From positions 502,882 through 554,705 of the forward strand of contig JAKLEX010000001.1 in the NCBI GenBank assembly GCA_022711495.1: a stretch of DNA of 51,824 nucleotides, in the 5' to 3' direction. Below, piece after piece: positions 1 through 51,824 of this stretch; position 1 is the stretch's first letter; the number at the start of each line of letters is the position of its first letter. The notes below the pieces were generated by a model. The model was not told the DNA's origin, did no database searches, and worked only from the letters and a program-made list of their open reading frames with translations. Source of the DNA: Patescibacteria group bacterium (GTDB lineage Bacteria > Patescibacteriota > Minisyncoccia > Phycocordibacterales > JAACPR01). A program made the position numbers and the translations under genes.

Positions 1-775
1 TTTTTAAATAAGCCCGCGGAACGCCGATGGTTTTGACTTTGTCTGGAATTTCTCCTTCAACCGTCGTGGAATCTTTTTCATCTTTGCCTTTGATGGCGTT
101 AAAAATCAATTCGACATCTTCAACCGACTTGGCAATCGGACCGATAACATCAAGAGAACTGGCCATAGCCATCAAACCGTGTCGGGAAACAGAGCCGTAA
201 GTCGGCTTTAAACCGACAATTCCGTTAAAACTGGCTGGCTGACGAATAGATCCGCCGGTATCTGAACCAAGCGCGGCCAAAGCGCAATCAGTCGCTACGG
301 CCACGGTCGGCCCGCCAGAAGATCCCCCGGCGACTCTTTCCAAATCAAACGCGTTTCTGGTCACGCCGAAAGCCGAATTTTCCGTTGATCCGCCCATGGC
401 GAACTCGTCCATATTGGCTCGGCCGATGAAAATAGCGCCTTGATCAATTAATTTCTGCGCCGCTGTGGCCGTATAAGTCGCTTTATAATTTTCCAAAATT
501 TTTGAAGCAGCACTGGCGATTTTTCCTTCAATTAAGATATTATCTTTTATGGCGAAAGGAATTCCGGTTAATTCTGTTCCCTTTCCGGCATCAATCATCT
601 TCTGTGCGCGAGAAATCTGCTCGGCGATATCGTCATAGATTTCAAGATAAATATTGTATTTTGAATTTTTGGATTGAGCGTTTTCCAAAAAATAGCCGAC
701 AAGCTCTTTAACCGTCACCTTTTTGTCGCGCAATAATTTTGAAGCTTTTGAGATTGTTAGATCTTTAAAATTCAT
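1..775 (-). CDS. gatA: Asp-tRNA(Asn)/Glu-tRNA(Gln) amidotransferase subunit A (3'-truncated by window edge; absent from ORF track)
   Basis: Manual translation from ATG at 775: MNFKDLTISK...IKDNI...ANMDEFAMGGSTENSAFG...GGSSGG...GLKPTYGSVSRHGL. This is the amidase signature, and the gene lies directly downstream of gatC. Confidence 0.96.
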   Translation of the reverse strand, partial: MNFKDLTISKASKLLRDKKVTVKELVGYFLENAQSKNSKYNIYLEIYDDIAEQISRAQKMIDAGKGTELTGIPFAIKDNILIEGKIASAASKILENYKATYTATAAQKLIDQGAIFIGRANMDEFAMGGSTENSAFGVTRNAFDLERVAGGSSGGPTVAVATDCALAALGSDTGGSIRQPASFNGIVGLKPTYGSVSRHGLMAMASSLDVIGPIAKSVEDVELIFNAIKGKDEKDSTTVEGEIPDKVKTIGVPRAYLK

Positions 776-776
776 A

Positions 777-1091
777 TCACAATATTTTCTTAACTTTAAT
801 GTGGTCGCCCTTTCTCTCCGGCGCCGAGGTCAAGATTTTTTCCTTATTGGCGGCACGCGAAGAAGTTTCTTTGTCGGCCCGAAAAACATTGCGAACGCTG
901 GCGCTTTCAAGGCGATTTTTAGTGCCGCTTTCGGCTTCGCCAACGGCGGACTTGTCATCGGAAATAGCATCTTTGATCTGCCCGACATATTTCAGGACTT
1001 CATCAATCTCCTTGGCGGTTTTTGCCAAATTTGATTCGAACATTTCTATCCGAGCCAAATCGGCGAATTTTTTAATATCTGCGGAGTTCAT
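777..1091 (-). CDS. gatC: Amidotransferase subunit C
   Basis: 104 aa, starts with LADLARI-like motif, ends with APERKGDHIKVKKIL; adjacent to gatA. Confidence 0.9.
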   Translation of the reverse strand: MNSADIKKFADLARIEMFESNLAKTAKEIDEVLKYVGQIKDAISDDKSAVGEAESGTKNRLESASVRNVFRADKETSSRAANKEKILTSAPERKGDHIKVKKIL

Positions 1092-1130
1092 AAAAGCTAT
1101 AATAACACGGGCGTTTTAAACTAAAAACAT

Positions 1131-3781
<2,651 letters not shown>

Positions 3782-3783
3782 AT

Positions 3784-4317
3784 TTAATAAATTGGCGCCC
3801 AGCGGAAAATATTTTCTTTGGCCAAAACATCTCGCGGACTGCCATCTTCGGTTTTCCAGCCGACGGTTACGGTCACTTGAACCTCTTGATCGGGAACGAC
3901 CGTATCAATGCTAATTTGGCGATAAAATTTTGAATCTTCACCGGTGAAACCGAACTGGTAGGTGCCGTCTTCTATCTTTAACGGCGACTCCTGGCTGCAA
4001 CCGGTCGGATTCGTATCGCAGGAAAGAATCGTCTCCGTCGTGGTATCAATGGTACAGCTGTCGTCAACGCAGTTTTCTAGTCCATCCAGCCAATCGCTTC
4101 GGGCGATAAAGTTGTTGTCCCGCTTGTTTTTGATGAACTCCAGGGCATCTTGAGCCAAGTAATAAGCAATGGTTTGGTCGCGAGCGATAAATGCCGCCCG
4201 GAGGCCGCTCTGGGCAATAGCCAATGGACCAGTGACAGAAATAAGTAAGATAAAGATGGCTACTAATGTTTCTACCATCGTAAAACCTTTATTTTTTTGT
4301 CCTTTTAAATTAATCAT
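3784..4317 (-). CDS. Type IV minor pilin (PilV-like)
   Basis: KGF|TMVETLVAIFIL class III signal peptide; AYYLAQDALE motif. Confidence 0.8.
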   Translation of the reverse strand: MINLKGQKNKGFTMVETLVAIFILLISVTGPLAIAQSGLRAAFIARDQTIAYYLAQDALEFIKNKRDNNFIARSDWLDGLENCVDDSCTIDTTTETILSCDTNPTGCSQESPLKIEDGTYQFGFTGEDSKFYRQISIDTVVPDQEVQVTVTVGWKTEDGSPRDVLAKENIFRWAPIY

Positions 4318-4867
4318 AAAGGCCCAGGGCTCCGTTAAAGTTAACCGTTCTGGGCGAGATGGTTGTTTGAATACTAAATTCCGATTTTATTCTCGAAGTT
4401 ATTTCAGCATAGCCGTCAACCACCAAGAGAAATCTCGGCTGGCCATTATCTTCGGTATTTATATCTCTTAAAAGGAAGCGCTCTATTTTGATCTGATCGG
4501 AAACTATCGGAAAATACTCGACGCAATCTTCGATATCTTCGTTACTAGATTCGCATTTTTCAATTATGTCTTTTTCATCATCGTGCCGGTAAGTCACGTA
4601 GTTAGTCACGTCGGCCCGCTGGTCCTTGAAACGATAAAGATTGTCATCTGTGCTTATCTTAGTGGCCGTCTTTACCGTTCTGGTAATGCTTTCCAGGGTA
4701 AAGTTTAAATCGTTCATAACCGTAGTAATGGTTTGTGACTTTCTGTTGACATCAACAGTCGTCATAATCGCTCCAAAAGTAATAATTATAACGATAGAGA
4801 AAAGCGCGACGGCCAAGAGAAGCTCAATCAAAGTAAAACCTTGTTTTGTTTTAAATTTCAGCGCCAT
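4310..4867 (-). CDS. Type IV minor pilin (PilW-like)
   Basis: QGF|TLIELLLAVALF class III signal peptide. Confidence 0.8.
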   Translation of the reverse strand: MALKFKTKQGFTLIELLLAVALFSIVIIITFGAIMTTVDVNRKSQTITTVMNDLNFTLESITRTVKTATKISTDDNLYRFKDQRADVTNYVTYRHDDEKDIIEKCESSNEDIEDCVEYFPIVSDQIKIERFLLRDINTEDNGQPRFLLVVDGYAEITSRIKSEFSIQTTISPRTVNFNGALGLYD

Positions 4868-5588
4868 TTAAATTTCTGACCGATATTTGTCCGGAACGTT
4901 TTATAATCACGACCCGACCAGATCCGGAATTTGATCGTAAAATAATACCGGCGTTTCTTTTTGGAATATCCACATCTTCATCGCCGAGACTCTTAACCTT
5001 AATTATGGCATCAGTATAAGGTCGCGCAAAAGTGATGTGAACCTGATTCACGTCTTCATCGGAACAGTTTCCGTTCTCATAATTCACCGGCTCAATATCC
5101 TCTTCCGAAACACAAATTTTTTCAAAAGCGATACCGTGGCTCAAGGAAGCCGTTTGTAAACATTCAAGAGACCCTTCCAAACAAGCGCCGACATCACATA
5201 TCGTGCCCTCCTCGTCGTCATCGCAGAAGCCGTTGCCGGCTGGTTTATCAATATCGGTACCGACCTTCTCGGGATAAGTATCGGCAAATGAAACGAAGTT
5301 GGTGTCGCTGTTATCCAAATCAAAATAAATTCCATATCTGGTATCAAATTGGTCGCGACTCTCCAAACCAGTAGTGCTAGCGGCGCGGACACCCAAACTG
5401 TAGACTTGGGCTTGCCGAATTTCCATCGCCACCTCATAAGCCAGATTGGACATTATTATGTTGCTATTAAAATTTCCGTAATTATAGACGACAACCACTG
5501 TCAAAATTGAGAAAATGGCGACGACAAAAAGCAACTCCAGCAAAGTGAACCCTTTTTTTCTGTTTCTGTTTTGTTCTGACGATTTCAC
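4851..5588 (-). CDS. Type IV minor pilin (FimT/GspH-like)
   Basis: KGF|TLLELLFVVAIF signal; IRQAQVYSLGV motif; several Cys. Confidence 0.8.
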   Translation of the reverse strand: MKSSEQNRNRKKGFTLLELLFVVAIFSILTVVVVYNYGNFNSNIIMSNLAYEVAMEIRQAQVYSLGVRAASTTGLESRDQFDTRYGIYFDLDNSDTNFVSFADTYPEKVGTDIDKPAGNGFCDDDEEGTICDVGACLEGSLECLQTASLSHGIAFEKICVSEEDIEPVNYENGNCSDEDVNQVHITFARPYTDAIIKVKSLGDEDVDIPKRNAGIILRSNSGSGRVVIIKRSGQISVRNLNGAEI

Positions 5589-5593
5589 GTTTT

Positions 5594-6403
5594 TTAAAAG
5601 AATATACCTATCCCGATTACGTCTATCCTCAAGAAAAATTCAATGATAGTGCCGATGATCAGAAACGGCGCAAACGGTATTTCAGTCTTCATTGTAATAT
5701 TTTTACGGCCGAGTCTCAATCTTTCTGTCAACATAAAGATGACCGCAAAGACCGCGCCGATCCAAAAAGCCAGAACAACAGCCGAGAGACCGGAAATAAA
5801 TCCCAGGTACCAGCCAATTCCCAAAGCCAATTTGCCATCGCCCAGACCAATCCAGCGACCGGAAGAAATCAGCCACAACGCAAAAAACGGCAGAAACAAG
5901 ATGGGGCCAGATAATAAATTCAAAATTGAAATAGTAGTGTGCGTCGGATAGATAGGATTAGTAATCAAAGCTTGTATCAAAGTCAGGCCAGCGAAAAAAT
6001 AAGACAAGCCATCAGGAATAATTTTGTGTTTAAGATCATACACAAAAATTATGATCAGAGTGGCAAAAATTATGGCGTGCCAAACAAAATACGAAGCGGC
6101 GGCGACGGGCGAACCGATAAATTCCGACGACATCCAGAAAAGCGCCACGAAAAGAAGCCCGGTGAAAAACTCAACGAGCGGATATTGGATAGAAATTCGT
6201 GAGCCGCATTTACGACAGCGGCCGCGCAAGAAAAGCCAGCTCAAAATCGGAATTAGGTCGCGAGCTGATAGTGTTTGGCCACAGCTTAAACAGCCGGACC
6301 GACCATTAATAGAATGCCCTGTATTATAACGGAAAATCACCACATTCAAAAAACTACCTATGATGGTACCAAACAGAAACGAAAAGATCGGGCCAAAAGT
6401 CAT
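5594..6403 (-). CDS. pilD: Prepilin peptidase (A24 family)
   Basis: GSFLNVV, CxxC...CxxC pair, YDLKHKIIPD and GLGDGKL aspartate motifs, IPFAPFL. Confidence 0.95.
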   Translation of the reverse strand: MTFGPIFSFLFGTIIGSFLNVVIFRYNTGHSINGRSGCLSCGQTLSARDLIPILSWLFLRGRCRKCGSRISIQYPLVEFFTGLLFVALFWMSSEFIGSPVAAASYFVWHAIIFATLIIIFVYDLKHKIIPDGLSYFFAGLTLIQALITNPIYPTHTTISILNLLSGPILFLPFFALWLISSGRWIGLGDGKLALGIGWYLGFISGLSAVVLAFWIGAVFAVIFMLTERLRLGRKNITMKTEIPFAPFLIIGTIIEFFLRIDVIGIGIFF

Positions 6404-6502
6404 TGCCGATAATTATAACAAATTTGCAAGATTTCCATAACAAAACACCGCGCAACCCGCGGTGTTTTGGAAACAAATAAACGCAATCAGCAATCTCACT
6501 AT

Positions 6503-6955
6503 TTACGATGCCGTACAAACAGCCGCCGCATCATCTCCTCCCCCAGCCGTACCCTCAATCGCCGCACCAGCAGAATCAACACAGAAGCTAACTGTGTCAT
6601 CAGATATCAGGGTCGCAGAGACTGCCCATGTGTTACCGCCCACGCCAATGGCACATGTAACCGTAGATCCCTTCTCTCCGATCTGAGCGATGGCTCTAAC
6701 AACAGATGTCTCTTCAAAGATACTGGCGGCATCGTCACAGACACCCTCGGCGGCAGCTGCTGCTGTACCATACGAATCATTGTCGTCATAGTAAAGCTCA
6801 GCCGCAGTTCTTATGCCCGACAAATCAGCCTTAATGGCAGCATCATTTCCTTTGTTTCTCGCCGTATTCAAGCTGGCCAAGACAACCGAAGAAAGAATAC
6901 CAATGATCGCGATAACGACCAAAAGTTCAATTAACGTAAAACCTCGTTTTTTCAT
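6503..6955 (-). CDS. pilA: Type IV major pilin
   Basis: KRGF|[23 protein letters not shown]; 150 aa; four Cys including the FCVDS motif; own intergenic region upstream. Confidence 0.85.
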
Positions 6956-7103
6956 AATTAATTAATTATTTTAATTTAAAATCAAACTTTAAAGCTTTTA
7001 CCCTCATAGATTTTCTAGAATAATCTACTCGTAAGCTTGGGGTAATTATACCCTCTTGTGCCAAAAAAGAGAAGAAAGACTTGTCCACTACCAAATTAAG
7101 CCC

Positions 7104-8240
7104 CTATTCAATGACTGAAATCCGAATTTGTCTTAGAATCGCTCCAACTGAAGCTATAAATAAGAGTAAAATCACCCAGCCGCCAATCCAAGGGACAAAT
7201 TGTAGGCCAGTCAAGATGATAACGCCAACCGCTGAGCCCTTAAAATCAACCGCCAAGGCGTTGTCCTTCTTAAAGCGGCGTTTAAGAAAATTTCCAATAA
7301 AAATTCCCGAGAGAACCGGCGCGATAATCATGACGAAAATCATGAATAAACCGAAGAGGAACCCAATCGGCAATGCGACCAGACTAATCAGGGCGACAAT
7401 AACAATGATCGGCGACAAAAACAAAGCCAACAAACCGACGCCGATACTTTTCCAAAAAGAGCGCTCCATCAAATCCGCGACTTCTTGAGAGAAAACCTTG
7501 AACATATAAATCAGGAGAAAGGCCAGAATCAGATTTGTTAAAAATCGGAGCAGGTACCAGAAACTTACGAACTTCAGAAGAACTCGTTTAAGGAAACTGG
7601 ACTCACGGATGGTGTTTATTTCATTAAACATGGTCTCACTAAGAAAAGTCGCCCCCTCCTCTTGGCTGAACCTCTGCGGAGCATAATAAGAAAATTGACC
7701 GAAAATTTTTGAATCTTTTCCAAAGTGCAAGTTTTGAGTGGTAACTTCGGTAGCGCCGGAGAGTTCGCCATTGATAGAAACTTTTCCGGCGATGACTTTC
7801 AACTCCGCCGGCGTGTTATTTTCCAGGGCGACTTTGCCACCGATAACAAGAATTTCTTTTTCAATCACGGCCGTGGACAAAATCTTAACTTCCCCGCCCA
7901 AGACAAGAACGTCGCCGGCGATTTGGCCGGAAATTAAGACGTCACCACCAATTATCCTCAAGTCACCGGAAACTTGCCCAGAAAAATCTATCCTGCCGCC
8001 CAACAAAAAAGTGTCACCGGAGATATTTCCGGTAATTTTGACTTCACCGCCGGCGACAACTAAATCCTCCAAAATATCGCCCTCCACGAGAGTTTTTACT
8101 GCGCCGATATACAAATTTTCTGAATACTCTCTTTCAATGCCGATGAGAACTTCCGAATTATTTAGAATTTCCGCCGAGAAAGAGAGCCGTGGCGCAACCA
8201 GTGGAATTAGAAGAAAGATTAATAGAAAAAATCGTTTCAT
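7104..8240 (-). CDS. Bactofilin-like (polymer-forming) beta-helix protein with C-terminal multi-TM domain
   Basis: Signal-like N-terminus from ATG 8240, repeated GG-x-V-x-I-x-G-x-I/V-x-GD units, then about four TM helices. Confidence 0.7.
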   Translation of the reverse strand: MKRFFLLIFLLIPLVAPRLSFSAEILNNSEVLIGIEREYSENLYIGAVKTLVEGDILEDLVVAGGEVKITGNISGDTFLLGGRIDFSGQVSGDLRIIGGDVLISGQIAGDVLVLGGEVKILSTAVIEKEILVIGGKVALENNTPAELKVIAGKVSINGELSGATEVTTQNLHFGKDSKIFGQFSYYAPQRFSQEEGATFLSETMFNEINTIRESSFLKRVLLKFVSFWYLLRFLTNLILAFLLIYMFKVFSQEVADLMERSFWKSIGVGLLALFLSPIIVIVALISLVALPIGFLFGLFMIFVMIIAPVLSGIFIGNFLKRRFKKDNALAVDFKGSAVGVIILTGLQFVPWIGGWVILLLFIASVGAILRQIRISVIE

Positions 8241-8276
8241 ACCTATAAAATAGCACAAATCAACCAAGACTGAAAT

Positions 8277-10799
8277 CTATTTGATCTTCCAGCCGGTCGC
8301 CAGATATTCTTCGGCCTTTTTAAACTTCACCTGAATTTCTTTGCCATCTTTTATCAAAGTCACCTTGTCGTTTCTGCCGAATCTTGAATCAGCGCCGGCT
8401 GATACCTGTTTGCCTAGTGATTCAGCCCGAGCTCCGCTGGTAATTTGAGCGGCTTTAACATTTTCGCGTAATTTTTGCTCGGCTTTTAAGAAGGCGCCGG
8501 CGCCGAGGTTGGGTAAAATATTTATAATCTGTTCATAGATGGCCTCTCTCATGGATTTGAATAACCTAAGCGCCTCTTTTCTATATTCAACTAAAGGATC
8601 GCGTTGACCGTAAGCTCGAAGATTAACGCTTGATCTGGTGTAATCCATCGTCTCCAGATGATCCACCCAGAGCGTATCAATACTCTGCAAAACGACGCGC
8701 CTCAAAGTTTTGTACCACTCGTCTTCGCCGAGAGTTTGTTTTTTTTCTTCAATAATTTTTTCTATTTGCTCTCCGCCCCGCGCGATAATTTCCAAAATCT
8801 CCGCTTCCAACGTCTCACGATTGCCTAGCAAAACTTTACGGCGGCGCTCATAGACCGAAGCTCTTTGCGTGTTCAAAACGCTATCAAATTCAAGCAAATG
8901 TTTTCGGGCATCAAAATGAAAGCCCTCAATTTTTGTTTGCGCGTTTTCCAGAGCGCGAGAAATCATGCGATTCTGGATCGGTTCTTCTTCGGGCAAACCG
9001 AGCTTGCTCATGAGGGTCTTCATGGTCGGCGGAGCAAATATTCTCATTAGAGAGTCATCCAAAGAGACGAAAAATTGTGTCTCGCCCGGGTCGCCCTGTC
9101 GTCCGGACCGCCCTCTTAACTGGTTATCAATTCGGCGAGCTTCGTGGCGCTCAGTACCAACAACAAATAATCCTCCCAAACTTTTAATTTCTTCATATTT
9201 TTGTGAATCAAAAGGTTCACCACCTAACTTAATGTCAACTCCGCGACCAGCCATGTTGGTAGCGATTGTCACTGTGCCCTTTTTACCGGCCTGAGAAATT
9301 ATCTCGGCCTCTTTTTCATGATTCTTGGCGTTCAATATGTTGTGCGGAATGCCATTTTGAGTCAGATATTCGGAGACCAGTTCATTTTTCTCAATTGAAA
9401 CCGTACCGACAAGCACCGGCTGACCTTTTTCATGCAGTTCTTTTATCTTTTTAATTAGCGCCTTAAATTTCCCAGTTTCCGTCTGATAGATTAAATCATT
9501 GTAATCGGTGCGGGCATTGGGCCGGTTAGTTGGAACAACGGCCGTTTCCAACCTATAGACTTTAAAGAACTCCTCGGCGCTGGTTTTGGCCGTACCGGTC
9601 ATGCCGGACAGCTTTTTATACATTTTGAAATAGTTCTGATAAGTAATAGAAGCGAAAGTTCTGGATTCCTGACCGACTTCAATTCCCTCTTTGGCTTCTA
9701 TGGCCTGGTGCAAACCCTCCGACCAGCGACGACTCGGTTGCATTCGTCCGGTAAATTCGTCAACGATGACAATTTTTCCGTCACGGACGACATAATCTTT
9801 GTCTCTTCTAAAGAGGGCTTCGGCGCGAACGGCCGTCTCCAAATGATGAACATATTTAATACCTTTCTCACTATAAATATTCTGGACACCCAACATTTTC
9901 TCGGATTTGGAGATGCCGGAGTCGGTCAAGCCTATTGATCGCGTTTTTTCGTCAACGGTGTAATCTTCATCTTTTTTAAGTTGGCGAGAGATTTTGGCAA
10001 AAACCCCATAAAGATTTTCCGCATCAGCCGATGGCGCAGAAATAATTAACGGAGTTCGCGCCTCGTCAATCAAAATAGAGTCAATTTCATCCACGATGGC
10101 AAAATTATGTTCCCTCTGTCGGAGATTTTCCGGATCGTACTCAATATTGTCTCGAAGATAATCAAAACCAAATTCGCTGTTCGTACCATAAGTGATGTCC
10201 GCGGCGTAAGCTTCTTTTCGCGAAATTGGACGAAGATAGTCATAGATAATATGAAAAAACCCGAAAGCGTCTCTTTCTTCGTCTTGTTTTTCACTGGTGT
10301 GACTTGGATCGTAGACATAAGAGGCCTGCTGGTTAATAACTGCCACGCTGAGACCCAAAAAGTTATAAATTTGTCCCATCCAGACGGTGTCACGACGAGC
10401 CAAGAAATCGTTTACCGTGATGACGTGAACGCCCTTACCAGTTAGAGCATTTAAATAGACCGGCAAAGTGGCTACTAGGGTTTTTCCTTCACCGGTGCGC
10501 ATCTCGGCGATATTGCCGTCGTGAATAACCATTCCTCCTAGGAGCTGAACGTCATAGTGCCTCTGTTTCAAAGTCCGGACAGCGGCTTCGCGAACAACGG
10601 CAAAAGCTTCTGGCAAAATATCGTCCAGAGTTTTACCCTTAGCAAGCTCGGCTCTAAAGAACTGAGTTTTGGCTTTTAACTGCTCATCGCTTAAAGCTGA
10701 AATCTGTTCAGAAAAAGAATTAATCGCCGGAATTTTTGATTCGTATTTTTTCAACAAACGGCGGCCGCCGTCCCCAAAAATTTTTGACAGAAATGACAT
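8277..10799 (-). CDS. secA: Preprotein translocase ATPase SecA
   Basis: MRTGEGKT Walker A, IVDEIDSILIDEARTPLIIS, TNMAGRGVDI, QLRGRSGRQGDPG. ATG 10799 is preferred as start. Confidence 0.98.
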   Translation of the reverse strand: MSFLSKIFGDGGRRLLKKYESKIPAINSFSEQISALSDEQLKAKTQFFRAELAKGKTLDDILPEAFAVVREAAVRTLKQRHYDVQLLGGMVIHDGNIAEMRTGEGKTLVATLPVYLNALTGKGVHVITVNDFLARRDTVWMGQIYNFLGLSVAVINQQASYVYDPSHTSEKQDEERDAFGFFHIIYDYLRPISRKEAYAADITYGTNSEFGFDYLRDNIEYDPENLRQREHNFAIVDEIDSILIDEARTPLIISAPSADAENLYGVFAKISRQLKKDEDYTVDEKTRSIGLTDSGISKSEKMLGVQNIYSEKGIKYVHHLETAVRAEALFRRDKDYVVRDGKIVIVDEFTGRMQPSRRWSEGLHQAIEAKEGIEVGQESRTFASITYQNYFKMYKKLSGMTGTAKTSAEEFFKVYRLETAVVPTNRPNARTDYNDLIYQTETGKFKALIKKIKELHEKGQPVLVGTVSIEKNELVSEYLTQNGIPHNILNAKNHEKEAEIISQAGKKGTVTIATNMAGRGVDIKLGGEPFDSQKYEEIKSLGGLFVVGTERHEARRIDNQLRGRSGRQGDPGETQFFVSLDDSLMRIFAPPTMKTLMSKLGLPEEEPIQNRMISRALENAQTKIEGFHFDARKHLLEFDSVLNTQRASVYERRRKVLLGNRETLEAEILEIIARGGEQIEKIIEEKKQTLGEDEWYKTLRRVVLQSIDTLWVDHLETMDYTRSSVNLRAYGQRDPLVEYRKEALRLFKSMREAIYEQIINILPNLGAGAFLKAEQKLRENVKAAQITSGARAESLGKQVSAGADSRFGRNDKVTLIKDGKEIQVKFKKAEEYLATGWKIK

Positions 10800-10821
10800 G
10801 GATATCCTCCGATAATAGCAC

Positions 10822-10851
10822 AAAAAGCAAAGCCCTCAACTTAGTGAGGGC
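10822..10851 (-). terminator. Intrinsic terminator of the protamine-like gene
   Basis: GCCCTCA-N6-TGAGGGC (10832-10851) followed on the minus strand by TTTGCTTTTT. Confidence 0.65.
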
Positions 10852-10871
10852 CCGGCTCCAAGCATCTGCGC

Positions 10872-10985
10872 TTATCTTCTTCGGCTAGACTTTCTCCTTG
10901 AAGATCTCTTGGCTGATTTCTTTGCCTTTTTTGCAGATCTTTTAGCTGACTTTCTTTTTGCAGCTTTTCTTTTCTTTGCAACCAT
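10872..10985 (-). CDS. 37-aa ultra-basic protamine/histone-H1-like peptide (below ORF-track cutoff)
   Basis: MVAKKRKAAKRKSAKRSAKKAKKSAKRSSRRKSSRRR*; 12 K + 9 R, no acidic residue; A-rich region before ATG; terminator downstream. Confidence 0.8.
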   Translation of the reverse strand: MVAKKRKAAKRKSAKRSAKKAKKSAKRSSRRKSSRRR

Positions 10986-11082
10986 TTTTATTTTGTTAAC
11001 TGATAAAAGTTTTCTTCCCTACTTAATTATCGCAGCATTCGAGCAGACCGAAAGACTTTTTTGAAAAAATATGTGGATAAGT

Positions 11083-11116
11083 TAAATTTTCTCAAAAATA
11101 TTTTTGAGAAAATTTA
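11083..11116. repeat. 34-bp perfect AT-rich palindrome
   Basis: TAAATTTTCTCAAAAAT|ATTTTTGAGAAAATTTA; TGTGGATAA (DnaA-box consensus) lies at 11072-11080. Confidence 0.85.
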
Positions 11117-11124
11117 TTTTAAAA

Positions 11125-11243
11125 AATAAAAATCGCCGCGATTCGCGGCGACTCCTTGCGTCCTGGATTGGCCGGTGAGCGCTAGCTCCAACGAATATCT
11201 TACGTGAGTGCGATACACCGACCAGTCCAAAACACAATCTCAT
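11125..11243 (-). ncRNA. Predicted structured sRNA-1 (22-bp stem, 38-nt loop, terminator hairpin)
   Basis: Arms 11237-11216 and 11177-11156 give 21/22 pairs including 4 G-U on the minus strand (these are mismatches on plus). TGC-TATACT extended -10 at 11256-11248. Terminator UCGCCGCG-AAU-CGCGGCGA followed by a U-tract. Confidence 0.65.
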
Positions 11244-11373
11244 AAAAAGTATAGCAAAATTGTAACAAGGTTACAGCCAGACTTGTGAACATTCTGTTGG
11301 AGATATTTTAAAAAAAATTTATTTGATGATACCCCCGTTCCGGTTAGCCAGAGACATCCGACCGCCAATCACC

Positions 11374-11448
11374 AAAAATGCAAATCCCCGCCGAAGCGGG
11401 GACTTACACAGATATTCGTTCGTGGAGCTATTCGCTCACACTCACGCC
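11374..11448 (-). ncRNA. Predicted sRNA-2, complementary to the loop of sRNA-1
   Basis: Promoter TTGCGC(11481-11476)-N17-TATACT(11458-11453); ends in a GUCCCCGC-UUCG-GCGGGGAU hairpin followed by U-rich sequence. Confidence 0.6.
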
Positions 11449-11541
11449 AGTTAGTATAGCAGACGTTTATAAAAAGCGCAAGTGGATAACAATTTGGGGA
11501 ATTTCCAAGGAACAATCGCCGCAAATCTGGAAAAGTTGAAC

Positions 11542-13701
11542 CTAGATTTGGCCCGCCTCAACATTTTGCCTCATCTCTAGCAACTGGTACTGATAATTTG
11601 GAAACTTAAGAAGTGCTTCGTCCAAAATCAAAAGGGCTTTTTCTTTATCGCCAATACGATTATAGAAGGCCGACAGAGAGATTAGGACCTGCACGTTATC
11701 CGGTTGTTTTTCTATATTGTATTTAAGAAAGCTGATTACTTTTTCGGTATCACCTTGTTCAACCGCCTCATCAATTATTTCACCGAAAAGTTCTTTATCC
11801 GTGACAGCGGCCGCTCTGATGTATTCAAACCAGAGGTCGTCTTTGCTAGTGTCCAAATTATAGGTCTCTTTTGCCAAAGCCAGAGCTTTATCGTTTTGTC
11901 CCGATTGTAAATAAACGCGAATCAAAGGAATTCTTATGGCCTGTTTGTTCGGAGAAATTCTTATCGTCTCAAGCAATTCTTTTTCGGCATTTTCCAGATC
12001 GCCAGTTAAGGCATAAAAGGTTCCCAACAGATAAGTGATTTTAGAGTCTCCGGGTGTTTCAGAAATTTGTGCTTGCAATTCCGAAATTGTTTCTTTAATA
12101 AAGTCGCTCTTCACCTGATTGGCGGAATCATCTTTTATATTCAAGATTGTCTCAATTGACATGGCCATTCGTTGACGAATTTCTGGATTTCCGAAAGTAT
12201 TTCTGGATATAGCGTGCTTGAACAGATTAAGATTTTCATTCAATCCTTCGGCATGATAGTAAGTATAAGTCTCGCCGGCAGGAGAAGAAACTTTTTTTAC
12301 CAAGCGCATGGCGCTCACCAATTCCCTGTTAGCGGTGTAGCTCGGATAATTTATAAAATAGGCTGATACCGGTATGGCCAAGATCGCCAACCCAATAAGC
12401 GAGCCGGTAATAATTTTTGGTGAATTAAACTGAAAGAGCTTTACATCAGAACTATTTGTTGAGTGAACATAAGCCAGAATCAAGAAAAAGAAAATATAGC
12501 TGACTAAATGGTCAAAGACAAATAGATTATGAAAAAAGTAAGCCGCGAGGAGACCAGATAGAATGCTTTTATCAAGACGGCTAAACGTAGAAGTTTTATT
12601 CCAAATCAAATAAACAAGGGATAGTAAGATGAAGAGATAGAAGACCAGACCAAGAACGCCTCCGGCGATCAACCAATCAAGGACGATGTTGTGGGTTCTA
12701 TCAAACCAAGCTTCATTGCCGTGCATCTCCGGCAAATAATATTTGTCAAAGGCCAAATCATAATTATTTTGTCCCCAACCTAAAATCGGCCTTTCTTTAA
12801 AACCAGACCAGGCGATTTGCCAGTTTATCAAACGGGCTTGAGCCGTTCCTTCACTTAGAGAAATGCTGGCAATTCTATTGAGAGCATAATTATTACGAAC
12901 AAAACTCGTGTCCTTTGCAAACCAGAAAGAAGCGGTGGCCGCGACAATCACCAGTAATCCGCCAATGGCAAATGATCTTATCTTTTTATTTCCCCAGTGA
13001 GTAAAAATAACGACAAGAGCGGTTAGCGACAGGCCACCAACTAGACCAAGAACGGCTCCGCGAGTACCGGTCTTAAACAAAATGAAAGTATTAACGAAAA
13101 TGACTGCCCAATAAAGATAATAAAACCACCTTTTATAGTTTATCCGCGATAAATAGAACAGAGAAAGAAAGATATGAAACAACATGTAAACGGCCAAATA
13201 GATAGGATTCCCGAGAGTCAAATCAACTCGGCTGATCTCGTCACTGCCTAATAATTGTTTCAAAGCCAAAAGAGCCAAAACAAAACTGGCAAAAATTGAT
13301 ATGTTAAAAATCCACGCCCACTGCCGTTCCCCTTTTAAGACTGAGCCAGCCACTAAAAATAGACAAAATAAGTGGGCCAAGGTCACGTATCCTTCCATTC
13401 TTTCAAAGTTGCTCCAGAAACTGGCGGTTTGATTCGCCCCAAAATAGTTAGAGACAAAGATACTGACTAAAAAGACTATCAATCCATATAAAATCAAGCT
13501 TTTCTTTGGACGATATTCTTTATTTAACACTGCCAAAATAAGCCAAAGGAAAAAGATTATTTCCACAATGATGCGAAAGAAATAGGCCTTACCGGTTATG
13601 TAAGGGAAAAAGAGACTATTGGCCACGATAAAGGGAGTAAACAACAGCGCGGCGATTCCACAAAAAATCGTGTATTTCAGGACCTTATCAATATTTGTCA
13701 T
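11542..13701 (-). CDS. O-antigen ligase / O-oligosaccharyltransferase-like (Wzy_C) protein with C-terminal TPRs
   Basis: Multi-TM; TLGNPIYLA, TGTRGA, RPILGWGQNNY, DRTHNIVLDWL motifs; TPR-like C-terminus. Confidence 0.85.
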   Translation of the reverse strand: MTNIDKVLKYTIFCGIAALLFTPFIVANSLFFPYITGKAYFFRIIVEIIFFLWLILAVLNKEYRPKKSLILYGLIVFLVSIFVSNYFGANQTASFWSNFERMEGYVTLAHLFCLFLVAGSVLKGERQWAWIFNISIFASFVLALLALKQLLGSDEISRVDLTLGNPIYLAVYMLFHIFLSLFYLSRINYKRWFYYLYWAVIFVNTFILFKTGTRGAVLGLVGGLSLTALVVIFTHWGNKKIRSFAIGGLLVIVAATASFWFAKDTSFVRNNYALNRIASISLSEGTAQARLINWQIAWSGFKERPILGWGQNNYDLAFDKYYLPEMHGNEAWFDRTHNIVLDWLIAGGVLGLVFYLFILLSLVYLIWNKTSTFSRLDKSILSGLLAAYFFHNLFVFDHLVSYIFFFLILAYVHSTNSSDVKLFQFNSPKIITGSLIGLAILAIPVSAYFINYPSYTANRELVSAMRLVKKVSSPAGETYTYYHAEGLNENLNLFKHAISRNTFGNPEIRQRMAMSIETILNIKDDSANQVKSDFIKETISELQAQISETPGDSKITYLLGTFYALTGDLENAEKELLETIRISPNKQAIRIPLIRVYLQSGQNDKALALAKETYNLDTSKDDLWFEYIRAAAVTDKELFGEIIDEAVEQGDTEKVISFLKYNIEKQPDNVQVLISLSAFYNRIGDKEKALLILDEALLKFPNYQYQLLEMRQNVEAGQI

Positions 13702-13772
13702 ATACGGAAAGAATATAACAGAAATAGTGGCAAAGAGCGAGAAATAATATAAGATTAACTTTGTATAAAATA

Positions 13773-15077
13773 ATGTTAGACCGACTTAAATATAATATTC
13801 TGGAAAAAATACGGGGGCTGGATAAGCACACAAAAACCGACACGGTATACCTATTTAGTGGCGGATTTTGGTTCGGATTAAATCAATTGGTTAACAGCCT
13901 ATCGGCCTTGGTCTTAGCAATTATCCTGGGAAACTTTCTCAAGCCGGAAATATACGGTAACTATAAATTTATAATATCGGCATCCAGTGTCTTTTTGGTC
14001 ACTTCGCTAAATTGGATGTCCGCGGCGATAATTCCGTCAATCGCTCGCGGTTTTGAAAAGACAGTTATTCGGGCGACGTCAACCAGAATAAGATACGGAT
14101 TCCTGGGGACGATACTGGGATTGGCGTTAGGAAGTTTTTATTGGGCATCTGGTAATCAATATCTTGGAATCGGTTTGATATTGATGTCTCTTTTTATTCC
14201 CTTCATAGATTCCTTTGGGCTATACGAAAGCTATCTCCAGGGCAAGAAACTTTTCAAGGCTTTTGTCTTATACAGATCAGCCAGCAGGATCATCTCAATG
14301 TGTTCAATAATTGCGACGGTCTTGGTCACTGATAATCTTTGGCTAATATTGCTATCATATTTTTTGCCAATAACCCTGATCAGATTAATATTTGATATAT
14401 TCTCACTAATAAAATATCCACCAAACGATCGCGAGGACATCAACGCCATCAACATTGGCAAACATTTAAGTTTCTCCGGGGCGTTGGCCACTCTCGCCAC
14501 TTATTTGGACAGCATTATTACCTTTTACCTCTTGGGCCCGTTGGCGGTGGCCATTTACAGTTTCGCCCTAGCGCCAATTGAACAAATCAGGGGGTTCTTA
14601 AAATTTATTCCGGCTATCGCAGTGCCGAAATTCTCAAACAAAAGTATCGGCGAAATAAACGTCCAGTTAAAAAGCCGCGCTCTCAAAGGAATCGTGGTGG
14701 GAATAATTTTCACCTTAATTTATGTGGCGCTAATTCCTCTGGTATTTAGATTGGTTCTTCCCAAGTATTTTTCTTCAATAATATTTTCACAATCTTTAGC
14801 CGTCCTTTTGGTCTTCTATCTACCAAACCTACTTTTTAATTCGGCCTTGAATTCTAAATTTGATGAGACGCCAAAGAAGTGGCTATATTGGAGAAATTTG
14901 CCATATATCATTCTCATAATCTGCTTGATAATCCTCGTCCCGAAATTGGGTCTTTGGGGAGTGGTCACAAGTAAAATAATCTATTCAATCGCCAGTTTAT
15001 TGACAAGCGCTATACAGTGGAAAATGTTGTCGGCAAGACAAAGAGGTCTGTCGCAAGTCAATTCTTCCGCGCAATAA
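13773..15077 (+). CDS. wzx: Wzx-family oligosaccharide flippase
   Basis: About 12 TM helices, LKPEIYGNYKF motif, LGLWGVV C-terminal motif; embedded in a GT cluster. Confidence 0.8.
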   Translation: MLDRLKYNILEKIRGLDKHTKTDTVYLFSGGFWFGLNQLVNSLSALVLAIILGNFLKPEIYGNYKFIISASSVFLVTSLNWMSAAIIPSIARGFEKTVIRATSTRIRYGFLGTILGLALGSFYWASGNQYLGIGLILMSLFIPFIDSFGLYESYLQGKKLFKAFVLYRSASRIISMCSIIATVLVTDNLWLILLSYFLPITLIRLIFDIFSLIKYPPNDREDINAINIGKHLSFSGALATLATYLDSIITFYLLGPLAVAIYSFALAPIEQIRGFLKFIPAIAVPKFSNKSIGEINVQLKSRALKGIVVGIIFTLIYVALIPLVFRLVLPKYFSSIIFSQSLAVLLVFYLPNLLFNSALNSKFDETPKKWLYWRNLPYIILIICLIILVPKLGLWGVVTSKIIYSIASLLTSAIQWKMLSARQRGLSQVNSSAQ

Positions 15078-15690
15078 CAAAATATCCTAAAGGAACTTTT
15101 TCTCGCAATTTCTTATAACTCTTAAAGAGTGATAAGGCCTTATCAAAGAAGATGAATACTTTTTTGATGAAAGTTCGTAAAAAACCCGGGCGAATTGAGC
15201 CGCCTATCGTTTGAAAGATAATTGAGAAAAGCCCATAGCCCAACGGTTTTATCTCTTCAACAGAGAAGCCGGAGTCGTCTAATAAACGACTTAGTGCCGA
15301 ATTAGTGTATCTGAAATAATCTCCCGGCGACCCGTGAACATGATGAATAAAAGGCGTAGCAAAGATAAACTTTCCTCCCTCTTTCAAAATTCGCGCAGTT
15401 TCTGCGAAGACATTGTGAAAACCATAAATATGTTCCAGGACATTAAAGCAGATGACGTGATCATAAGCACTGTCATTGATCGGGAATCTTTTTTGAATAT
15501 CAAATATCAAATCGCAACCGTAATCTGGATTGATATTGGCCGTGTCTATTTTGTGGCTACCCCTGATTAATTCCTGGTAGCCAGATTTTTTACTGCCACC
15601 CAAATCCAAAATGTCGCCGTCTAAATCCAATTTCGCGATCTCGCGATATTCTAATTCTCTGATTATTGAATGTTTTCCAAAATTATTCAT
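15058..15690 (-). CDS. Class I SAM-dependent methyltransferase
   Basis: ILDLGG motif I, YDHVICFNVLEH, HGSPGDYFRYT. Confidence 0.85.
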   Translation of the reverse strand: MNNFGKHSIIRELEYREIAKLDLDGDILDLGGSKKSGYQELIRGSHKIDTANINPDYGCDLIFDIQKRFPINDSAYDHVICFNVLEHIYGFHNVFAETARILKEGGKFIFATPFIHHVHGSPGDYFRYTNSALSRLLDDSGFSVEEIKPLGYGLFSIIFQTIGGSIRPGFLRTFIKKVFIFFDKALSLFKSYKKLREKVPLGYFVIARKN

Positions 15691-15696
15691 GATTAG

Positions 15697-16509
15697 TTAA
15701 AATTTACGGCTTGCCCTGACAATAAAACGCTGTTCATTGTGTAATTTCTTAAAAGAGCAGTCAAAACCATTGTCGGCGAAAAGGCGGCGGAAGTCTTCAA
15801 TCTTCTGAGACAAAAGATCCAGGTGAATTTCCCCGATGAAAAATTTGCATTTAGAAAAGTTTTTGAAATCTTTCAACAGAGAATATTCCGATCCCTCAAT
15901 ATCAAATTTCACGATATCAATGTGATCTACATTGAGCTCCCGAATCACGCTGTCCAACTTTTTGATTGCTACCGGAATTTTGATCTGGTTGCTAGGCCTG
16001 TGTATCAGTGATCCCGACATACTGCTCTTATCGGAAGAATAAAACTCTCTGGCGCCATCGATATCGCCCAACGCAAAATTGAAGATTTTTATGTCCGAAA
16101 ATTGTTCAGAATTCTTTTTTAGAACCTCAAAAGTGTCAGGCGCCGGCTCAAAAGCAAATATTTTCGCACGAGGATATTTCAACTTAAAATAGATTGAGGC
16201 CAACCCGATGTTTGACCCTATGTCTAGAATAATTTCACCATCTTTCACGTCGGTGTTGTATTCTTGGTCGATAAATATTTCTTTTAGAACGGCAATATCA
16301 GAGCCCGAACCGAGAAAAAGTTTGAAGGTCTGACCCCCAAAATTTATCTTAAAAGACATCTCCGCCCTCTTGTTTATTCCAAAAATGCGTAACAAACGAA
16401 GCGCGACCAAGAGCACGACCATTTTAAATCTATTGTAAAGCCCGTGGCACAATTTAATGATTTTTATCTTGCGTTTTATTTTGTCTTTTATGCGGCTGAA
16501 CATCTTCAA
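15697..16509 (-). CDS. FkbM-family methyltransferase
   Basis: ILDIGSNIG, IFAFEP, IVKFDIEGSE motifs. Confidence 0.88.
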   Translation of the reverse strand: MKMFSRIKDKIKRKIKIIKLCHGLYNRFKMVVLLVALRLLRIFGINKRAEMSFKINFGGQTFKLFLGSGSDIAVLKEIFIDQEYNTDVKDGEIILDIGSNIGLASIYFKLKYPRAKIFAFEPAPDTFEVLKKNSEQFSDIKIFNFALGDIDGAREFYSSDKSSMSGSLIHRPSNQIKIPVAIKKLDSVIRELNVDHIDIVKFDIEGSEYSLLKDFKNFSKCKFFIGEIHLDLLSQKIEDFRRLFADNGFDCSFKKLHNEQRFIVRASRKF

Positions 16510-17549
16510 TTAGATAGGAGATATTGTATCTTATCCACAAGTCTATTTAAACTATGGCGCGCCGCGATCTCCGACATCTGATTTGATAACTCACGATATT
16601 TTACGGCATCAAGAGCCAGAACTTTCTTTATTTTATCGGCGAGAGCAACTGGATCGCGAGGCGGAAACAACAAAAATTTACAATTCTCGTCGTAAATCTC
16701 ATCGACAGACTCGTTACAAGTCACGACGGGAAGACCAACAGACATCGCTTCCAAGATGGTTTTATCCAAACTGCCAGTCAGGCTGGTATTGACGAATAAT
16801 TTAGCCATCTTCAGACAAGATGCCAGTTTGTCATTGACGACCGGATCAATAAAACTAAAATTGTCATCAAGCCCAAGATTTGATATTTCCGATTTCAAAT
16901 TTCCCAAATATTTCTTGTCTCTATCGGTTGATACCGGGCCGATGATATCTACTTTAAGATTAGTTCCGGGTTTGGCCAAAATTTCAATCGCCCTCACCAG
17001 GGTTTCATAATTCTTAATTTGAGAAATGCGGCCAACGGAAATTAGGCGGTCGTTATTGGCAGAAGTATCGGATTTAGGAAACAAGGAACTGTCTATGCCC
17101 TGGCCGATAATATTTTTCTTGCGACTGGCAATCCGAAAACCGCTAGATGTGGAAGTGAAAATCAAATCCGCCAATAACGTCGCCAAGCGGAGGCTCATTG
17201 GAACTTTGCCGTGAGCATACCAAAGTCCAATTTTTTTTCGTAGCAATCTCCAGGCCAAACCGCCCAGAATAACGTATATTTGGTTCATGTGAACAAAAAC
17301 CGAATCGTAATTCTTTCTCTCGGTCCAAATATATTTATAAAACCGCCACAGATATTTAAGACGATTAACTGAATTTTCTTTGCCTAAAGATAAAACCTTA
17401 ACTGTGTTTGGCAGATCCACTTCGCCCTTTTTAAGACAAATGACTGTAACTTTTTCAAACTTTTTTGAAAATTCTAAAACCCAGCGATGAAAAAAACCGA
17501 GTATGGGATCTTTCTTATCTAAAATTTGAGTGACAATTAGTATGTTCAT
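16506..17549 (-). CDS. Glycosyltransferase family 4
   Basis: SVGRISQIKN, TGSLDKTILEAMSVG. Likely start is MNILIVTQ at 17549. Confidence 0.88.
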   Translation of the reverse strand: MNILIVTQILDKKDPILGFFHRWVLEFSKKFEKVTVICLKKGEVDLPNTVKVLSLGKENSVNRLKYLWRFYKYIWTERKNYDSVFVHMNQIYVILGGLAWRLLRKKIGLWYAHGKVPMSLRLATLLADLIFTSTSSGFRIASRKKNIIGQGIDSSLFPKSDTSANNDRLISVGRISQIKNYETLVRAIEILAKPGTNLKVDIIGPVSTDRDKKYLGNLKSEISNLGLDDNFSFIDPVVNDKLASCLKMAKLFVNTSLTGSLDKTILEAMSVGLPVVTCNESVDEIYDENCKFLLFPPRDPVALADKIKKVLALDAVKYRELSNQMSEIAARHSLNRLVDKIQYLLSN

Positions 17550-17562
17550 GGATTTATAAAAT

Positions 17563-18675
17563 TCATTGTATAGACGAGTCACTTCGTAGGCAATATCCCA
17601 AACCATCTTTATATTTATCAAGATAAGTTTTTTCATCAGGAACTGTTTTCAAAATAGCGGCTCTGGCGTTATCGACAAGAGCGTTCCTGAGGGACTCATC
17701 TTTTACGATTTTTTCTATTGATGAGGCCAGGCAATCAATATCATCACAAGAACACGTCAAGACTGCTTTACCTGGCTCTAGTATCTCCCCGACAATCCCA
17801 ACATCTGTCGTGACAATGGGGACACCAAGAGCCGCCGCCTCTGCCAGAACCAAAGAATAGCCCTCGTAATAAGACAGCACCAAAACAATATCTGCCCCCT
17901 TGATAAAAGGACGAGCGTTCGGAACTTTTCCGGCAAAGACAACGTTACCGGACAAATTATATCTTCGAACAAATTTCTCCAGCCCCCCTCGTAAACTACC
18001 GTCTCCGACCAAGACAAGACCAGCTTGCGGACATCTCTTTATAACCTCGCGCAACACCTTCAACGAAGCAATCACGTTTTTCTCCTTTTCAAACCTGGCG
18101 ACAGTTACGATGGCGGGATGAAATTCGGCGAAACTTTTCGGTCGGACAAATTGGACATCAGAAAGATCGGCCCTTATCGGCAAAACGCTTATTTTACTCG
18201 CCGGGACGTTGTAATCTCTAATCAAAATCGCCTTGATTTTTTCCGAGACCACACGAACGCCGGAGGCTCGAGAGAAGACAAATTTGGCGATAGCCGCTCG
18301 AATCTTATTAATTATCTTCTTTCTCCAAAATAGTGAGCCAATATCAGTATGCAGTTGAACTTGGAATGGAGTGCCAGAAAGAGCTGCCACCAGAGAAAGC
18401 TCAAACGGATCTTGAGCAGAAATCACTAAACCGTCGCGACCTTGATTTTTAATTATCCTTTTTATCAGGAAAAACGCCCTAAACATCTGAAAAATTTTGT
18501 TAACGCCGCCGGTACCGTAAAAATGTATCCCGTCAGAATTAAAAAGCATCTTCCTACTGGCCAAAATAACAACATGAAAAGAATCAAACATCTTTCCGTA
18601 AGAAATCATTCTCTTGTAAGTGGAAGAGTTTTTGTCTAGGGCTTTTATGTCCGTGCCTAAATTAATAACTTTCAT
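17563..18675 (-). CDS. Glycosyltransferase family 4
   Basis: VARFEKEKN, YEGYSLVLAEAAALGVPIVTTDVG (ExxxxxxxE motif). Confidence 0.9.
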   Translation of the reverse strand: MKVINLGTDIKALDKNSSTYKRMISYGKMFDSFHVVILASRKMLFNSDGIHFYGTGGVNKIFQMFRAFFLIKRIIKNQGRDGLVISAQDPFELSLVAALSGTPFQVQLHTDIGSLFWRKKIINKIRAAIAKFVFSRASGVRVVSEKIKAILIRDYNVPASKISVLPIRADLSDVQFVRPKSFAEFHPAIVTVARFEKEKNVIASLKVLREVIKRCPQAGLVLVGDGSLRGGLEKFVRRYNLSGNVVFAGKVPNARPFIKGADIVLVLSYYEGYSLVLAEAAALGVPIVTTDVGIVGEILEPGKAVLTCSCDDIDCLASSIEKIVKDESLRNALVDNARAAILKTVPDEKTYLDKYKDGLGYCLRSDSSIQ

Positions 18676-18677
18676 AA

Positions 18678-19790
18678 TTATTTTTGCGCGTTTTCTTTTA
18701 AAAAATTTGCCACGGCATTGACGGTCTTTTCCTTAGTAAATTTAGCGGAAGTTTTTAATCCATTGGCGATAATTCTGTTTCTAAGACTCTCATCGGCCAA
18801 AATCTTATCAATCGAAGCGCGCAAGGCCTCAGCATCGTCATAATTGACCAGAAGACCATTAATCTCGTTTTCAATTATCTCCGGATTGCCACCGACATTG
18901 GTCGTGACTACCGGCGTCCCCAGAGACAAAACTTCCAAAATAATATGCGATAGGCCCTCATAATTAGTATTCAAAACAAAGACGTCGGCGGCCGCCATAT
19001 ATTCAGATAATTCTCTTTTGTTCAAATCACCCAAAAAAGATACGCGGTTGTTTATTTTATAGTCGTCTACAAGTTTTTTGAGATTCTCTTCTTCCGGGCC
19101 ACTTCCGGCAATAAATAATTTATAATCCTGAGCCATGTCTTTAACGAGAGTAATCAGCGTTCTGAAACCTTTCCATTTAACAAACCGACCGGCGGTTATC
19201 ACAACTTTTCCCGTTAGGCCTAGCTTTTGGTGAAGTTCATTTTTATCAAGATTTTTAGAGACATCGTCTCCATAAGAATTGTAAATTGTGACTATTTTTT
19301 CCGGATTTACGCCCCAATTGGAAACAATTCCGGCAAGATACCGACTCGGGACAACAACCTTCGCCGCGCCGCGAGCTACCAGGCCTTGGACAAATTTTAA
19401 TAGGCGCACCGGCAAACGATAATTATTTTTTTTGACAAAATCATCCAAAACATCGGTTACGCCGAACCGCGCGACCCCCTGTTCCCAAGCGTAATCACCG
19501 CCGACTCTTAAAATTAATTTGCGTCCGGAAATTTTTGAAACGATCAGCGCGGGAAGACCGACCGAAACCGGATCAAGAGTGTAAATAACGTCACCGGATT
19601 TTCTTAATCTAAATAATCTCCAAGCATAAACAATATGGCGAATTATCTTCGGCAGAGGGCGAACCAAATCAAAACTTAGAACAGTGACATCAATCCCGCG
19701 CTTCGGCAATTCCGTTTCAACAAGGCGAGCGTGGGTCGCTGGACCACCGATGGAGGGTGGATATATGCCGGTGGCGACTAGAATTTTCAT
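18678..19790 (-). CDS. Glycosyltransferase family 4
   Basis: YPPSIGGP, AGRFVKWKG, YEGLSHIILEVLSLG. Confidence 0.9.
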   Translation of the reverse strand: MKILVATGIYPPSIGGPATHARLVETELPKRGIDVTVLSFDLVRPLPKIIRHIVYAWRLFRLRKSGDVIYTLDPVSVGLPALIVSKISGRKLILRVGGDYAWEQGVARFGVTDVLDDFVKKNNYRLPVRLLKFVQGLVARGAAKVVVPSRYLAGIVSNWGVNPEKIVTIYNSYGDDVSKNLDKNELHQKLGLTGKVVITAGRFVKWKGFRTLITLVKDMAQDYKLFIAGSGPEEENLKKLVDDYKINNRVSFLGDLNKRELSEYMAAADVFVLNTNYEGLSHIILEVLSLGTPVVTTNVGGNPEIIENEINGLLVNYDDAEALRASIDKILADESLRNRIIANGLKTSAKFTKEKTVNAVANFLKENAQK

Positions 19791-20992
19791 ATGGTCACTT
19801 TAACAGAATTAAAAATTTCATCCATCTTTTGGGCGATAATGTTCCAATCGTATTTTTTTGAAACCATTTCAAAACCGTTTTTAACCAAATCCAAGCGCAG
19901 CTTTTCATCGTTTAGCAAGATATCAATTTTGGAAGCTAAATCGCGTGGGTCGCCCGGTTGAGCGAGCAGCCCGGTTTTTCTGTCCACAACAATATCCACG
20001 ATACCGCCAACTGGAGTCGCCGCCACCGGCAATTTGCTGGCCATGGCTTCCAAAAAAACATTTCCCAGCCCTTCCGACAAAGATGGGCGGCAAAAAATAT
20101 CGGCCACGGCAAAATATTGAACCAAATCATCATGAGTTACTTGCCCCTTAAAAATTACTCTTTCGAACAGACCAAGATTTTCTGTAACTCTCTTTAAATT
20201 ATCTTCAAGTGGACCTGCTCCCAAAATCAACAGTTTGACATTGGTCGGCAGAAAAACGAGGGAGCGGATCAGGTCTTCAATTCCATTTTTGTTTACTAGA
20301 CGCGAAGCGGTTATTATAATTTTTTCACTGCCAGAGACGCCCAATTCAGAGAGAATTTGTGGACTTTTTTCAGATTTCGCCAGAGAAAATTTCTCAACAT
20401 CAACCCCGTTCGGCACAACCACTATTTTGCTTCCACCCATTTTTTGGGCAAAACCGGCTAAGAAATTGGATATTGGCTGAACAACATCAGCTGAAGAAAA
20501 TATTTTTCTGTACATCGGCAAAATATAACGGACCTTTCTTTCAATTGATTCCGGCGAATTCCCTTCTTGAACAGATAAAACCAGTGGAGTTTTTTTTGAA
20601 ATCATCTTCAGAAACATCCCGGCAAAACCAGCCTGATTGGCCATCATTGACCAAATCAAATCATATTTATTTTTTCTATGCAGTTTCCAGGCTCGCCAAA
20701 ATATGGAAAATGGCGCCAGAATTTTGGCCAACTTGACGACAAGCGGAAGTTCTCCGGGAGTCGCGCCTTTAGCCGATAAACCAACCCGAAAAATATTGAC
20801 TGAACCCAGTTTCTCGCTGGAAGCCAAATTTTTATCAAACCGAAGAGTCACCATATCAAATTCGTACTTGTCGCCCAGACGATCGGTGATTTCCTTTAGG
20901 GCCACTTCCGCGCCGCCAACAAATTTTGGGAAATAAGCTATAGATAAAATTAGTACTTTTTTCTTTCTCGGATCCATATTATTCAATTCCAA
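19787..20992 (-). CDS. Glycosyltransferase family 4
   Basis: FVGGAE, SRLVNKNG, SEGLGNVFLEAMAS. Confidence 0.9.
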   Translation of the reverse strand: MELNNMDPRKKKVLILSIAYFPKFVGGAEVALKEITDRLGDKYEFDMVTLRFDKNLASSEKLGSVNIFRVGLSAKGATPGELPLVVKLAKILAPFSIFWRAWKLHRKNKYDLIWSMMANQAGFAGMFLKMISKKTPLVLSVQEGNSPESIERKVRYILPMYRKIFSSADVVQPISNFLAGFAQKMGGSKIVVVPNGVDVEKFSLAKSEKSPQILSELGVSGSEKIIITASRLVNKNGIEDLIRSLVFLPTNVKLLILGAGPLEDNLKRVTENLGLFERVIFKGQVTHDDLVQYFAVADIFCRPSLSEGLGNVFLEAMASKLPVAATPVGGIVDIVVDRKTGLLAQPGDPRDLASKIDILLNDEKLRLDLVKNGFEMVSKKYDWNIIAQKMDEIFNSVKVTI

Positions 20993-22883
20993 GAATTCTT
21001 TTTAGCTCTTTTTTAGGGACTTCTCTTTGTTCGTGAAACGCCTTTTGCGCTCTTTGTGTTTCGGATTTATCAGATGGCGCACCAGACAAATTATTCCTTT
21101 CCTGATTTGCAGGCTTTTTTTCTGACGCTTCGGACTTTTTATCTTCTATTTTGATTTTAACTTCTGTCTTTACCTTGTCTTCTGTTTTTATCTTATCTTC
21201 CGTCTTAGCAACAGCCGGCTCTTTTTTTAACACTGCCGATAGGGCTTCGCGCAAGGCATTTTTATTTTCCTGACTTGATGAATCTCGCGGATTCTTTGGA
21301 ATTTCGCTAAGAGAAAGGCCCGTCTCTACCGGCGGCGCCTGCGGCTTCTGATTAAGAGCTTTTTCCAGTTCAACTTTAGTTTTCTCGTCAATTACTCTGT
21401 TTTGTCTGGGTCGAAAATTATTGTTTTGCTTACTGTCTCTATTGTGTTTACCGTCTCTGGCGGCGTCCAAACCACGATTTTCTCCAAGAGTAAAACTGCG
21501 CTCACCGGTATTGCGCTCGCCGGGACCGCGCTCACTAGAATTGCGCTCGCCAGAACTACGCGGCTTAGCGGCAGCAATCTCTTTTCTTTCATCGGCAACA
21601 GATAAGTTCTTTTTGATCAATTCCTCCACTTGTTCCCGAGGATGAGCGTATGTCTCCCGTGAGGTTTTGATGATCTCATCAACATAACTTTTTTCCGGCT
21701 TTTCAAGAGGCGGGATAGATCGCGCAGAAAACGGATGAGAGCTGATTCCGTTTATCATCAATCTCAAATATATCTGGTAAGCACCAAGATTTACTATATC
21801 TTGAGCTACCAAAGTCGGCGCAAATTCTTTCTCCAAAACTTCGGCATCATAAGAACCAACCCTAAAAGTTATCAGGGTTCCGACGTTACCAAAGACAGCC
21901 GCTCGGACCTCGTCGGTCATCTGTTCTATATACTGGTGAGCGATAGTTAAATTAAGTTTATATTTTCGAGCTTCTGACAAGATATTGGCAAAGGATTCGT
22001 TGGCAAAGGATTGAAATTCGTCAACGTATAAATAAAAATTCGGCAGTTTTTCCAGTTCCCTGTCCGGAATATCGGCGCGCGACAAGGCGGCCAGATAAAT
22101 CTTAGTGATCAGCATACTACCAAGCAAATTGGCATTTTGTTCACCGACCCGGCCCTTGGACAAGTTAATGATGAGAATCTTTTTCTCATCCATGATCTTT
22201 CTCAAATCAAAGGTTGAGTTCGGCTGACCAACGATATTTCTAATCAACGGGTTAGAGGTAAATTGGCCGATTTTGTTTTGAATGGCCGGCGTAGCTTCCG
22301 CGGCAAAACGATCGGTATATTTGGCAAATTCGTTTGTCCAAAATGATTTAACCGACGGGTCTTTAATGTTTTCAACAACTTTGTTGCGAAAATTTTTGTC
22401 GGACAACATGCGATTAACATCAAGCAATGTCGCCTCTGGATATTCAAGGAGCGCCAATAAAGTATTGCCCAAAATATATTCCATTCGAGCCGACCATGCA
22501 TCAACCCAAATCTTTTTGAAAGTACTCATCAGGCCCGAGACAACCAAGTGTCGTTTATCATAACCGACATCTTCCATGACATTAAAAGAAATCGGATATT
22601 CCATATCAAACGGCGCGAAGTATAAAACGTCTTTTATTCTTTCCTCCGGTATATATTCAAGAAGAAGTTCCGCGGTTTTGCCGTGCGGATCAATGAAAGC
22701 AAAGCCATTTCCGTTGCGGATATCCTGCGCGGCCATGTTTTCCAGCAAAGTTGACTTGCCCATACCAGTTTTACCGATGACATAGACGTGGCGAGTTCTG
22801 TCGCCGGCTTTTATACCAAAACGGACGCGACGATTGCGGGCGTCGGTATCGGCGAAATATGTGATCTGGTCCTTATTTTCCAT
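20979..22883 (-). CDS. VirD4/TraD/HerA-like P-loop ATPase with a long low-complexity C-tail
   Basis: Walker A GKTGMGKS, IDPHG, Walker B YLYVDEFQSF, LSEARKY...IAHQY. Confidence 0.85.
   Translation of the reverse strand: MENKDQITYFADTDARNRRVRFGIKAGDRTRHVYVIGKTGMGKSTLLENMAAQDIRNGNGFAFIDPHGKTAELLLEYIPEERIKDVLYFAPFDMEYPISFNVMEDVGYDKRHLVVSGLMSTFKKIWVDAWSARMEYILGNTLLALLEYPEATLLDVNRMLSDKNFRNKVVENIKDPSVKSFWTNEFAKYTDRFAAEATPAIQNKIGQFTSNPLIRNIVGQPNSTFDLRKIMDEKKILIINLSKGRVGEQNANLLGSMLITKIYLAALSRADIPDRELEKLPNFYLYVDEFQSFANESFANILSEARKYKLNLTIAHQYIEQMTDEVRAAVFGNVGTLITFRVGSYDAEVLEKEFAPTLVAQDIVNLGAYQIYLRLMINGISSHPFSARSIPPLEKPEKSYVDEIIKTSRETYAHPREQVEELIKKNLSVADERKEIAAAKPRSSGERNSSERGPGERNTGERSFTLGENRGLDAARDGKHNRDSKQNNNFRPRQNRVIDEKTKVELEKALNQKPQAPPVETGLSLSEIPKNPRDSSSQENKNALREALSAVLKKEPAVAKTEDKIKTEDKVKTEVKIKIEDKKSEASEKKPANQERNNLSGAPSDKSETQRAQKAFHEQREVPKKELKRILGIE
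21498..21557. repeat. 4 x 15-bp degenerate tandem repeat encoding (G/S)ER-xx pentapeptides
   Basis: gcgctcaccggtatt / gcgctcgccgggacc / gcgctcactagaatt / gcgctcgccagaact. Confidence 0.8.
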
Positions 22884-22964
22884 GTTAAAAACTTCCGCTT
22901 AATTATAACAAAAACCCGGCGGCGAGACATTATAAGAGCATTGTCTAGGCGACAACAGTAAAAC

Positions 22965-24263
22965 TTATTCCAAAATCAGATAAACGTCTCCGGCTCCTAG
23001 AGTCAAGATAAGGCGGTCTTTCTCTATTTCAGCCAACTTTTTCCGGGCGGTATCAAAATTTTCCAAGACTTCGGCACCCGGAACACGTCCCGCGATTTTC
23101 TCTGACGAAATTGACGGATCGTTTGGTTCGCGAGCGGCGTAGATCGGTAATAGATAGACTTTGTCAAATTTCTTGAGAACAGCGACAAATCCACCAAAAA
23201 GAGTTTTTGTTCTGGAATATAAGTGCGGCTGGAAAAAAACCACGATTTTTTTGCCAGGATATTTTTGCCTTAGGGCCTCCAGGGAAGCGGTTATCTCCGT
23301 TGGATGATGCCCATAATCGTCATAGATAATCGCTCCACGCTTATTTTTCCCGCGGGGTTCCAGGCGACGCCAAGTCCCGCAAAAATTAGCCAAGCCACGT
23401 TGAGCTTTTTTGAGATCGACTTTCAAGATTTTTGCCACCGCCAAAGCGCAGGCGGCATTTCTTCTGTTGTGTTCGCCGGGGACTTTCAGTTCTGGCACGG
23501 CCGACAAAAAATCCCGCGTATTTAGACACTTCTTTTCGTATTTTTTGACAATTTCTTCAACGTTTGCGTCATTGAAATCGCAGACGATTTTCCCGCGCGC
23601 CGGAACTTTGTCGGCCATTTCCATGAAAGCTCCCTTTATGTCAGCCAGATCTCGGTAAAAATCAAGGTGGTCTTCCTCAATGTTGGTAATAACCAAGATG
23701 GACGGCTTGAGATTTAAAAAGGATTTTTTGTATTCACAGGCTTCAGTCAAGAATATCTTTTTACTTTCTCCTTCTCCCGGCAAAAAATTAGTTTCATCCC
23801 CTGACAATAAACTGCCAACAATTACGTTAGGTTTGATGCCAGCGGCGCGCAAAGCTGAATTTATCATGGCGGTTGTCGTCGTCTTTCCGTGTGTTCCAGA
23901 AACCGCAATAGTTTTTGAATCGCCAGACACCAGACCCAACATGCCAGCGTAGGTAAAAACCGACAAATTTTTCTCTCCGGCTTTTAAAAGTTCAGGGTTG
24001 TCGCTGGAAATTGCTAGCGTATAGACGACACAATCAACATCGTCGGCCAGATTCTTTTCTGAGTGTCCGATAGAAACAGCGATTCCTTCTTTATTGAGCG
24101 ACTTAGTTATAGCGGATTGAGATACATCAGAACCAGTAACAATTTTATCTCTTGATTTCATCAGGCGCGCCAAAGCCGACATGCCGATTCCGCCGATACC
24201 AATAAAATGAACCCGGGAATAATCGGCCAAGGATTTTTTTCTTTTAGACTTTCCAGATTTCAA
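22965..24263 (-). CDS. murC: UDP-N-acetylmuramate--L-alanine ligase
   Basis: HFIGIGGIGMSALA, SGTHGKTTTT, DDYGHHPTEI, FQPHLYSRT. Confidence 0.96.
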   Translation of the reverse strand: MKSGKSKRKKSLADYSRVHFIGIGGIGMSALARLMKSRDKIVTGSDVSQSAITKSLNKEGIAVSIGHSEKNLADDVDCVVYTLAISSDNPELLKAGEKNLSVFTYAGMLGLVSGDSKTIAVSGTHGKTTTTAMINSALRAAGIKPNVIVGSLLSGDETNFLPGEGESKKIFLTEACEYKKSFLNLKPSILVITNIEEDHLDFYRDLADIKGAFMEMADKVPARGKIVCDFNDANVEEIVKKYEKKCLNTRDFLSAVPELKVPGEHNRRNAACALAVAKILKVDLKKAQRGLANFCGTWRRLEPRGKNKRGAIIYDDYGHHPTEITASLEALRQKYPGKKIVVFFQPHLYSRTKTLFGGFVAVLKKFDKVYLLPIYAAREPNDPSISSEKIAGRVPGAEVLENFDTARKKLAEIEKDRLILTLGAGDVYLILE

Positions 24264-24267
24264 ATAA

Positions 24268-25536
24268 TTATGTTCCGCTCTGTTTATCGGCGGCCGGCTG
24301 ATCGTCCTCTATGGCTCCGCGAGTATATCTGTTGCTTGGACTCCACAACATCCACGAACCCAATCCAACATCATAGACGGCTTGAATTTGAGCTTTAACT
24401 TCGACAACATCATAATTTCCACCATAATCAAAATCTTGTATCCACGGACGCAATTGTTCGGCAGAAACATGTTGACGAACTAGTTCTGGCGTGGAAGTCG
24501 CTGTATCAAAAACCGCGACTCTGTCCACGGCAGAGCTCATGACAAAATTAATAAGTTCATAAGGATATTTATTTGGGTCGGTCCAGCCGTTGAAACGCGC
24601 CGGATAATGAGACGGATAAACCATCGGTGCGACAAAATCAAAATAAGGCAAAGTTCTCTCTAAAACTTGGCCGATATTCAAGTCGTCGGTGTTGGTCGTA
24701 ACCATCCCAAACAAATCCGCCGAAGTAATCATCGGGAAATCCTTTCCTTTATTATATTTAGATATTTCTTCCGACAAATATCTGAAGAAATTTTCCAGAG
24801 CCAGTTGTTTGCCCAGAACTGGTTCTCTGACTAAAAGATCATTGCTGAACGGAAAGAAGACGTCTTTCATGTTTCCATCAGAAGGAAATCTGATGTAATC
24901 AAAGTTCAACTCGTCAAAACCTTGATCGTGAGCCTCTTTAGCAATGGTTAAAATATAATCCCAGTATTCCTCGGCACTAACGTCAATAAAACTTATGCCC
25001 TTATAATCCTTCCAGAGTGAGCGATCACTGGCTTTTTGAACGGCTAAATCTGGACGGCGCTTCGCAAAGAAAGGATCTTGGAAAACAGTTATTCGGCCAA
25101 TGACATAAATATTTTTACTGTGGAGAAGCTCAATAAAACTGAACATGTCCGTCGCCCGGCAGCCAGTAGCGCTAACTCCGACCAAATCCGGATTATTACT
25201 CTCAAAAGAGATCGTGCCGCTGAAATCCTTGATATCAATAACTATGGAATTAATCTCTGTCTCCTCAATCAAGGAAACTAGATCTTCCCTGAAGGTCGGC
25301 GTGCTGGCGACACAAGCAGTCATATAAACGGCCTTGACCGGCTTCGGGGTTCCTATATGTTTTATGACCGGTGCTGACTCGCCCAAATTTTTGCCGGCTC
25401 CAACGGCGGAATTACCATCAATCTGGTAATTTATCGCCAACATTTCAGGTGCGATAAAAAACAAGACGATCGTCGCCGCCAAAAACAGCGCCCCGACGAT
25501 AAATACAAATATTTTATTGAACTTCTTTTGGTTCAT
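24268..25536 (-). CDS. Membrane-anchored putative glycoside hydrolase (DUF4015-like)
   Basis: N-terminal TM; VIDIKD, FDELNFDYIRFP, PMVYPSHY, RPWIQDF motifs. Confidence 0.8.
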   Translation of the reverse strand: MNQKKFNKIFVFIVGALFLAATIVLFFIAPEMLAINYQIDGNSAVGAGKNLGESAPVIKHIGTPKPVKAVYMTACVASTPTFREDLVSLIEETEINSIVIDIKDFSGTISFESNNPDLVGVSATGCRATDMFSFIELLHSKNIYVIGRITVFQDPFFAKRRPDLAVQKASDRSLWKDYKGISFIDVSAEEYWDYILTIAKEAHDQGFDELNFDYIRFPSDGNMKDVFFPFSNDLLVREPVLGKQLALENFFRYLSEEISKYNKGKDFPMITSADLFGMVTTNTDDLNIGQVLERTLPYFDFVAPMVYPSHYPARFNGWTDPNKYPYELINFVMSSAVDRVAVFDTATSTPELVRQHVSAEQLRPWIQDFDYGGNYDVVEVKAQIQAVYDVGLGSWMLWSPSNRYTRGAIEDDQPAADKQSGT

Positions 25537-25954
25537 TTGCTGATTCGTCCGTCGAGTTCGCCGACTCCGCTGATTGTTCAGAGAGTTCGGCTGATTCGGC
25601 GACTTCCTCTTCAGACTCTTTCACCTCTTTCATCGTGTTGTCCTCTTCGGCAGGGATTTCCGGTGATATTTCTTCAACATCAGGTGCCGGTTCCTCCGCT
25701 AAAAAATCAACGCTGACCGAGGCGTCCGGAGTAATTTTTTCCGGCTGATGCTCAACAAAAATATTTTGATCAACATCTGGTTTGTCCGAAAGCCTCTTCT
25801 CTTTCAAGATTCTAAATTTTTCATGAAGGCCGATGGCAATCAACAGAACGGCCAGAATTATATTTATAAAAACCTTGAGGCCAGATGGAATACCCCAAAA
25901 TTGATTGATAACTAACAATATACCAACAAAGAAAATTATTTTATAAGTCTTCAT
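25514..25954 (-). CDS. Small 2-TM membrane protein with acidic disordered tail
   Basis: Hydrophobic hairpin around WGIPSGLK followed by an E/S/A-rich tail; extended -10 lies 9 nt upstream of ATG. Confidence 0.7.
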   Translation of the reverse strand: MKTYKIIFFVGILLVINQFWGIPSGLKVFINIILAVLLIAIGLHEKFRILKEKRLSDKPDVDQNIFVEHQPEKITPDASVSVDFLAEEPAPDVEEISPEIPAEEDNTMKEVKESEEEVAESAELSEQSAESANSTDESANEPKEVQ

Positions 25955-25992
25955 ATTCGACTGATTATAACAAAAAGACGATTTAAAAAAAG

Positions 25993-26682
25993 TCAGTGAA
26001 CGATGACGACAAATTCGCCGCGGATTTTTTCCGGAGAGCTCTTTAGTTTTTCCGCCAATTCGGAAGCCGAGCCAATCAAGACTTCCTCAAAAATTTTTGT
26101 CACTTCTCTGACGATTATGACTTCTCTTTTGGGCTCAAATTCCGCCAATGAGTTCAATGCTTTCAAAATCCGGTGCGGTGATTCAAAAAAGATAAAGGCC
26201 GCGCCTTCACTTAAATTCCTGAACATTTCTCGAAAAAACGTTTGTCGTCCTTTCTTATGAGGAGAAAAACCGGCAAAGTAAAAGCCTGATCCGGCTAGCC
26301 CAGCGACGGAGATGGCCGCCGTCAAAGAGCTCGGGCCTGGAACAGAATGAATCTTCACCTCCGGCAACTCTTGTCTGATTCGTCTGACCAGTTTCCCGCC
26401 GGGATCGGAGACGGCTGGTGTTCCAGCATCAGTAACCAAAGCCAAGTTCTTTCCTTCAGCCAACATCTTAAAAATATTTTGATAGACCGATTCCGGACTA
26501 TGCTCGTGAAAACTTAAAATTTTGGTTCTTATATTGAGATAATTTAAAAGTTTTCTGGTCACCCGAGAATCTTCAGCTAGAATTAGATCAACTTCACCGA
26601 GAAGGCGGACGGCCCTAAAAGTGACATCCTCCAAATTCCCAATTGGAGTCGCGACGATATATAGATTAGACATTAAGCCCAT
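25993..26682 (-). CDS. rsmI: 16S rRNA C1402 2'-O-methyltransferase
   Basis: LYIVATPIGNLED, AEDSR, DAGTPAVSDPG, FESPHR, RGEFV. Confidence 0.95.
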   Translation of the reverse strand: MGLMSNLYIVATPIGNLEDVTFRAVRLLGEVDLILAEDSRVTRKLLNYLNIRTKILSFHEHSPESVYQNIFKMLAEGKNLALVTDAGTPAVSDPGGKLVRRIRQELPEVKIHSVPGPSSLTAAISVAGLAGSGFYFAGFSPHKKGRQTFFREMFRNLSEGAAFIFFESPHRILKALNSLAEFEPKREVIIVREVTKIFEEVLIGSASELAEKLKSSPEKIRGEFVVIVH

Positions 26683-26704
26683 AATAATGGCTTTATAAAT
26701 GAAG

Positions 26705-28222
26705 TCAAATTCCGCGGAGAATTTTTATGTCCGCGCCAAGAGCATTTAGTCGGCTGGCAATTTCTTCATATCCGCGGCGAATGGAATAAACGTTTCTCAA
26801 AATGGATTTACCGGGAATAGCGATCATGGCCATAAGAATAATTGTCGCTGGGCGAAGCGCCGGAGGACAAACAATTTGGCCAGGCCTCAAATCGGTCGGC
26901 CCGGTAATATAAACCCTATGCGGATCAGCCAGATTCATATTGAATCCCAATTTTGACAGTTCCATAAAATAAATCGCCCGATTCTCCCACATCCAATCAT
27001 GAATAAGGGTCGTGCCCTTGGCAAAACCGGCGATCGTGGCGAAAAAGGGCAAATTATCCGTGTTGATACCCGGGTAAGGTTGCGCGTGGATTTTATCCTC
27101 CAGGGCCGTCAGTTCCGATGGTTCAACTTTTATGTCAACCAGATTCGTTTCTCCGTTTTTCGATTTATAGATGCGGCTCTTTTTATATTTCAATCCCATC
27201 TTCTCCAATTTAAGCAACTCCAACGATAGAAAATCTATCGGGCACCTTTTTATATTAAGTTTGGATTTTGTCACAATCGCCGCCGTCAGCCACATCATCG
27301 TCTCTGTCGGGTCTTCGCTGACGTGGTGATGAACCGAAGTGTTTATGTCCGCCTTTCCTCTGATGACCAGGGTCGTCGTGCCGATACCCTCAATTTGAAC
27401 CCCAAGTTTTTTCAAAAAGAAACAGGTGTCCTGGACTTGATAATTGGCCGAAGCGAATCTCACGATTGTCTCTCCGGGAATCCTGGCCGCGGCAAGCAGA
27501 ACGTTTATGGTCGCGCTATCGCTCATCTCGTATAAAACGATGTCGGCTGAAACAAGTTTAGAGCGCGAAACCTGATAGTGGTCAGAACTTGTTTTTATTT
27601 TCACGCCAAGTTTCTCCAAACCATACTGATGCGCCGCAATCGTTCTCGCTCCCATTTTGCAACCACCGGCATTTGGTAATTTGAAAGCTTTTTCATAATG
27701 TAAAAGCGGACCAATCAAATAAAGGCTGGATCGAATTTTTTTGGCCGATTCATCAAATAACTTGCTAAGTATAAACTTTTTAGGCGGACAAATCTCCAGA
27801 CCGTGACCCTTTAAGCGCCTGATTGAGACACCAATGGCCGTCAGAAGTTCTATGACGCGATTTATTTCTTCTATTTGCGGAACGTCGTGGATGACGCTGG
27901 TGCCGCGATTCAAAAGCGAAGCAAAAATAAGAGCCAACGCGCCATTTTTTGAAGTATTGGTACAGACAGTTCCTCTTAATTTTTTGCCGCCATTAATTTC
28001 AAAATCCATGGAGTCGGAAATCTCTATGATCTGCCGATTCAAAACCCGGCTGATTCTTGAAAGTTCTTTGGTGGTGAAATTTTGTTTACCGTTTTCCATC
28101 CGAGCGATGGCACTTTGGGAGGTCTTTAATATTTTGGCGAATTCACCCTGCGTAAGAGTTTTGCGTTTTCTCAAATCTTTGATAAAGTTTCCAATTCTTT
28201 TTTGATCACCCATTTTTGACAT
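26705..28222 (-). CDS. murA: XRE-type HTH fused to UDP-GlcNAc 1-carboxyvinyltransferase
   Basis: About 70 N-terminal aa IKDLRKRKTLTQGEFAKILKTSQSAIARMENGKQN; then SKN, GGCKMGAR (catalytic Cys) and YPGINTD. Confidence 0.9.
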   Translation of the reverse strand: MSKMGDQKRIGNFIKDLRKRKTLTQGEFAKILKTSQSAIARMENGKQNFTTKELSRISRVLNRQIIEISDSMDFEINGGKKLRGTVCTNTSKNGALALIFASLLNRGTSVIHDVPQIEEINRVIELLTAIGVSIRRLKGHGLEICPPKKFILSKLFDESAKKIRSSLYLIGPLLHYEKAFKLPNAGGCKMGARTIAAHQYGLEKLGVKIKTSSDHYQVSRSKLVSADIVLYEMSDSATINVLLAAARIPGETIVRFASANYQVQDTCFFLKKLGVQIEGIGTTTLVIRGKADINTSVHHHVSEDPTETMMWLTAAIVTKSKLNIKRCPIDFLSLELLKLEKMGLKYKKSRIYKSKNGETNLVDIKVEPSELTALEDKIHAQPYPGINTDNLPFFATIAGFAKGTTLIHDWMWENRAIYFMELSKLGFNMNLADPHRVYITGPTDLRPGQIVCPPALRPATIILMAMIAIPGKSILRNVYSIRRGYEEIASRLNALGADIKILRGI

Positions 28223-28223
28223 G

Positions 28224-28255
28224 TTTCTATTATATCACAGATGATATAATAGAAA
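28224..28255. promoter_or_regulatory. Perfect 14-bp inverted repeat (candidate operator / bidirectional promoter) between murA and murB
   Basis: TTTCTATTATATCA-caga-TGATATAATAGAAA; each arm carries a TGA-TATAAT extended -10 pointing outward. Confidence 0.75.
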
Positions 28256-28289
28256 TGTCGGAGCGGTAGTGTTACTATAATTGAAACCC

Positions 28290-29309
28290 ATGAAAATATT
28301 AGAAAACTACGATCTCAAGTCTCTTTCTTACCTGAAAATCGGCGGGGTGGCGCGTTACTTTGTTGAGATTGAAAAAATAGAAGAATGGCAAAAAATAATT
28401 GAAATTCGCGACAAAGAACGTCTGCCGATCATTATGGTCGGCGAGGGATCCAACACCGTTTTCAACGACGGATTTCACAATAAGATTTTCGTCAAAATCG
28501 GCTCGGATGAAATCTTAAAAGTCTACGAAGACAGAGACGGAGTTAATATCAATGTCGCCGGCGGCACTAACTGGGATAAATTGGTTGAATGGGCGGTAAA
28601 ACACAAATTTTCCGGATTGGAATTATTGTCAGGCATTCCCGGAACGGTCGGCGCTGCGCCGGTTCAAAATATCAGCGCTTATGGGGGAAGCCTTTTTGAC
28701 ACCTTAACTCACATAAAAGTTTTTGATCTTAAGACAGAGGAACTATATGAATTAAACAATCAAGAATGCGAGTTCGGTTATAGAAATAGCTTGGTGAAGA
28801 AAAATCCCGGAAGGTTCGCAATCATCAGTGTTTCTTTCAGATTAAGTAAGGATAAGCCGGCTTTACCAAGATACAAAGATTTGGCCTTATATTTTCTTAA
28901 AAAGAGAAATAAAACGCCAACGATCAGAGAAATCCGGCAGGCCGTACTTGATGTCAGAAAAGAAAAACTGCCAGACCCGAGGACAGAGCCGAACTGCGGT
29001 TCCTTCTTCTTAAATCCTATTGTTGATATAGAGACCGCCAAATCACTGGCTAAAAAATTTGGGGATATGCCACAATTCCCTATTTCATTAGGAGAGATAA
29101 AGCTATCGGGCGGTTGGCTAATAGAAAAGTCAGGGTTCAAAGGAAAAGATTTTGGTAATCTGAAAGTTTCGCCAAAAAACGCGCTTATAATTATAGGCAA
29201 CGGTCGGGCGACTTTTGAAGATTTAGTTTCTCTTAAAAAAAGAATCATTGATGGCGTTGAAAAAAATTTTCACGTCAGACTTGCGCCAGAAGTTGGTTTC
29301 GTGGAGTAA
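28290..29309 (+). CDS. murB: UDP-N-acetylmuramate dehydrogenase
   Basis: GEGSN, GIPGTVGAAPVQNISAYG, FGYRNS, NCGSFF, RLAPEV. ATG 28290 lies 8 nt after TATAAT. Confidence 0.95.
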   Translation: MKILENYDLKSLSYLKIGGVARYFVEIEKIEEWQKIIEIRDKERLPIIMVGEGSNTVFNDGFHNKIFVKIGSDEILKVYEDRDGVNINVAGGTNWDKLVEWAVKHKFSGLELLSGIPGTVGAAPVQNISAYGGSLFDTLTHIKVFDLKTEELYELNNQECEFGYRNSLVKKNPGRFAIISVSFRLSKDKPALPRYKDLALYFLKKRNKTPTIREIRQAVLDVRKEKLPDPRTEPNCGSFFLNPIVDIETAKSLAKKFGDMPQFPISLGEIKLSGGWLIEKSGFKGKDFGNLKVSPKNALIIIGNGRATFEDLVSLKKRIIDGVEKNFHVRLAPEVGFVE

Positions 29310-29379
29310 GCCAACAACGGCCGATCTGTCTCGCTGACAAACAAAATCGCCCAACACTTCGCGTCGGGTTCTTTGTTTG

Positions 29380-29456
29380 TGGTGCGCGATCCAGGAGTTG
29401 AACCTGGGGCCTCGTCATTATCAGTGACGCGCTCTAACCACCTGAGCTAATCGCGC
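29380..29456 (-). tRNA. tRNA-Ile(GAU), CCA encoded
   Basis: GCGCGAU/AUCGCGC acceptor stem, CGUCA-CU-GAU-AA-UGACG anticodon arm, GGUUCAAC T-loop. Confidence 0.96.
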
Positions 29457-29507
29457 AAAATGTTTTTGACGTGCATTTAAAGTTATCAAAAAAATAGAAA
29501 AAAAGAA

Positions 29508-29536
29508 AGCGCCCGGGAGTAAAACTCCAGGGCGCT
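29508..29536 (-). terminator. Intrinsic terminator of the orphan peptide gene
   Basis: AGCGCCC..GGAGT-aaa-ACTCC..GGGCGCT followed on the minus strand by a T-tract. Confidence 0.7.
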
Positions 29537-29550
29537 CAGAATGGCCATCG

Positions 29551-29781
29551 TCAGCTTTTACCCATCAGGACACCTGCCCAGTGCATAGCCGCCAGCGGCC
29601 AGTGCCACCACCAGTTGGGCGGCCCATCGTAGTGGCCGAACGCCACCAGGGCGCTAAAATACACACAGGCCATCACATACGGACCCAGGAGACACGGCGC
29701 AATCACCGCGACCTCCTTGAGAAAGGTATACCAGCTGACTCCATAACGGCCGTAAGACCAAGCATTCAATGCGTCTTTCAT
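29551..29781 (-). CDS. 76-aa Trp-rich hydrophobic orphan peptide
   Basis: Own promoter TTGACT(29829-29824)-N17-TATCAT(29806-29801), GGAGGT 6 nt upstream of ATG, and a terminator. About 60% GC (109/180 counted over 29581-29760). Confidence 0.65.
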   Translation of the reverse strand: MKDALNAWSYGRYGVSWYTFLKEVAVIAPCLLGPYVMACVYFSALVAFGHYDGPPNWWWHWPLAAMHWAGVLMGKS

Positions 29782-29890
29782 TTGCGCACCTCCACCTCTT
29801 ATGATATCATATTAGAGCGCAGAAGTCAAGCTAACTTTACAGCCAAAAACAGCAAAAATATCCGGCCAATAGGACAGCCCCAAATACTCC

Positions 29891-29919
29891 TTGACAAAAC
29901 GACCGGAATATAGTATCAT
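29891..29919 (+). promoter_or_regulatory. sigma70 promoter for the PKD protein gene
   Basis: TTGACA-N17-TATCAT. Confidence 0.7.
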
Positions 29920-29959
29920 ATGGGGTGTAGAAGTCATAATTAGTTTATTAGAAAACAAT

Positions 29960-39674: not shown

Positions 39675-40422
39675 AAAGCGGAATTATCTCAAACCGAAAT
39701 AACGGCTTGGAAAATTTTTGCGGCCAAGTGAAGATGAAGTCGACCGACTGATCTTTTCCGATAGATTCAAAAAATGTTCTGGAAGCGGCGCTGGCGTTAC
39801 CGTTAGAATCATAGATGATGGCAACAGCCGAGATGTCGTCTAGCGGGTAAAGAGAAGTGTTGGTCAAAACTCCTGATATTCTAGGCAGGCCGTCCACTTC
39901 AAAATATCGCTCTCCACTGACAACCAGAGCCGGATCGCGAGGAGTTTCCTTTGTCCAAGTCAGATCTCCGATAAATGCAAAAGCGGAACGGACAGCGGTT
40001 AATTTGCCGGTATTTAGCGCGCCCTCAACTACCGGTATTATCTCTTTCGGACGGATGCTGACATAACCTTTACGTTCGGTTAGCACGACGTTCTTTTCGT
40101 CGTACAGCTTGAAAATGTAATCGGCCCGGCCAACTCCGGCGGAGGTGTTAAGGTTTTCAATATAAGCGATAACATTGTATATCCCCGGAACAATCTCAAA
40201 ATGTCGCACCCAATGAATAACCGGAGAGACGATTTCGTCGTCACAAAATAGTTGGCAGGAACCGCCGCAATCAACTCCGGTTTCGTCGCCGTTTCTTTTT
40301 CCGTCAAAACAAGTTGGATCCTGACTAAAATATAAGAATAAATAGTAACCAGCGACAATTAATAAAATCAATATAACAAAACTTATAAACCTGTTTCGAC
40401 GTTCTGTTCCCCAAGATGTCAT
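39658..40422 (-). CDS. Membrane-anchored protein with a Cys module and Ig-like domains, overlapping rodA
   Basis: TM followed by PTCFDGKRNGDETGVDCGGSC and beta-rich domains. Confidence 0.7.
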   Translation of the reverse strand: MTSWGTERRNRFISFVILILLIVAGYYLFLYFSQDPTCFDGKRNGDETGVDCGGSCQLFCDDEIVSPVIHWVRHFEIVPGIYNVIAYIENLNTSAGVGRADYIFKLYDEKNVVLTERKGYVSIRPKEIIPVVEGALNTGKLTAVRSAFAFIGDLTWTKETPRDPALVVSGERYFEVDGLPRISGVLTNTSLYPLDDISAVAIIYDSNGNASAASRTFFESIGKDQSVDFIFTWPQKFSKPLFRFEIIPLYDTSR

Positions 40423-40535
40423 GGTAAGTAGATTATAACAAAAAAGTTCTGAAAAGACTTTTTGAGGTCCCCCGCAGATCTTTCCGTCGCAACCTCTCAG
40501 ATCTTTACAAACAAAGACCTCTTTCTTTCAAACCG

Positions 40536-41474
40536 CTATATCTCCTTAAAACTTTCTGAACCTGCGTCAAAGACAAACTTCCCATCTCTGCCTTGAAGCC
40601 ACGTATCCCGTCGACTTTCAATCGTCGCCATCGATGAATTAATATCCCATTTGATAGTATCAAAATTTATATCTGTATCTTTGTTTAAATTTACAAAGGT
40701 CTCTAAATTGATAAGGGAGTAGAAATAATACTCAAACCCATAAGTTCTAAATGAAACATATTTTCCGTCAGGAGAAAAAGTAATTGAATCAAAGTTGTAC
40801 AGACAAACATTTTTTTCATCTAAAGTTTTTATGCCGCCTGAATTATCCATAAACAAAAGTTTAATGTAAGAAGAAAGATATCGGTCGGGCAAATCACCAG
40901 TTTCATTTGGTTTTGTAATACATTCGAGGACATATTCTTCGTTGTCGGTTCGTACCACCAAAATTTTATTTCCAGTCTCCCGATGGACGATCTCTTGTTC
41001 TATATGAGTTTTGTCACTAAAAACCGGGGTCTCGTTTTCTGTTTCACATTCCTCTTCCCAGCTTCTCAGACATTTGTTTTTCACCTCACACCAAGTATAC
41101 CCTGCGGAACCAATGCAACCGTGTTCGTCCTTATCGCCGCCGACGACAGAATTGTCGGCCGCATTATTGGTATCAAAAATAACCCCGTCTGCTGTGTTTA
41201 TTCTGTAGTACATATAAATCCCCGCCACCAATAAAGAGACGATAAGAAACAAGATAAAGACCGTTATAACTTTTGTGAGTTTACTTGTGACAACCAGTAG
41301 CTCACTTTCTTGATTACAGTTTTTACATTTTGCCCTTATGGATGTCTGGAACGGCCAAATTGGATAGGTCCAAATAAGCCCACGATTTATTCCGTTCACC
41401 CCCTTGGTTTTCGACGCCCTTATAAAACCGGCCTCAAACTCTTTGTTACAATTTACGCATCTTAAAATAGACAT
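40536..41474 (-). CDS. Hypothetical: Zn-ribbon-like N-terminus, TM, GGDKDEHGC Cys module, beta-rich C-terminus
   Basis: CxxC...CxxC; VGGDKDEHGCIGSAGYTWCEVKNKCLRSWEEEC; ITFSPDGKYVSF. Confidence 0.65.
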   Translation of the reverse strand: MSILRCVNCNKEFEAGFIRASKTKGVNGINRGLIWTYPIWPFQTSIRAKCKNCNQESELLVVTSKLTKVITVFILFLIVSLLVAGIYMYYRINTADGVIFDTNNAADNSVVGGDKDEHGCIGSAGYTWCEVKNKCLRSWEEECETENETPVFSDKTHIEQEIVHRETGNKILVVRTDNEEYVLECITKPNETGDLPDRYLSSYIKLLFMDNSGGIKTLDEKNVCLYNFDSITFSPDGKYVSFRTYGFEYYFYSLINLETFVNLNKDTDINFDTIKWDINSSMATIESRRDTWLQGRDGKFVFDAGSESFKEI

Positions 41475-41486
41475 GTGTTTACCTGG

Positions 41487-41957
41487 TTAATTATTGATAA
41501 TATTTTTTCTAATCTTTTTGATAATCAGGCCAACGATCACTCCATAAATCATTCCACTTATGATCATTAGTGGCGTTGATAAAAGTAACCCCAGGAACAT
41601 ACCAATCTCTTCTCCAATCAGACCGCTGAGGGCTGTTAATAAAGGATAGAACCAAGATGTCGGTAATGAGAGGACGTACCAAATCCATGATGGAATCGGA
41701 ATATTAACAAAAAATGCTCCTGAACCCACTATTAGACCAATTATTGCTCCAATTAATGTTGTTACAAAAATAATTTTATTCTTTTTCCAAACAAACCCTA
41801 AAAATGCCCCGATTAGTAAACCGATGATAATTTCAAGAATCATAAAAACGGAGTAAAAAAGTAAATCACCAGACATCCAACCAAATCCGATAATATAGGC
41901 AGGAAACAAGGCCAACGCACCGACTAAAGCCCCAACAATTATTGATTTATTTTTCAT
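41487..41957 (-). CDS. Hypothetical multi-TM Gly-rich membrane protein
   Basis: 156 aa, about 4-5 hydrophobic segments; TATAAT 8 nt upstream of ATG. Confidence 0.65.
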   Translation of the reverse strand: MKNKSIIVGALVGALALFPAYIIGFGWMSGDLLFYSVFMILEIIIGLLIGAFLGFVWKKNKIIFVTTLIGAIIGLIVGSGAFFVNIPIPSWIWYVLSLPTSWFYPLLTALSGLIGEEIGMFLGLLLSTPLMIISGMIYGVIVGLIIKKIRKNIINN

Positions 41958-41977
41958 TTGTAGAAATTATACCAAAA

Positions 41978-42116
41978 AATCTTCACAAAAACTTTTGATA
42001 GACTTTCGCAGGACGATTTTGCAAGGTTTCGCCGAAGGCGGAAAAATCGTCCGGGAACAGCGCGGCCGCTCGCTGGATCGGCTGACGCGGATTTCGAAAA
42101 AGTGTTTGTGAAGATT
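41978..42116. repeat. Structured intergenic repeat, copy B (inverted relative to copy A)
   Basis: Core 42004-42085; closed by a different 12-bp stem AATCTTCACAAA / TTTGTGAAGATT. Confidence 0.85.
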
Positions 42117-42135
42117 GTTTATGGTTATTCAATAC

Positions 42136-42250
42136 CTTGTCCTGGCGACTAGCTACTCTCCCTTTTACAGTACCATCGCCGCTACGGTGCTTGACTGCCG
42201 TGTTCGGAATGAGAACGGGTATTTCCACCGCGCTAAATCACCAGAACAAG
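42136..42250 (-). rRNA. rrf: 5S rRNA
   Basis: CCCGTTCTCATTCCGAACACGGCAGTCAAG...GATGGTAC...GAGAGTAG motif; terminal stem CTTGTTCTGG / CCAGGACAAG. Confidence 0.93.
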
Positions 42251-42614
42251 ACACTGAATTTTATACAATCGGGAAATTGTATTTCCACGAAACAAATCTT
42301 AGAAAAGTCTGATTTCTAGATTTCCTAATGAGATCGATTAATTAGTACGCCTTGGCTGAACACATTACTGTGCTTACACCTAGCGCCTATCAACGTAGTA
42401 ATCTCCTACGGATCTCAAACGATTCCTAATCTTGGGGCTAGCTTCATGCTTAGATGCTTTCAGCATTTATCTAAACCCGACATAGCTACAGAGCAATGCT
42501 CTTGGCAGAACAGCTCTCACACCAGAGGTCGGTTCACCTCGGTCCTCTCGTACTAGAGGCAACCCCCCGCAAGAATCAACGCCTACAGCAGATAGAGAAC
42601 CAACCTGTCTCACG

Positions 42615-43046
42615 CATGCCAATCACCTGTTGCCAGATGCATCGGACTAGATCTTCGCTTTTCACAAAAAATTGCCAACTTCGTGAAAGGCAGCCGGTTA
42701 TTAGTCTCTACGGGTCTGTGATGATTTCAAATGAATATCACTCCCCTCGGAATTGTCTTCGGTTCATTTCGTAAATCTATAAATTATAGATAGCGAAACT
42801 TGCTAAAGATTTTCCCGATATTAACCGACTTTTTCTTTCTTTGTTTGTTTGAGCGCTTGCGCGCGTCACAAAGAAGACCGCCGTGAATATTGATTTTCTA
42901 CACATGTTTACTCAACATGTTTTAGACAAAAAGACCTAAACATAATAACACTTCTTCTACATTCGAATTCGATGTTCGTATTGGTTTGATAACTCGCCTC
43001 TAGGATTCAGATTGGTTCATGAGCCGAAAAAATTTTCCGCTCATGA
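42615..43046 (-). other. Group I intron at 23S position 2593 (432 nt, no homing endonuclease ORF)
   Basis: Exon ...CAGACCGU | intron ...GCAUG | CGUGAGAC. P AAUAUCGGGAA, Q AAUUCCGAGG, R GUAGAGACUA, S AAGAUCUAGUCC; P3 GUCGGUUA/UAACCGGC; IGS UUCACG-GCGGUCU gives the U.G splice pair and P10; GCAA-capped P9. Confidence 0.92.
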
Positions 43047-43709
43047 ACGGTCTGAACCCAGCTCACGTAACTTTTTAATTGGCGAACAGCCAAACCCTTG
43101 GGACCTTCTCCAGCCCCAGGATAAGTTGAGCCGACATCGAGGTGCCGAACACTACCGTCGATATGAACTCTTAGGTAGTACCAGCCTGTTATCCCCAGGG
43201 TAACTTTTATCCGTTAATCTCTGGCCGCGTCTAAAGCGTACCATCGGTTCACTATGTTCTGCTTTCGCACCTGCTCGTCATGCACGACTTGCAGTCAAGC
43301 CAGCTTGTGCCATTACACTATCGGCACGATTTCCATCCGCGCCTAGCTGACCTTAATAAACTCCTCCGTTACTCTTTAGGAGGATAGCGCCCCACCAAAA
43401 CTACCCACCAGACACTGTTCCGCGCCGTTTTTGCCGGCGAGGTTAGATTGTACATTTTTACAGAACGGTATTTCACTGACGACTCCACTTTTCCCAAAAG
43501 AAAAGCTTCAAAGTCTCCCGTCTATGCTACGCAGTAAAAACGTACAGCCAATGCCAAGTTGTAGTAAAGCTCCTGGGGTCTTTCTGTCTTGCTGCAGGAA
43601 GGCGGCATCTTCACCGCCATTGTATTTTCACCGAGCAAGTCCTCGAGACAGTTCCCCAGTCGTTACACCATTCGTGCGCGTCTGAACTTACCAGACAAGG
43701 AATTTCGCT

Positions 43710-43954
<245 letters not shown>

Positions 43955-44787
43955 CGGGGCTTATATCAGTCAGCACCAAACATTTTAGAAACGAATTTCT
44001 TCGCGCCCAAAATGTTTGGCACCGCCGATATTTGACCTTCCGGCATTGGTCAGGTGTCGCCCTCTATACATCATCTTACGACTTCGCAGAGAGCTGTGTT
44101 TTTGGTAAACAGTCGCCAGGGATTCTTTAGCTGCGGCCCCATAACTTAATACAGGGCAGGCCTTATCGCTAACTTACGGCCGCTTTTTTGCCGAGTTCCT
44201 TGAGGACCTCTCACTCGTTCGCCTTAGTCTTCTCGACCAAACTACCTGTGTCGGTTTACGGTACGGATTGTTTTAAATTAAGCTTAGAAGTTTTTCTGGG
44301 AAGCCTTTTTTATTCTGTCTCTCTTGGCGAACCGCAAGATTCTGATATCGAATCGGCCTGATGTCTTCCGGATTTTCCTAGAAGACAGCCTCTCGACTTC
44401 AACCCAAATCCAATAATGGGCAGAACATAATAGACTCCGTCACTCCATCGCATCTAAAACAAGTACTGGAATATTAACCAGTTATCCATCGGGTTCGGCT
44501 TTCGCCATCCCCTTAGGACCGACTAACCCTTCGCTGATTGTCATTGCAAAGGAACCCTTAGTTTTTCGGCGTGCGGGGTTTTCACCCGCATTGTGGTTAC
44601 TCGTGCCAACATTCTTACTTCATAACGCTCCACCATGGGTCACCCCTTTGGCTTCAACGCGGATATGAATACTCTCCTACCGCTCGCACTTTTCCGAAGA
44701 AAAATACAAGCCCTCAGCTTCGGTACTATACTTAGCCCCGATTATCTGCGGCGCGGAATCTCTTGACGAGTGAGCTGTTACGCTATC

Positions 44788-44819
<32 letters not shown>

Positions 44820-45393
44820 TCGTTGTATAAGAAATTCCACCTCCTTAAGTGCACTTAGTATAAATTTTGGGACCTTAGCTTGAGATCTGGACTGTTTTCC
44901 TTTTGACCGACGAACCTTAGCGCCCGTAGTCTTACTGCCAAGCTCTAACTTTGGGTATTCGGAGTTTGGTAGGCGAGATGAGATTTCTCCCTATTCTAAC
45001 CTTCCAGTGCTCTACCCCCCAAAGGAACACTTGACGCTATACCAAAATATATTTCGGAGAGAACCAGCTATTTCCAAGTTCGATTAGCTTTTCACTACGA
45101 CCCACAAGTCATCCGAGCGAGTTGAACAACACACCGGTTCGGGCCTCCTCTGATATTTCTATCAGATTCACCCTGCTCATGGGTAGATCACTTGGTTTCG
45201 GGTCTGATACGTTATACATTTGTTCGCGCTATTAACACTCGGTTTCCCTAAAGCTCCGTCCCATAGGACTTAGCTTGCAAAACGCATCAACTCGTTGGCT
45301 CATTCTTCAATAGGCACACCGTCGAGGTATTGCTACCTCTTCGATTCCTTGTAGACATATGGATTCAGGTCTATTTCACCGCCCTAATCGGGC

Positions 45394-45435
<42 letters not shown>

Positions 45436-46232
45436 TAAAAGAATATTTAGCCTTGCCGGTTAGTTCCGGCAGCTTCACCCGAGCTATTCGTGTCTCGAGA
45501 TACTCAAGAGCTGAAACAAAAGAGAGAATTTGCTTTCATCTACAGGACTATTACCTTTTGTAGTATTTCTTTCCAGAAATTTCGATTAACAAACTCCTTT
45601 GTAACTCTTCTCGTGCAAGCACGACGTTTCAGTCTTACAACCCTCATCCCCCACCATCTAATAAAAGATAGCTTTTTGGGATAAGTTTGGGCTTCTTCCT
45701 TTTCGCTCGCCGCTACTAAGGAAATATTTCTCTACTAATGCAGAGATTGTTTTCTTTTCCTCTAGGTACTGAGATGTTTCACTTCCCTAGGTTTGCTCCT
45801 TCTGGTCAAGCCAGAAGGTGCCGCACAAAATGCGGCGGGTTTCCCCATTCGGACATCTTCGGATAAAAAGTTGCTATACACTTCCCCGAAGCTTATCGCA
45901 GCTATGCTACGTCCTTCATCGCTTCTTTTAGCCAAGGCATCCACCATACGCCCTTAGATTCCCATTAGGAAATCTAAAAACCACTTAACTTTTCTACTGT
46001 TTGTTTGTGAAAATACAATTTCCTGATTGTATTTACAATTATTCAATTTTCAAATAACAGTCGTCCCGATTTTTCTCATTCCGTACCCAGCATCCCAAAC
46101 TAGTCGCCTAATTCGGGACTCTCGATAAAGAAAGACCGCTTCGTCTGAAGCGGCCAGTTCTCGCGTACGCGTTAAAATCACGTTCAGACTGGCCGTTTCA
46201 AACTTAGATTTTCCCTCATATTTGTAGGAACG

Positions 46233-46260
46233 ATTATACACCCCGCGAAAAAGAAGTCAA
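46233..46260 (-). promoter_or_regulatory. 23S-5S promoter
   Basis: TTGACT-N16-TATAAT, same hexamers and spacing as the 16S promoter; boxA-like TTTGAAAATTGAATA at 46054-46040. Confidence 0.75.
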
Positions 46261-46295
46261 CAGTTTTTACGGCTTCTGGGGAAAAGTCTAAAGAA

Positions 46296-46331
46296 AAACA
46301 AAAACCGCCCTTATTTGGAGCGGTTTCTGTT
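46296..46331 (-). terminator. Terminator downstream of the TM-repeat gene
   Basis: AAACCGC...GCGGTTT hairpin followed on the minus strand by a T-tract. Confidence 0.55.
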
Positions 46332-46350
46332 GAAATCAGAATAAGAGAAA

Positions 46351-47055
46351 TTAATCTCTTTCTGAAACTTCGCGGCCAACTCTTTCAATAAGTCGAGCGG
46401 CGGCGTCTTTGCCTCCAAGACCAAAGGCCAAACCAACGGCCAAAGCGATACCCCAAAGAATTGGCATCAAGAAAATGCTGATAATAGCATCTTCCAAGAT
46501 TCCAACTTTGACGATCGCCGTCGTGATAGCAACAATCCAAATCGCCCACTTAGTGATTGATCCTAGAAAGTTCGCGGCTTTTAATTCCGCGGCCTTTGCC
46601 GTTGCGATGACTGCCTTTTTCAAGACATCAGCAACAATAACCGCGATCAAGACAATCAAGACCGCCGCGATTACGCGAGGTATATAGTTAACAACCGTGT
46701 CAGTCAAAAACGCATTAACGTCCGTCAAACCTAGAACGTTAAAAGCGGCAATCAAGAAGACAACGATCGTGAACCATTTAACAAGCTCACCGATAAAACG
46801 ACCGGAGTTTAATTGGAAACCGGCTTTTTGCAACAAATCACCAAGTCCAGCTGAACTTAGTGCTTTGTCTAATTTAACCGCTCGAACAATTTGAGCGATC
46901 ACTTTTGCCAAAGCGGCGCCAACTAACCAACCAATGATAACGATGATGATCGCAATGATAATCTGGGGCAAAACAGCCACAACACCTCTCCAGACATCAA
47001 CGAAAGAATCTCGCAAGATATCGGTCAGCACGTCAACTGAATTAACATCATTCAT
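46351..47055 (-). CDS. TM-helix-repeat membrane protein (MscS N-terminal/CmpX-like)
   Basis: Two LPQIIIA/IPRVIAA repeats; C-terminal AVGLAFGLGGKDAA. Confidence 0.75.
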   Translation of the reverse strand: MNDVNSVDVLTDILRDSFVDVWRGVVAVLPQIIIAIIIVIIGWLVGAALAKVIAQIVRAVKLDKALSSAGLGDLLQKAGFQLNSGRFIGELVKWFTIVVFLIAAFNVLGLTDVNAFLTDTVVNYIPRVIAAVLIVLIAVIVADVLKKAVIATAKAAELKAANFLGSITKWAIWIVAITTAIVKVGILEDAIISIFLMPILWGIALAVGLAFGLGGKDAAARLIERVGREVSERD

Positions 47056-47163
47056 AATTTGAATAAAAAATCTAAGTTATTAATAACTGGCAACACTACT
47101 AAAAGTGTCGCAGATAGAATTATACCACGTTAAGACGAGGGCGGGGATAATTCCTTTCTGTGG

Positions 47164-47775
47164 CTATAAACCTAGCTTATTCACTAGTATCTGATGAGGG
47201 AAGTCAAATATGTCCCTAACCAGGTGATCGTGCAGGTTAACACGATAATCAAAATCTTCTTTATTGAAAACGGCGTAGCGAATTTCTTTGCCAATCTCGG
47301 CCTCAAGATCATTAATGACGGAGCGCATGGCCGATTCTTTTAAATTGTCTGAGACAACCAACAAATCAATTCGGCTGTCATCGGCCTGCAAAAATATTCC
47401 GGAAACTAAAATAAATTTTGGATTGCAAACTTTGTTCAGCTTTTTAACCAAACTATTTTCCTGAAGAGGAATAGTATTGATCAAAATATTTTTCAGATGA
47501 TTCAAAAAAGGAAATTTTTTGTTAAGAATATATCCGGCCTCTCGTTTTTTCTTGTGTCCGGTTTTTAACTGAACAGTTTTGTAAAAAGTAACTTTTTTAA
47601 TCAGCCCGATGTTCACCAGATGCGGAAGTTCTTTCCTAACTGCCGGTTCTGAAATTTTAGTTTTTTTTCTGGCGTCTTCTTTATCAAAAACTTTGTCGGC
47701 ATGAAACAAAAATAACTGCATCAGTTTAACCCTAGCCGCGCCACCAAAAATTTTTTCCAGAACGATAGAGGACAT
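47164..47775 (-). CDS. Winged-HTH plus degenerate nucleotidyltransferase-like domain protein
   Basis: LEKIFGGAARVKLMQLF...VRKELPHLVNIGLI N-domain; SGIF...SRIDLLVV...LEAEIGKEIRY C-domain. Confidence 0.6.
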   Translation of the reverse strand: MSSIVLEKIFGGAARVKLMQLFLFHADKVFDKEDARKKTKISEPAVRKELPHLVNIGLIKKVTFYKTVQLKTGHKKKREAGYILNKKFPFLNHLKNILINTIPLQENSLVKKLNKVCNPKFILVSGIFLQADDSRIDLLVVSDNLKESAMRSVINDLEAEIGKEIRYAVFNKEDFDYRVNLHDHLVRDIFDFPHQILVNKLGL

Positions 47776-47891
47776 AATAAATTATATAGAAATTAAATAA
47801 GTCAGAAGAAAAGACAGGGTTAATACTATGACAAAAACTAAAATAAACTTAAGCGCAGTTTCAGTGAACATAAGGCAACGCTTGAATTATA

Positions 47892-49034
47892 TCAAAAGTT
47901 CCACATTTTATCGCCATTCGGGAAATAGATGGTGATGCTCTCGTCGTGAATCAACCCGGTAGTAGCCTGACTAAGCGCCAATATCTGCCCGCTACTCAAA
48001 ATGGTATCATCGGCCATGACAAATGATTTTCCGCCTTGTTTTATCTCGTATCCGCCGATATTGACCTCTTTCCCGTCATTATTCTTTAACAACAAATCCA
48101 CACCTTTTCCACTATCGGATAGCTCAACTTTGACGTCCGGATCCGAGACGTAAATCTTCGTCCTGGCAACGGCCAAATCTTTACGGAATTTGGCGTTGAC
48201 GACGATGTTGTATTCTCCTGCGCGATCAAAAATATAAGATATTTTCCGTCCGCCCACCTCATGTCCGTCGCCCATTGACCACCGAGCCTTAACTTTTGTG
48301 TTTTCTTCCTGATTGTGGATCAGTTCTAGTTTTATTGGAGAATTTACTGACGCAAGTCTCTCTCGACCGGCGGAGATTTTTAATTTTATCGTCGGTTTAT
48401 AGTTTGATAAGTCTGTTTGCGATTCATGCGAAGATCCGGAGCCGGTTTCGGTTGAAGATCCGGAATCATTGTCTGAATCGTCGGCGCCATCTTCGGAATC
48501 ATCCGAACTTTCGTCAGCGGCTTCGGTAGCATTAATTTCTCCGGGCGTCGGTGGCACCGGAATCCAAACCGAATCATTTAGTTGAAGAGAATTTCCTGTA
48601 TCGTTTCCGCCAAGTTCCGCCGAATATGTCACGGCGTCTTCAACTGCGCCGGCAGAATTAATTAATTTCAATTCCTCGCCGGTATTATTGAGAGAAAAGG
48701 CCGAATCAAAAATCGGCGCGGTAGTTCCCGAAATAAAATTGCTAAAATCGGCCAGAAACTTTTCCGGATTATCGGCGATAACGGCGCGTTGTCCGGCTTC
48801 TAAAATATTCGCGCCAGAATAGGCCGCGATTTTGTGATTAACGGCATTTTCAAATAATTTATAAGTCGTCAAATCAATGGCGCCCGCTCCATCATTGTAG
48901 ACCTCAGCCCATTCCCTGCCGGTATCAGTACCTGGCGGGTTATACATGATTTCGGTAAAGATTACCTGGGCGGAAGCAGCGACCGGCACTAAAAATAATA
49001 AGCAAAGTCCCACGAAAAAATTTTGTGCTCTCAT
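47892..49034 (-). CDS. Secreted lamin-tail-domain protein with acidic linker and PKD-like domain
   Basis: Signal peptide; IFTEIMYNPPGTDTGREWAEVYN; WSMGDG...FDRAGEYNIV. Confidence 0.8.
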   Translation of the reverse strand: MRAQNFFVGLCLLFLVPVAASAQVIFTEIMYNPPGTDTGREWAEVYNDGAGAIDLTTYKLFENAVNHKIAAYSGANILEAGQRAVIADNPEKFLADFSNFISGTTAPIFDSAFSLNNTGEELKLINSAGAVEDAVTYSAELGGNDTGNSLQLNDSVWIPVPPTPGEINATEAADESSDDSEDGADDSDNDSGSSTETGSGSSHESQTDLSNYKPTIKLKISAGRERLASVNSPIKLELIHNQEENTKVKARWSMGDGHEVGGRKISYIFDRAGEYNIVVNAKFRKDLAVARTKIYVSDPDVKVELSDSGKGVDLLLKNNDGKEVNIGGYEIKQGGKSFVMADDTILSSGQILALSQATTGLIHDESITIYFPNGDKMWNF

Positions 49035-49111
49035 GGGAACACTTATAAACCGCCGGCCTTAAATCAGTTTAAAGTTTTAATCAATCCCGCGGGTCTAGTG
49101 AAAAAGAGGTA

Positions 49112-49948
49112 TTACAGACCCCTTAGGAAGAGAGTTTTTGTTTCGTAGCGATTCAACCTAGAAGTATAAGAATTATAATCCGCGTCCGAGTTATCGGTAT
49201 TCCATAAGATTTCGGTTAAAACCATTCTTTGCGCTGTATTGGAAGCACCCGGATCGGCCTCCAACTCAACCATCACAGTAAATTTCTCCGTCTGCCCTCT
49301 AGAAACTTTGTAGTTTCCATTACCTTGTCTTTTTGAAGAAGGCCCGGTGAAAGAAGAAGAGGTGGAAAAATTAGCCAAGGATTCGCTGAATTCATAACTG
49401 GCGCCTCCGATATACAAGTCGTCATCGCCAGCCGTCACTTCAAAATTTATCTCAAAGTGACCTATGTCTCCTTCGCCGGCTTCATCGGCCATAAAAACTT
49501 CATAAGTGTCATCTTCATCGTTGATAGAAAATTCGCGCGACGTGCCGGAATTGTCGTCATCGTCGTCGTCTTCGTCATCATCCTCGTCATCCTCATCATC
49601 CTCGTTGTCATCTCCATCATCAGTAACTATCGAAACGCCAGCTGCCACAACGGCAGCTCTCGTGATAGGACCGAAGTATCCAGCGGCTGGTGCAATGCCA
49701 CTAGCAGCTTGGTATGAAGCCAAGGCAGCTTGTGTCAAAGAACCAAAGTATCCCATTGATACGCCGGCTGGCATAACAAGGTAACCCTTTGATACTAAGA
49801 AAGCTTGCAATTCAGCTACATCAGATCCTGTTGATCCGATGGTTAAATCTCTTGTGTAAGCAGCGTCAGCGGCTGGAATTGCAACTACTGCTAGTGCAAC
49901 GACAGCTACGAGTACTGCTAAACTCTTTACCCAGATTTTCATTTTCAT
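49112..49948 (-). CDS. Peptidoglycan-binding-domain surface protein, short paralogue
   Basis: Signal peptide, RDLTIGSTGSDVAELQAFL...GYFGSLTQAAL...GYFGPITRA, D/E-run linker and one C-terminal beta domain. Confidence 0.8.
   Translation of the reverse strand: MKMKIWVKSLAVLVAVVALAVVAIPAADAAYTRDLTIGSTGSDVAELQAFLVSKGYLVMPAGVSMGYFGSLTQAALASYQAASGIAPAAGYFGPITRAAVVAAGVSIVTDDGDDNEDDEDDEDDDEDDDDDDNSGTSREFSINDEDDTYEVFMADEAGEGDIGHFEINFEVTAGDDDLYIGGASYEFSESLANFSTSSSFTGPSSKRQGNGNYKVSRGQTEKFTVMVELEADPGASNTAQRMVLTEILWNTDNSDADYNSYTSRLNRYETKTLFLRGL
49649..49916. repeat. 268-bp exact direct repeat, copy 1 (copy 2 = 51557-51824, runs off the window)
   Basis: Base-by-base identity at an offset of 1908 nt. Confidence 0.9.
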
Positions 49949-49982
49949 ATTATATATAATAGTATCAGAACGCGATAAATAC

Positions 49983-50010
49983 AAAAACCCCGCCTTTCGG
50001 CGGGGTTTTT
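49983..50010. terminator. Intrinsic terminator between the two surface-protein paralogues
   Basis: AAAAACCCCGCC-TTTC-GGCGGGGTTTTT (GAAA loop on the minus strand). Confidence 0.85.
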
Positions 50011-50059
50011 GCTACCACTTATCCTAAATTCTGACTAAGTCAGATCAGGACAAGATTAG

Positions 50060-51824
50060 TTAGATTCCTCTTAGGAAGATAGCGTCTGTCTCGAAGTCAT
50101 CAAGGTTAGAATCGTATGATTCATACGTTGTTGTCGAGTCATCCGTGTTCCAATCAATTCCGTCCAATGCAACCGCAACGGCTGTATTGTCTGTCGTTGA
50201 AGCAGCTTCAATTTCTACTGTCAACGTGAATGTAACTGAGCTTCCTTCAGAAACCTTGTAATTGCCAGAGTCTTGCAATTTGCTTGCAGGACCAGTGAAG
50301 TCTGAGCTTGTTGATTCATCATCGATATCATCGTATGAGTAATCAACGCCACCAACATAGACGTCTTCGTCTCCGGCGGTTACCTCAAACTTGATCGTGT
50401 ATTCACCGACATCACCTTCGCCAGCTTCATCAGCTGTGAATGTTTCGTCAGAGTCAACAGATACAAGTTCAACGGTCATACCACTAACTCGTAGTGACAT
50501 GGCACCACCTTCCGTATCATCAAGTTCGTCTTCTGTTTGATCATCGTCTTCAGAGTCAACGTAGTCAACAGTAACGCCTGTTACTTGTAGACCATCGCCT
50601 TCTGTGAAGTCATCAATGTCATCAGCAGCTTCAATTGTAGCGCTAACAACAACTACGATTTCATCATCTTCTTCAACATCAATATCGATGTCGTCAAATG
50701 TGACTGACGATGTAGCTTCACCGTCAACTGACTCATCAAACATTTCTCCATCAACGTCAATGATGAGTTCATTGATCATATCTTCTAGATCCGAACCAGT
50801 ACCAGTTGTCGTTGCTAGAGTAACGGTGATTTCATCAATTGTGATGTCGCCATCTTCAGCTTCAATTGAGAAGGTGTAAAGAACGACTTCTTCTGTTTCA
50901 TCGTTATCGTCAATGTCAACGTCTTCATCGTCGTTACCCTCATCATCCTCATCGAATGATAGGTCGACTGTTCCGGCGTCAACTTCAACTAACTCGAAGT
51001 CTCTTTCGTCAGCGTCTCCGTCAATTTCTGTGTCAGCACCTCCTTCATAAACGTTGATGCCTTCAGCATTGACTGCGCGAACACCGTCTTCAACCAATTC
51101 AATTATCCATTCGCCCATGTCTTCTGAATCAATGTTGTCTTGAGCTGTAACGGCAACCTCAACTCTCGCTTCCTCGCCGTCTTCAACTACCGCGTCAACA
51201 TCGTCAATGTCGATTGAATATTGATCATCTTCTTCTTCGTCCCAGTTATCTGCATCAGAAGCATCTACTGAAGCGACCTCATCACCATCAACCATAACAG
51301 AAATTTCATCTAGAACTTTCCATGGTTTTGATGTAGAGCCCGATTGTGCTTCTAACAAAACAGTAATTCTTTCAACTCTAAGGTCTGAATCATCAGCCTC
51401 AAATTCGAAAGCTAGAACTTCTTCAGTTTGGCCTTCTTCAATCTCTTCGTTGTTTGGATTTCCCTTAACATCGAAGCTCTTGAAGTCACCATCGCCACCT
51501 GACAATTCGTCATCGTCAGCAGCTGAAGCAGCTGGAGCGGCTGGAGCAGCAGCCATAACGGCAGCTCTCGTGATAGGACCGAAGTATCCAGCGGCTGGTG
51601 CAATGCCACTAGCAGCTTGGTATGAAGCCAAGGCAGCTTGTGTCAAAGAACCAAAGTATCCCATTGATACGCCGGCTGGCATAACAAGGTAACCCTTTGA
51701 TACTAAGAAAGCTTGCAATTCAGCTACATCAGATCCTGTTGATCCGATGGTTAAATCTCTTGTGTAAGCAGCGTCAGCGGCTGGAATTGCAACTACTGCT
51801 AGTGCAACGACAGCTACGAGTACT
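50060..51824 (-). CDS. Highly acidic peptidoglycan-binding S-layer-like protein (5' end beyond window)
   Basis: Frame is open to the window edge; same signal and PG-binding N-terminus as 49112-49948, followed by several acidic beta-rich domains. Confidence 0.85.
   Translation of the reverse strand, partial: VLVAVVALAVVAIPAADAAYTRDLTIGSTGSDVAELQAFLVSKGYLVMPAGVSMGYFGSLTQAALASYQAASGIAPAAGYFGPITRAAVMAAAPAAPAASAADDDELSGGDGDFKSFDVKGNPNNEEIEEGQTEEVLAFEFEADDSDLRVERITVLLEAQSGSTSKPWKVLDEISVMVDGDEVASVDASDADNWDEEEDDQYSIDIDDVDAVVEDGEEARVEVAVTAQDNIDSEDMGEWIIELVEDGVRAVNAEGINVYEGGADTEIDGDADERDFELVEVDAGTVDLSFDEDDEGNDDEDVDIDDNDETEEVVLYTFSIEAEDGDITIDEITVTLATTTGTGSDLEDMINELIIDVDGEMFDESVDGEATSSVTFDDIDIDVEEDDEIVVVVSATIEAADDIDDFTEGDGLQVTGVTVDYVDSEDDDQTEDELDDTEGGAMSLRVSGMTVELVSVDSDETFTADEAGEGDVGEYTIKFEVTAGDEDVYVGGVDYSYDDIDDESTSSDFTGPASKLQDSGNYKVSEGSSVTFTLTVEIEAASTTDNTAVAVALDGIDWNTDDSTTTYESYDSNLDDFETDAIFLRGI

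Follow-up and report, generated by a model that had tools for sequence, protein, structure and literature searches.

Comparative sequence analysis indicated that a 37-codon frame on the minus strand, immediately 5' of secA, is a genuine small gene missed by annotation, and that the Paceibacteria/Minisyncoccia (CPR) keep its family upstream of secA. The frame was analysed within a window of 51,824 nt (assembly GCA_022711495.1, contig JAKLEX010000001.1, Patescibacteria group bacterium), and the features of the locus are listed in Table 1; the genome is also represented in JGI 3300025902 and SRR5007150. With modest confidence, we favour a separately transcribed micro-gene whose product is a disordered polycation that binds and compacts nucleic acid, most probably chromosomal DNA, and whose synthesis is linked to DnaA. 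The function is deduced from the composition of the peptide and the architecture of its promoter; we also infer its translation, its binding target and an effect of DnaA in one direction or the other.

Table 1. Features of the peptide gene and its surroundings in the window
Feature	Position	Strand	Basis
DnaA box TTATCCACA (perfect), 40 nt 5' of the -10 hexamer, about -61 to -53 relative to the inferred start site	11072..11080	minus	Conservation
T-run/A-run tract TATTTTTTCAAAAAAGTC, between the DnaA box and the -35 position	11054..11071	minus	Box-anchored consensus of 37 loci, aTTT.TTT.aaAAAa..TT
Extended -10 TGCGATAAT	11026..11034	minus	TGn and GATAAT kept across family and order
Inferred 5' UTR, about 35 nt, A-rich, without Shine-Dalgarno sequence, essentially unstructured	10986..11020	minus	Folding and 16S end
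37-codon ORF with TAA stop, encoding MVAKKRKAAKRKSAKRSAKKAKKSAKRSSRRKSSRRR, net charge +21	10872..10985	minus	Sequence reading and orthologues
Intrinsic terminator, G+C-rich GGGCCCTCAC...GTGAGGGCTT hairpin and T-run	10822..10853 (hairpin 10830-10853)	minus	-23.4 kcal/mol, z = -3.0
Extended -10 of secA TGCTATTAT, 12 nt before the secA ATG	10812..10820	minus	Sequence reading
secA, 840 aa from the ATG at 10799, conserved downstream neighbour	8277..10799	minus	Pfam SecA domains
Antisense 51-aa shadow ORF MADFFAFFADLL...	10909..11064	plus	JGI gene call; judged not a gene

The minus-strand translation of the frame starts at an ATG, ends at a TAA and consists of 12 K, 9 R, 7 A, 7 S, 1 V and 1 M. The initial annotation had described a 37-aa peptide with 21 K/R residues, no acidic residue and only K, R, A or S after position 2, and this description was exact in the translation. 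The peptide contains no aromatic and no strongly hydrophobic residues; Met1 and Val2 are the only hydrophobic ones, which makes a hydrophobic core impossible. The gene lies at 513.8 kb of the genome, and the ATG of secA is 72 nt downstream of the frame. When the entire 565-kb assembly was scanned in six frames, no second frame composed of K, R, A and S only was found. This uniqueness, together with orthologues at the same position, places the polycation frame far beyond chance.

A protein search in relatives identified two congeners with 37-aa orthologues of 60-75% identity, both immediately 5' of secA. Using secA as an anchor, the upstream regions of relatives were taken for an ORF search. 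An acid-free K-rich ORF of 17-103 aa was found on the same strand 5' of secA in all 29 secA loci of the taxonomic family (12 genera), of which the composition filter recovered 28 and one (L025, 103 aa) was confirmed separately. At the level of the order, one genome was sampled from each of 16 other families, and secA was matched in 15. The K-rich ORF was present in 11 of these 15 families, adjoining secA in eight and lying 343-685 nt away in three; no copy was found near secA in the other four, and when three of the four genomes were searched by promoter pattern for copies elsewhere, only chance pattern matches turned up. Among the secA loci of named GTDB genomes, 10 of 80 had the ORF (up to 113 aa), and all 10 were CPR-labelled: seven carried Paceibacteria-type names (Minisyncoccia, Paceibacterota, Nomura-, Vogel- and Wolfebacteria), two were labelled Saccharibacteria and one was a Patescibacteria SAG. 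As a negative control, about 50 non-CPR secA loci yielded no such ORF. The orthologues always start with ATG, followed by Pro/Ala/Val and then a K-rich stretch.

The promoter pattern alone (DnaA box plus -10) was matched in 65 of the 301 genomes of the class, against two control matches. A downstream K-rich ORF was present in 12 of 30 pattern loci examined, mostly with the 40-nt spacer, and some of the class units with pattern and ORF had no secA within 1.6 kb. Outside the class, 16 pattern matches were obtained among 377 genomes of the phylum, none with a K-rich ORF. Since the combination of pattern and ORF was confined to the class in the genomes sampled and partly occurs without a nearby secA, the unit is a class trait independent of secA. 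No publication describing a polycation gene upstream of secA was found in the literature.

The initial annotation had named the absence of frame-preserving conservation in relatives as grounds for dismissing the gene; such conservation was found to be extensive, across both family and order. In codon tests whose orthologue pairs share ancestry, so that the statistics are not phylogenetically independent, differences between close orthologues at codon positions 1, 2 and 3 were 90:89:238; one pair had eight synonymous and no non-synonymous changes; AAG supplied 50% of the Lys codons in the ORFs and 32% of those in the neighbouring secA (Fisher p = 8e-19; per-genome Wilcoxon p = 3e-8); and the longest A-run was at most 8 in 40/40 ORFs, with a mean longest run of 6.4 vs 8.65 expected from the codon usage of secA (p = 6e-10). 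Frame 0 was always open, while the +1 frame was open in 10 and the +2 frame in 8 of 40 loci. The AAG enrichment and short A-runs match selection against slippery poly(A) tracts (PMC4363877). Codon choice is as expected under selection against slippery homopolymeric A, which shows that faithful expression of the Lys frame matters. On this comparative evidence, both the reading frame and its codon choice are under selection.

The initial annotation had proposed that the gene was missed because it was too short for gene callers, and this explanation did not hold: the one gene call examined, that of JGI on a contig with an identical SecA, has the antisense 51-aa ORF in place of the Lys frame. We regard it as scarcely credible that this hydrophobic antisense ORF is the real gene and the Lys frame its mirror image. 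It was picked by a gene caller, and in 36 of 40 loci no stop codon interrupts the antisense frame that shares wobble positions, which reads as poly-Phe, the mirror of poly-Lys; the third-position excess and the homopolymer avoidance alone therefore cannot separate the two strands. The strands are separated by other features. In the antisense frame, the start is not conserved and most orthologues lack a Met; the frame also crosses the terminator and the leader of the sense gene; and it would encode a peptide with a Phe content of about 45%, containing 5-7 Asp in the genus of the window and none in other genera. The promoter, the DnaA box, the ATG with its Pro/Ala/Val, the stop codon and the terminator T-run all face the Lys frame.

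The locus would be transcribed as a unit of its own. The initial annotation had assigned to the peptide gene its own -10, an A-rich start region and a terminator, and all three were present, the -10 and the terminator being kept in relatives. Anchored alignment of the upstream regions of 37 loci gave a common order of elements: an A-run followed by AG, the DnaA box, a T-run, an A-run, a weak -35, 17 nt and TGnGATAAT. The -35 reads TTGTnn in most loci and TCTTTC in the window. The T-run/A-run tract resembles an UP element, a reading drawn from the known consensus. The leader had a minimum free energy of -0.9 kcal/mol, and 195 of 200 shuffles folded at least as well. The leader of the window was the shortest of 35 loci (40 nt from -10 to ATG) and had no (G)GUCGA motif, which 24 of the 35 loci have. 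The 3' end of the 16S rRNA is GGATTATATAAAAATAC instead of GGATCACCTCCTTA; it lacks CCUCC, i.e., it has no anti-Shine-Dalgarno sequence, a loss reported in roughly half of the Parcubacteria (PMC9297842). That the ATG is not preceded by a Shine-Dalgarno sequence is therefore no argument against translation. In 10780-11600, no known RNA family was found by Rfam at permissive E-values, and no tRNA or tmRNA was found by ARAGORN.

Downstream, the terminator was at the same place in nearly all orthologous loci displayed, and most relatives had a TGn-TAnnAT equivalent of the secA -10 between the terminator and secA. As read from these elements, secA is probably not part of the predicted peptide transcript and restarts from its own promoter. 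The arrangement bears on a SecM-like reading, in which translation of a regulatory leader peptide would control terminator read-through or secA initiation. Like SecM of E. coli, the frame is a small ORF directly 5' of secA, on the same strand and throughout the family; its stop codon is 19 nt from the terminator stem, and both polybasic nascent chains and runs of Lys codons are known to slow the ribosome (PMC4363877, PMC9207662). However, a strong terminator and secA's extended -10 intervene in nearly all genomes, three families have 343-685 nt between the ORF and secA, and the class units without a nearby secA indicate that the two genes are not always linked. Unlike SecM, the peptide has no signal sequence, hydrophobic or transmembrane segment for sensing secretion, and its codon choice shuns slippery A-runs instead of exploiting them. 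A SecM-like role is accordingly extremely unlikely.

It is also highly unlikely that the region produces a non-coding purine-rich RNA, or that the peptide is exported as a cationic antimicrobial or host-directed factor. The region is a discrete transcription unit; CPR bacteria live as epibionts, and pure polycations, protamine and polylysine among them, can be harmful to membranes. Against a non-coding RNA stand the invariant ATG, the conserved N-terminal codons, the frame 0 that is always open and the synonymous-only changes between close species. Against export, neither a signal peptide nor a hydrophobic face is present in the product, and the adjacent genes include no dedicated transporter.

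Directly upstream of the gene, the initial annotation had placed an sRNA pair, and both sRNA-like units were found to be real: each had a TGCTATACT -10 and a terminator, and both were kept in congeners. A link between these sRNAs and the peptide, which it had suggested, was not supported by complementarity, which was not beyond chance for the peptide mRNA. Targeting of the peptide mRNA by the sRNAs was rejected, the longest Watson-Crick run being 7 nt, no better than in shuffles.

The strongest clue at the locus, missed by the initial annotation, was a conserved DnaA box whose place in the promoter is fixed. The perfect box TTATCCACA occurred in 31 of 37 orthologous loci and the relaxed form TTWTNCACA in 34 of 37, and the distance to the -10 was 39-42 nt throughout; in the control, the remainder of the same loci (220 kb) contained one perfect box. 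The peptide gene thus has the consensus DnaA box TTATNCACA at a conserved promoter position. Genome-wide, 13 perfect boxes were found, and the pattern of box plus -10 occurred once. With 13 genome copies in all, the box was rejected as a general promoter element. The DnaA of this genome retains the GGRDHTTV recognition motif, and the densest cluster of boxes adjoins dnaA. The locus was likewise rejected as oriC: the peptide gene is at 513.8 kb, whereas the 64-95 kb interval contains both dnaA and the minimum of the cumulative GC skew, with the terminus at about 380 kb. The number of boxes, the single occurrence of the pattern, the retained recognition motif, the cluster beside dnaA and the separation from the origin fit a regulatory site and not an origin. 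DnaA is an established transcription factor that acts as activator or repressor (PMC8203912). A lone DnaA box could instead be a titration site rather than a regulatory one (PMC12371093), and the conserved box of the peptide gene could be read in this way.

The composition of the family was analysed in 40 orthologues. They consisted of K 48%, A 20%, T 8%, V 8%, R 7%, P 4% and S 3%, with ten kinds of residue in all, including the start Met and traces of I and G. None contained acidic, aromatic, Cys or Leu residues; the orthologue filter permitted at most one D/E, so that the absence of acids is partly built in, while the other absences are not. Across the family as a whole, the length ranged from 17 to 113 aa by gain and loss of repeats, and charge density alone was kept: the K+R fraction was about 0.5-0.57 at any length, and the net charge was +11 to +57. 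The window member (K 32%, R 24%, A 19%, S 19%) was atypical, with 24% R and 19% S vs family medians of 5% and 2%. This Arg/Ser shift was confined to its genus, the rest of the family being Lys/Ala-rich. A Hanks kinase is unlikely to regulate the Ser-rich variant by phosphorylation, as the genome has no PF00069 match.

The window peptide had no Pfam or NCBIfam match at E <= 10. Searches of Pfam, NCBIfam and PHROGs with the peptide and longer orthologues returned nothing above cut-off, no characterised DNA-binding protein was matched at a curated cut-off, and a PDB sequence search found no chain matching the peptide, CPR ribosome chains included. The only family resemblances came from longer orthologues and were below threshold: for Hc2/HctB (PF07382, NF038052), the best orthologue scored 17.9 bits against a cut-off of 40 (Pfam) and 13 against 135 (NCBIfam); for the Burkholderia-type H1-like family NF038053, it scored 14.4 against 80. 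The family is therefore outside the Hc2 and NF038053 families, though built like them and like the C-terminal domain of H1. In this respect, the composition of H1-tail and Hc2 type proposed in the initial annotation was borne out, with the sub-threshold matches in agreement.

The H1 C-terminal domain and the trypanosomatid tail-only H1 are, like the peptide family, disordered and acid-free, with about 40-50% Lys and with Ala plus Thr/Ser, Pro and Val as spacers. In the H1 C-terminal domain, as here, AKKA/PKKA-type repeats vary the length, and neutralisation of DNA charge and compaction would be expected. The winged-helix globular domain of linker histone H1 was absent (no Pfam match, and the peptide is too short for such a domain), while the composition is of the C-terminal type. 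In contrast to eukaryotic H1, the peptides are free-standing, bacterial and 17-113 aa long, and the window member is Arg/Ser-shifted. Chlamydial Hc2/HctB and Hc1 and the Burkholderia/Bordetella H1-like proteins are also bacterial Lys/Ala-rich repeat polycations, and they condense the nucleoid; the peptides are 3-10 times shorter than Hc2, Hc1 and NF038053 proteins, and differ from them in genomic context and in the DnaA-box promoter.

The repeat chemistry is also in common with HupB/Hlp (PMC5676037), HBHA (PMC10665949), AlgP (PMC9239181) and DdbA (PMC3643593), for whose tails binding of DNA or polyphosphate is documented. In mycobacterial HupB and HBHA, Pseudomonas AlgP and Streptomyces DdbA, however, the tail is attached to a folded domain, whereas here the tail is its own gene. 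HU is encoded separately in this genome, without a Lys/Ala/Pro-rich tail, and the peptide would therefore be an addition to the nucleoid proteins, not the sole one.

A further comparison is with protamines and with ScvA, the small-cell-variant peptide of Coxiella, which are foldless, extremely basic peptides of very short length that condense DNA. The term protamine-like used in the initial annotation applies loosely to the window member, whose RRKSSRRR end looks protamine-like, and poorly to the Lys/Ala-rich family. Protamines exceed 50% Arg; the window member has 24% Arg and the family a median of 5%, with no Cys, and Arg does not dominate.

The peptide might instead be associated with the ribosome or rRNA, either as a tiny r-protein of the bS22/bL37/bTHX/eL41 type or as a looser counter-ion for the reduced CPR ribosome, which we judge to be unlikely but worth weighing. 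Its size, length and charge density resemble those of the tiny basic r-proteins, which are also often missed by annotation, and its leader is apparently built for efficient initiation. The ribosomes of Parcubacteria are remodelled, with loss of uL1 and of the anti-Shine-Dalgarno sequence and gain of an Ala/Lys-rich tail on uS19 (PMC9297842); uS19 of this genome ends in an A/K/E-rich extension. However, stoichiometric r-proteins keep length and sequence, whereas this family varies more than six-fold in length through its repeats, and composition alone is conserved. No NCBIfam or Pfam model of bS22, bL37 or bTHX and no PDB chain was matched. The DnaA box is no known feature of r-protein promoters, and L34 and L36 are present elsewhere in the genome as normal genes.

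In the favoured reading, that of a nucleic-acid-binding polycation, a transcript of about 200 nt would comprise the leader and the 37 codons, starting from the extended -10 and ending at the strong intrinsic terminator. The peptide (+21) would act as a non-sequence-specific counter-ion, neutralising and compacting nucleic acid in the manner of H1 tails, Hc2 and protamine. DNA would be the likeliest main target, because the sole specific regulatory signal is a site for the replication initiator and because the closest analogues in composition condense DNA. A pure polycation would bind rRNA, tRNA, polyphosphate and acidic lipids as readily as DNA. DnaA at the box beside the UP-like tract would set peptide synthesis, so that the supply tracks replication status. 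The position of the box would suit an upstream activator; alternatively, DnaA bound there may compete with the alpha subunit of RNA polymerase.

A further-reaching version, to which we give only limited credence, is a "tail-only linker histone" of Paceibacteria wired to DnaA, which would bind at about -57 beside the UP-like tract; the supply of this counter-ion would scale with DNA synthesis, and the peptide would also replace polyamines where spermidine is not made. No spermidine synthase was found in the genome, and this is compatible with a role of the peptide as polyamine substitute. If this version is true, expression of the DnaA-wired polycation would parallel, in bacteria, the S-phase expression of histones.

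The family was also sought in protein catalogues. An exact look-up of four family members among 15 billion proteins found none, phmmer with a 41-aa congener gave no match, and a nine-member profile gave no match among 1.84 billion representatives. HMMER was unable to retrieve the family; the correction for composition bias probably hides it from the profile search, which leaves its absence from catalogues likely and unproven. The calling of the shadow ORF and the low-complexity correction may together explain this absence. As a practical warning, poly-Lys micro-genes can be masked by poly-Phe antisense shadow ORFs and by low-complexity filters.

If confirmed, the peptide gene, which is probably absent from protein catalogues, would count among the core genes of a very large, uncultured bacterial group. 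A minimal, free-standing polycation would then join the known bacterial chromatin proteins, and the replication initiator would be linked to the supply of DNA counter-ions in genomes of about 0.5 Mb without spermidine synthase or anti-Shine-Dalgarno sequence.

Upstream of the gene for the 37-codon acid-free polycation, the intergenic region of secA contained two sRNA-like transcription units. They were complementary to each other over about 35 nt, near-perfectly (AGATATTCGTT..GGAGCTA..CGCTCAC), and between the congeners their cores were better conserved than the flanks. In the congener G004, the second sRNA-like copy lay in the opposite orientation. A search of Rfam at permissive E-values (window 10780-11600) revealed no family match for either unit.

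A second DnaA-type box, TTATCCACT, adjoined the -35 of the first unit, and its counterpart in the congener G001 was a perfect TTATCCACA. Therefore, DnaA boxes were present in two neighbouring promoters of this region. In the peptide promoter, the DnaA box was closely preceded, on its upstream side, by a perfect 32-nt AT-only palindrome (AAATTTTCTCAAAAATATTTTTGAGAAAATTT), which was not kept as a palindrome in the congeners.

Elsewhere in the genome (C1), three DnaA boxes were clustered right beside dnaA, and this cluster probably represents oriC. HU was encoded by a single gene, which was located about 30 kb from the cluster, inside the GC-skew minimum zone.

The 16S rRNA 3' end (window 31758-31815, -) was GGATTATATAAAA, without the CCUCC anti-SD; despite this, secA had a textbook GGAGG (10806-10810) 6 nt 5' of its ATG. 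The 23S rRNA gene, about 9 kb from the 16S gene, spanned 3650 nt against a 2925-position model, indicating that it carries insertions. Protein uS19 had a C-terminal Ala/Lys/Glu-rich extension (…ELEQAKREAEISAAKAAKPVEAKAPDAKK), in agreement with the Parcubacteria-specific tail described in PMC9297842.

Coordinates of the features (window positions unless marked)
Feature	Position	Strand	Remark
First sRNA-like unit	11374-11460	-	TGCTATACT extended -10, strong terminator
Second sRNA-like unit	11128-11260	-	TGCTATACT extended -10, strong terminator
Second DnaA-type box	11481-11489	-	
AT-only palindrome	11084-11115		
Phe-rich 51-aa ORF	10909-11064; JGI locus L182, 1236-1391	+	JGI gene call
16S rRNA gene	31758-33253	-	
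23S rRNA gene	42321-45970		
DnaA-box cluster	C1:63271-63392		
HU gene	C1:94945-95214		
uS19 gene	C1:124841	+	

Antisense to the polycation gene, a Phe-rich ORF was the gene called by JGI. Poly-Lys micro-genes give long open poly-Phe shadow frames, which can win over them in gene calling.

Follow-up and report, generated by a model that had tools for sequence, protein, structure and literature searches.

What do the two small-RNA units on the minus strand upstream of secA encode, and do their products act on each other? The window, that is, the whole 51.8-kb stretch of DNA that was analyzed, belongs to a CPR bacterium of the Paceibacteria, and its nearest SecA sequences in one-genome-per-species data (48 to 69% identical) come from Paceibacteria, Nomurabacteria, and Kaiserbacteria MAGs. 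secA (positions 8277 to 10799) lies downstream of both units. An ultra-basic ORF of 37 aa (57% Lys/Arg; positions 10872 to 10985) separates it from the nearer unit, sRNA-1, and a 719-aa Wzy_C (O-antigen-ligase-like) plus TPR gene (positions 11542 to 13701) is found upstream of the RNA units. According to a consensus scan, the peptide gene in the window has a separate promoter-like site of its own. It is kept beside secA among relatives, some of which have murB between it and sRNA-1. A 341-nt region of the locus folds with a z score of −6.2 relative to shuffled sequences, and complementary parts of the two units form a long-range helix in this fold.

The predicted sRNA-1 transcript (~120 nt, positions ~11241 to 11121, minus strand) consists of a long hairpin and a terminator; it was delimited by the match to R1, the covariance model of sRNA-1, and by a reading of the promoter and terminator. 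An extended −10 box, TGcTATACT, occupies positions 11256 to 11248, and inspection by eye found a −10-like box 6 to 12 nt 5′ of the hairpin in the relatives inspected. Downstream, the consensus scan placed a terminator-like hairpin of 13 pairs (T2, positions 11156 to 11128, minus strand), followed by a U run that extends to ~11121. Terminators like T2 follow sRNA-1 in L004, L065, L001, and the Nomura-type loci, the one in L004 being located between sRNA-1 and murB. No terminator was found after sRNA-1 in L002, L003, L005, L007, L013, and L023, where murB begins 0 to 7 nt away. Since sRNA-1 runs into murB without a terminator in these six relatives, an additional function as a 5′ leader is possible.

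The predicted sRNA-2 transcript is shorter (~73 nt, positions ~11446 to 11374, minus strand), with a 5′ end placed from the −10 box to within ±2 nt and a 3′ end in a U run. Its extended −10 box, again TGcTATACT, is at positions 11461 to 11453 and has a −35-like TTGCGC (positions 11481 to 11476) 17 nt upstream. All of the 21 sRNA-2 genes possess a −10-like hexamer (≥4/6), mostly 5 to 9 nt before a UGAG core, and 14 of the 21 have its TG extension. A −35 hexamer starting with TTG, at a spacer of 16 to 17 nt, was counted by hand in most of these genes (7/21 at ≥4/6). Given the position of the −10 box before the UGAG core, sRNA-2 should begin directly with GUGAGUG.

The predicted layout of sRNA-2 is thus GUGAGUG (X1), a variable middle, a single-stranded X2, and a terminator. 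In the window, the corresponding minus-strand segments are X1, GCGUGAGUGUGA, at the 5′ terminus (positions 11447 to 11436); M, UAGCUCCA, which by reading of the sequence is complementary to UGGAGCUA of sRNA-1 (positions 11430 to 11423); X2, ACGAAUAUCU, which is mostly single stranded (positions 11419 to 11410); and T1, a terminator-like hairpin of 14 pairs with a UUCG loop and a U run behind it (positions 11409 to 11378, consensus scan). In a 16-sequence alignment, 9 of the 14 pairs of T1 show compensatory changes, and many pairs are G-U solely on the transcribed strand.

We compared the locus with 80 secA loci from GTDB species genomes. Using blastn and nhmmer, look-alikes of both units were found upstream of secA, on the secA strand, and both are kept there in Paceibacteria whose SecA is merely 50 to 67% identical to that of the window. 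R1 matched the window at positions 11152 to 11244 (67.3 bits, E = 7e-16), its sole sense-strand match in the 51.8 kb. Among the 80 loci, 33 contained exactly one R1 match each, always co-oriented with secA and 58 to 2,900 nt upstream of it. The sRNA-2 covariance model, R2, matched positions 11371 to 11452 (76.5 bits, E = 7e-14) and, besides the window, 16 of the 80 loci, where sRNA-2 lies beside sRNA-1. One of these, L023, carries its sRNA-2 on the other strand, with the two genes divergent. Another 17 loci have sRNA-1 and no sRNA-2 in the fetched flanks (≤4 kb per side).

In the SecA phylogeny, all RNA-bearing loci group in a single clade with a support of 98. The adjacent sRNA-2/sRNA-1 arrangement is present in the basal lineages and in the subclade of the window, and the 17 sRNA-1-only loci constitute one derived Nomurabacteria-rich clade (the Nomura-type clade), for which one change suffices. 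Seven loci within the RNA-bearing clade have neither RNA near secA. Each unit occurs once in the 51.8-kb window and once per related locus, in a syntenic position, and no enrichment of the unit motifs was detected in the window. The spacer between sRNA-2 and sRNA-1 varies in length and sequence and always includes a −10 box.

The initial annotation had described sRNA-1 as a 22-bp stem around a 38-nt loop. The stem holds up. In the MFE fold of the window, its arms at positions 11237 to 11216 (5′ arm) and 11177 to 11156 (3′ arm) of the minus strand form 20 pairs with one 1×1 interruption. By RNAalifold and pair counting, the lower-stem helix comprises 24 pairs, 23 of them with double-sided changes, and is 88% paired. 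The consensus hairpin as a whole has 29 pairs in a 23-sequence alignment, with compensatory changes in 23 of the 29; 90% of its cells are paired versus 72% in column shuffles (0/500) and 40 to 48% in slid controls. The loop, however, is not fully open, as comparative analysis adds 7 conserved pairs within the 38 nt.

The upper helix consists of GC, a bulged A, an invariant CUC:GAG, another bulged A, and CA:UG, with a bulge of 3 to 4 nt on the 3′ side. It may be written as an asymmetric internal loop with the 5′ strand GC-A-CUC-A-CA and the 3′ strand UG-GAG-YUN-GC. The apex alone is open and variable. On the minus strand of the window, the 5′ strand of the upper helix (GC / CUC / CA) is X1′, UCGCACUCACGU (positions 11213 to 11202), the predicted target of X1, whose C, U, C, and A are invariant in the 23 sequences. 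The 3′ strand is M′, UGGAGCUA (positions 11190 to 11183), with an invariant UGGAG. The apical loop, X2′, AGAUAUUCGU (positions 11200 to 11191), appears from the cognate test described below to be a fast-evolving "address" for X2.

As first annotated, sRNA-2 is complementary to the apical region of sRNA-1. In the window, GUGAGCG..UAGCUCCA..ACGAAUAUCU of sRNA-2 is matched by AGAUAUUCGU-UGGAGCUA-g-CGCUCAC of sRNA-1, and GCGUGAGUGUGA is matched by UCGCACUCACGU. The duplex between the 5′ domain of sRNA-2 and the apical region of sRNA-1 has an energy of −39 kcal/mol versus −20.1 ± 3.6 kcal/mol for dinucleotide shuffles, 1 in 1,000 of which reach it. The complementarity is conserved in distant relatives, and in many species it takes in almost all of the apical half of sRNA-1.

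In one predicted intermolecular helix, X1:X1′, the sRNA-2 5′ terminus pairs with the 5′ strand of the sRNA-1 upper helix. For its evaluation, each side was anchored solely on its own invariant core (alignment A3). In the 13-column helix, 82.8% of the cells were paired, and 9 pairs had changes on both sides; ≤1/500 shuffles reached any of five measures, and the slid controls gave 17 to 55%. The 8-pair core includes 12 G-U cells and 3 non-pairs, which points to RNA-level selection on the transcribed strand. G-U but not A-C is tolerated in both the intra- and intermolecular helices.

The other helix, X2:X2′, joins the segment before the sRNA-2 terminator to the apical loop of sRNA-1. This helix changes fast, being AAAAAAUGAAAAACU / AGUUUUUCAUUUUUU in L007 and ACAAAUGCC / GGCAUUUGU in L020. 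When the variable segments were compared in an alignment-free manner, the cognate combinations had a mean energy of −11.6 kcal/mol as opposed to −6.7 kcal/mol for the non-cognate ones, a result that 0 of 20,000 permutations reached. The opening costs for X2 are small (4.2 and 1.8 kcal/mol). By these comparisons, the two predicted intermolecular helices co-vary, are conserved, and are under selection.

The pairing had originally been divided into pieces of 7, 8, and 10 bp, with the 12-bp match of GCGUGAGUGUGA to UCGCACUCACGU as an alternative, so that two mutually exclusive registers would exist. The 10-bp piece (ACGAAUAUCU/AGAUAUUCGU) is conserved as X2:X2′. The 8-bp piece (UAGCUCCA/UGGAGCUA), an extension of the X2 helix through M into the invariant UGGAG, is present in the window and in some species but is not universal; M-type complementarity was seen by eye in L035, L059, L005, L027, and L030. 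No counterpart of the 7-bp GUGAGCG/CGCUCAC was found in other species. This piece is specific to the window, and a switch between exclusive registers is therefore unsupported. The 12-bp helix is conserved as X1:X1′, but it loses its status as an alternative: X1 and X2 use distinct nucleotides on both RNAs. Net of opening costs in the window, X2 alone yields −4.7 kcal/mol, the GUGAGCG register −5.7 kcal/mol, and X1 together with X2 −11.3 kcal/mol. The last combination is the most favorable and beats either helix alone. Thus, the two "registers" are predicted to be two parts of one complex.

Because X1′ is the intramolecular partner of UGGAG, X1 must displace the UGGAG strand in order to pair. 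The order X1..X2 crosses that of X1′..X2′, and hence a complex containing both helices must be junction-like. RNAcofold of both RNAs predicts almost no interaction (ΔΔG of −1.7), loop-to-linear pairing being a pseudoknot in that formalism. The duplex energy and opening costs were used in its place.

In the Nomura-type clade, the apical loop of sRNA-1, GGCACAUAUGU, is nearly invariant. A partner was predicted from it, and metagenome contigs were scanned for GUGAGUG-N(8-38)-ACAUAUGUGCC. Two of the 80 loci returned (L147 and L123) contain true R2 matches of 39 to 41 bits. Their ACAUAUGUGCC is complementary to the Nomura-type loop. A TTGCGT/TGaTATACT promoter lies 6 nt upstream of the GUGAGUG of their sRNA-2, which has a proper terminator as well. 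R1 was not found near these genes in the returned contigs. The other returned loci gave no R2 match, except for a weak, terminator-only one in L142 (21.5 bits), and are probably chance matches. The MltG protein encoded next to the unlinked sRNA-2 is 86% identical to proteins named Candidatus Nomurabacteria. Its relatives, a route independent of the DNA pattern, led to three more sRNA-2 genes (L201, L208, and L217), with CAACAUAUGUGCC or ACAUAAGUGCC as X2. In genomes with ACAUAAGUGCC in sRNA-2, GGCACUUAUGU would be expected in sRNA-1. That the unlinked RNAs pair within the same genome is suggested by conservation at the level of the clade.

The RNase P RNA gene, in one orientation or the other, adjoins the unlinked sRNA-2 in L147, L123, and L208. 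L035, a locus that branches just outside the Nomura-type clade in the SecA phylogeny, has the intermediate gene order rnpB, sRNA-2, sRNA-1, peptide, secA. From this order and the rnpB adjacency, it follows that an rnpB-sRNA-2 block probably split off from sRNA-1-secA. A search for complementarity of either RNA to RNase P RNA revealed no CACUCA/CUCCA sites and no consistent signal, and the adjacency of rnpB and sRNA-2 is best read as synteny.

Taken together, the inversion in L023 and the unlinked partner rule out both an obligatory single transcript and a simple remnant of an inverted repeat. On the genomic evidence, the two predicted RNA genes are independent transcription units. The original description of two minus-strand units, each with a TGcTATACT −10 box and a terminator hairpin, agrees with what is present in the window and kept in relatives, and their characterization as trans-encoded and independently promoted is borne out by the opposite strand in L023 and the unlinking in the Nomura-type clade. 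Covariation, which had been proposed as a check, was found both in the stem (23 of 29 pairs) and between the RNAs (X1:X1′ and X2:X2′).

We next consider the identity of the two RNAs. The region from 10800 to 11600 had no match at the gathering level in Rfam 15, in agreement with the initial annotation, which recognized no known RNA family. In a permissive search, the best scores were 22 to 24 bits against thresholds of 55 to 80, and these matches involved terminator hairpins only. ARAGORN found no tmRNA. SRP RNA, 6S RNA, tmRNA, and RNase P RNA were rejected as identities for lack of Rfam or ARAGORN support; for SRP RNA, moreover, the apex of sRNA-1 is its least conserved part, the opposite of SRP RNA. 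A K-turn in the internal loop of sRNA-1 was rejected, as the consensus has no tandem G-A pairs. T-box-like binding of the tRNA 3′ end (NCCA) by the UGGAG of sRNA-1 is a conceivable idea. A full-text literature search for described small RNAs or riboregulators of CPR/Patescibacteria returned nothing relevant, and the RNA families themselves appear to be undescribed.

Several classes of RNA pairs and leaders do not fit the locus. In a type I toxin-antitoxin system, one RNA encodes a small toxic, usually hydrophobic peptide, and the other RNA blocks its translation. Among the relatives inspected (e.g., L004 and L005), the starts of the ORFs within the units are not conserved, and with no conserved ORF in either RNA the antitoxin-like role once suggested for the pair is not supported. 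Cis-encoded antisense RNAs (IS10, CopA/CopT, or the pT181 type) are not matched either, given that the genes are non-overlapping and can be unlinked and that their complementarity is imperfect and broken into segments. A single structured RNA or riboswitch leader extending over both units is contradicted by the inversion in L023, the unlinked partner, and the variable spacer with its −10 box. Targeting of the start region of the basic peptide by either RNA was rejected as well (mean z of ~0 in 24 relatives). With complementarity not beyond chance at the peptide start and murB intervening in some relatives, the proposed three-component module that would include the peptide is not upheld.

Transcript data were also inspected. 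DNA runs X1 to X4, from digester or activated-sludge samples, contain this organism. The one metatranscriptome contig on the window, from X5, spans positions 11446 to 11616. Its edge at 11446 coincides with the edge of a contig from a DNA run, so this end is an assembly break. The sRNA-1 of the window was found in no listed RNA run, and sRNA-2 words occurred solely in a run of unspecified kind, from a relative. Words of the Nomura-type sRNA-1 are present in at least 8 RNA libraries, in contigs that include promoter-side flanks, so DNA carry-over or read-through is possible; Nomura-type sRNA-2 is likewise present in RNA libraries, also in contigs with promoter-side flanks.

In our assessment, the locus probably encodes a dedicated, vertically inherited sRNA/anti-sRNA pair whose products would form a specific RNA-RNA complex. 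We infer that both genes are transcribed and that their products bind in the cell, as we do the sequence of steps given here and what binding would bring about. X2 would pair first with the open apical loop of sRNA-1, forming a species-specific "address" helix. The free 5′ end of sRNA-2 (X1) could then invade the upper helix, pair with GCACUCAC, and displace the UGGAG strand. As a result, the CUCA/UGGAG motif of the upper helix, which is the most likely functional site of sRNA-1, would be remodeled or covered. In addition, the long duplex could make both RNAs targets of RNase III.

CPR/Patescibacteria genomes are very small, and the retention and co-evolution of the pair throughout a deep clade, even once its genes had come apart, imply a strongly selected function. 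The organisms concerned are not culturable alone; invasion of a conserved helix by an RNA 5′ end is a hypothesis that could be checked wholly in vitro. The pair is also a clean natural case of co-variation between two RNA molecules in which the specificity helix changes rapidly, and R1 and R2 are ready covariance models for annotating such genomes.

The heterodimer itself might be the functional molecule, with the two transcripts as the parts of an obligate two-piece RNA that serves as a junction-shaped scaffold or RNP core. Two-piece tmRNA and crRNA:tracrRNA are examples of RNAs composed of two transcripts. We consider this unlikely, though still worth weighing. Both genes are kept and still match after unlinking, their promoters look constitutive, and the complementarity over nearly the entire apical half of sRNA-1 in many species would suit such a molecule. 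On the other hand, the sequence data alone are equally compatible with a regulator and its anti-regulator, the stable, co-varying fold of each RNA alone suggests that each occurs on its own too, the pair is not accompanied by any associated protein gene, and seven loci of the RNA-bearing clade have neither RNA in their flanks near secA. An extended version of this reading is speculative and improbable: the RNAs would be halves of an obligate bipartite RNA, ancient in the Paceibacteria clade, with the CUCA/UGGAG junction as the working part of a housekeeping RNP and the fast-evolving X2 helix as a mere species-specific assembly "zip code." Such an RNP might be tied to the surrounding envelope and secretion genes (murB, ddl, mltG, and secA) or to RNase P RNA (whose gene is the neighbor of sRNA-2 in four loci).

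The constant orientation of sRNA-1 with secA and its upstream position raise the question of whether its main role is to control the downstream envelope and secretion genes (murB, the basic peptide, and secA) in cis, as a 5′ leader or attenuator, with sRNA-2 setting read-through or stability in trans. Antisense-RNA-driven attenuation on pT181 and pIP501 offers a model. The six loci in which murB directly follows the hairpin with no terminator are in keeping with this idea, as are L004, where a terminator precedes murB, and the loci in which a terminator comes directly after sRNA-1. Against this, the long stem is kept in all species with no alternative antiterminator pairing seen, the site for sRNA-2 is at the apex, ~25 bp from the terminator, and the peptide start region shows no complementarity. 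In the window, the strong terminators and the separate promoter-like site of the peptide gene argue for a discrete sRNA. A primarily cis-acting role therefore seems quite doubtful to us.

Two further explanations have very little in their favor. The 5′ domain of sRNA-2 looks like the sRNA-1 apex in reverse complement and rearranged, and the 5′ strand of T1, GCGUAAGUCC, is faintly like X1, which makes an origin by duplication plausible. A remnant with no RNA function, either an inverted partial duplication or a MITE-like element whose hairpins are ordinary terminators, is nevertheless extremely improbable. Within the window, and within every one of the 80 loci, each unit is single copy and syntenic, compensatory changes with the asymmetry between G-U and A-C are seen in intra- and intermolecular helices, the fast-evolving segments show cognate specificity, and the promoters are conserved. 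We give just as little credence to one long structured RNA of ~325 nt made from the first promoter, which the fold of the 341-nt stretch with its long-range helix would suggest. As a general explanation, it conflicts with the inverted sRNA-2 of L023 and the separate sRNA-2 locus of the Nomura-type clade, with the variable spacer that always has a −10 box, and with the co-variation of T1 as a terminator hairpin followed by U runs.

The sRNA/anti-sRNA pair that we favor is homologous to none of the known systems with which it was compared. Judged by analogy, sponges of the RosA-RoxS type are the closest in kind, and RNA-IN/RNA-OUT of IS10 is the closest in mechanism, with the two-site or junction complexes OxyS-fhlA and CopA-CopT also near. 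RosA is a stand-alone sponge sRNA that acts on RoxS and FsrA in Bacillus subtilis (PMC8216469). Like RosA-type sponges, the present pair consists of two trans-encoded, independently transcribed RNAs that pair imperfectly and need no shared DNA locus; the two separate transcription units are apparent from the genomic evidence, and the conserved, selected base pairing is apparent from the co-variation and cognate energies. One RNA would presumably neutralize or remodel the other, as in sponges, of which SroC-GcvB and AgvB-GcvB are further examples. As a rule, a known sponge imitates the mRNA site that a conserved seed targets. The pair described here differs in that it is one-to-one, has co-evolved throughout a deep clade with an "address" helix that changes fast, belongs to a CPR lineage, and has no sequence or structural homology to the sponges (Rfam negative).

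In IS10, RNA-OUT pairs with RNA-IN as an antisense RNA (PMC5006887). As proposed for our pair, one RNA uses its 5′ end to pair with a stem-loop RNA, whose upper stem has to open. The IS10 RNAs, however, are cis-encoded on opposite strands, are perfectly complementary over 35 nt, and control transposase mRNA, whereas here the genes are separate, the complementarity is in two or three segments, and neither RNA is protein coding. The nucleation of the IS10 pairing was reportedly detailed by Kittle, Simons, and Kleckner in 1989.

Two separate kissing helices are formed by OxyS and fhlA, and a four-way junction is formed by CopA and CopT of plasmid R1. Similarly, our pair would use two short helices that include a hairpin loop, and a junction-like product rather than one duplex is expected. 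OxyS-fhlA and CopA-CopT regulate mRNA (fhlA and the repA leader), and CopA/CopT are cis-encoded on a plasmid. In contrast, both partners here are non-coding and chromosomal, and one predicted helix, formed by the extreme 5′ end of sRNA-2, is in competition with an intramolecular one. RNA I and RNA II of par/Fst on pAD1, a type I toxin-antitoxin system with dispersed complementarity, likewise are two small transcripts with adjacent promoters that interact at more than one separated region. Unlike in pAD1 par, neither RNA has a conserved ORF, the locus is syntenic and vertically inherited, and the nearby ORF is ultra-basic rather than hydrophobic, with no complementarity to either RNA.

The RNase P RNA gene directly adjoined sRNA-2 in four loci, with both orientations represented. 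One was L035 (gene at 2605-3080), among the related secA loci; in the other three, L123 (1769-2076), L147 (5164-5474) and L208 (1398-1801), sRNA-2 is unlinked from sRNA-1. In L201, another unlinked locus, a 550-nt gap was found at the equivalent place, and it contained no RNase P match at the gathering threshold. The Nomura-type loci belong to a derived, Nomurabacteria-rich clade with sRNA-1, and without sRNA-2, at secA. In several of these (L009, L014, L018, L019 and L028), a tRNA gene, itself preceded by ddl, lies upstream of sRNA-1 and occupies the position held by sRNA-2 in the window's clade. Since its anticodon loop, read by eye, is UCG, this gene is probably tRNA-Arg(UCG).

On the other side of sRNA-1, murB starts 0 to 7 nt from the base of the hairpin in six relatives (L002, L003, L005, L007, L013 and L023), with no terminator between them. 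At these loci, sRNA-1 would therefore form the 5' end of the murB mRNA. In L004, a terminator is present between the hairpin and murB. Neither sRNA was found near secA in a seven-member subclade (L029, L031, L033, L034, L036, L037 and L045) nested within the single SecA-tree clade that holds all the RNA-bearing loci; the upstream flank available for L029 was almost nil. In this subclade, the sRNAs may be gone altogether, may sit at another locus, or may have diverged.

In the window, an AT-rich palindrome (11078-11121; arms of 23 nt, 91% complementary) sits between the sRNA-1 terminator and the promoter-like site of the peptide gene, and might act as an operator or as a bidirectional terminator. 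Contigs from DNA runs break at this palindrome. Word depth was raised for a 34-nt piece here, as expected for a palindromic k-mer. The spacer separating sRNA-2 from sRNA-1 is 130 nt long and includes a window-specific, branched 49-nt hairpin (GGUGAU...AUCAUC; 11325-11373, minus strand); after it comes an A/U-rich run containing eight U residues. No counterpart of this hairpin was present among the relatives found by blastn.

At least 24 of the related loci (L001-L074) retain the ultra-basic peptide gene (10872-10985, minus strand, in the window) upstream of secA. The peptides follow the pattern MAAKKK...KKRA/RRR, range from 20 to 103 aa and, in the Pfam search, matched no family. This ORF looks like a real small gene.

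Elsewhere in the window, the 23S rRNA match (42321-45970) spans 3,650 nt versus the 2,925 positions of the model, and the 23S gene therefore contains insertions. The 16S rRNA gene (31758-33253) is separated from it by about 9 kb, and tRNA-Ile (29380-29456) lies away from both.

Follow-up and report, generated by a model that had tools for sequence, protein, structure and literature searches.

An HTH-MurA fusion and a conserved palindrome at its own promoter suggest an autorepressing cell-wall enzyme in Patescibacteria

The murA gene of the patescibacterial DNA analysed here (a stretch of 51,824 nucleotides, hereafter the window) encodes a predicted active MurA enzyme with an N-terminal XRE-type helix-turn-helix (HTH) domain, and this bifunctional protein, HTH-MurA, probably binds an 18-bp palindrome in the murA promoter through its HTH and represses its own gene. 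MurA carries out the committed step of peptidoglycan synthesis and is the target of fosfomycin, and Patescibacteria have tiny genomes with few transcription factors. If the proposal is true, a MurA that acts at its own promoter would represent a novel mode of control over the supply of cell-wall precursors, and a regulatory circuit of which few can be identified in Patescibacteria. No description of an HTH-MurA fusion, or of MurA self-regulation through its HTH, was found in full-text literature searches.

The fusion is encoded by a single reading frame, with the following features (window coordinates):
26705-28222, minus strand: HTH-murA coding sequence, 505 aa plus stop; the first-ATG start (MSK...) is kept in close relatives
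28025-28183, minus strand: XRE/Cro-C1 HTH domain (Pfam HTH_3), residues 14-66
28094-28123, minus strand: recognition-helix segment TSQSAIARME, residues 34-43
26750-27994, minus strand: MurA domain (EPSP_synthase fold), residues 77-491
27659-27661: codon of the catalytic Cys188 of HTH-MurA

Pfam searches placed HTH_3 (PF01381) at residues 14-66 (E 1.4e-11; 44.7 bits against a curated cut-off of 23) and EPSP_synthase (PF00275) at residues 77-491 (E 9.6e-46), the latter covering profile positions 2-416 of 417. Alignment to solved MurA structures (E 8e-50) begins with query residue 74 opposite MurA residue 4, indicating that the HTH is purely an extension at the N terminus. Thirty-three PDB sequences matched HTH-MurA at E <= 1e-20, 32 of which are MurA, the weakest match being NikO. 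The equivalents of E. coli K22, C115, R120, D305 and R397 are K92, C188, R193, D389 and R483, respectively, and are invariant in 79 homologues. The preliminary description of this DNA had proposed an XRE HTH fused N-terminally to a MurA that keeps its catalytic motifs, which these matches bear out, and the single polypeptide apparently combines a predicted active MurA enzyme with a DNA-binding domain. The protein shares the full-length EPT fold and these five residues with canonical MurA (E. coli, E. cloacae; 1uae, 1ejc, 3vcy), but differs in its additional 73-residue N-terminal HTH plus linker and in its low identity to solved MurA. Within the HTH, residues R18, Q25, Q36, S37, R41, E43, G45 and N48 are invariant in 79 sequences, and these include positions taken to be DNA-contacting. 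An AF2 model placed HTH helices at residues 3-20, 25-32, 36-43 and 51-61 (pLDDT 81-88), followed by a low-confidence linker at residues 62-71 between the HTH and the MurA body; the modelled monomer gave no sign of dimerisation, of coupling between the HTH and the MurA body, or of the HTH packing in a defined way against MurA. The nearest solved sequences to the HTH were DBP48, PezA and HipB. Both HTH_3 and EPSP_synthase were present in 119 of the 120 best database matches, and across the sequences compared murA of a large Paceibacteria/Parcubacteria group normally takes the form of the HTH fusion.

The spacer between murA and the divergent murB is 67 bp (28223-28289), as originally reported, and the following elements were located in and beside it:
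28290-29309, plus strand: murB (FAD_binding_4 and MurB_C), divergent from murA, ATG at 28290
28224-28255, both strands: full perfect inverted repeat, 14-nt arms and 4-nt loop
28231-28248, both strands: conserved 18-bp candidate operator core, TATATCA-N4-TGATATA; murA-strand reading TATATCATCTGTGATATA
28229-28237, minus strand: putative murA extended -10 TGATATAAT, 6 nt 5' of the ATG
28242-28250, plus strand: mirror-image extended -10 TGATATAAT facing murB
28273-28281, plus strand: murB-proximal -10-like element TACTATAAT, 8 nt 5' of the murB ATG

The arms of the repeat, TTTCTATTATATCA (28224-28237) and TGATATAATAGAAA (28242-28255), are 100% complementary. Such repeats are expected by chance approximately 0.004 times in the 51.8-kb window (a rough estimate from base composition); no other perfect AT-rich, non-terminator repeat of such size is present within the window, and the 18-bp dyad occurs there once. 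The perfect arms and loop were thus correctly described at the outset, but conservation in relatives is limited to the inner 18 bp, the outer 7 nt of each arm being variable. An extension of the arms by GACA/TGTC (28218-28221 and 28256-28259), also part of that description, is present but requires a 2-nt bulge, TG (28222-28223); the 14-nt arms with this extension were rejected as a functional unit, as they are not conserved in relatives. The mirror-image -10 elements were found on both strands as claimed, although murB additionally has its own proximal TACTATAAT, the spacing of which to the murB ATG agrees with other promoters of the window genome; these are of the extended -10 type and lie 6-9 nt ahead of the ATG. 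The murA transcript is predicted to be leaderless, with its start at or beside the A of the ATG (28222). A search for RNA runs covering this region found none, runs X1 and X2 being of DNA only.

The dyad, accepted at no more than one mismatch per arm, was present upstream of fused murA in 76 of the 76 species-representative loci having upstream DNA, and likewise in approximately 75 metagenome contigs. Co-occurrence of the dyad with HTH-murA across genomes had been set beforehand as a check, and was strict over these loci (about 150 of 150 together), which places a palindromic sequence at the gene's own promoter, as for XRE/Cro-C1 factors, in all of them. The 135 non-redundant dyad sites comprised 87 perfect sites, 38 matching at 13/14 positions and 10 at 12/14, and information content was symmetric and high over the 18 bp and below 0.8 bit just outside. 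The centre of the dyad, though unselected, reads YATR in 123 of 135 sites; the window centre, TCTG, is an outlier (1/135). Only three off-locus dyads at 13/14 or better were found in 834 kb of flanking DNA, a distribution by which the dyad is specific to mur promoters. The modal gap between dyad and ATG is 8 nt, so the predicted transcript start falls at the ATG. A reading of the repeat as an RNA or DNA hairpin was rejected, because the predicted starts are downstream of the dyad, its sequence itself is conserved beyond pairing, and asymmetric variants are common.

It is highly improbable that the palindrome is merely two back-to-back extended -10 promoters, of divergent leaderless murA and murB, which the HTH does not recognise. 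Each arm is indeed a perfect extended -10, the promoter type of the window genome, 46 of 76 related loci have a divergent murB, typically 8 nt from the left dyad arm, and the dyad is retained in an HTH-less lineage. However, both arms are intact in 11 loci without a divergent gene, in which a same-strand gene, or a tRNA and terminator, lies upstream, and the repeat is therefore more than two back-to-back -10 boxes, which supports the interpretation first given. Furthermore, conservation extends to the 4-nt spacing and the YATR centre and is far lower at the final two bases of the -10 hexamer than at the palindromic positions, both arms in the window carry TGA (TGATATAAT) whereas TGTTATAAT is commonest among the window's other promoter-like sites, and the dyad accompanies the gene of an HTH-bearing pseudo-enzyme in four loci. 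Variants with TGAGATATAAT have the -10 displaced relative to the dyad arm.

These four loci (L168-L171) encode rare HTH-MurA-like relatives that have lost the equivalents of R91, C115, R120 and R397 and have kept the HTH; the EPT fold, N93 and D389 are retained despite the loss of the Cys and Arg residues. All four genes face away from a mur operon that has a catalytic murA of its own, and the dyad lies 0-11 nt ahead of the ATG of the Cys-less protein. As these proteins are without catalytic residues and stand beside a plain murA, a regulator would be the only role possible for them. The reverse situation, murA without the HTH, occurs in two lineages. In the first (L105-L108 and L164-L167) the dyad is retained at 12-13 of 14 positions, in L105-L108 across appreciable divergence, and no HTH gene was found within 10 kb either side of these loci, suggesting that another protein binds the dyad there or that it has a promoter role. 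In the second (P0088) the left dyad arm has decayed. The dyad had been expected to be absent with plain murA, an expectation that held only in part, through the decayed arm of the P0088 lineage, and failed for the first.

The retained sites of L105-L108 would suit a dyad that is the true operator of another, unlinked regulator, the HTH of MurA having a different target or role. This is unlikely, given that the HTH fusion and dyad occur together throughout, that the dyad remains with the HTH-bearing gene's promoter where that gene has ceased to encode the enzyme, and that an arm has decayed in the HTH-less P0088 lineage. In a word-indexed search, no close homologue of the HTH turned up as a separate protein. 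An exhaustive search returned short proteins, most of which, on inspection, continue into MurA sequence and so resemble truncated or frameshifted fusions, leaving P0125, P0133 and P0138 as possible stand-alone HTH genes.

Covariation between the HTH helix and the operator also argues against an unlinked regulator, and is suggestive. The substitution S35A has two independent origins, both accompanied by a T-to-A change at half-site position 5, and A at this position was never found with Ser35. One locus (L085) has Ala35 beside a wild-type dyad, half-site position 5 also changes from T to C in Ser35 backgrounds, and the TGAGATA variant of the dyad follows clade, not helix type. The covariation of residue 35 with the operator was clean in the first 80 loci and weaker after 80 more, and two independent S35A events are too few for significance in a sign test.

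Trigger enzymes that contain a DNA-binding domain of their own include BirA (biotin ligase and bio repressor), PutA (RHH and proline dehydrogenase) and NadR, and ligand-dependent DNA binding defines enzymes of this type. By sequence, HTH-MurA resembles them in joining an apparently active metabolic enzyme and a DNA-binding domain in one polypeptide, and in having a candidate operator on the promoter of its own or pathway genes, which suggests feedback from pathway state to transcription; it differs in its XRE/Cro HTH, its enolpyruvyl transferase and its peptidoglycan precursor pathway. With a likelihood somewhat short of even, HTH-MurA may be a metabolite-sensing trigger enzyme, in which the MurA domain, by its conformation or by the ligand it carries (UDP-GlcNAc, PEP or UDP-MurNAc), sets the affinity of the tethered HTH pair for the operator. 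The EPT fold, N93 and D389 kept by the pseudo-enzyme relatives of L168-L171 are an indirect hint of such sensing. Candidate states would be the open and closed forms and the 'dormant' form with UDP-MurNAc plus PEP-Cys, and the end product would feed back directly on the transcription of murA and murB, and of murC in some lineages. The known controls of MurA are post-translational, through ClpCP/ReoM/PASTA-kinase and the UDP-MurNAc 'dormant complex' (PMC9975281, PMC12077105), and none operates via DNA binding by the enzyme itself, unlike the circuit proposed for HTH-MurA.

Classical XRE/Cro repressors and antitoxins (434 Cro/cI, HipB, PezA) have the same HTH_3 fold, and as with these the palindromic candidate operator overlaps the gene's own promoter, with half-sites approximately one helical turn apart; in HTH-MurA, however, the HTH is joined to an enzyme of 430 residues in place of a small dimerisation or antitoxin domain. 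A closer parallel in domain order is BzdR of Azoarcus sp. CIB, in which an XRE-type HTH is fused to a shikimate-kinase-derived effector domain that is non-catalytic and senses benzoyl-CoA (PMC3602430), giving the same succession of N-terminal XRE-type HTH, linker and enzyme-fold domain. As an example of a regulator evolved from an enzyme, BzdR most closely resembles the Cys-less L168-L171 proteins. The window HTH-MurA differs in keeping every MurA catalytic residue checked, loss being seen only in L168-L171, and therefore resembles the bifunctional 'missing link' of BzdR evolution, which was built artificially (PMC3602430). The evolution of enzymes into regulators has until now been approached via such synthetic chimeras; plain MurA, bifunctional HTH-MurA and dead HTH-MurA-like regulators beside a replacement murA may represent natural stages between enzyme and transcription factor, and the family, with its active fusions, HTH-less derivatives and dead fusions, would offer a natural test bed for this transition.

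At the murA promoter, the HTH of HTH-MurA would bind TATATCA-N4-TGATATA, presumably as a dimer. The palindrome would span about -26 to -9 of the leaderless promoter, and its right arm would be the TG-extended -10 of murA, so that occupancy should exclude RNA polymerase and repress murA, resulting in negative autoregulation; the candidate operator is short and easily tested in vitro. Where the murB ATG stands 8 nt from the opposite arm, as is common, a single dimer would silence murA and murB together. In the window, murB lies 41 nt from the 18-bp core and has its own -10, and the effect of HTH-MurA on murB is therefore probably weaker; control of murB, as first put forward, would be less direct here than in most relatives. 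This distance, together with a dyad that in L168 lies approximately 45 nt ahead of the start of the divergent murD, outside the core promoter and as far away as is typical of activators, could fit an HTH-MurA that binds the dyad and, instead of repressing its own gene, chiefly activates transcription or has a dual regulatory role, for example at the divergent mur operon. Such a role is very unlikely, since the dyad overlaps the TG and -10 of the HTH-bearing gene and ends, at the modal gap, 8 nt 5' of the ATG, a site that normally occludes RNA polymerase, and XRE-family proteins are typically autorepressors.

Downstream of murA, autorepression by HTH-MurA had been envisaged to extend to murC, through the same-strand genes (22965-26682, minus strand):
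25993-26682, minus strand: TP_methylase, rsmI-like
25514-25954, minus strand: 146-aa ORF with its own TGTTATAAT in front
24268-25536, minus strand: DUF4015
22965-24263, minus strand: murC

That extension is not supported in the form given, as an internal TGTTATAAT promoter is predicted ahead of the gene string leading to murC. Among the related loci, second dyads were found ahead of murC itself in L004, L063 and L077.

The murA/murB region of the window comprises the following elements.

26705-28222, minus strand: HTH-murA ORF, 505 residues
28224-28237 and 28242-28255: arms of a perfect inverted repeat with a 4-nt loop, within the murA/murB spacer
28290, plus strand (the other strand than murA): start of murB

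Pfam analysis of HTH-MurA identified an XRE-type HTH (HTH_3, residues 14-66, E 1.4e-11) and a MurA-fold domain (EPSP_synthase, residues 77-491, E 9.6e-46), and alignment to solved MurA structures (E 8e-50) paired residue 74 with MurA residue 4, indicating that the HTH was added cleanly at the N-terminus and is joined by a linker of approximately 10 residues. K92, C188, R193, D389 and R483, the counterparts of E. coli K22, C115, R120, D305 and R397, are all retained and are invariant in a 79-sequence alignment, confirming the fusion with intact catalytic residues that had been proposed in the preliminary description. The HTH residues invariant in these sequences (R18, Q25, Q36, S37, R41, E43, G45 and N48) include positions taken as DNA-contacting, and their invariance parallels that of the DNA site described below. 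An AF2 model built with the 79 sequences (pLDDT 90, pTM 0.83) showed a four-helix HTH (pLDDT 81-88), a confidently modelled MurA body and a low-confidence linker at residues 62-71; it carries no information on dimerisation or inter-domain coupling. Both domains are present in 119 of the 120 best database matches, whose source names are Paceibacterota, Parcubacteria or Patescibacteria, and the fusion is no peculiarity of this locus.

The perfect palindrome noted earlier in the 67-bp spacer was confirmed, and is the sole AT-rich, non-terminator perfect repeat of such size in the window; its suggested GACA/TGTC extension is present, but requires a 2-nt bulge. Eighty loci from species-representative genomes and 80 from metagenomes were fetched. 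In relatives, conservation does not extend to the outer 7 nt of either arm and is confined to the inner 18-bp core (TATATCA-N4-TGATATA, 28231-28248; the dyad). The expected co-occurrence with HTH-murA was seen throughout, the dyad lying upstream of the fused murA in 76/76 species-representative loci with upstream DNA and likewise in every such metagenome locus. Arm matches were 14/14 in 87, 13/14 in 38 and 12/14 in 10 of 135 non-redundant sites. The four central bases were left out of the search pattern and nevertheless read YATR in 123/135 sites, so the whole 18-mer is palindromic; the window centre, TCTG, is an outlier. Information content is below 0.8 bit directly outside the 18-mer, the 834 kb of flanking DNA adds just three sites that reach 13/14, and the 51.8-kb window holds one dyad site at two or fewer mismatches.

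The typical promoter of this genome, TTTTGTTATAAT, lies 8-9 nt before the ATG without a Shine-Dalgarno sequence, apparently indicating leaderless or near-leaderless mRNAs for most operon-leading genes. The general architecture TTTTG(T/G)TATAAT, 8-9 nt before the ATG, can be seen for example at 6404-6425, 25955-25975, 40423-40443 and 41958-41978. The right (murA-side) arm of the dyad is an extended -10 of murA of this type (TGATATAAT, 6 nt before the ATG), and the modal gap between dyad end and ATG among relatives is 8 nt, a spacing from which transcription is predicted to begin at the A of the start codon. The dyad could therefore be merely two back-to-back -10 boxes, a serious alternative because murB is divergent in 46/76 related loci with its ATG usually 8 nt from the left arm. 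It was judged to fail on four counts: both arms are kept in eleven loci where a same-strand gene, or a tRNA and terminator, lies upstream; conservation is higher at palindromic positions than at the 3′ end of the -10 hexamer; both window arms read TGATATAAT, whereas TGTTATAAT is the most frequent form at other promoter-like sites of the window; and in TGAGATATAAT variants the -10 is shifted relative to the arm. On these grounds the dyad is a predicted operator overlapping the core promoter.

When only the HTH served as query, an exhaustive search recovered HTH-EPT (enolpyruvyl transferase fold) proteins without the Cys loop, four of which were looked up in their loci.

L168, 10001-11518: Cys-less HTH-MurA-like gene
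L169, 9975-11477: Cys-less HTH-MurA-like gene
L170, 5663-7180: Cys-less HTH-MurA-like gene
L171, 3498-5003: Cys-less HTH-MurA-like gene

The counterparts of R91, C115, R120 and R397 are lost and the HTH is kept. In 4/4 loci the gene is divergent from a mur operon that has a catalytic murA of its own (just 25-28% identity to the window protein), and a dyad (13-14/14) lies 0-11 nt before its ATG. The four proteins form a long-branched clade inside the HTH-bearing group. As HTH, EPT fold, operator and mur neighbourhood persist despite the predicted death of catalysis, these proteins, judged by sequence, can only be regulators, which supports DNA binding for the whole HTH-MurA family and hints that the EPT fold acts in sensing or dimerisation. 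Of the MurA residues, N93 and D389, which are UDP-sugar contacts, are retained, while the lost Arg and Cys residues form the PEP site. Further Cys-less members (P0148, P0182, P0194) sit on very long branches. The best-scoring matches to the isolated HTH in a 1.84-billion-protein library, P0122 (1002 aa), P0123 (703 aa) and P0124 (1923 aa), are long proteins in which 7-10 XRE-type HTH stretches follow one another in tandem.

The reverse loss gave a divided answer to the expectation that plain murA would lack the dyad. The homologue P0088, nested beside the window protein on the tree, has lost the HTH, and at its locus TGATATACT is kept as a -10 while the left arm has decayed to TGTATTA. A second HTH-less lineage (L105-L108, L164-L167; sister to L077) keeps the dyad at 12-13/14.

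L105, 1166-1183: dyad directly upstream of HTH-less murA
L107, 206-223: dyad directly upstream of HTH-less murA
L108, 683-700: dyad directly upstream of HTH-less murA
L164, 9975-9992: dyad directly upstream of HTH-less murA

In this lineage no HTH gene lies within 10 kb on either side, and of all the evidence it speaks most strongly against a simple reading. When a tree of only the MurA domain was used, S35A was seen to have arisen twice (L070; L063/L091), and on both occasions half-site position 5 changed from T to A, a base never found there with Ser35; in L077 (S35T) both arms have G. L085 is an exception to this pairing, and T to C at position 5 is found with Ser35 too. A formal test of residue 35 against position 5, with two independent events, was not significant, and this covariation is only suggestive of a link between HTH and dyad.

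An HTH-MurA dimer on 28231-28248, which spans roughly -26 to -9 of the predicted leaderless murA promoter, would occlude the TG and -10 and so exert negative autoregulation. In most relatives the divergent murB promoter would lie under that dimer as well. The circuit first envisaged extended to murB and murC: control of murB is less certain in the window because murB sits 41 nt from the dyad core and has its own -10 (TACTATAAT, 28273-28281), and murC could be transcribed independently of the murA promoter, since an internal TGTTATAAT precedes the 146-aa ORF/DUF4015/murC string. Ligand gating of DNA binding would be plausible, as MurA opens and closes and forms a UDP-MurNAc 'dormant complex' (PMC9975281). 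The HTH-MurA/dyad arrangement as a whole, for which comparative support is good, would resemble in its working BirA, PutA and NadR, which are trigger enzymes. In architecture it is like BzdR, which joins an XRE HTH to a shikimate-kinase-derived domain and for which a bifunctional 'missing link' had to be made synthetically (PMC3602430); the window protein resembles that synthetic link, and the Cys-less relatives resemble BzdR itself. No publication on an HTH-MurA fusion came up in a full-text literature search.

Additional sites hint at a regulon. L004, L063 and L077 have a second dyad immediately in front of a divergent murC, and the L077 clade has a dyad-like site right behind the murA stop, before a small ORF family (75-90 aa; motifs ..GPF/YxV.., ..EHV.L.. 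and ..IHFGS..).

L099, 2764-3033: small ORF family member
L097, 2772-3020: small ORF family member
L105, 2562-2807: small ORF family member
L116, 3276-3524: small ORF family member
L045, 1652-1876: small ORF family member
L077, 525-764: small ORF family member

This family, absent from the window, adjoins murA or murC and repeatedly has a dyad or dyad-like site (TATATCATATATGTGATA) in front, often with TTGAC just upstream.

Elsewhere in the window, an AT-rich palindrome at 11078-11121 (24-nt arms, 92% complementary; TAAGTTAAATTTTCTCAAAAATAT / ATATTTTTGAGAAAATTTATTTTA) sits in a 720-bp non-coding stretch between ORFs ending at 10823 and 11542, and is a possible further operator or origin-like element. 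Other features were the following.

31758-33253, minus strand: rRNA gene
42140-42245, minus strand: rRNA gene
42321-45970, minus strand: rRNA gene
20979-22883, minus strand: TrwB/HerA-like (type IV coupling protein/DUF87) ATPase gene, 634 aa

The rRNA genes are unlinked, the 16S lying ~9 kb from the 23S-5S with SecDF, glycosyltransferase and FtsW genes in between, and the 23S match, at 3650 nt, is longer than its 2925-nt model, implying that the gene carries ~700 nt of insertions. The ATPase gene has its own TGTTATAAT promoter and lies between murC and a glycosyltransferase gene run.

Follow-up and report, generated by a model that had tools for sequence, protein, structure and literature searches.

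We describe a group I intron inside the 23S rRNA gene of a tiny, uncultured CPR bacterium whose opening 44 bases fold back to pair with the 13 rRNA bases that precede it. The helix is conserved, and it covaries with the rRNA, across about 95 related introns, which marks it as a selected part of the intron. Judging from sequence, we give even chances to the view that this is a functional-looking, endonuclease-less L2593 intron of a CPR-wide subfamily in which a 5' "exon clamp" aids a short P1. Holding the splice site is a likelier function for the helix than serving as a mere decoy, and it resembles a pre-organised slot suited to a very short P1 more than it does a strong trap.

Coordinates refer to the window, the whole 51,824-nt stretch of DNA that was analysed, and are collected in the table below. 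The flanks of the insertion, once joined, align without gaps to the annotated E. coli 23S rRNA with U2593 as the last base of the 5' exon, so that the insertion falls between U2593 and C2594, the I-CreI-type site that defines L2593. The ungapped alignment puts the end of the 5' exon at 2593 and therefore identifies the exon sequence GGGUUCAGA as 2581 to 2589, as the original prediction had proposed. That prediction had also described a complete L2593 group I intron, which is borne out by the site and by a core, a guide, and a terminal G that are all present; its start at 43059 is the intron start at 43046 extended by the 13 exon bases involved in the pairing. The R element (GUAGAGACUAAU) and the S element (AAGAUCUAGUCC) can be read directly, P3 through P9 are all in place, P6 is short and carries no open reading frame (ORF), and the P9 loop is GCAA. 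Rfam Intron_gpI (RF00028) matches at 36.5 bits (E 8.2e-8), below the gathering cut-off of 50 bits, and this match, covering model positions 1 to 253 over 42623-42933, appears only when the region is scanned by itself; two homologues of the same architecture exceed the cut-off, at 68.4 bits (L198) and 56.3 bits (L153). The guide strand, 5'-UUCACG-GCGGUCU-3' (42887..42875, minus strand), supplies GCGGUCU (42881-42875) to form P1 with exon AGACCGU, leaving a U2593.G166 wobble at the splice site. Its first guide G is intron nt 166, in keeping with the predicted distance of about 165 nt from the 5' splice site.

Table. Features of the L2593 intron and its flanking exons, in window coordinates.
Feature	Coordinates	Strand	Basis or remark
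23S rRNA gene	42321..45970	minus	
ORF-less group I intron at L2593, 432 nt	42615..43046	minus	homologues pass Rfam RF00028; no HEG remnant
5' exon strand G2581-U2593, GGGUUCAGACCGU	43047..43059	minus	numbering from E. coli alignment; pairing from fold
5' hairpin, nt 1-30, UCAUGAGC-G-GAAAAUUUUUUC-G-GCUCAUGA	43017..43046	minus	fold and compensatory changes
Lid ACCAA, nt 31-35	43012..43016	minus	fold and relatives
Anti-exon strand UCUGAAUCC, nt 36-44; its helix is named P0	43003..43011	minus	pairs with exon 2589-2581
Rest of L1, nt 45-159	42888..43002	minus	length varies from 16 to 190 nt among relatives
P10 strand UUCACG, nt 160-165	42882..42887	minus	pairs with 3' exon CGUGAG; read from sequence
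Internal guide sequence GCGGUCU, nt 166-172	42875..42881	minus	invariant core GCGG
P2/P2.1, UCUUUGU ... GCGC-GCAA-GCGC ... ACAAAGA	42838..42874	minus	sequence and whole-intron fold
P3 5' strand (42823-42829) and P4-P5-P6 domain (42712-42819)	42712..42829	minus	Rfam alignment
P7 5' strand AGACUA; P3 3' strand AACCGGC	42702-42707; 42693-42699	minus	Rfam alignment
P8; P7 3' strand UAGUC	42658-42689; 42645-42649	minus	Rfam alignment
P9 hairpin CAUCUG-GCAA-CAGGUG (42624-42639); terminal G (omega G) (42615)	42615..42639	minus	
3' exon CGUGAG (C2594-G2599), P10 partner	42609..42614	minus	sequence and alignment

Exon bases 2581 to 2589 pair with the anti-exon strand of the intron, and bases 2590 to 2593 (CCGU), the exon strand of P1, make up what we call the slot. 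The 9-bp exon/intron helix GGGUUCAGA/UCUGAAUCC and the 10-bp splice-site hairpin, in which exon GU runs on across the splice site into UCAUGAGC and pairs with GCUCAUGAAC, had both been predicted, and both are found in the minimum-energy fold at -34.8 kcal/mol (shuffles average -15.9 kcal/mol, z -7.45, and none of 200 folds equally well). The helix is also present in the fold of the whole intron. The first intron base opens the hairpin, which is stacked on the U2593 pair; the lid forms A31-U2593 and C32-G2592, and its CAA faces C2590/C2591 as an internal loop. Sequence and covariation show a closed state in which P0, the lid over CCGU, and the hairpin lie in one long helix, with the splice-site U in a U-A pair (A31-U2593) just as had been claimed. 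Two further claims stand as well, namely that the helix is transcribed before the P1 guide and that the two are mutually exclusive at G2592/U2593. The closed helix was itself considered as the true P1 and rejected, given that in 84 of 92 introns the splice-site U lies opposite A, that the downstream GCGG always gives U.G, and that the P10 strand directly precedes GCGG.

The module of hairpin from intron nt 1, 4- to 5-nt lid, and 9-nt anti-exon strand occurs in 95 of the 112 distinct L2593 introns retrieved, with named hosts among Saccharibacteria, Parcubacteria-type groups, Kaiserbacteria, and other CPR lineages, and in 76 of 91 relatives local folding gives it as the structure of minimum energy. 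The check put forward with the original prediction, that the helix should be conserved and covary among L2593 introns of the CPR, turns out strongly positive. Across 92 introns, 90.2% of cells are paired against 76.3% in shuffles; the covariation score is 0.44 against 0.17, a value matched by none of 500 shuffles, and slid registers leave at most 49% paired. The 23 introns not selected on their anti-exon sequence behave alike (88.5% against 75.7% paired, 0 of 500 shuffles). In the set of 92, exon position 2586 meets its partner as C-G 84 times and U-A 8 times, position 2588 as G-C 59 times, A-U 29 times, and G.U 4 times, and neither is ever unpaired; a double exon variant, GGGUUUAAA, is matched by the anti-exon UUUUAAACC. 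The hairpin shows double, compensatory changes at 10 of 12 pairs across the same introns, and close relatives exchange AUGAGC/GCUCAU, AUAAGC/GCUUAU, ACGAGC/GCUCGU, and AUGAGU/ACUCAU. Its sequence is variable and its loop may hold more than 100 nt; it always starts at exactly intron nt 1, so that the duplex runs uninterrupted through the scissile phosphate. Frequent G.U pairs place the pairing on the RNA sense strand, and the helix is kept in introns whose other peripheral sequence cannot be aligned. On the intron tree, which is poorly resolved, we count 18 state changes on the best tree and one independent pair on supported branches, and flanking exon markers can travel with the intron during homing, so the covariation events may not all be independent.

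GCGG, the core of the guide, is found in 87 of 91 relatives. Guide positions 5 to 7 are not kept as pairs in relatives, and positions 5 and 6 ignore exon 2588: among hosts with A2588, a matching U stands in the guide in only 4 of 28. Since these positions do not track the exon, we infer that the selected P1 is the 4-bp CCGU/GCGG, which abuts P0 and does not overlap 2581 to 2589; a longer P1 of 6 to 7 bp is unsupported as the selected helix. UCACG is likewise conserved, with a P10 of 5 bp in 58 of 91 relatives and of 4 to 6 bp in 89 of 91. Other L2593 introns (L027, L087, and L127) have a 4-bp P1 without the full clamp; a short P1 therefore does not strictly depend on it.

The remainder of L1 has the minimal consensus (C)GAGGUAAAAGACAUCAU and contains a hairpin conserved at the genus level (42897-42926, UCUA..ACAUGUU-GAGUA-AACAUGU..UAGA) with covariation among four relatives. 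Spacer motifs (C)GAGG... and AAGACAUCAU, ahead of UCACG, are conserved as well, and our search for a pairing partner for them found none. No endonuclease ORF remains, as predicted, the longest frames in the intron being 42 and 52 amino acids. The idea that the long L1 marks a decayed endonuclease site does not survive: ten long relatives carry a LAGLIDADG gene, and they hold it in P6 together with the same 5' module (the one copy scanned against Pfam, that of relative L077, matches LAGLIDADG_1 at 1.8e-10). A tblastn search of this intron with a relative's LAGLIDADG protein returned nothing (E 0.26), and with no ORF either, an endonuclease remnant in L1 was rejected. An aptamer or sensor in L1 was rejected on two grounds: no Rfam aptamer family matched within the intron at E values up to 10, and the spacer to the guide can shrink to 16 to 22 nt in relatives, so that no large sensor domain is needed.

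In the mechanism that we propose, the clamp would close over the last 13 exon bases immediately after its transcription. The guide is made 62 to 303 nt downstream in relatives and 166 nt downstream here, and its GCGG would then displace the weaker lid to give an open state, in which a putative 4-bp P1 (CCGU/GCGG, with the U.G wobble) would stack between P0 and the hairpin and the adjoining UCACG would remain free for P10. Such a clamp might keep the peptidyl-transferase-centre (PTC) strand away from rRNA folding, retain the 5' exon after the first step, and provide stacking on either side for a guide whose shortness would keep it from working well by itself. The masked splice site would be a transient by-product, although it could add delay.

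The L1931 intron of the same 23S gene shares the clamp layout, as do other CPR L1931 introns. In this family, P0 ends at exon position -5, the exon AGG lies in an internal loop that holds three of the four P1 exon bases unpaired, and U1931 closes the hairpin; the guide is a 4-nt RCCU located 50 to 120 nt downstream, and exon variants at 1920 to 1922 are compensated in the intron. We therefore entertain, somewhat more tentatively than the reading of the L2593 intron alone, the idea that the CPR evolved a modular clamp (a +1 hairpin, a displaceable lid, and an anti-exon strand) at at least two sites (2593, 1931, and perhaps ~2256), which would sandwich P1 for a 4-nt guide and let the intron, not chaperones, time the release of the PTC and H69 strands. 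If true, this would constitute a previously undescribed group I exon-recognition element and a built-in link between splicing and 50S maturation. As a separate observation, made by eye on the 23S insertions in the fetched loci, two inserts near 2256 to 2260 show the clamp layout and sites 1917, 1951, 2500, and 2530 have ordinary nearby guides, the duplex-energy scan itself being too noisy.

The same closed helix could, as the original prediction suggested, be an inhibitory decoy or timer, hiding the 5' splice site and the PTC strand and thereby gating splicing and 50S maturation until it is opened later. We consider this unlikely, though it deserves serious weight. In favor of it, the helix is the first to form and has the lowest energy locally, and the hairpin starts at exactly nt 1 without fail, leaving the duplex unbroken across the scissile phosphate. 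The lid pairs U2593 with A or G, and G2592 with C or U, in 92 of 92 introns, an invariability no less compatible with selection for masking than with a passive placeholder. In lineages with the lid ACGG the helix is perfect and up to 14.7 kcal/mol is needed to open it; lid and guide are equally strong (ddG ~0) in 10 introns with this lid and in 2 with the lid GCGG. Against these points, the lid is systematically weaker than the guide: placed in the slot, GCGG exceeds the lid in stability in 79 of 91 introns, matches it in 11, and falls short of it in 1, with a median of -6.2 kcal/mol and a value of -11.2 kcal/mol in this intron, all energies that ignore loop entropy and nicks and that concern an open state, a pseudoknot-like three-strand stack, beyond proper scoring by nearest-neighbour folding. 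C2591 is left unpaired by a conserved lid mismatch in 79 of 92 introns, exposing bases 2590 to 2593 costs merely some 4 kcal/mol (4.2) in this intron, and the L1931 family has most of its P1 exon bases unpaired already. Nor is there an evident trigger, whether aptamer or protein site, and the spacer may be minimal. A pure inhibitor, finally, would need no 9-bp exon helix outside P1, which is the most strictly covarying part.

The holder of the splice site that we favor also has to be set against explanations that give the helix a different role or none. As a guide for reverse splicing and spread, the anti-exon strand, GCGG, and UCACG of the excised intron would offer about 18 to 20 nt of complementarity to intron-less 23S 2581-2599; this combined complementarity is long and exon-matched, and it would explain ORF-less copies scattered across the CPR, the lack of an endonuclease gene in most clamp introns (only 11 of 95 are long enough for one), and a patchy distribution (6 of 401 sampled phylum genomes). 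It leaves the hairpin at nt 1 and the lid without a role, however, and because the LAGLIDADG-bearing relatives keep the clamp, ordinary DNA homing followed by gene loss explains the distribution; we regard this account as improbable. We hold it to be still less probable that the duplex of 22 to 25 bp is a recognition site for RNase III or an assembly factor, serving, for example, precursor destruction or chaperone recruitment: its length and regularity are in the range of double-strand-specific RNases, but the hairpin sequence varies freely, its loop can become very long, and cleavage there would sever the rRNA. That the insertion left behind a nonfunctional inverted repeat, or that the complementarity is due to chance, is scarcely credible. 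An inverted junction copy could arise by replication slippage, yet the helix persists where other peripheral sequence is unalignable, the compensatory changes extend to 10 of 12 hairpin pairs and two exon positions with no shuffle reaching the score, and the G.U pairs make the helix strand-specific.

Group I introns are thought to recognise the 5' splice site via one short guide helix, P1. The P(-1) hairpin of Tetrahymena pre-rRNA, an exon-exon pairing that Woodson and Cech (1991, Biochemistry 30:2042; cited in PMC7877785) reportedly described as inhibitory, resembles the clamp in that a helix with 5' exon bases beside the splice site competes with P1 in an rRNA intron. P(-1), however, is exon-only and due to the rRNA sequence, whereas the partner here is intron nt 31 to 44, which covaries, and the clamp helix mostly pairs exon bases outside the 4-bp P1. 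In group II introns, the IBS2-EBS2 pairing has a second intron segment bind the 5' exon just upstream of the primary-guide bases and is in this respect like the clamp, but it belongs to another ribozyme class, and EBS2 lacks a lid and leaves the splice site uncovered. The c-di-GMP allosteric group I ribozyme of Clostridioides difficile, a switch said to be driven by a riboswitch aptamer (work of Lee and colleagues in 2010), likewise lets alternative pairing at the 5' splice site decide on a productive P1; it has an aptamer, whereas none was found in this intron and relatives manage with a spacer of 16 to 22 nt. A comparable design is an engineered one: trans-splicing group I ribozymes with an extended guide combine a P1 extension, an internal loop, and an antisense duplex, and the extra antisense duplex, set beyond a small loop from a short P1, makes splice-site use more efficient (PMC6155759, citing Kohler et al. 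1999). Both have a helix, a loop or slot, and a further helix in this order, but the engineered arm pairs in trans with substrate 3' of the splice site, whereas the natural arm pairs in cis with the 5' exon upstream of P1.

This subfamily shares site and ribozyme class with known L2593 introns, and in its relatives a peripheral loop houses a single-motif LAGLIDADG_1 gene, a trait of the L2593 group that is absent in this intron. The guide of the canonical L2593 introns retrieved lies 10 to 30 nt from the splice site, against 62 to 303 nt in the clamp subfamily. Cyanobacterial L2593 introns have been described with P7.1/P7.2 and a short P2 (PMC1995217); the clamp subfamily has no P7.1/P7.2 and adds the module of hairpin, lid, and anti-exon strand. 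CPR insertions at 23S position 2593 were catalogued by Tsurumaki et al. 2024 (PMC11270868). The module goes unmentioned in the text of PMC1995217 and PMC11270868, and no published description of the clamp helix was found in the literature searched, in which subscription journals are thinly covered.

A large natural subfamily of group I introns thus adds a second intron-encoded exon-binding strand, one that coevolves with the rRNA and extends over the splice site. Should the clamp delay splicing, it would be a self-contained timing device in ribosome assembly. If it aids splicing, it would be a natural parallel to the antisense arms that engineers have added to trans-splicing ribozymes and a compact natural design for trans-splicing tools. 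CPR organisms are reported to possess roughly half as many ribosome biogenesis factors as usual (PMC12641178), and a clamp that aids splicing would explain how, in such organisms, introns with a 4-bp P1 can reside in the PTC and H69, which are among the ribosome's most structured and conserved regions.

The 23S rRNA gene carries an intron at L2593 and another at L1931 (E. coli numbering). Joining the flanks of the former and aligning them without gaps to an annotated E. coli 23S made U2593 the final 5'-exon base and 2581-2589 exon GGGUUCAGA. On the RNA strand, all of the core elements of a group I intron can be read (P2/P2.1, P3, P4-P6, P7, P8, and P9), with P7 (AGACUA/UAGUC) inside the classical R and S elements, a GCAA loop on the P9 hairpin, and G as the last intron base. 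The Rfam group I model matched this core at 36.5 bits (E 8e-8), under the cut-off of 50 and visible only when the region was scanned by itself; two homologues with the same architecture exceed the cut-off (68.4 and 56.3 bits). The guide strand (intron nt 160 to 172) consists of UUCACG, which forms P10 with 3' exon CGUGAG, followed directly by GCGGUCU, which forms P1 with exon AGACCGU and places U2593.G166 at the splice site. A complete group I intron at 2593, with a guide about 165 nt from the 5' splice site and no remaining endonuclease ORF, is what the original prediction had described, and it is what we found: the first guide G is nt 166, and the intron has neither an ORF of more than 52 aa nor similarity to a relative's endonuclease used as the query. 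The 16S gene (31758 to 33253) lies ~9 kb downstream of 23S-5S (42140 to 45970) on the same strand, so that the rRNA genes fall outside the usual 16S-23S-5S order.

Window coordinates of the 23S rRNA gene and its two introns
Feature	Position	Strand	Remarks
23S rRNA gene	42321..45970	minus	5S next; ~725 nt beyond model length
L2593 group I intron, 432 nt	43046..42615	minus	flank joining and E. coli 23S alignment
L1931 intron, same 23S gene	about 43931..43722	minus	layout including flank, 43722-43965

The 5' end of the L2593 intron is predicted to pair with its own exon. Intron nt 36 to 44 (UCUGAAUCC), the anti-exon strand, are the partner of exon 2581-2589 in a helix that we call P0; nt 23 to 32 (GCUCAUGAAC) pair with G2592, U2593, and intron nt 1 to 8, and a CC/CAA internal loop separates the two helices. 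The original prediction of a 9-bp exon/intron helix and a 10-bp helix across the splice site was accurate, as were all of its statements about the sequence: both helices are the minimum-energy fold (−34.8 kcal/mol; shuffle mean, −15.9; z −7.45; equaled by 0 of 200 shuffles), and the exon/intron helix is retained when the whole intron is folded.

A search at the DNA level across 60 related genomes returned five homologous L2593 introns, and ...UGAAYCAAUCUGAAYC is common to all six. In the three closest relatives, hairpin AUGAGC/GCUCAU becomes AUAAGC/GCUUAU, ACGAGC/GCUCGU, and AUGAGU/ACUCAU, all compensatory pairs. Two broader scans, one at the species level (one genome each) with the 3' junction of CATG and CGTGAGACAG, blind to the intron 5' end, and one of metagenomes with exon, N20-50, and TYTRAAYC, permitting mismatched exon/intron combinations, together yielded 112 distinct L2593 introns. 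The full 5' module, namely a hairpin from nt 1, a 4- to 5-nt lid facing exon 2590-2593, and a 9-nt anti-exon strand, passed our filter in 95 of the 112, and one further intron (locus L146) bears it outside those 95. Named hosts include Saccharibacteria, Nomura-, Parcu-, Jorgensen-, and Kaiserbacteria, and Minisyncoccia. Introns without the module, from Acidimicrobiia, Omnitrophica, and a few lineages of the host's radiation (CPR), have an ordinary guide 10 to 30 nt from the splice site. The compact form turned up in at least 6 of 401 genomes sampled evenly across the phylum, a lower bound because rRNA genes are often missing from such assemblies. One Saccharibacteria L2593 intron of 1034 nt combines the module with a tRNA-Leu(UAG) (ARAGORN; locus L019, 1882-1960) within its P6 insertion.

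Covariation among L2593 introns of the CPR, proposed with the original prediction as a check, robustly supports the pairing. We anchored 92 introns on exon 2581-2593, intron nt 1-10, filler, the 10 nt preceding the lid, the lid, and the anti-exon strand. Standard pairs fill 90.2% of cells versus 76.3% shuffled, and the covariation score is 0.44 versus 0.17, either value being reached by 0 of 500 shuffles; pairing drops to ≤49% once the register is slid. Two-sided changes occur in 10 of 12 pairs of the splice-site hairpin. The exon varies at two positions, 2586 (C-G in 84, U-A in 8) and 2588 (G-C in 59, A-U in 29, G.U in 4), and the intron matches both, with none unpaired and zero mismatched combinations, though the search pattern would have admitted them; one genome whose exon has both changes (GGGUUUAAA) has UUUUAAACC. 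The metagenome set was picked by a degenerate anti-exon pattern, and the 23 introns not selected on that sequence give 88.5% versus 75.7% paired and a score of 0.414 versus 0.156 (reached by 0 of 500 shuffles). G.U pairs are frequent, which places the pairing on the RNA sense strand. Homing can co-convert flanking exon markers along with an intron, and for this reason, and because the best intron-core tree is poorly resolved, its 18 changes at exon 2588 are not countable as independent events; supported branches hold one independent pair. The comparative data show conservation and covariation of a predicted helix, encoded by the intron, that runs across the 5' splice site and the 13 exon bases before it.

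The guide core GCGG occurs in 87 of 91 introns, followed by U (48) or C (40) at position 5, while position 6 does not track exon 2588 (U in just 4 of 28 A2588 hosts). P1 is 4 bp long in 41/91 and 6 bp in 31/91; P10 is 5 bp in 58/91. Retention of GCGG and the indifference of position 6 indicate that the selected P1 is CCGU/GCGG (2590-2593), which adjoins the strictly co-varying P0 without overlap. Opposite the lid, U2593 (A, 84; G, 8) and G2592 (C, 88; U, 4) are always paired, and C2591 is unpaired in 79 of 92. As folded, the exon/intron helix excludes P1 at this 4-nt slot only. By a crude estimate that ignores nicks and loop entropy, placing GCGG in the lid's position between hairpin and P0 gives a more stable structure than the lid does in 79 of 91 introns, one of equal stability in 11, and a less stable one in 1, with an approximate median change of −6.2 kcal/mol (−11.2 in this intron). 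Opening 2590-2593 with P0 and the hairpin kept costs a median of 8.5 kcal/mol and 4.2 in this intron. The lid in loci L140 and L175 is GCGG itself, and the closed helix then has a U2593.G wobble adjoining the 9-nt anti-exon strand; these are possibly useful natural variants on which helix is used.

The L1931 intron of the same gene opens with a hairpin closed by U1931-A, and AGGACUGGGACGGUUAUAG, next after it, is complementary to exon 1914-1927. Read by eye, 12 of 12 other CPR L1931 introns in the loci analyzed share this layout (L178, L226, L194, L063, L115, L202, L205, L014, L143, L136, L130, and L248); an automated fold gives it in 10. The anti-exon strands of L194 and L115, assigned by eye, have a 1-nt bulge, and hence escaped the ungapped anchor search. 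P0 extends to exon position −5, an internal loop contains exon AGG (−4 to −2), and the hairpin begins at the splice-site U. A 4-nt RCCU guide follows 54 to 127 nt downstream in 10 of the 12 and was not found in L014 or L143. Exon variants at 1920-1922 are compensated: ..CGAUCC / GGAUUG, ..AAUUGUCC / GGACAGUUG, and ..AAUCGUCC / GGACGAUU. Actinobacterial L1931 introns lack the module. Loci L173 and L014 have inserts of 250-290 nt near E. coli 2256-2260 with a hairpin first and then GUGGCGCCUC, complementary by eye to exon GGGGCGCU immediately upstream; the region is a possible third site of the same layout. By eye, the guides of inserts at 1917, 1951, 2500, and 2530 are ordinary and lie nearby.

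From anti-exon strand to P10 strand, relatives span 16 to about 190 nt, minimal forms reading (C)GAGGUAAAAGACAUCAU, UCACG, and GCGG in succession, and no conserved sensor domain was found there across relatives. The additional 115 nt of this intron include a genus-level hairpin with covariation. (C)GAGG and AAGACAUCAU are retained as motifs in the spacers of minimal introns (compare window 42888-43002), and no pairing partner was found for either. We rejected the long P1 loop as a dead endonuclease site because ten long relatives (687-742 nt) share the 5' module and have a LAGLIDADG-motif endonuclease ORF placed in P6; L077, the sole one scanned against Pfam, matched LAGLIDADG_1 at 1.8e-10.

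We put at about even the chances that the module is a clamp, or pre-organizer, keeping hold of the 5' exon and presenting it. GCGG would have to displace the lid for splicing, and the resulting 4-bp P1 would stack between P0 and the hairpin in a continuous three-strand helix. The hairpin would stand in for the P1 extension, a substitution that we propose leaves the P10 strand free. The inhibitory timer of the original prediction, a decoy masking the 5' splice site, is a weaker candidate, about half as probable. In its favor, the lid pairs with U2593 and G2592 without exception, and some lineages have lid ACGG or GCGG, where lid strength equals guide strength; a clamp, however, better fits a slot of exactly the four guide-bound bases in both intron families, a weak lid, and a guide without covariation past 4 bp. 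That the module is a guide for reverse splicing seems improbable, that it is a nuclease or protein site somewhat more so, and that it is a relic or chance pairing scarcely credible.

Among the concepts nearest to such a clamp are the IBS2-EBS2 of group II introns and, reportedly, the riboswitch-gated C. difficile ribozyme. Another is the P(-1) hairpin that Woodson and Cech (1991; cited in PMC7877785) are said to have described in Tetrahymena pre-rRNA, which is exon-exon, whereas the clamp helix is exon-intron. Also close are the antisense "extended guide sequences" with which trans-splicing ribozymes have been engineered (PMC6155759). Insertions at 2593 of CPR 23S genes with LAGLIDADG genes have been catalogued (PMC11270868) and cyanobacterial L2593 introns described (PMC1995217); the texts of both leave the 5' module unmentioned, and we found no description of it in the full-text literature searched, whose coverage largely excludes subscription journals. 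The intron itself belongs to the already known L2593 group I introns; the putative clamp, as far as we found, would be a previously undescribed variation on group I architecture.
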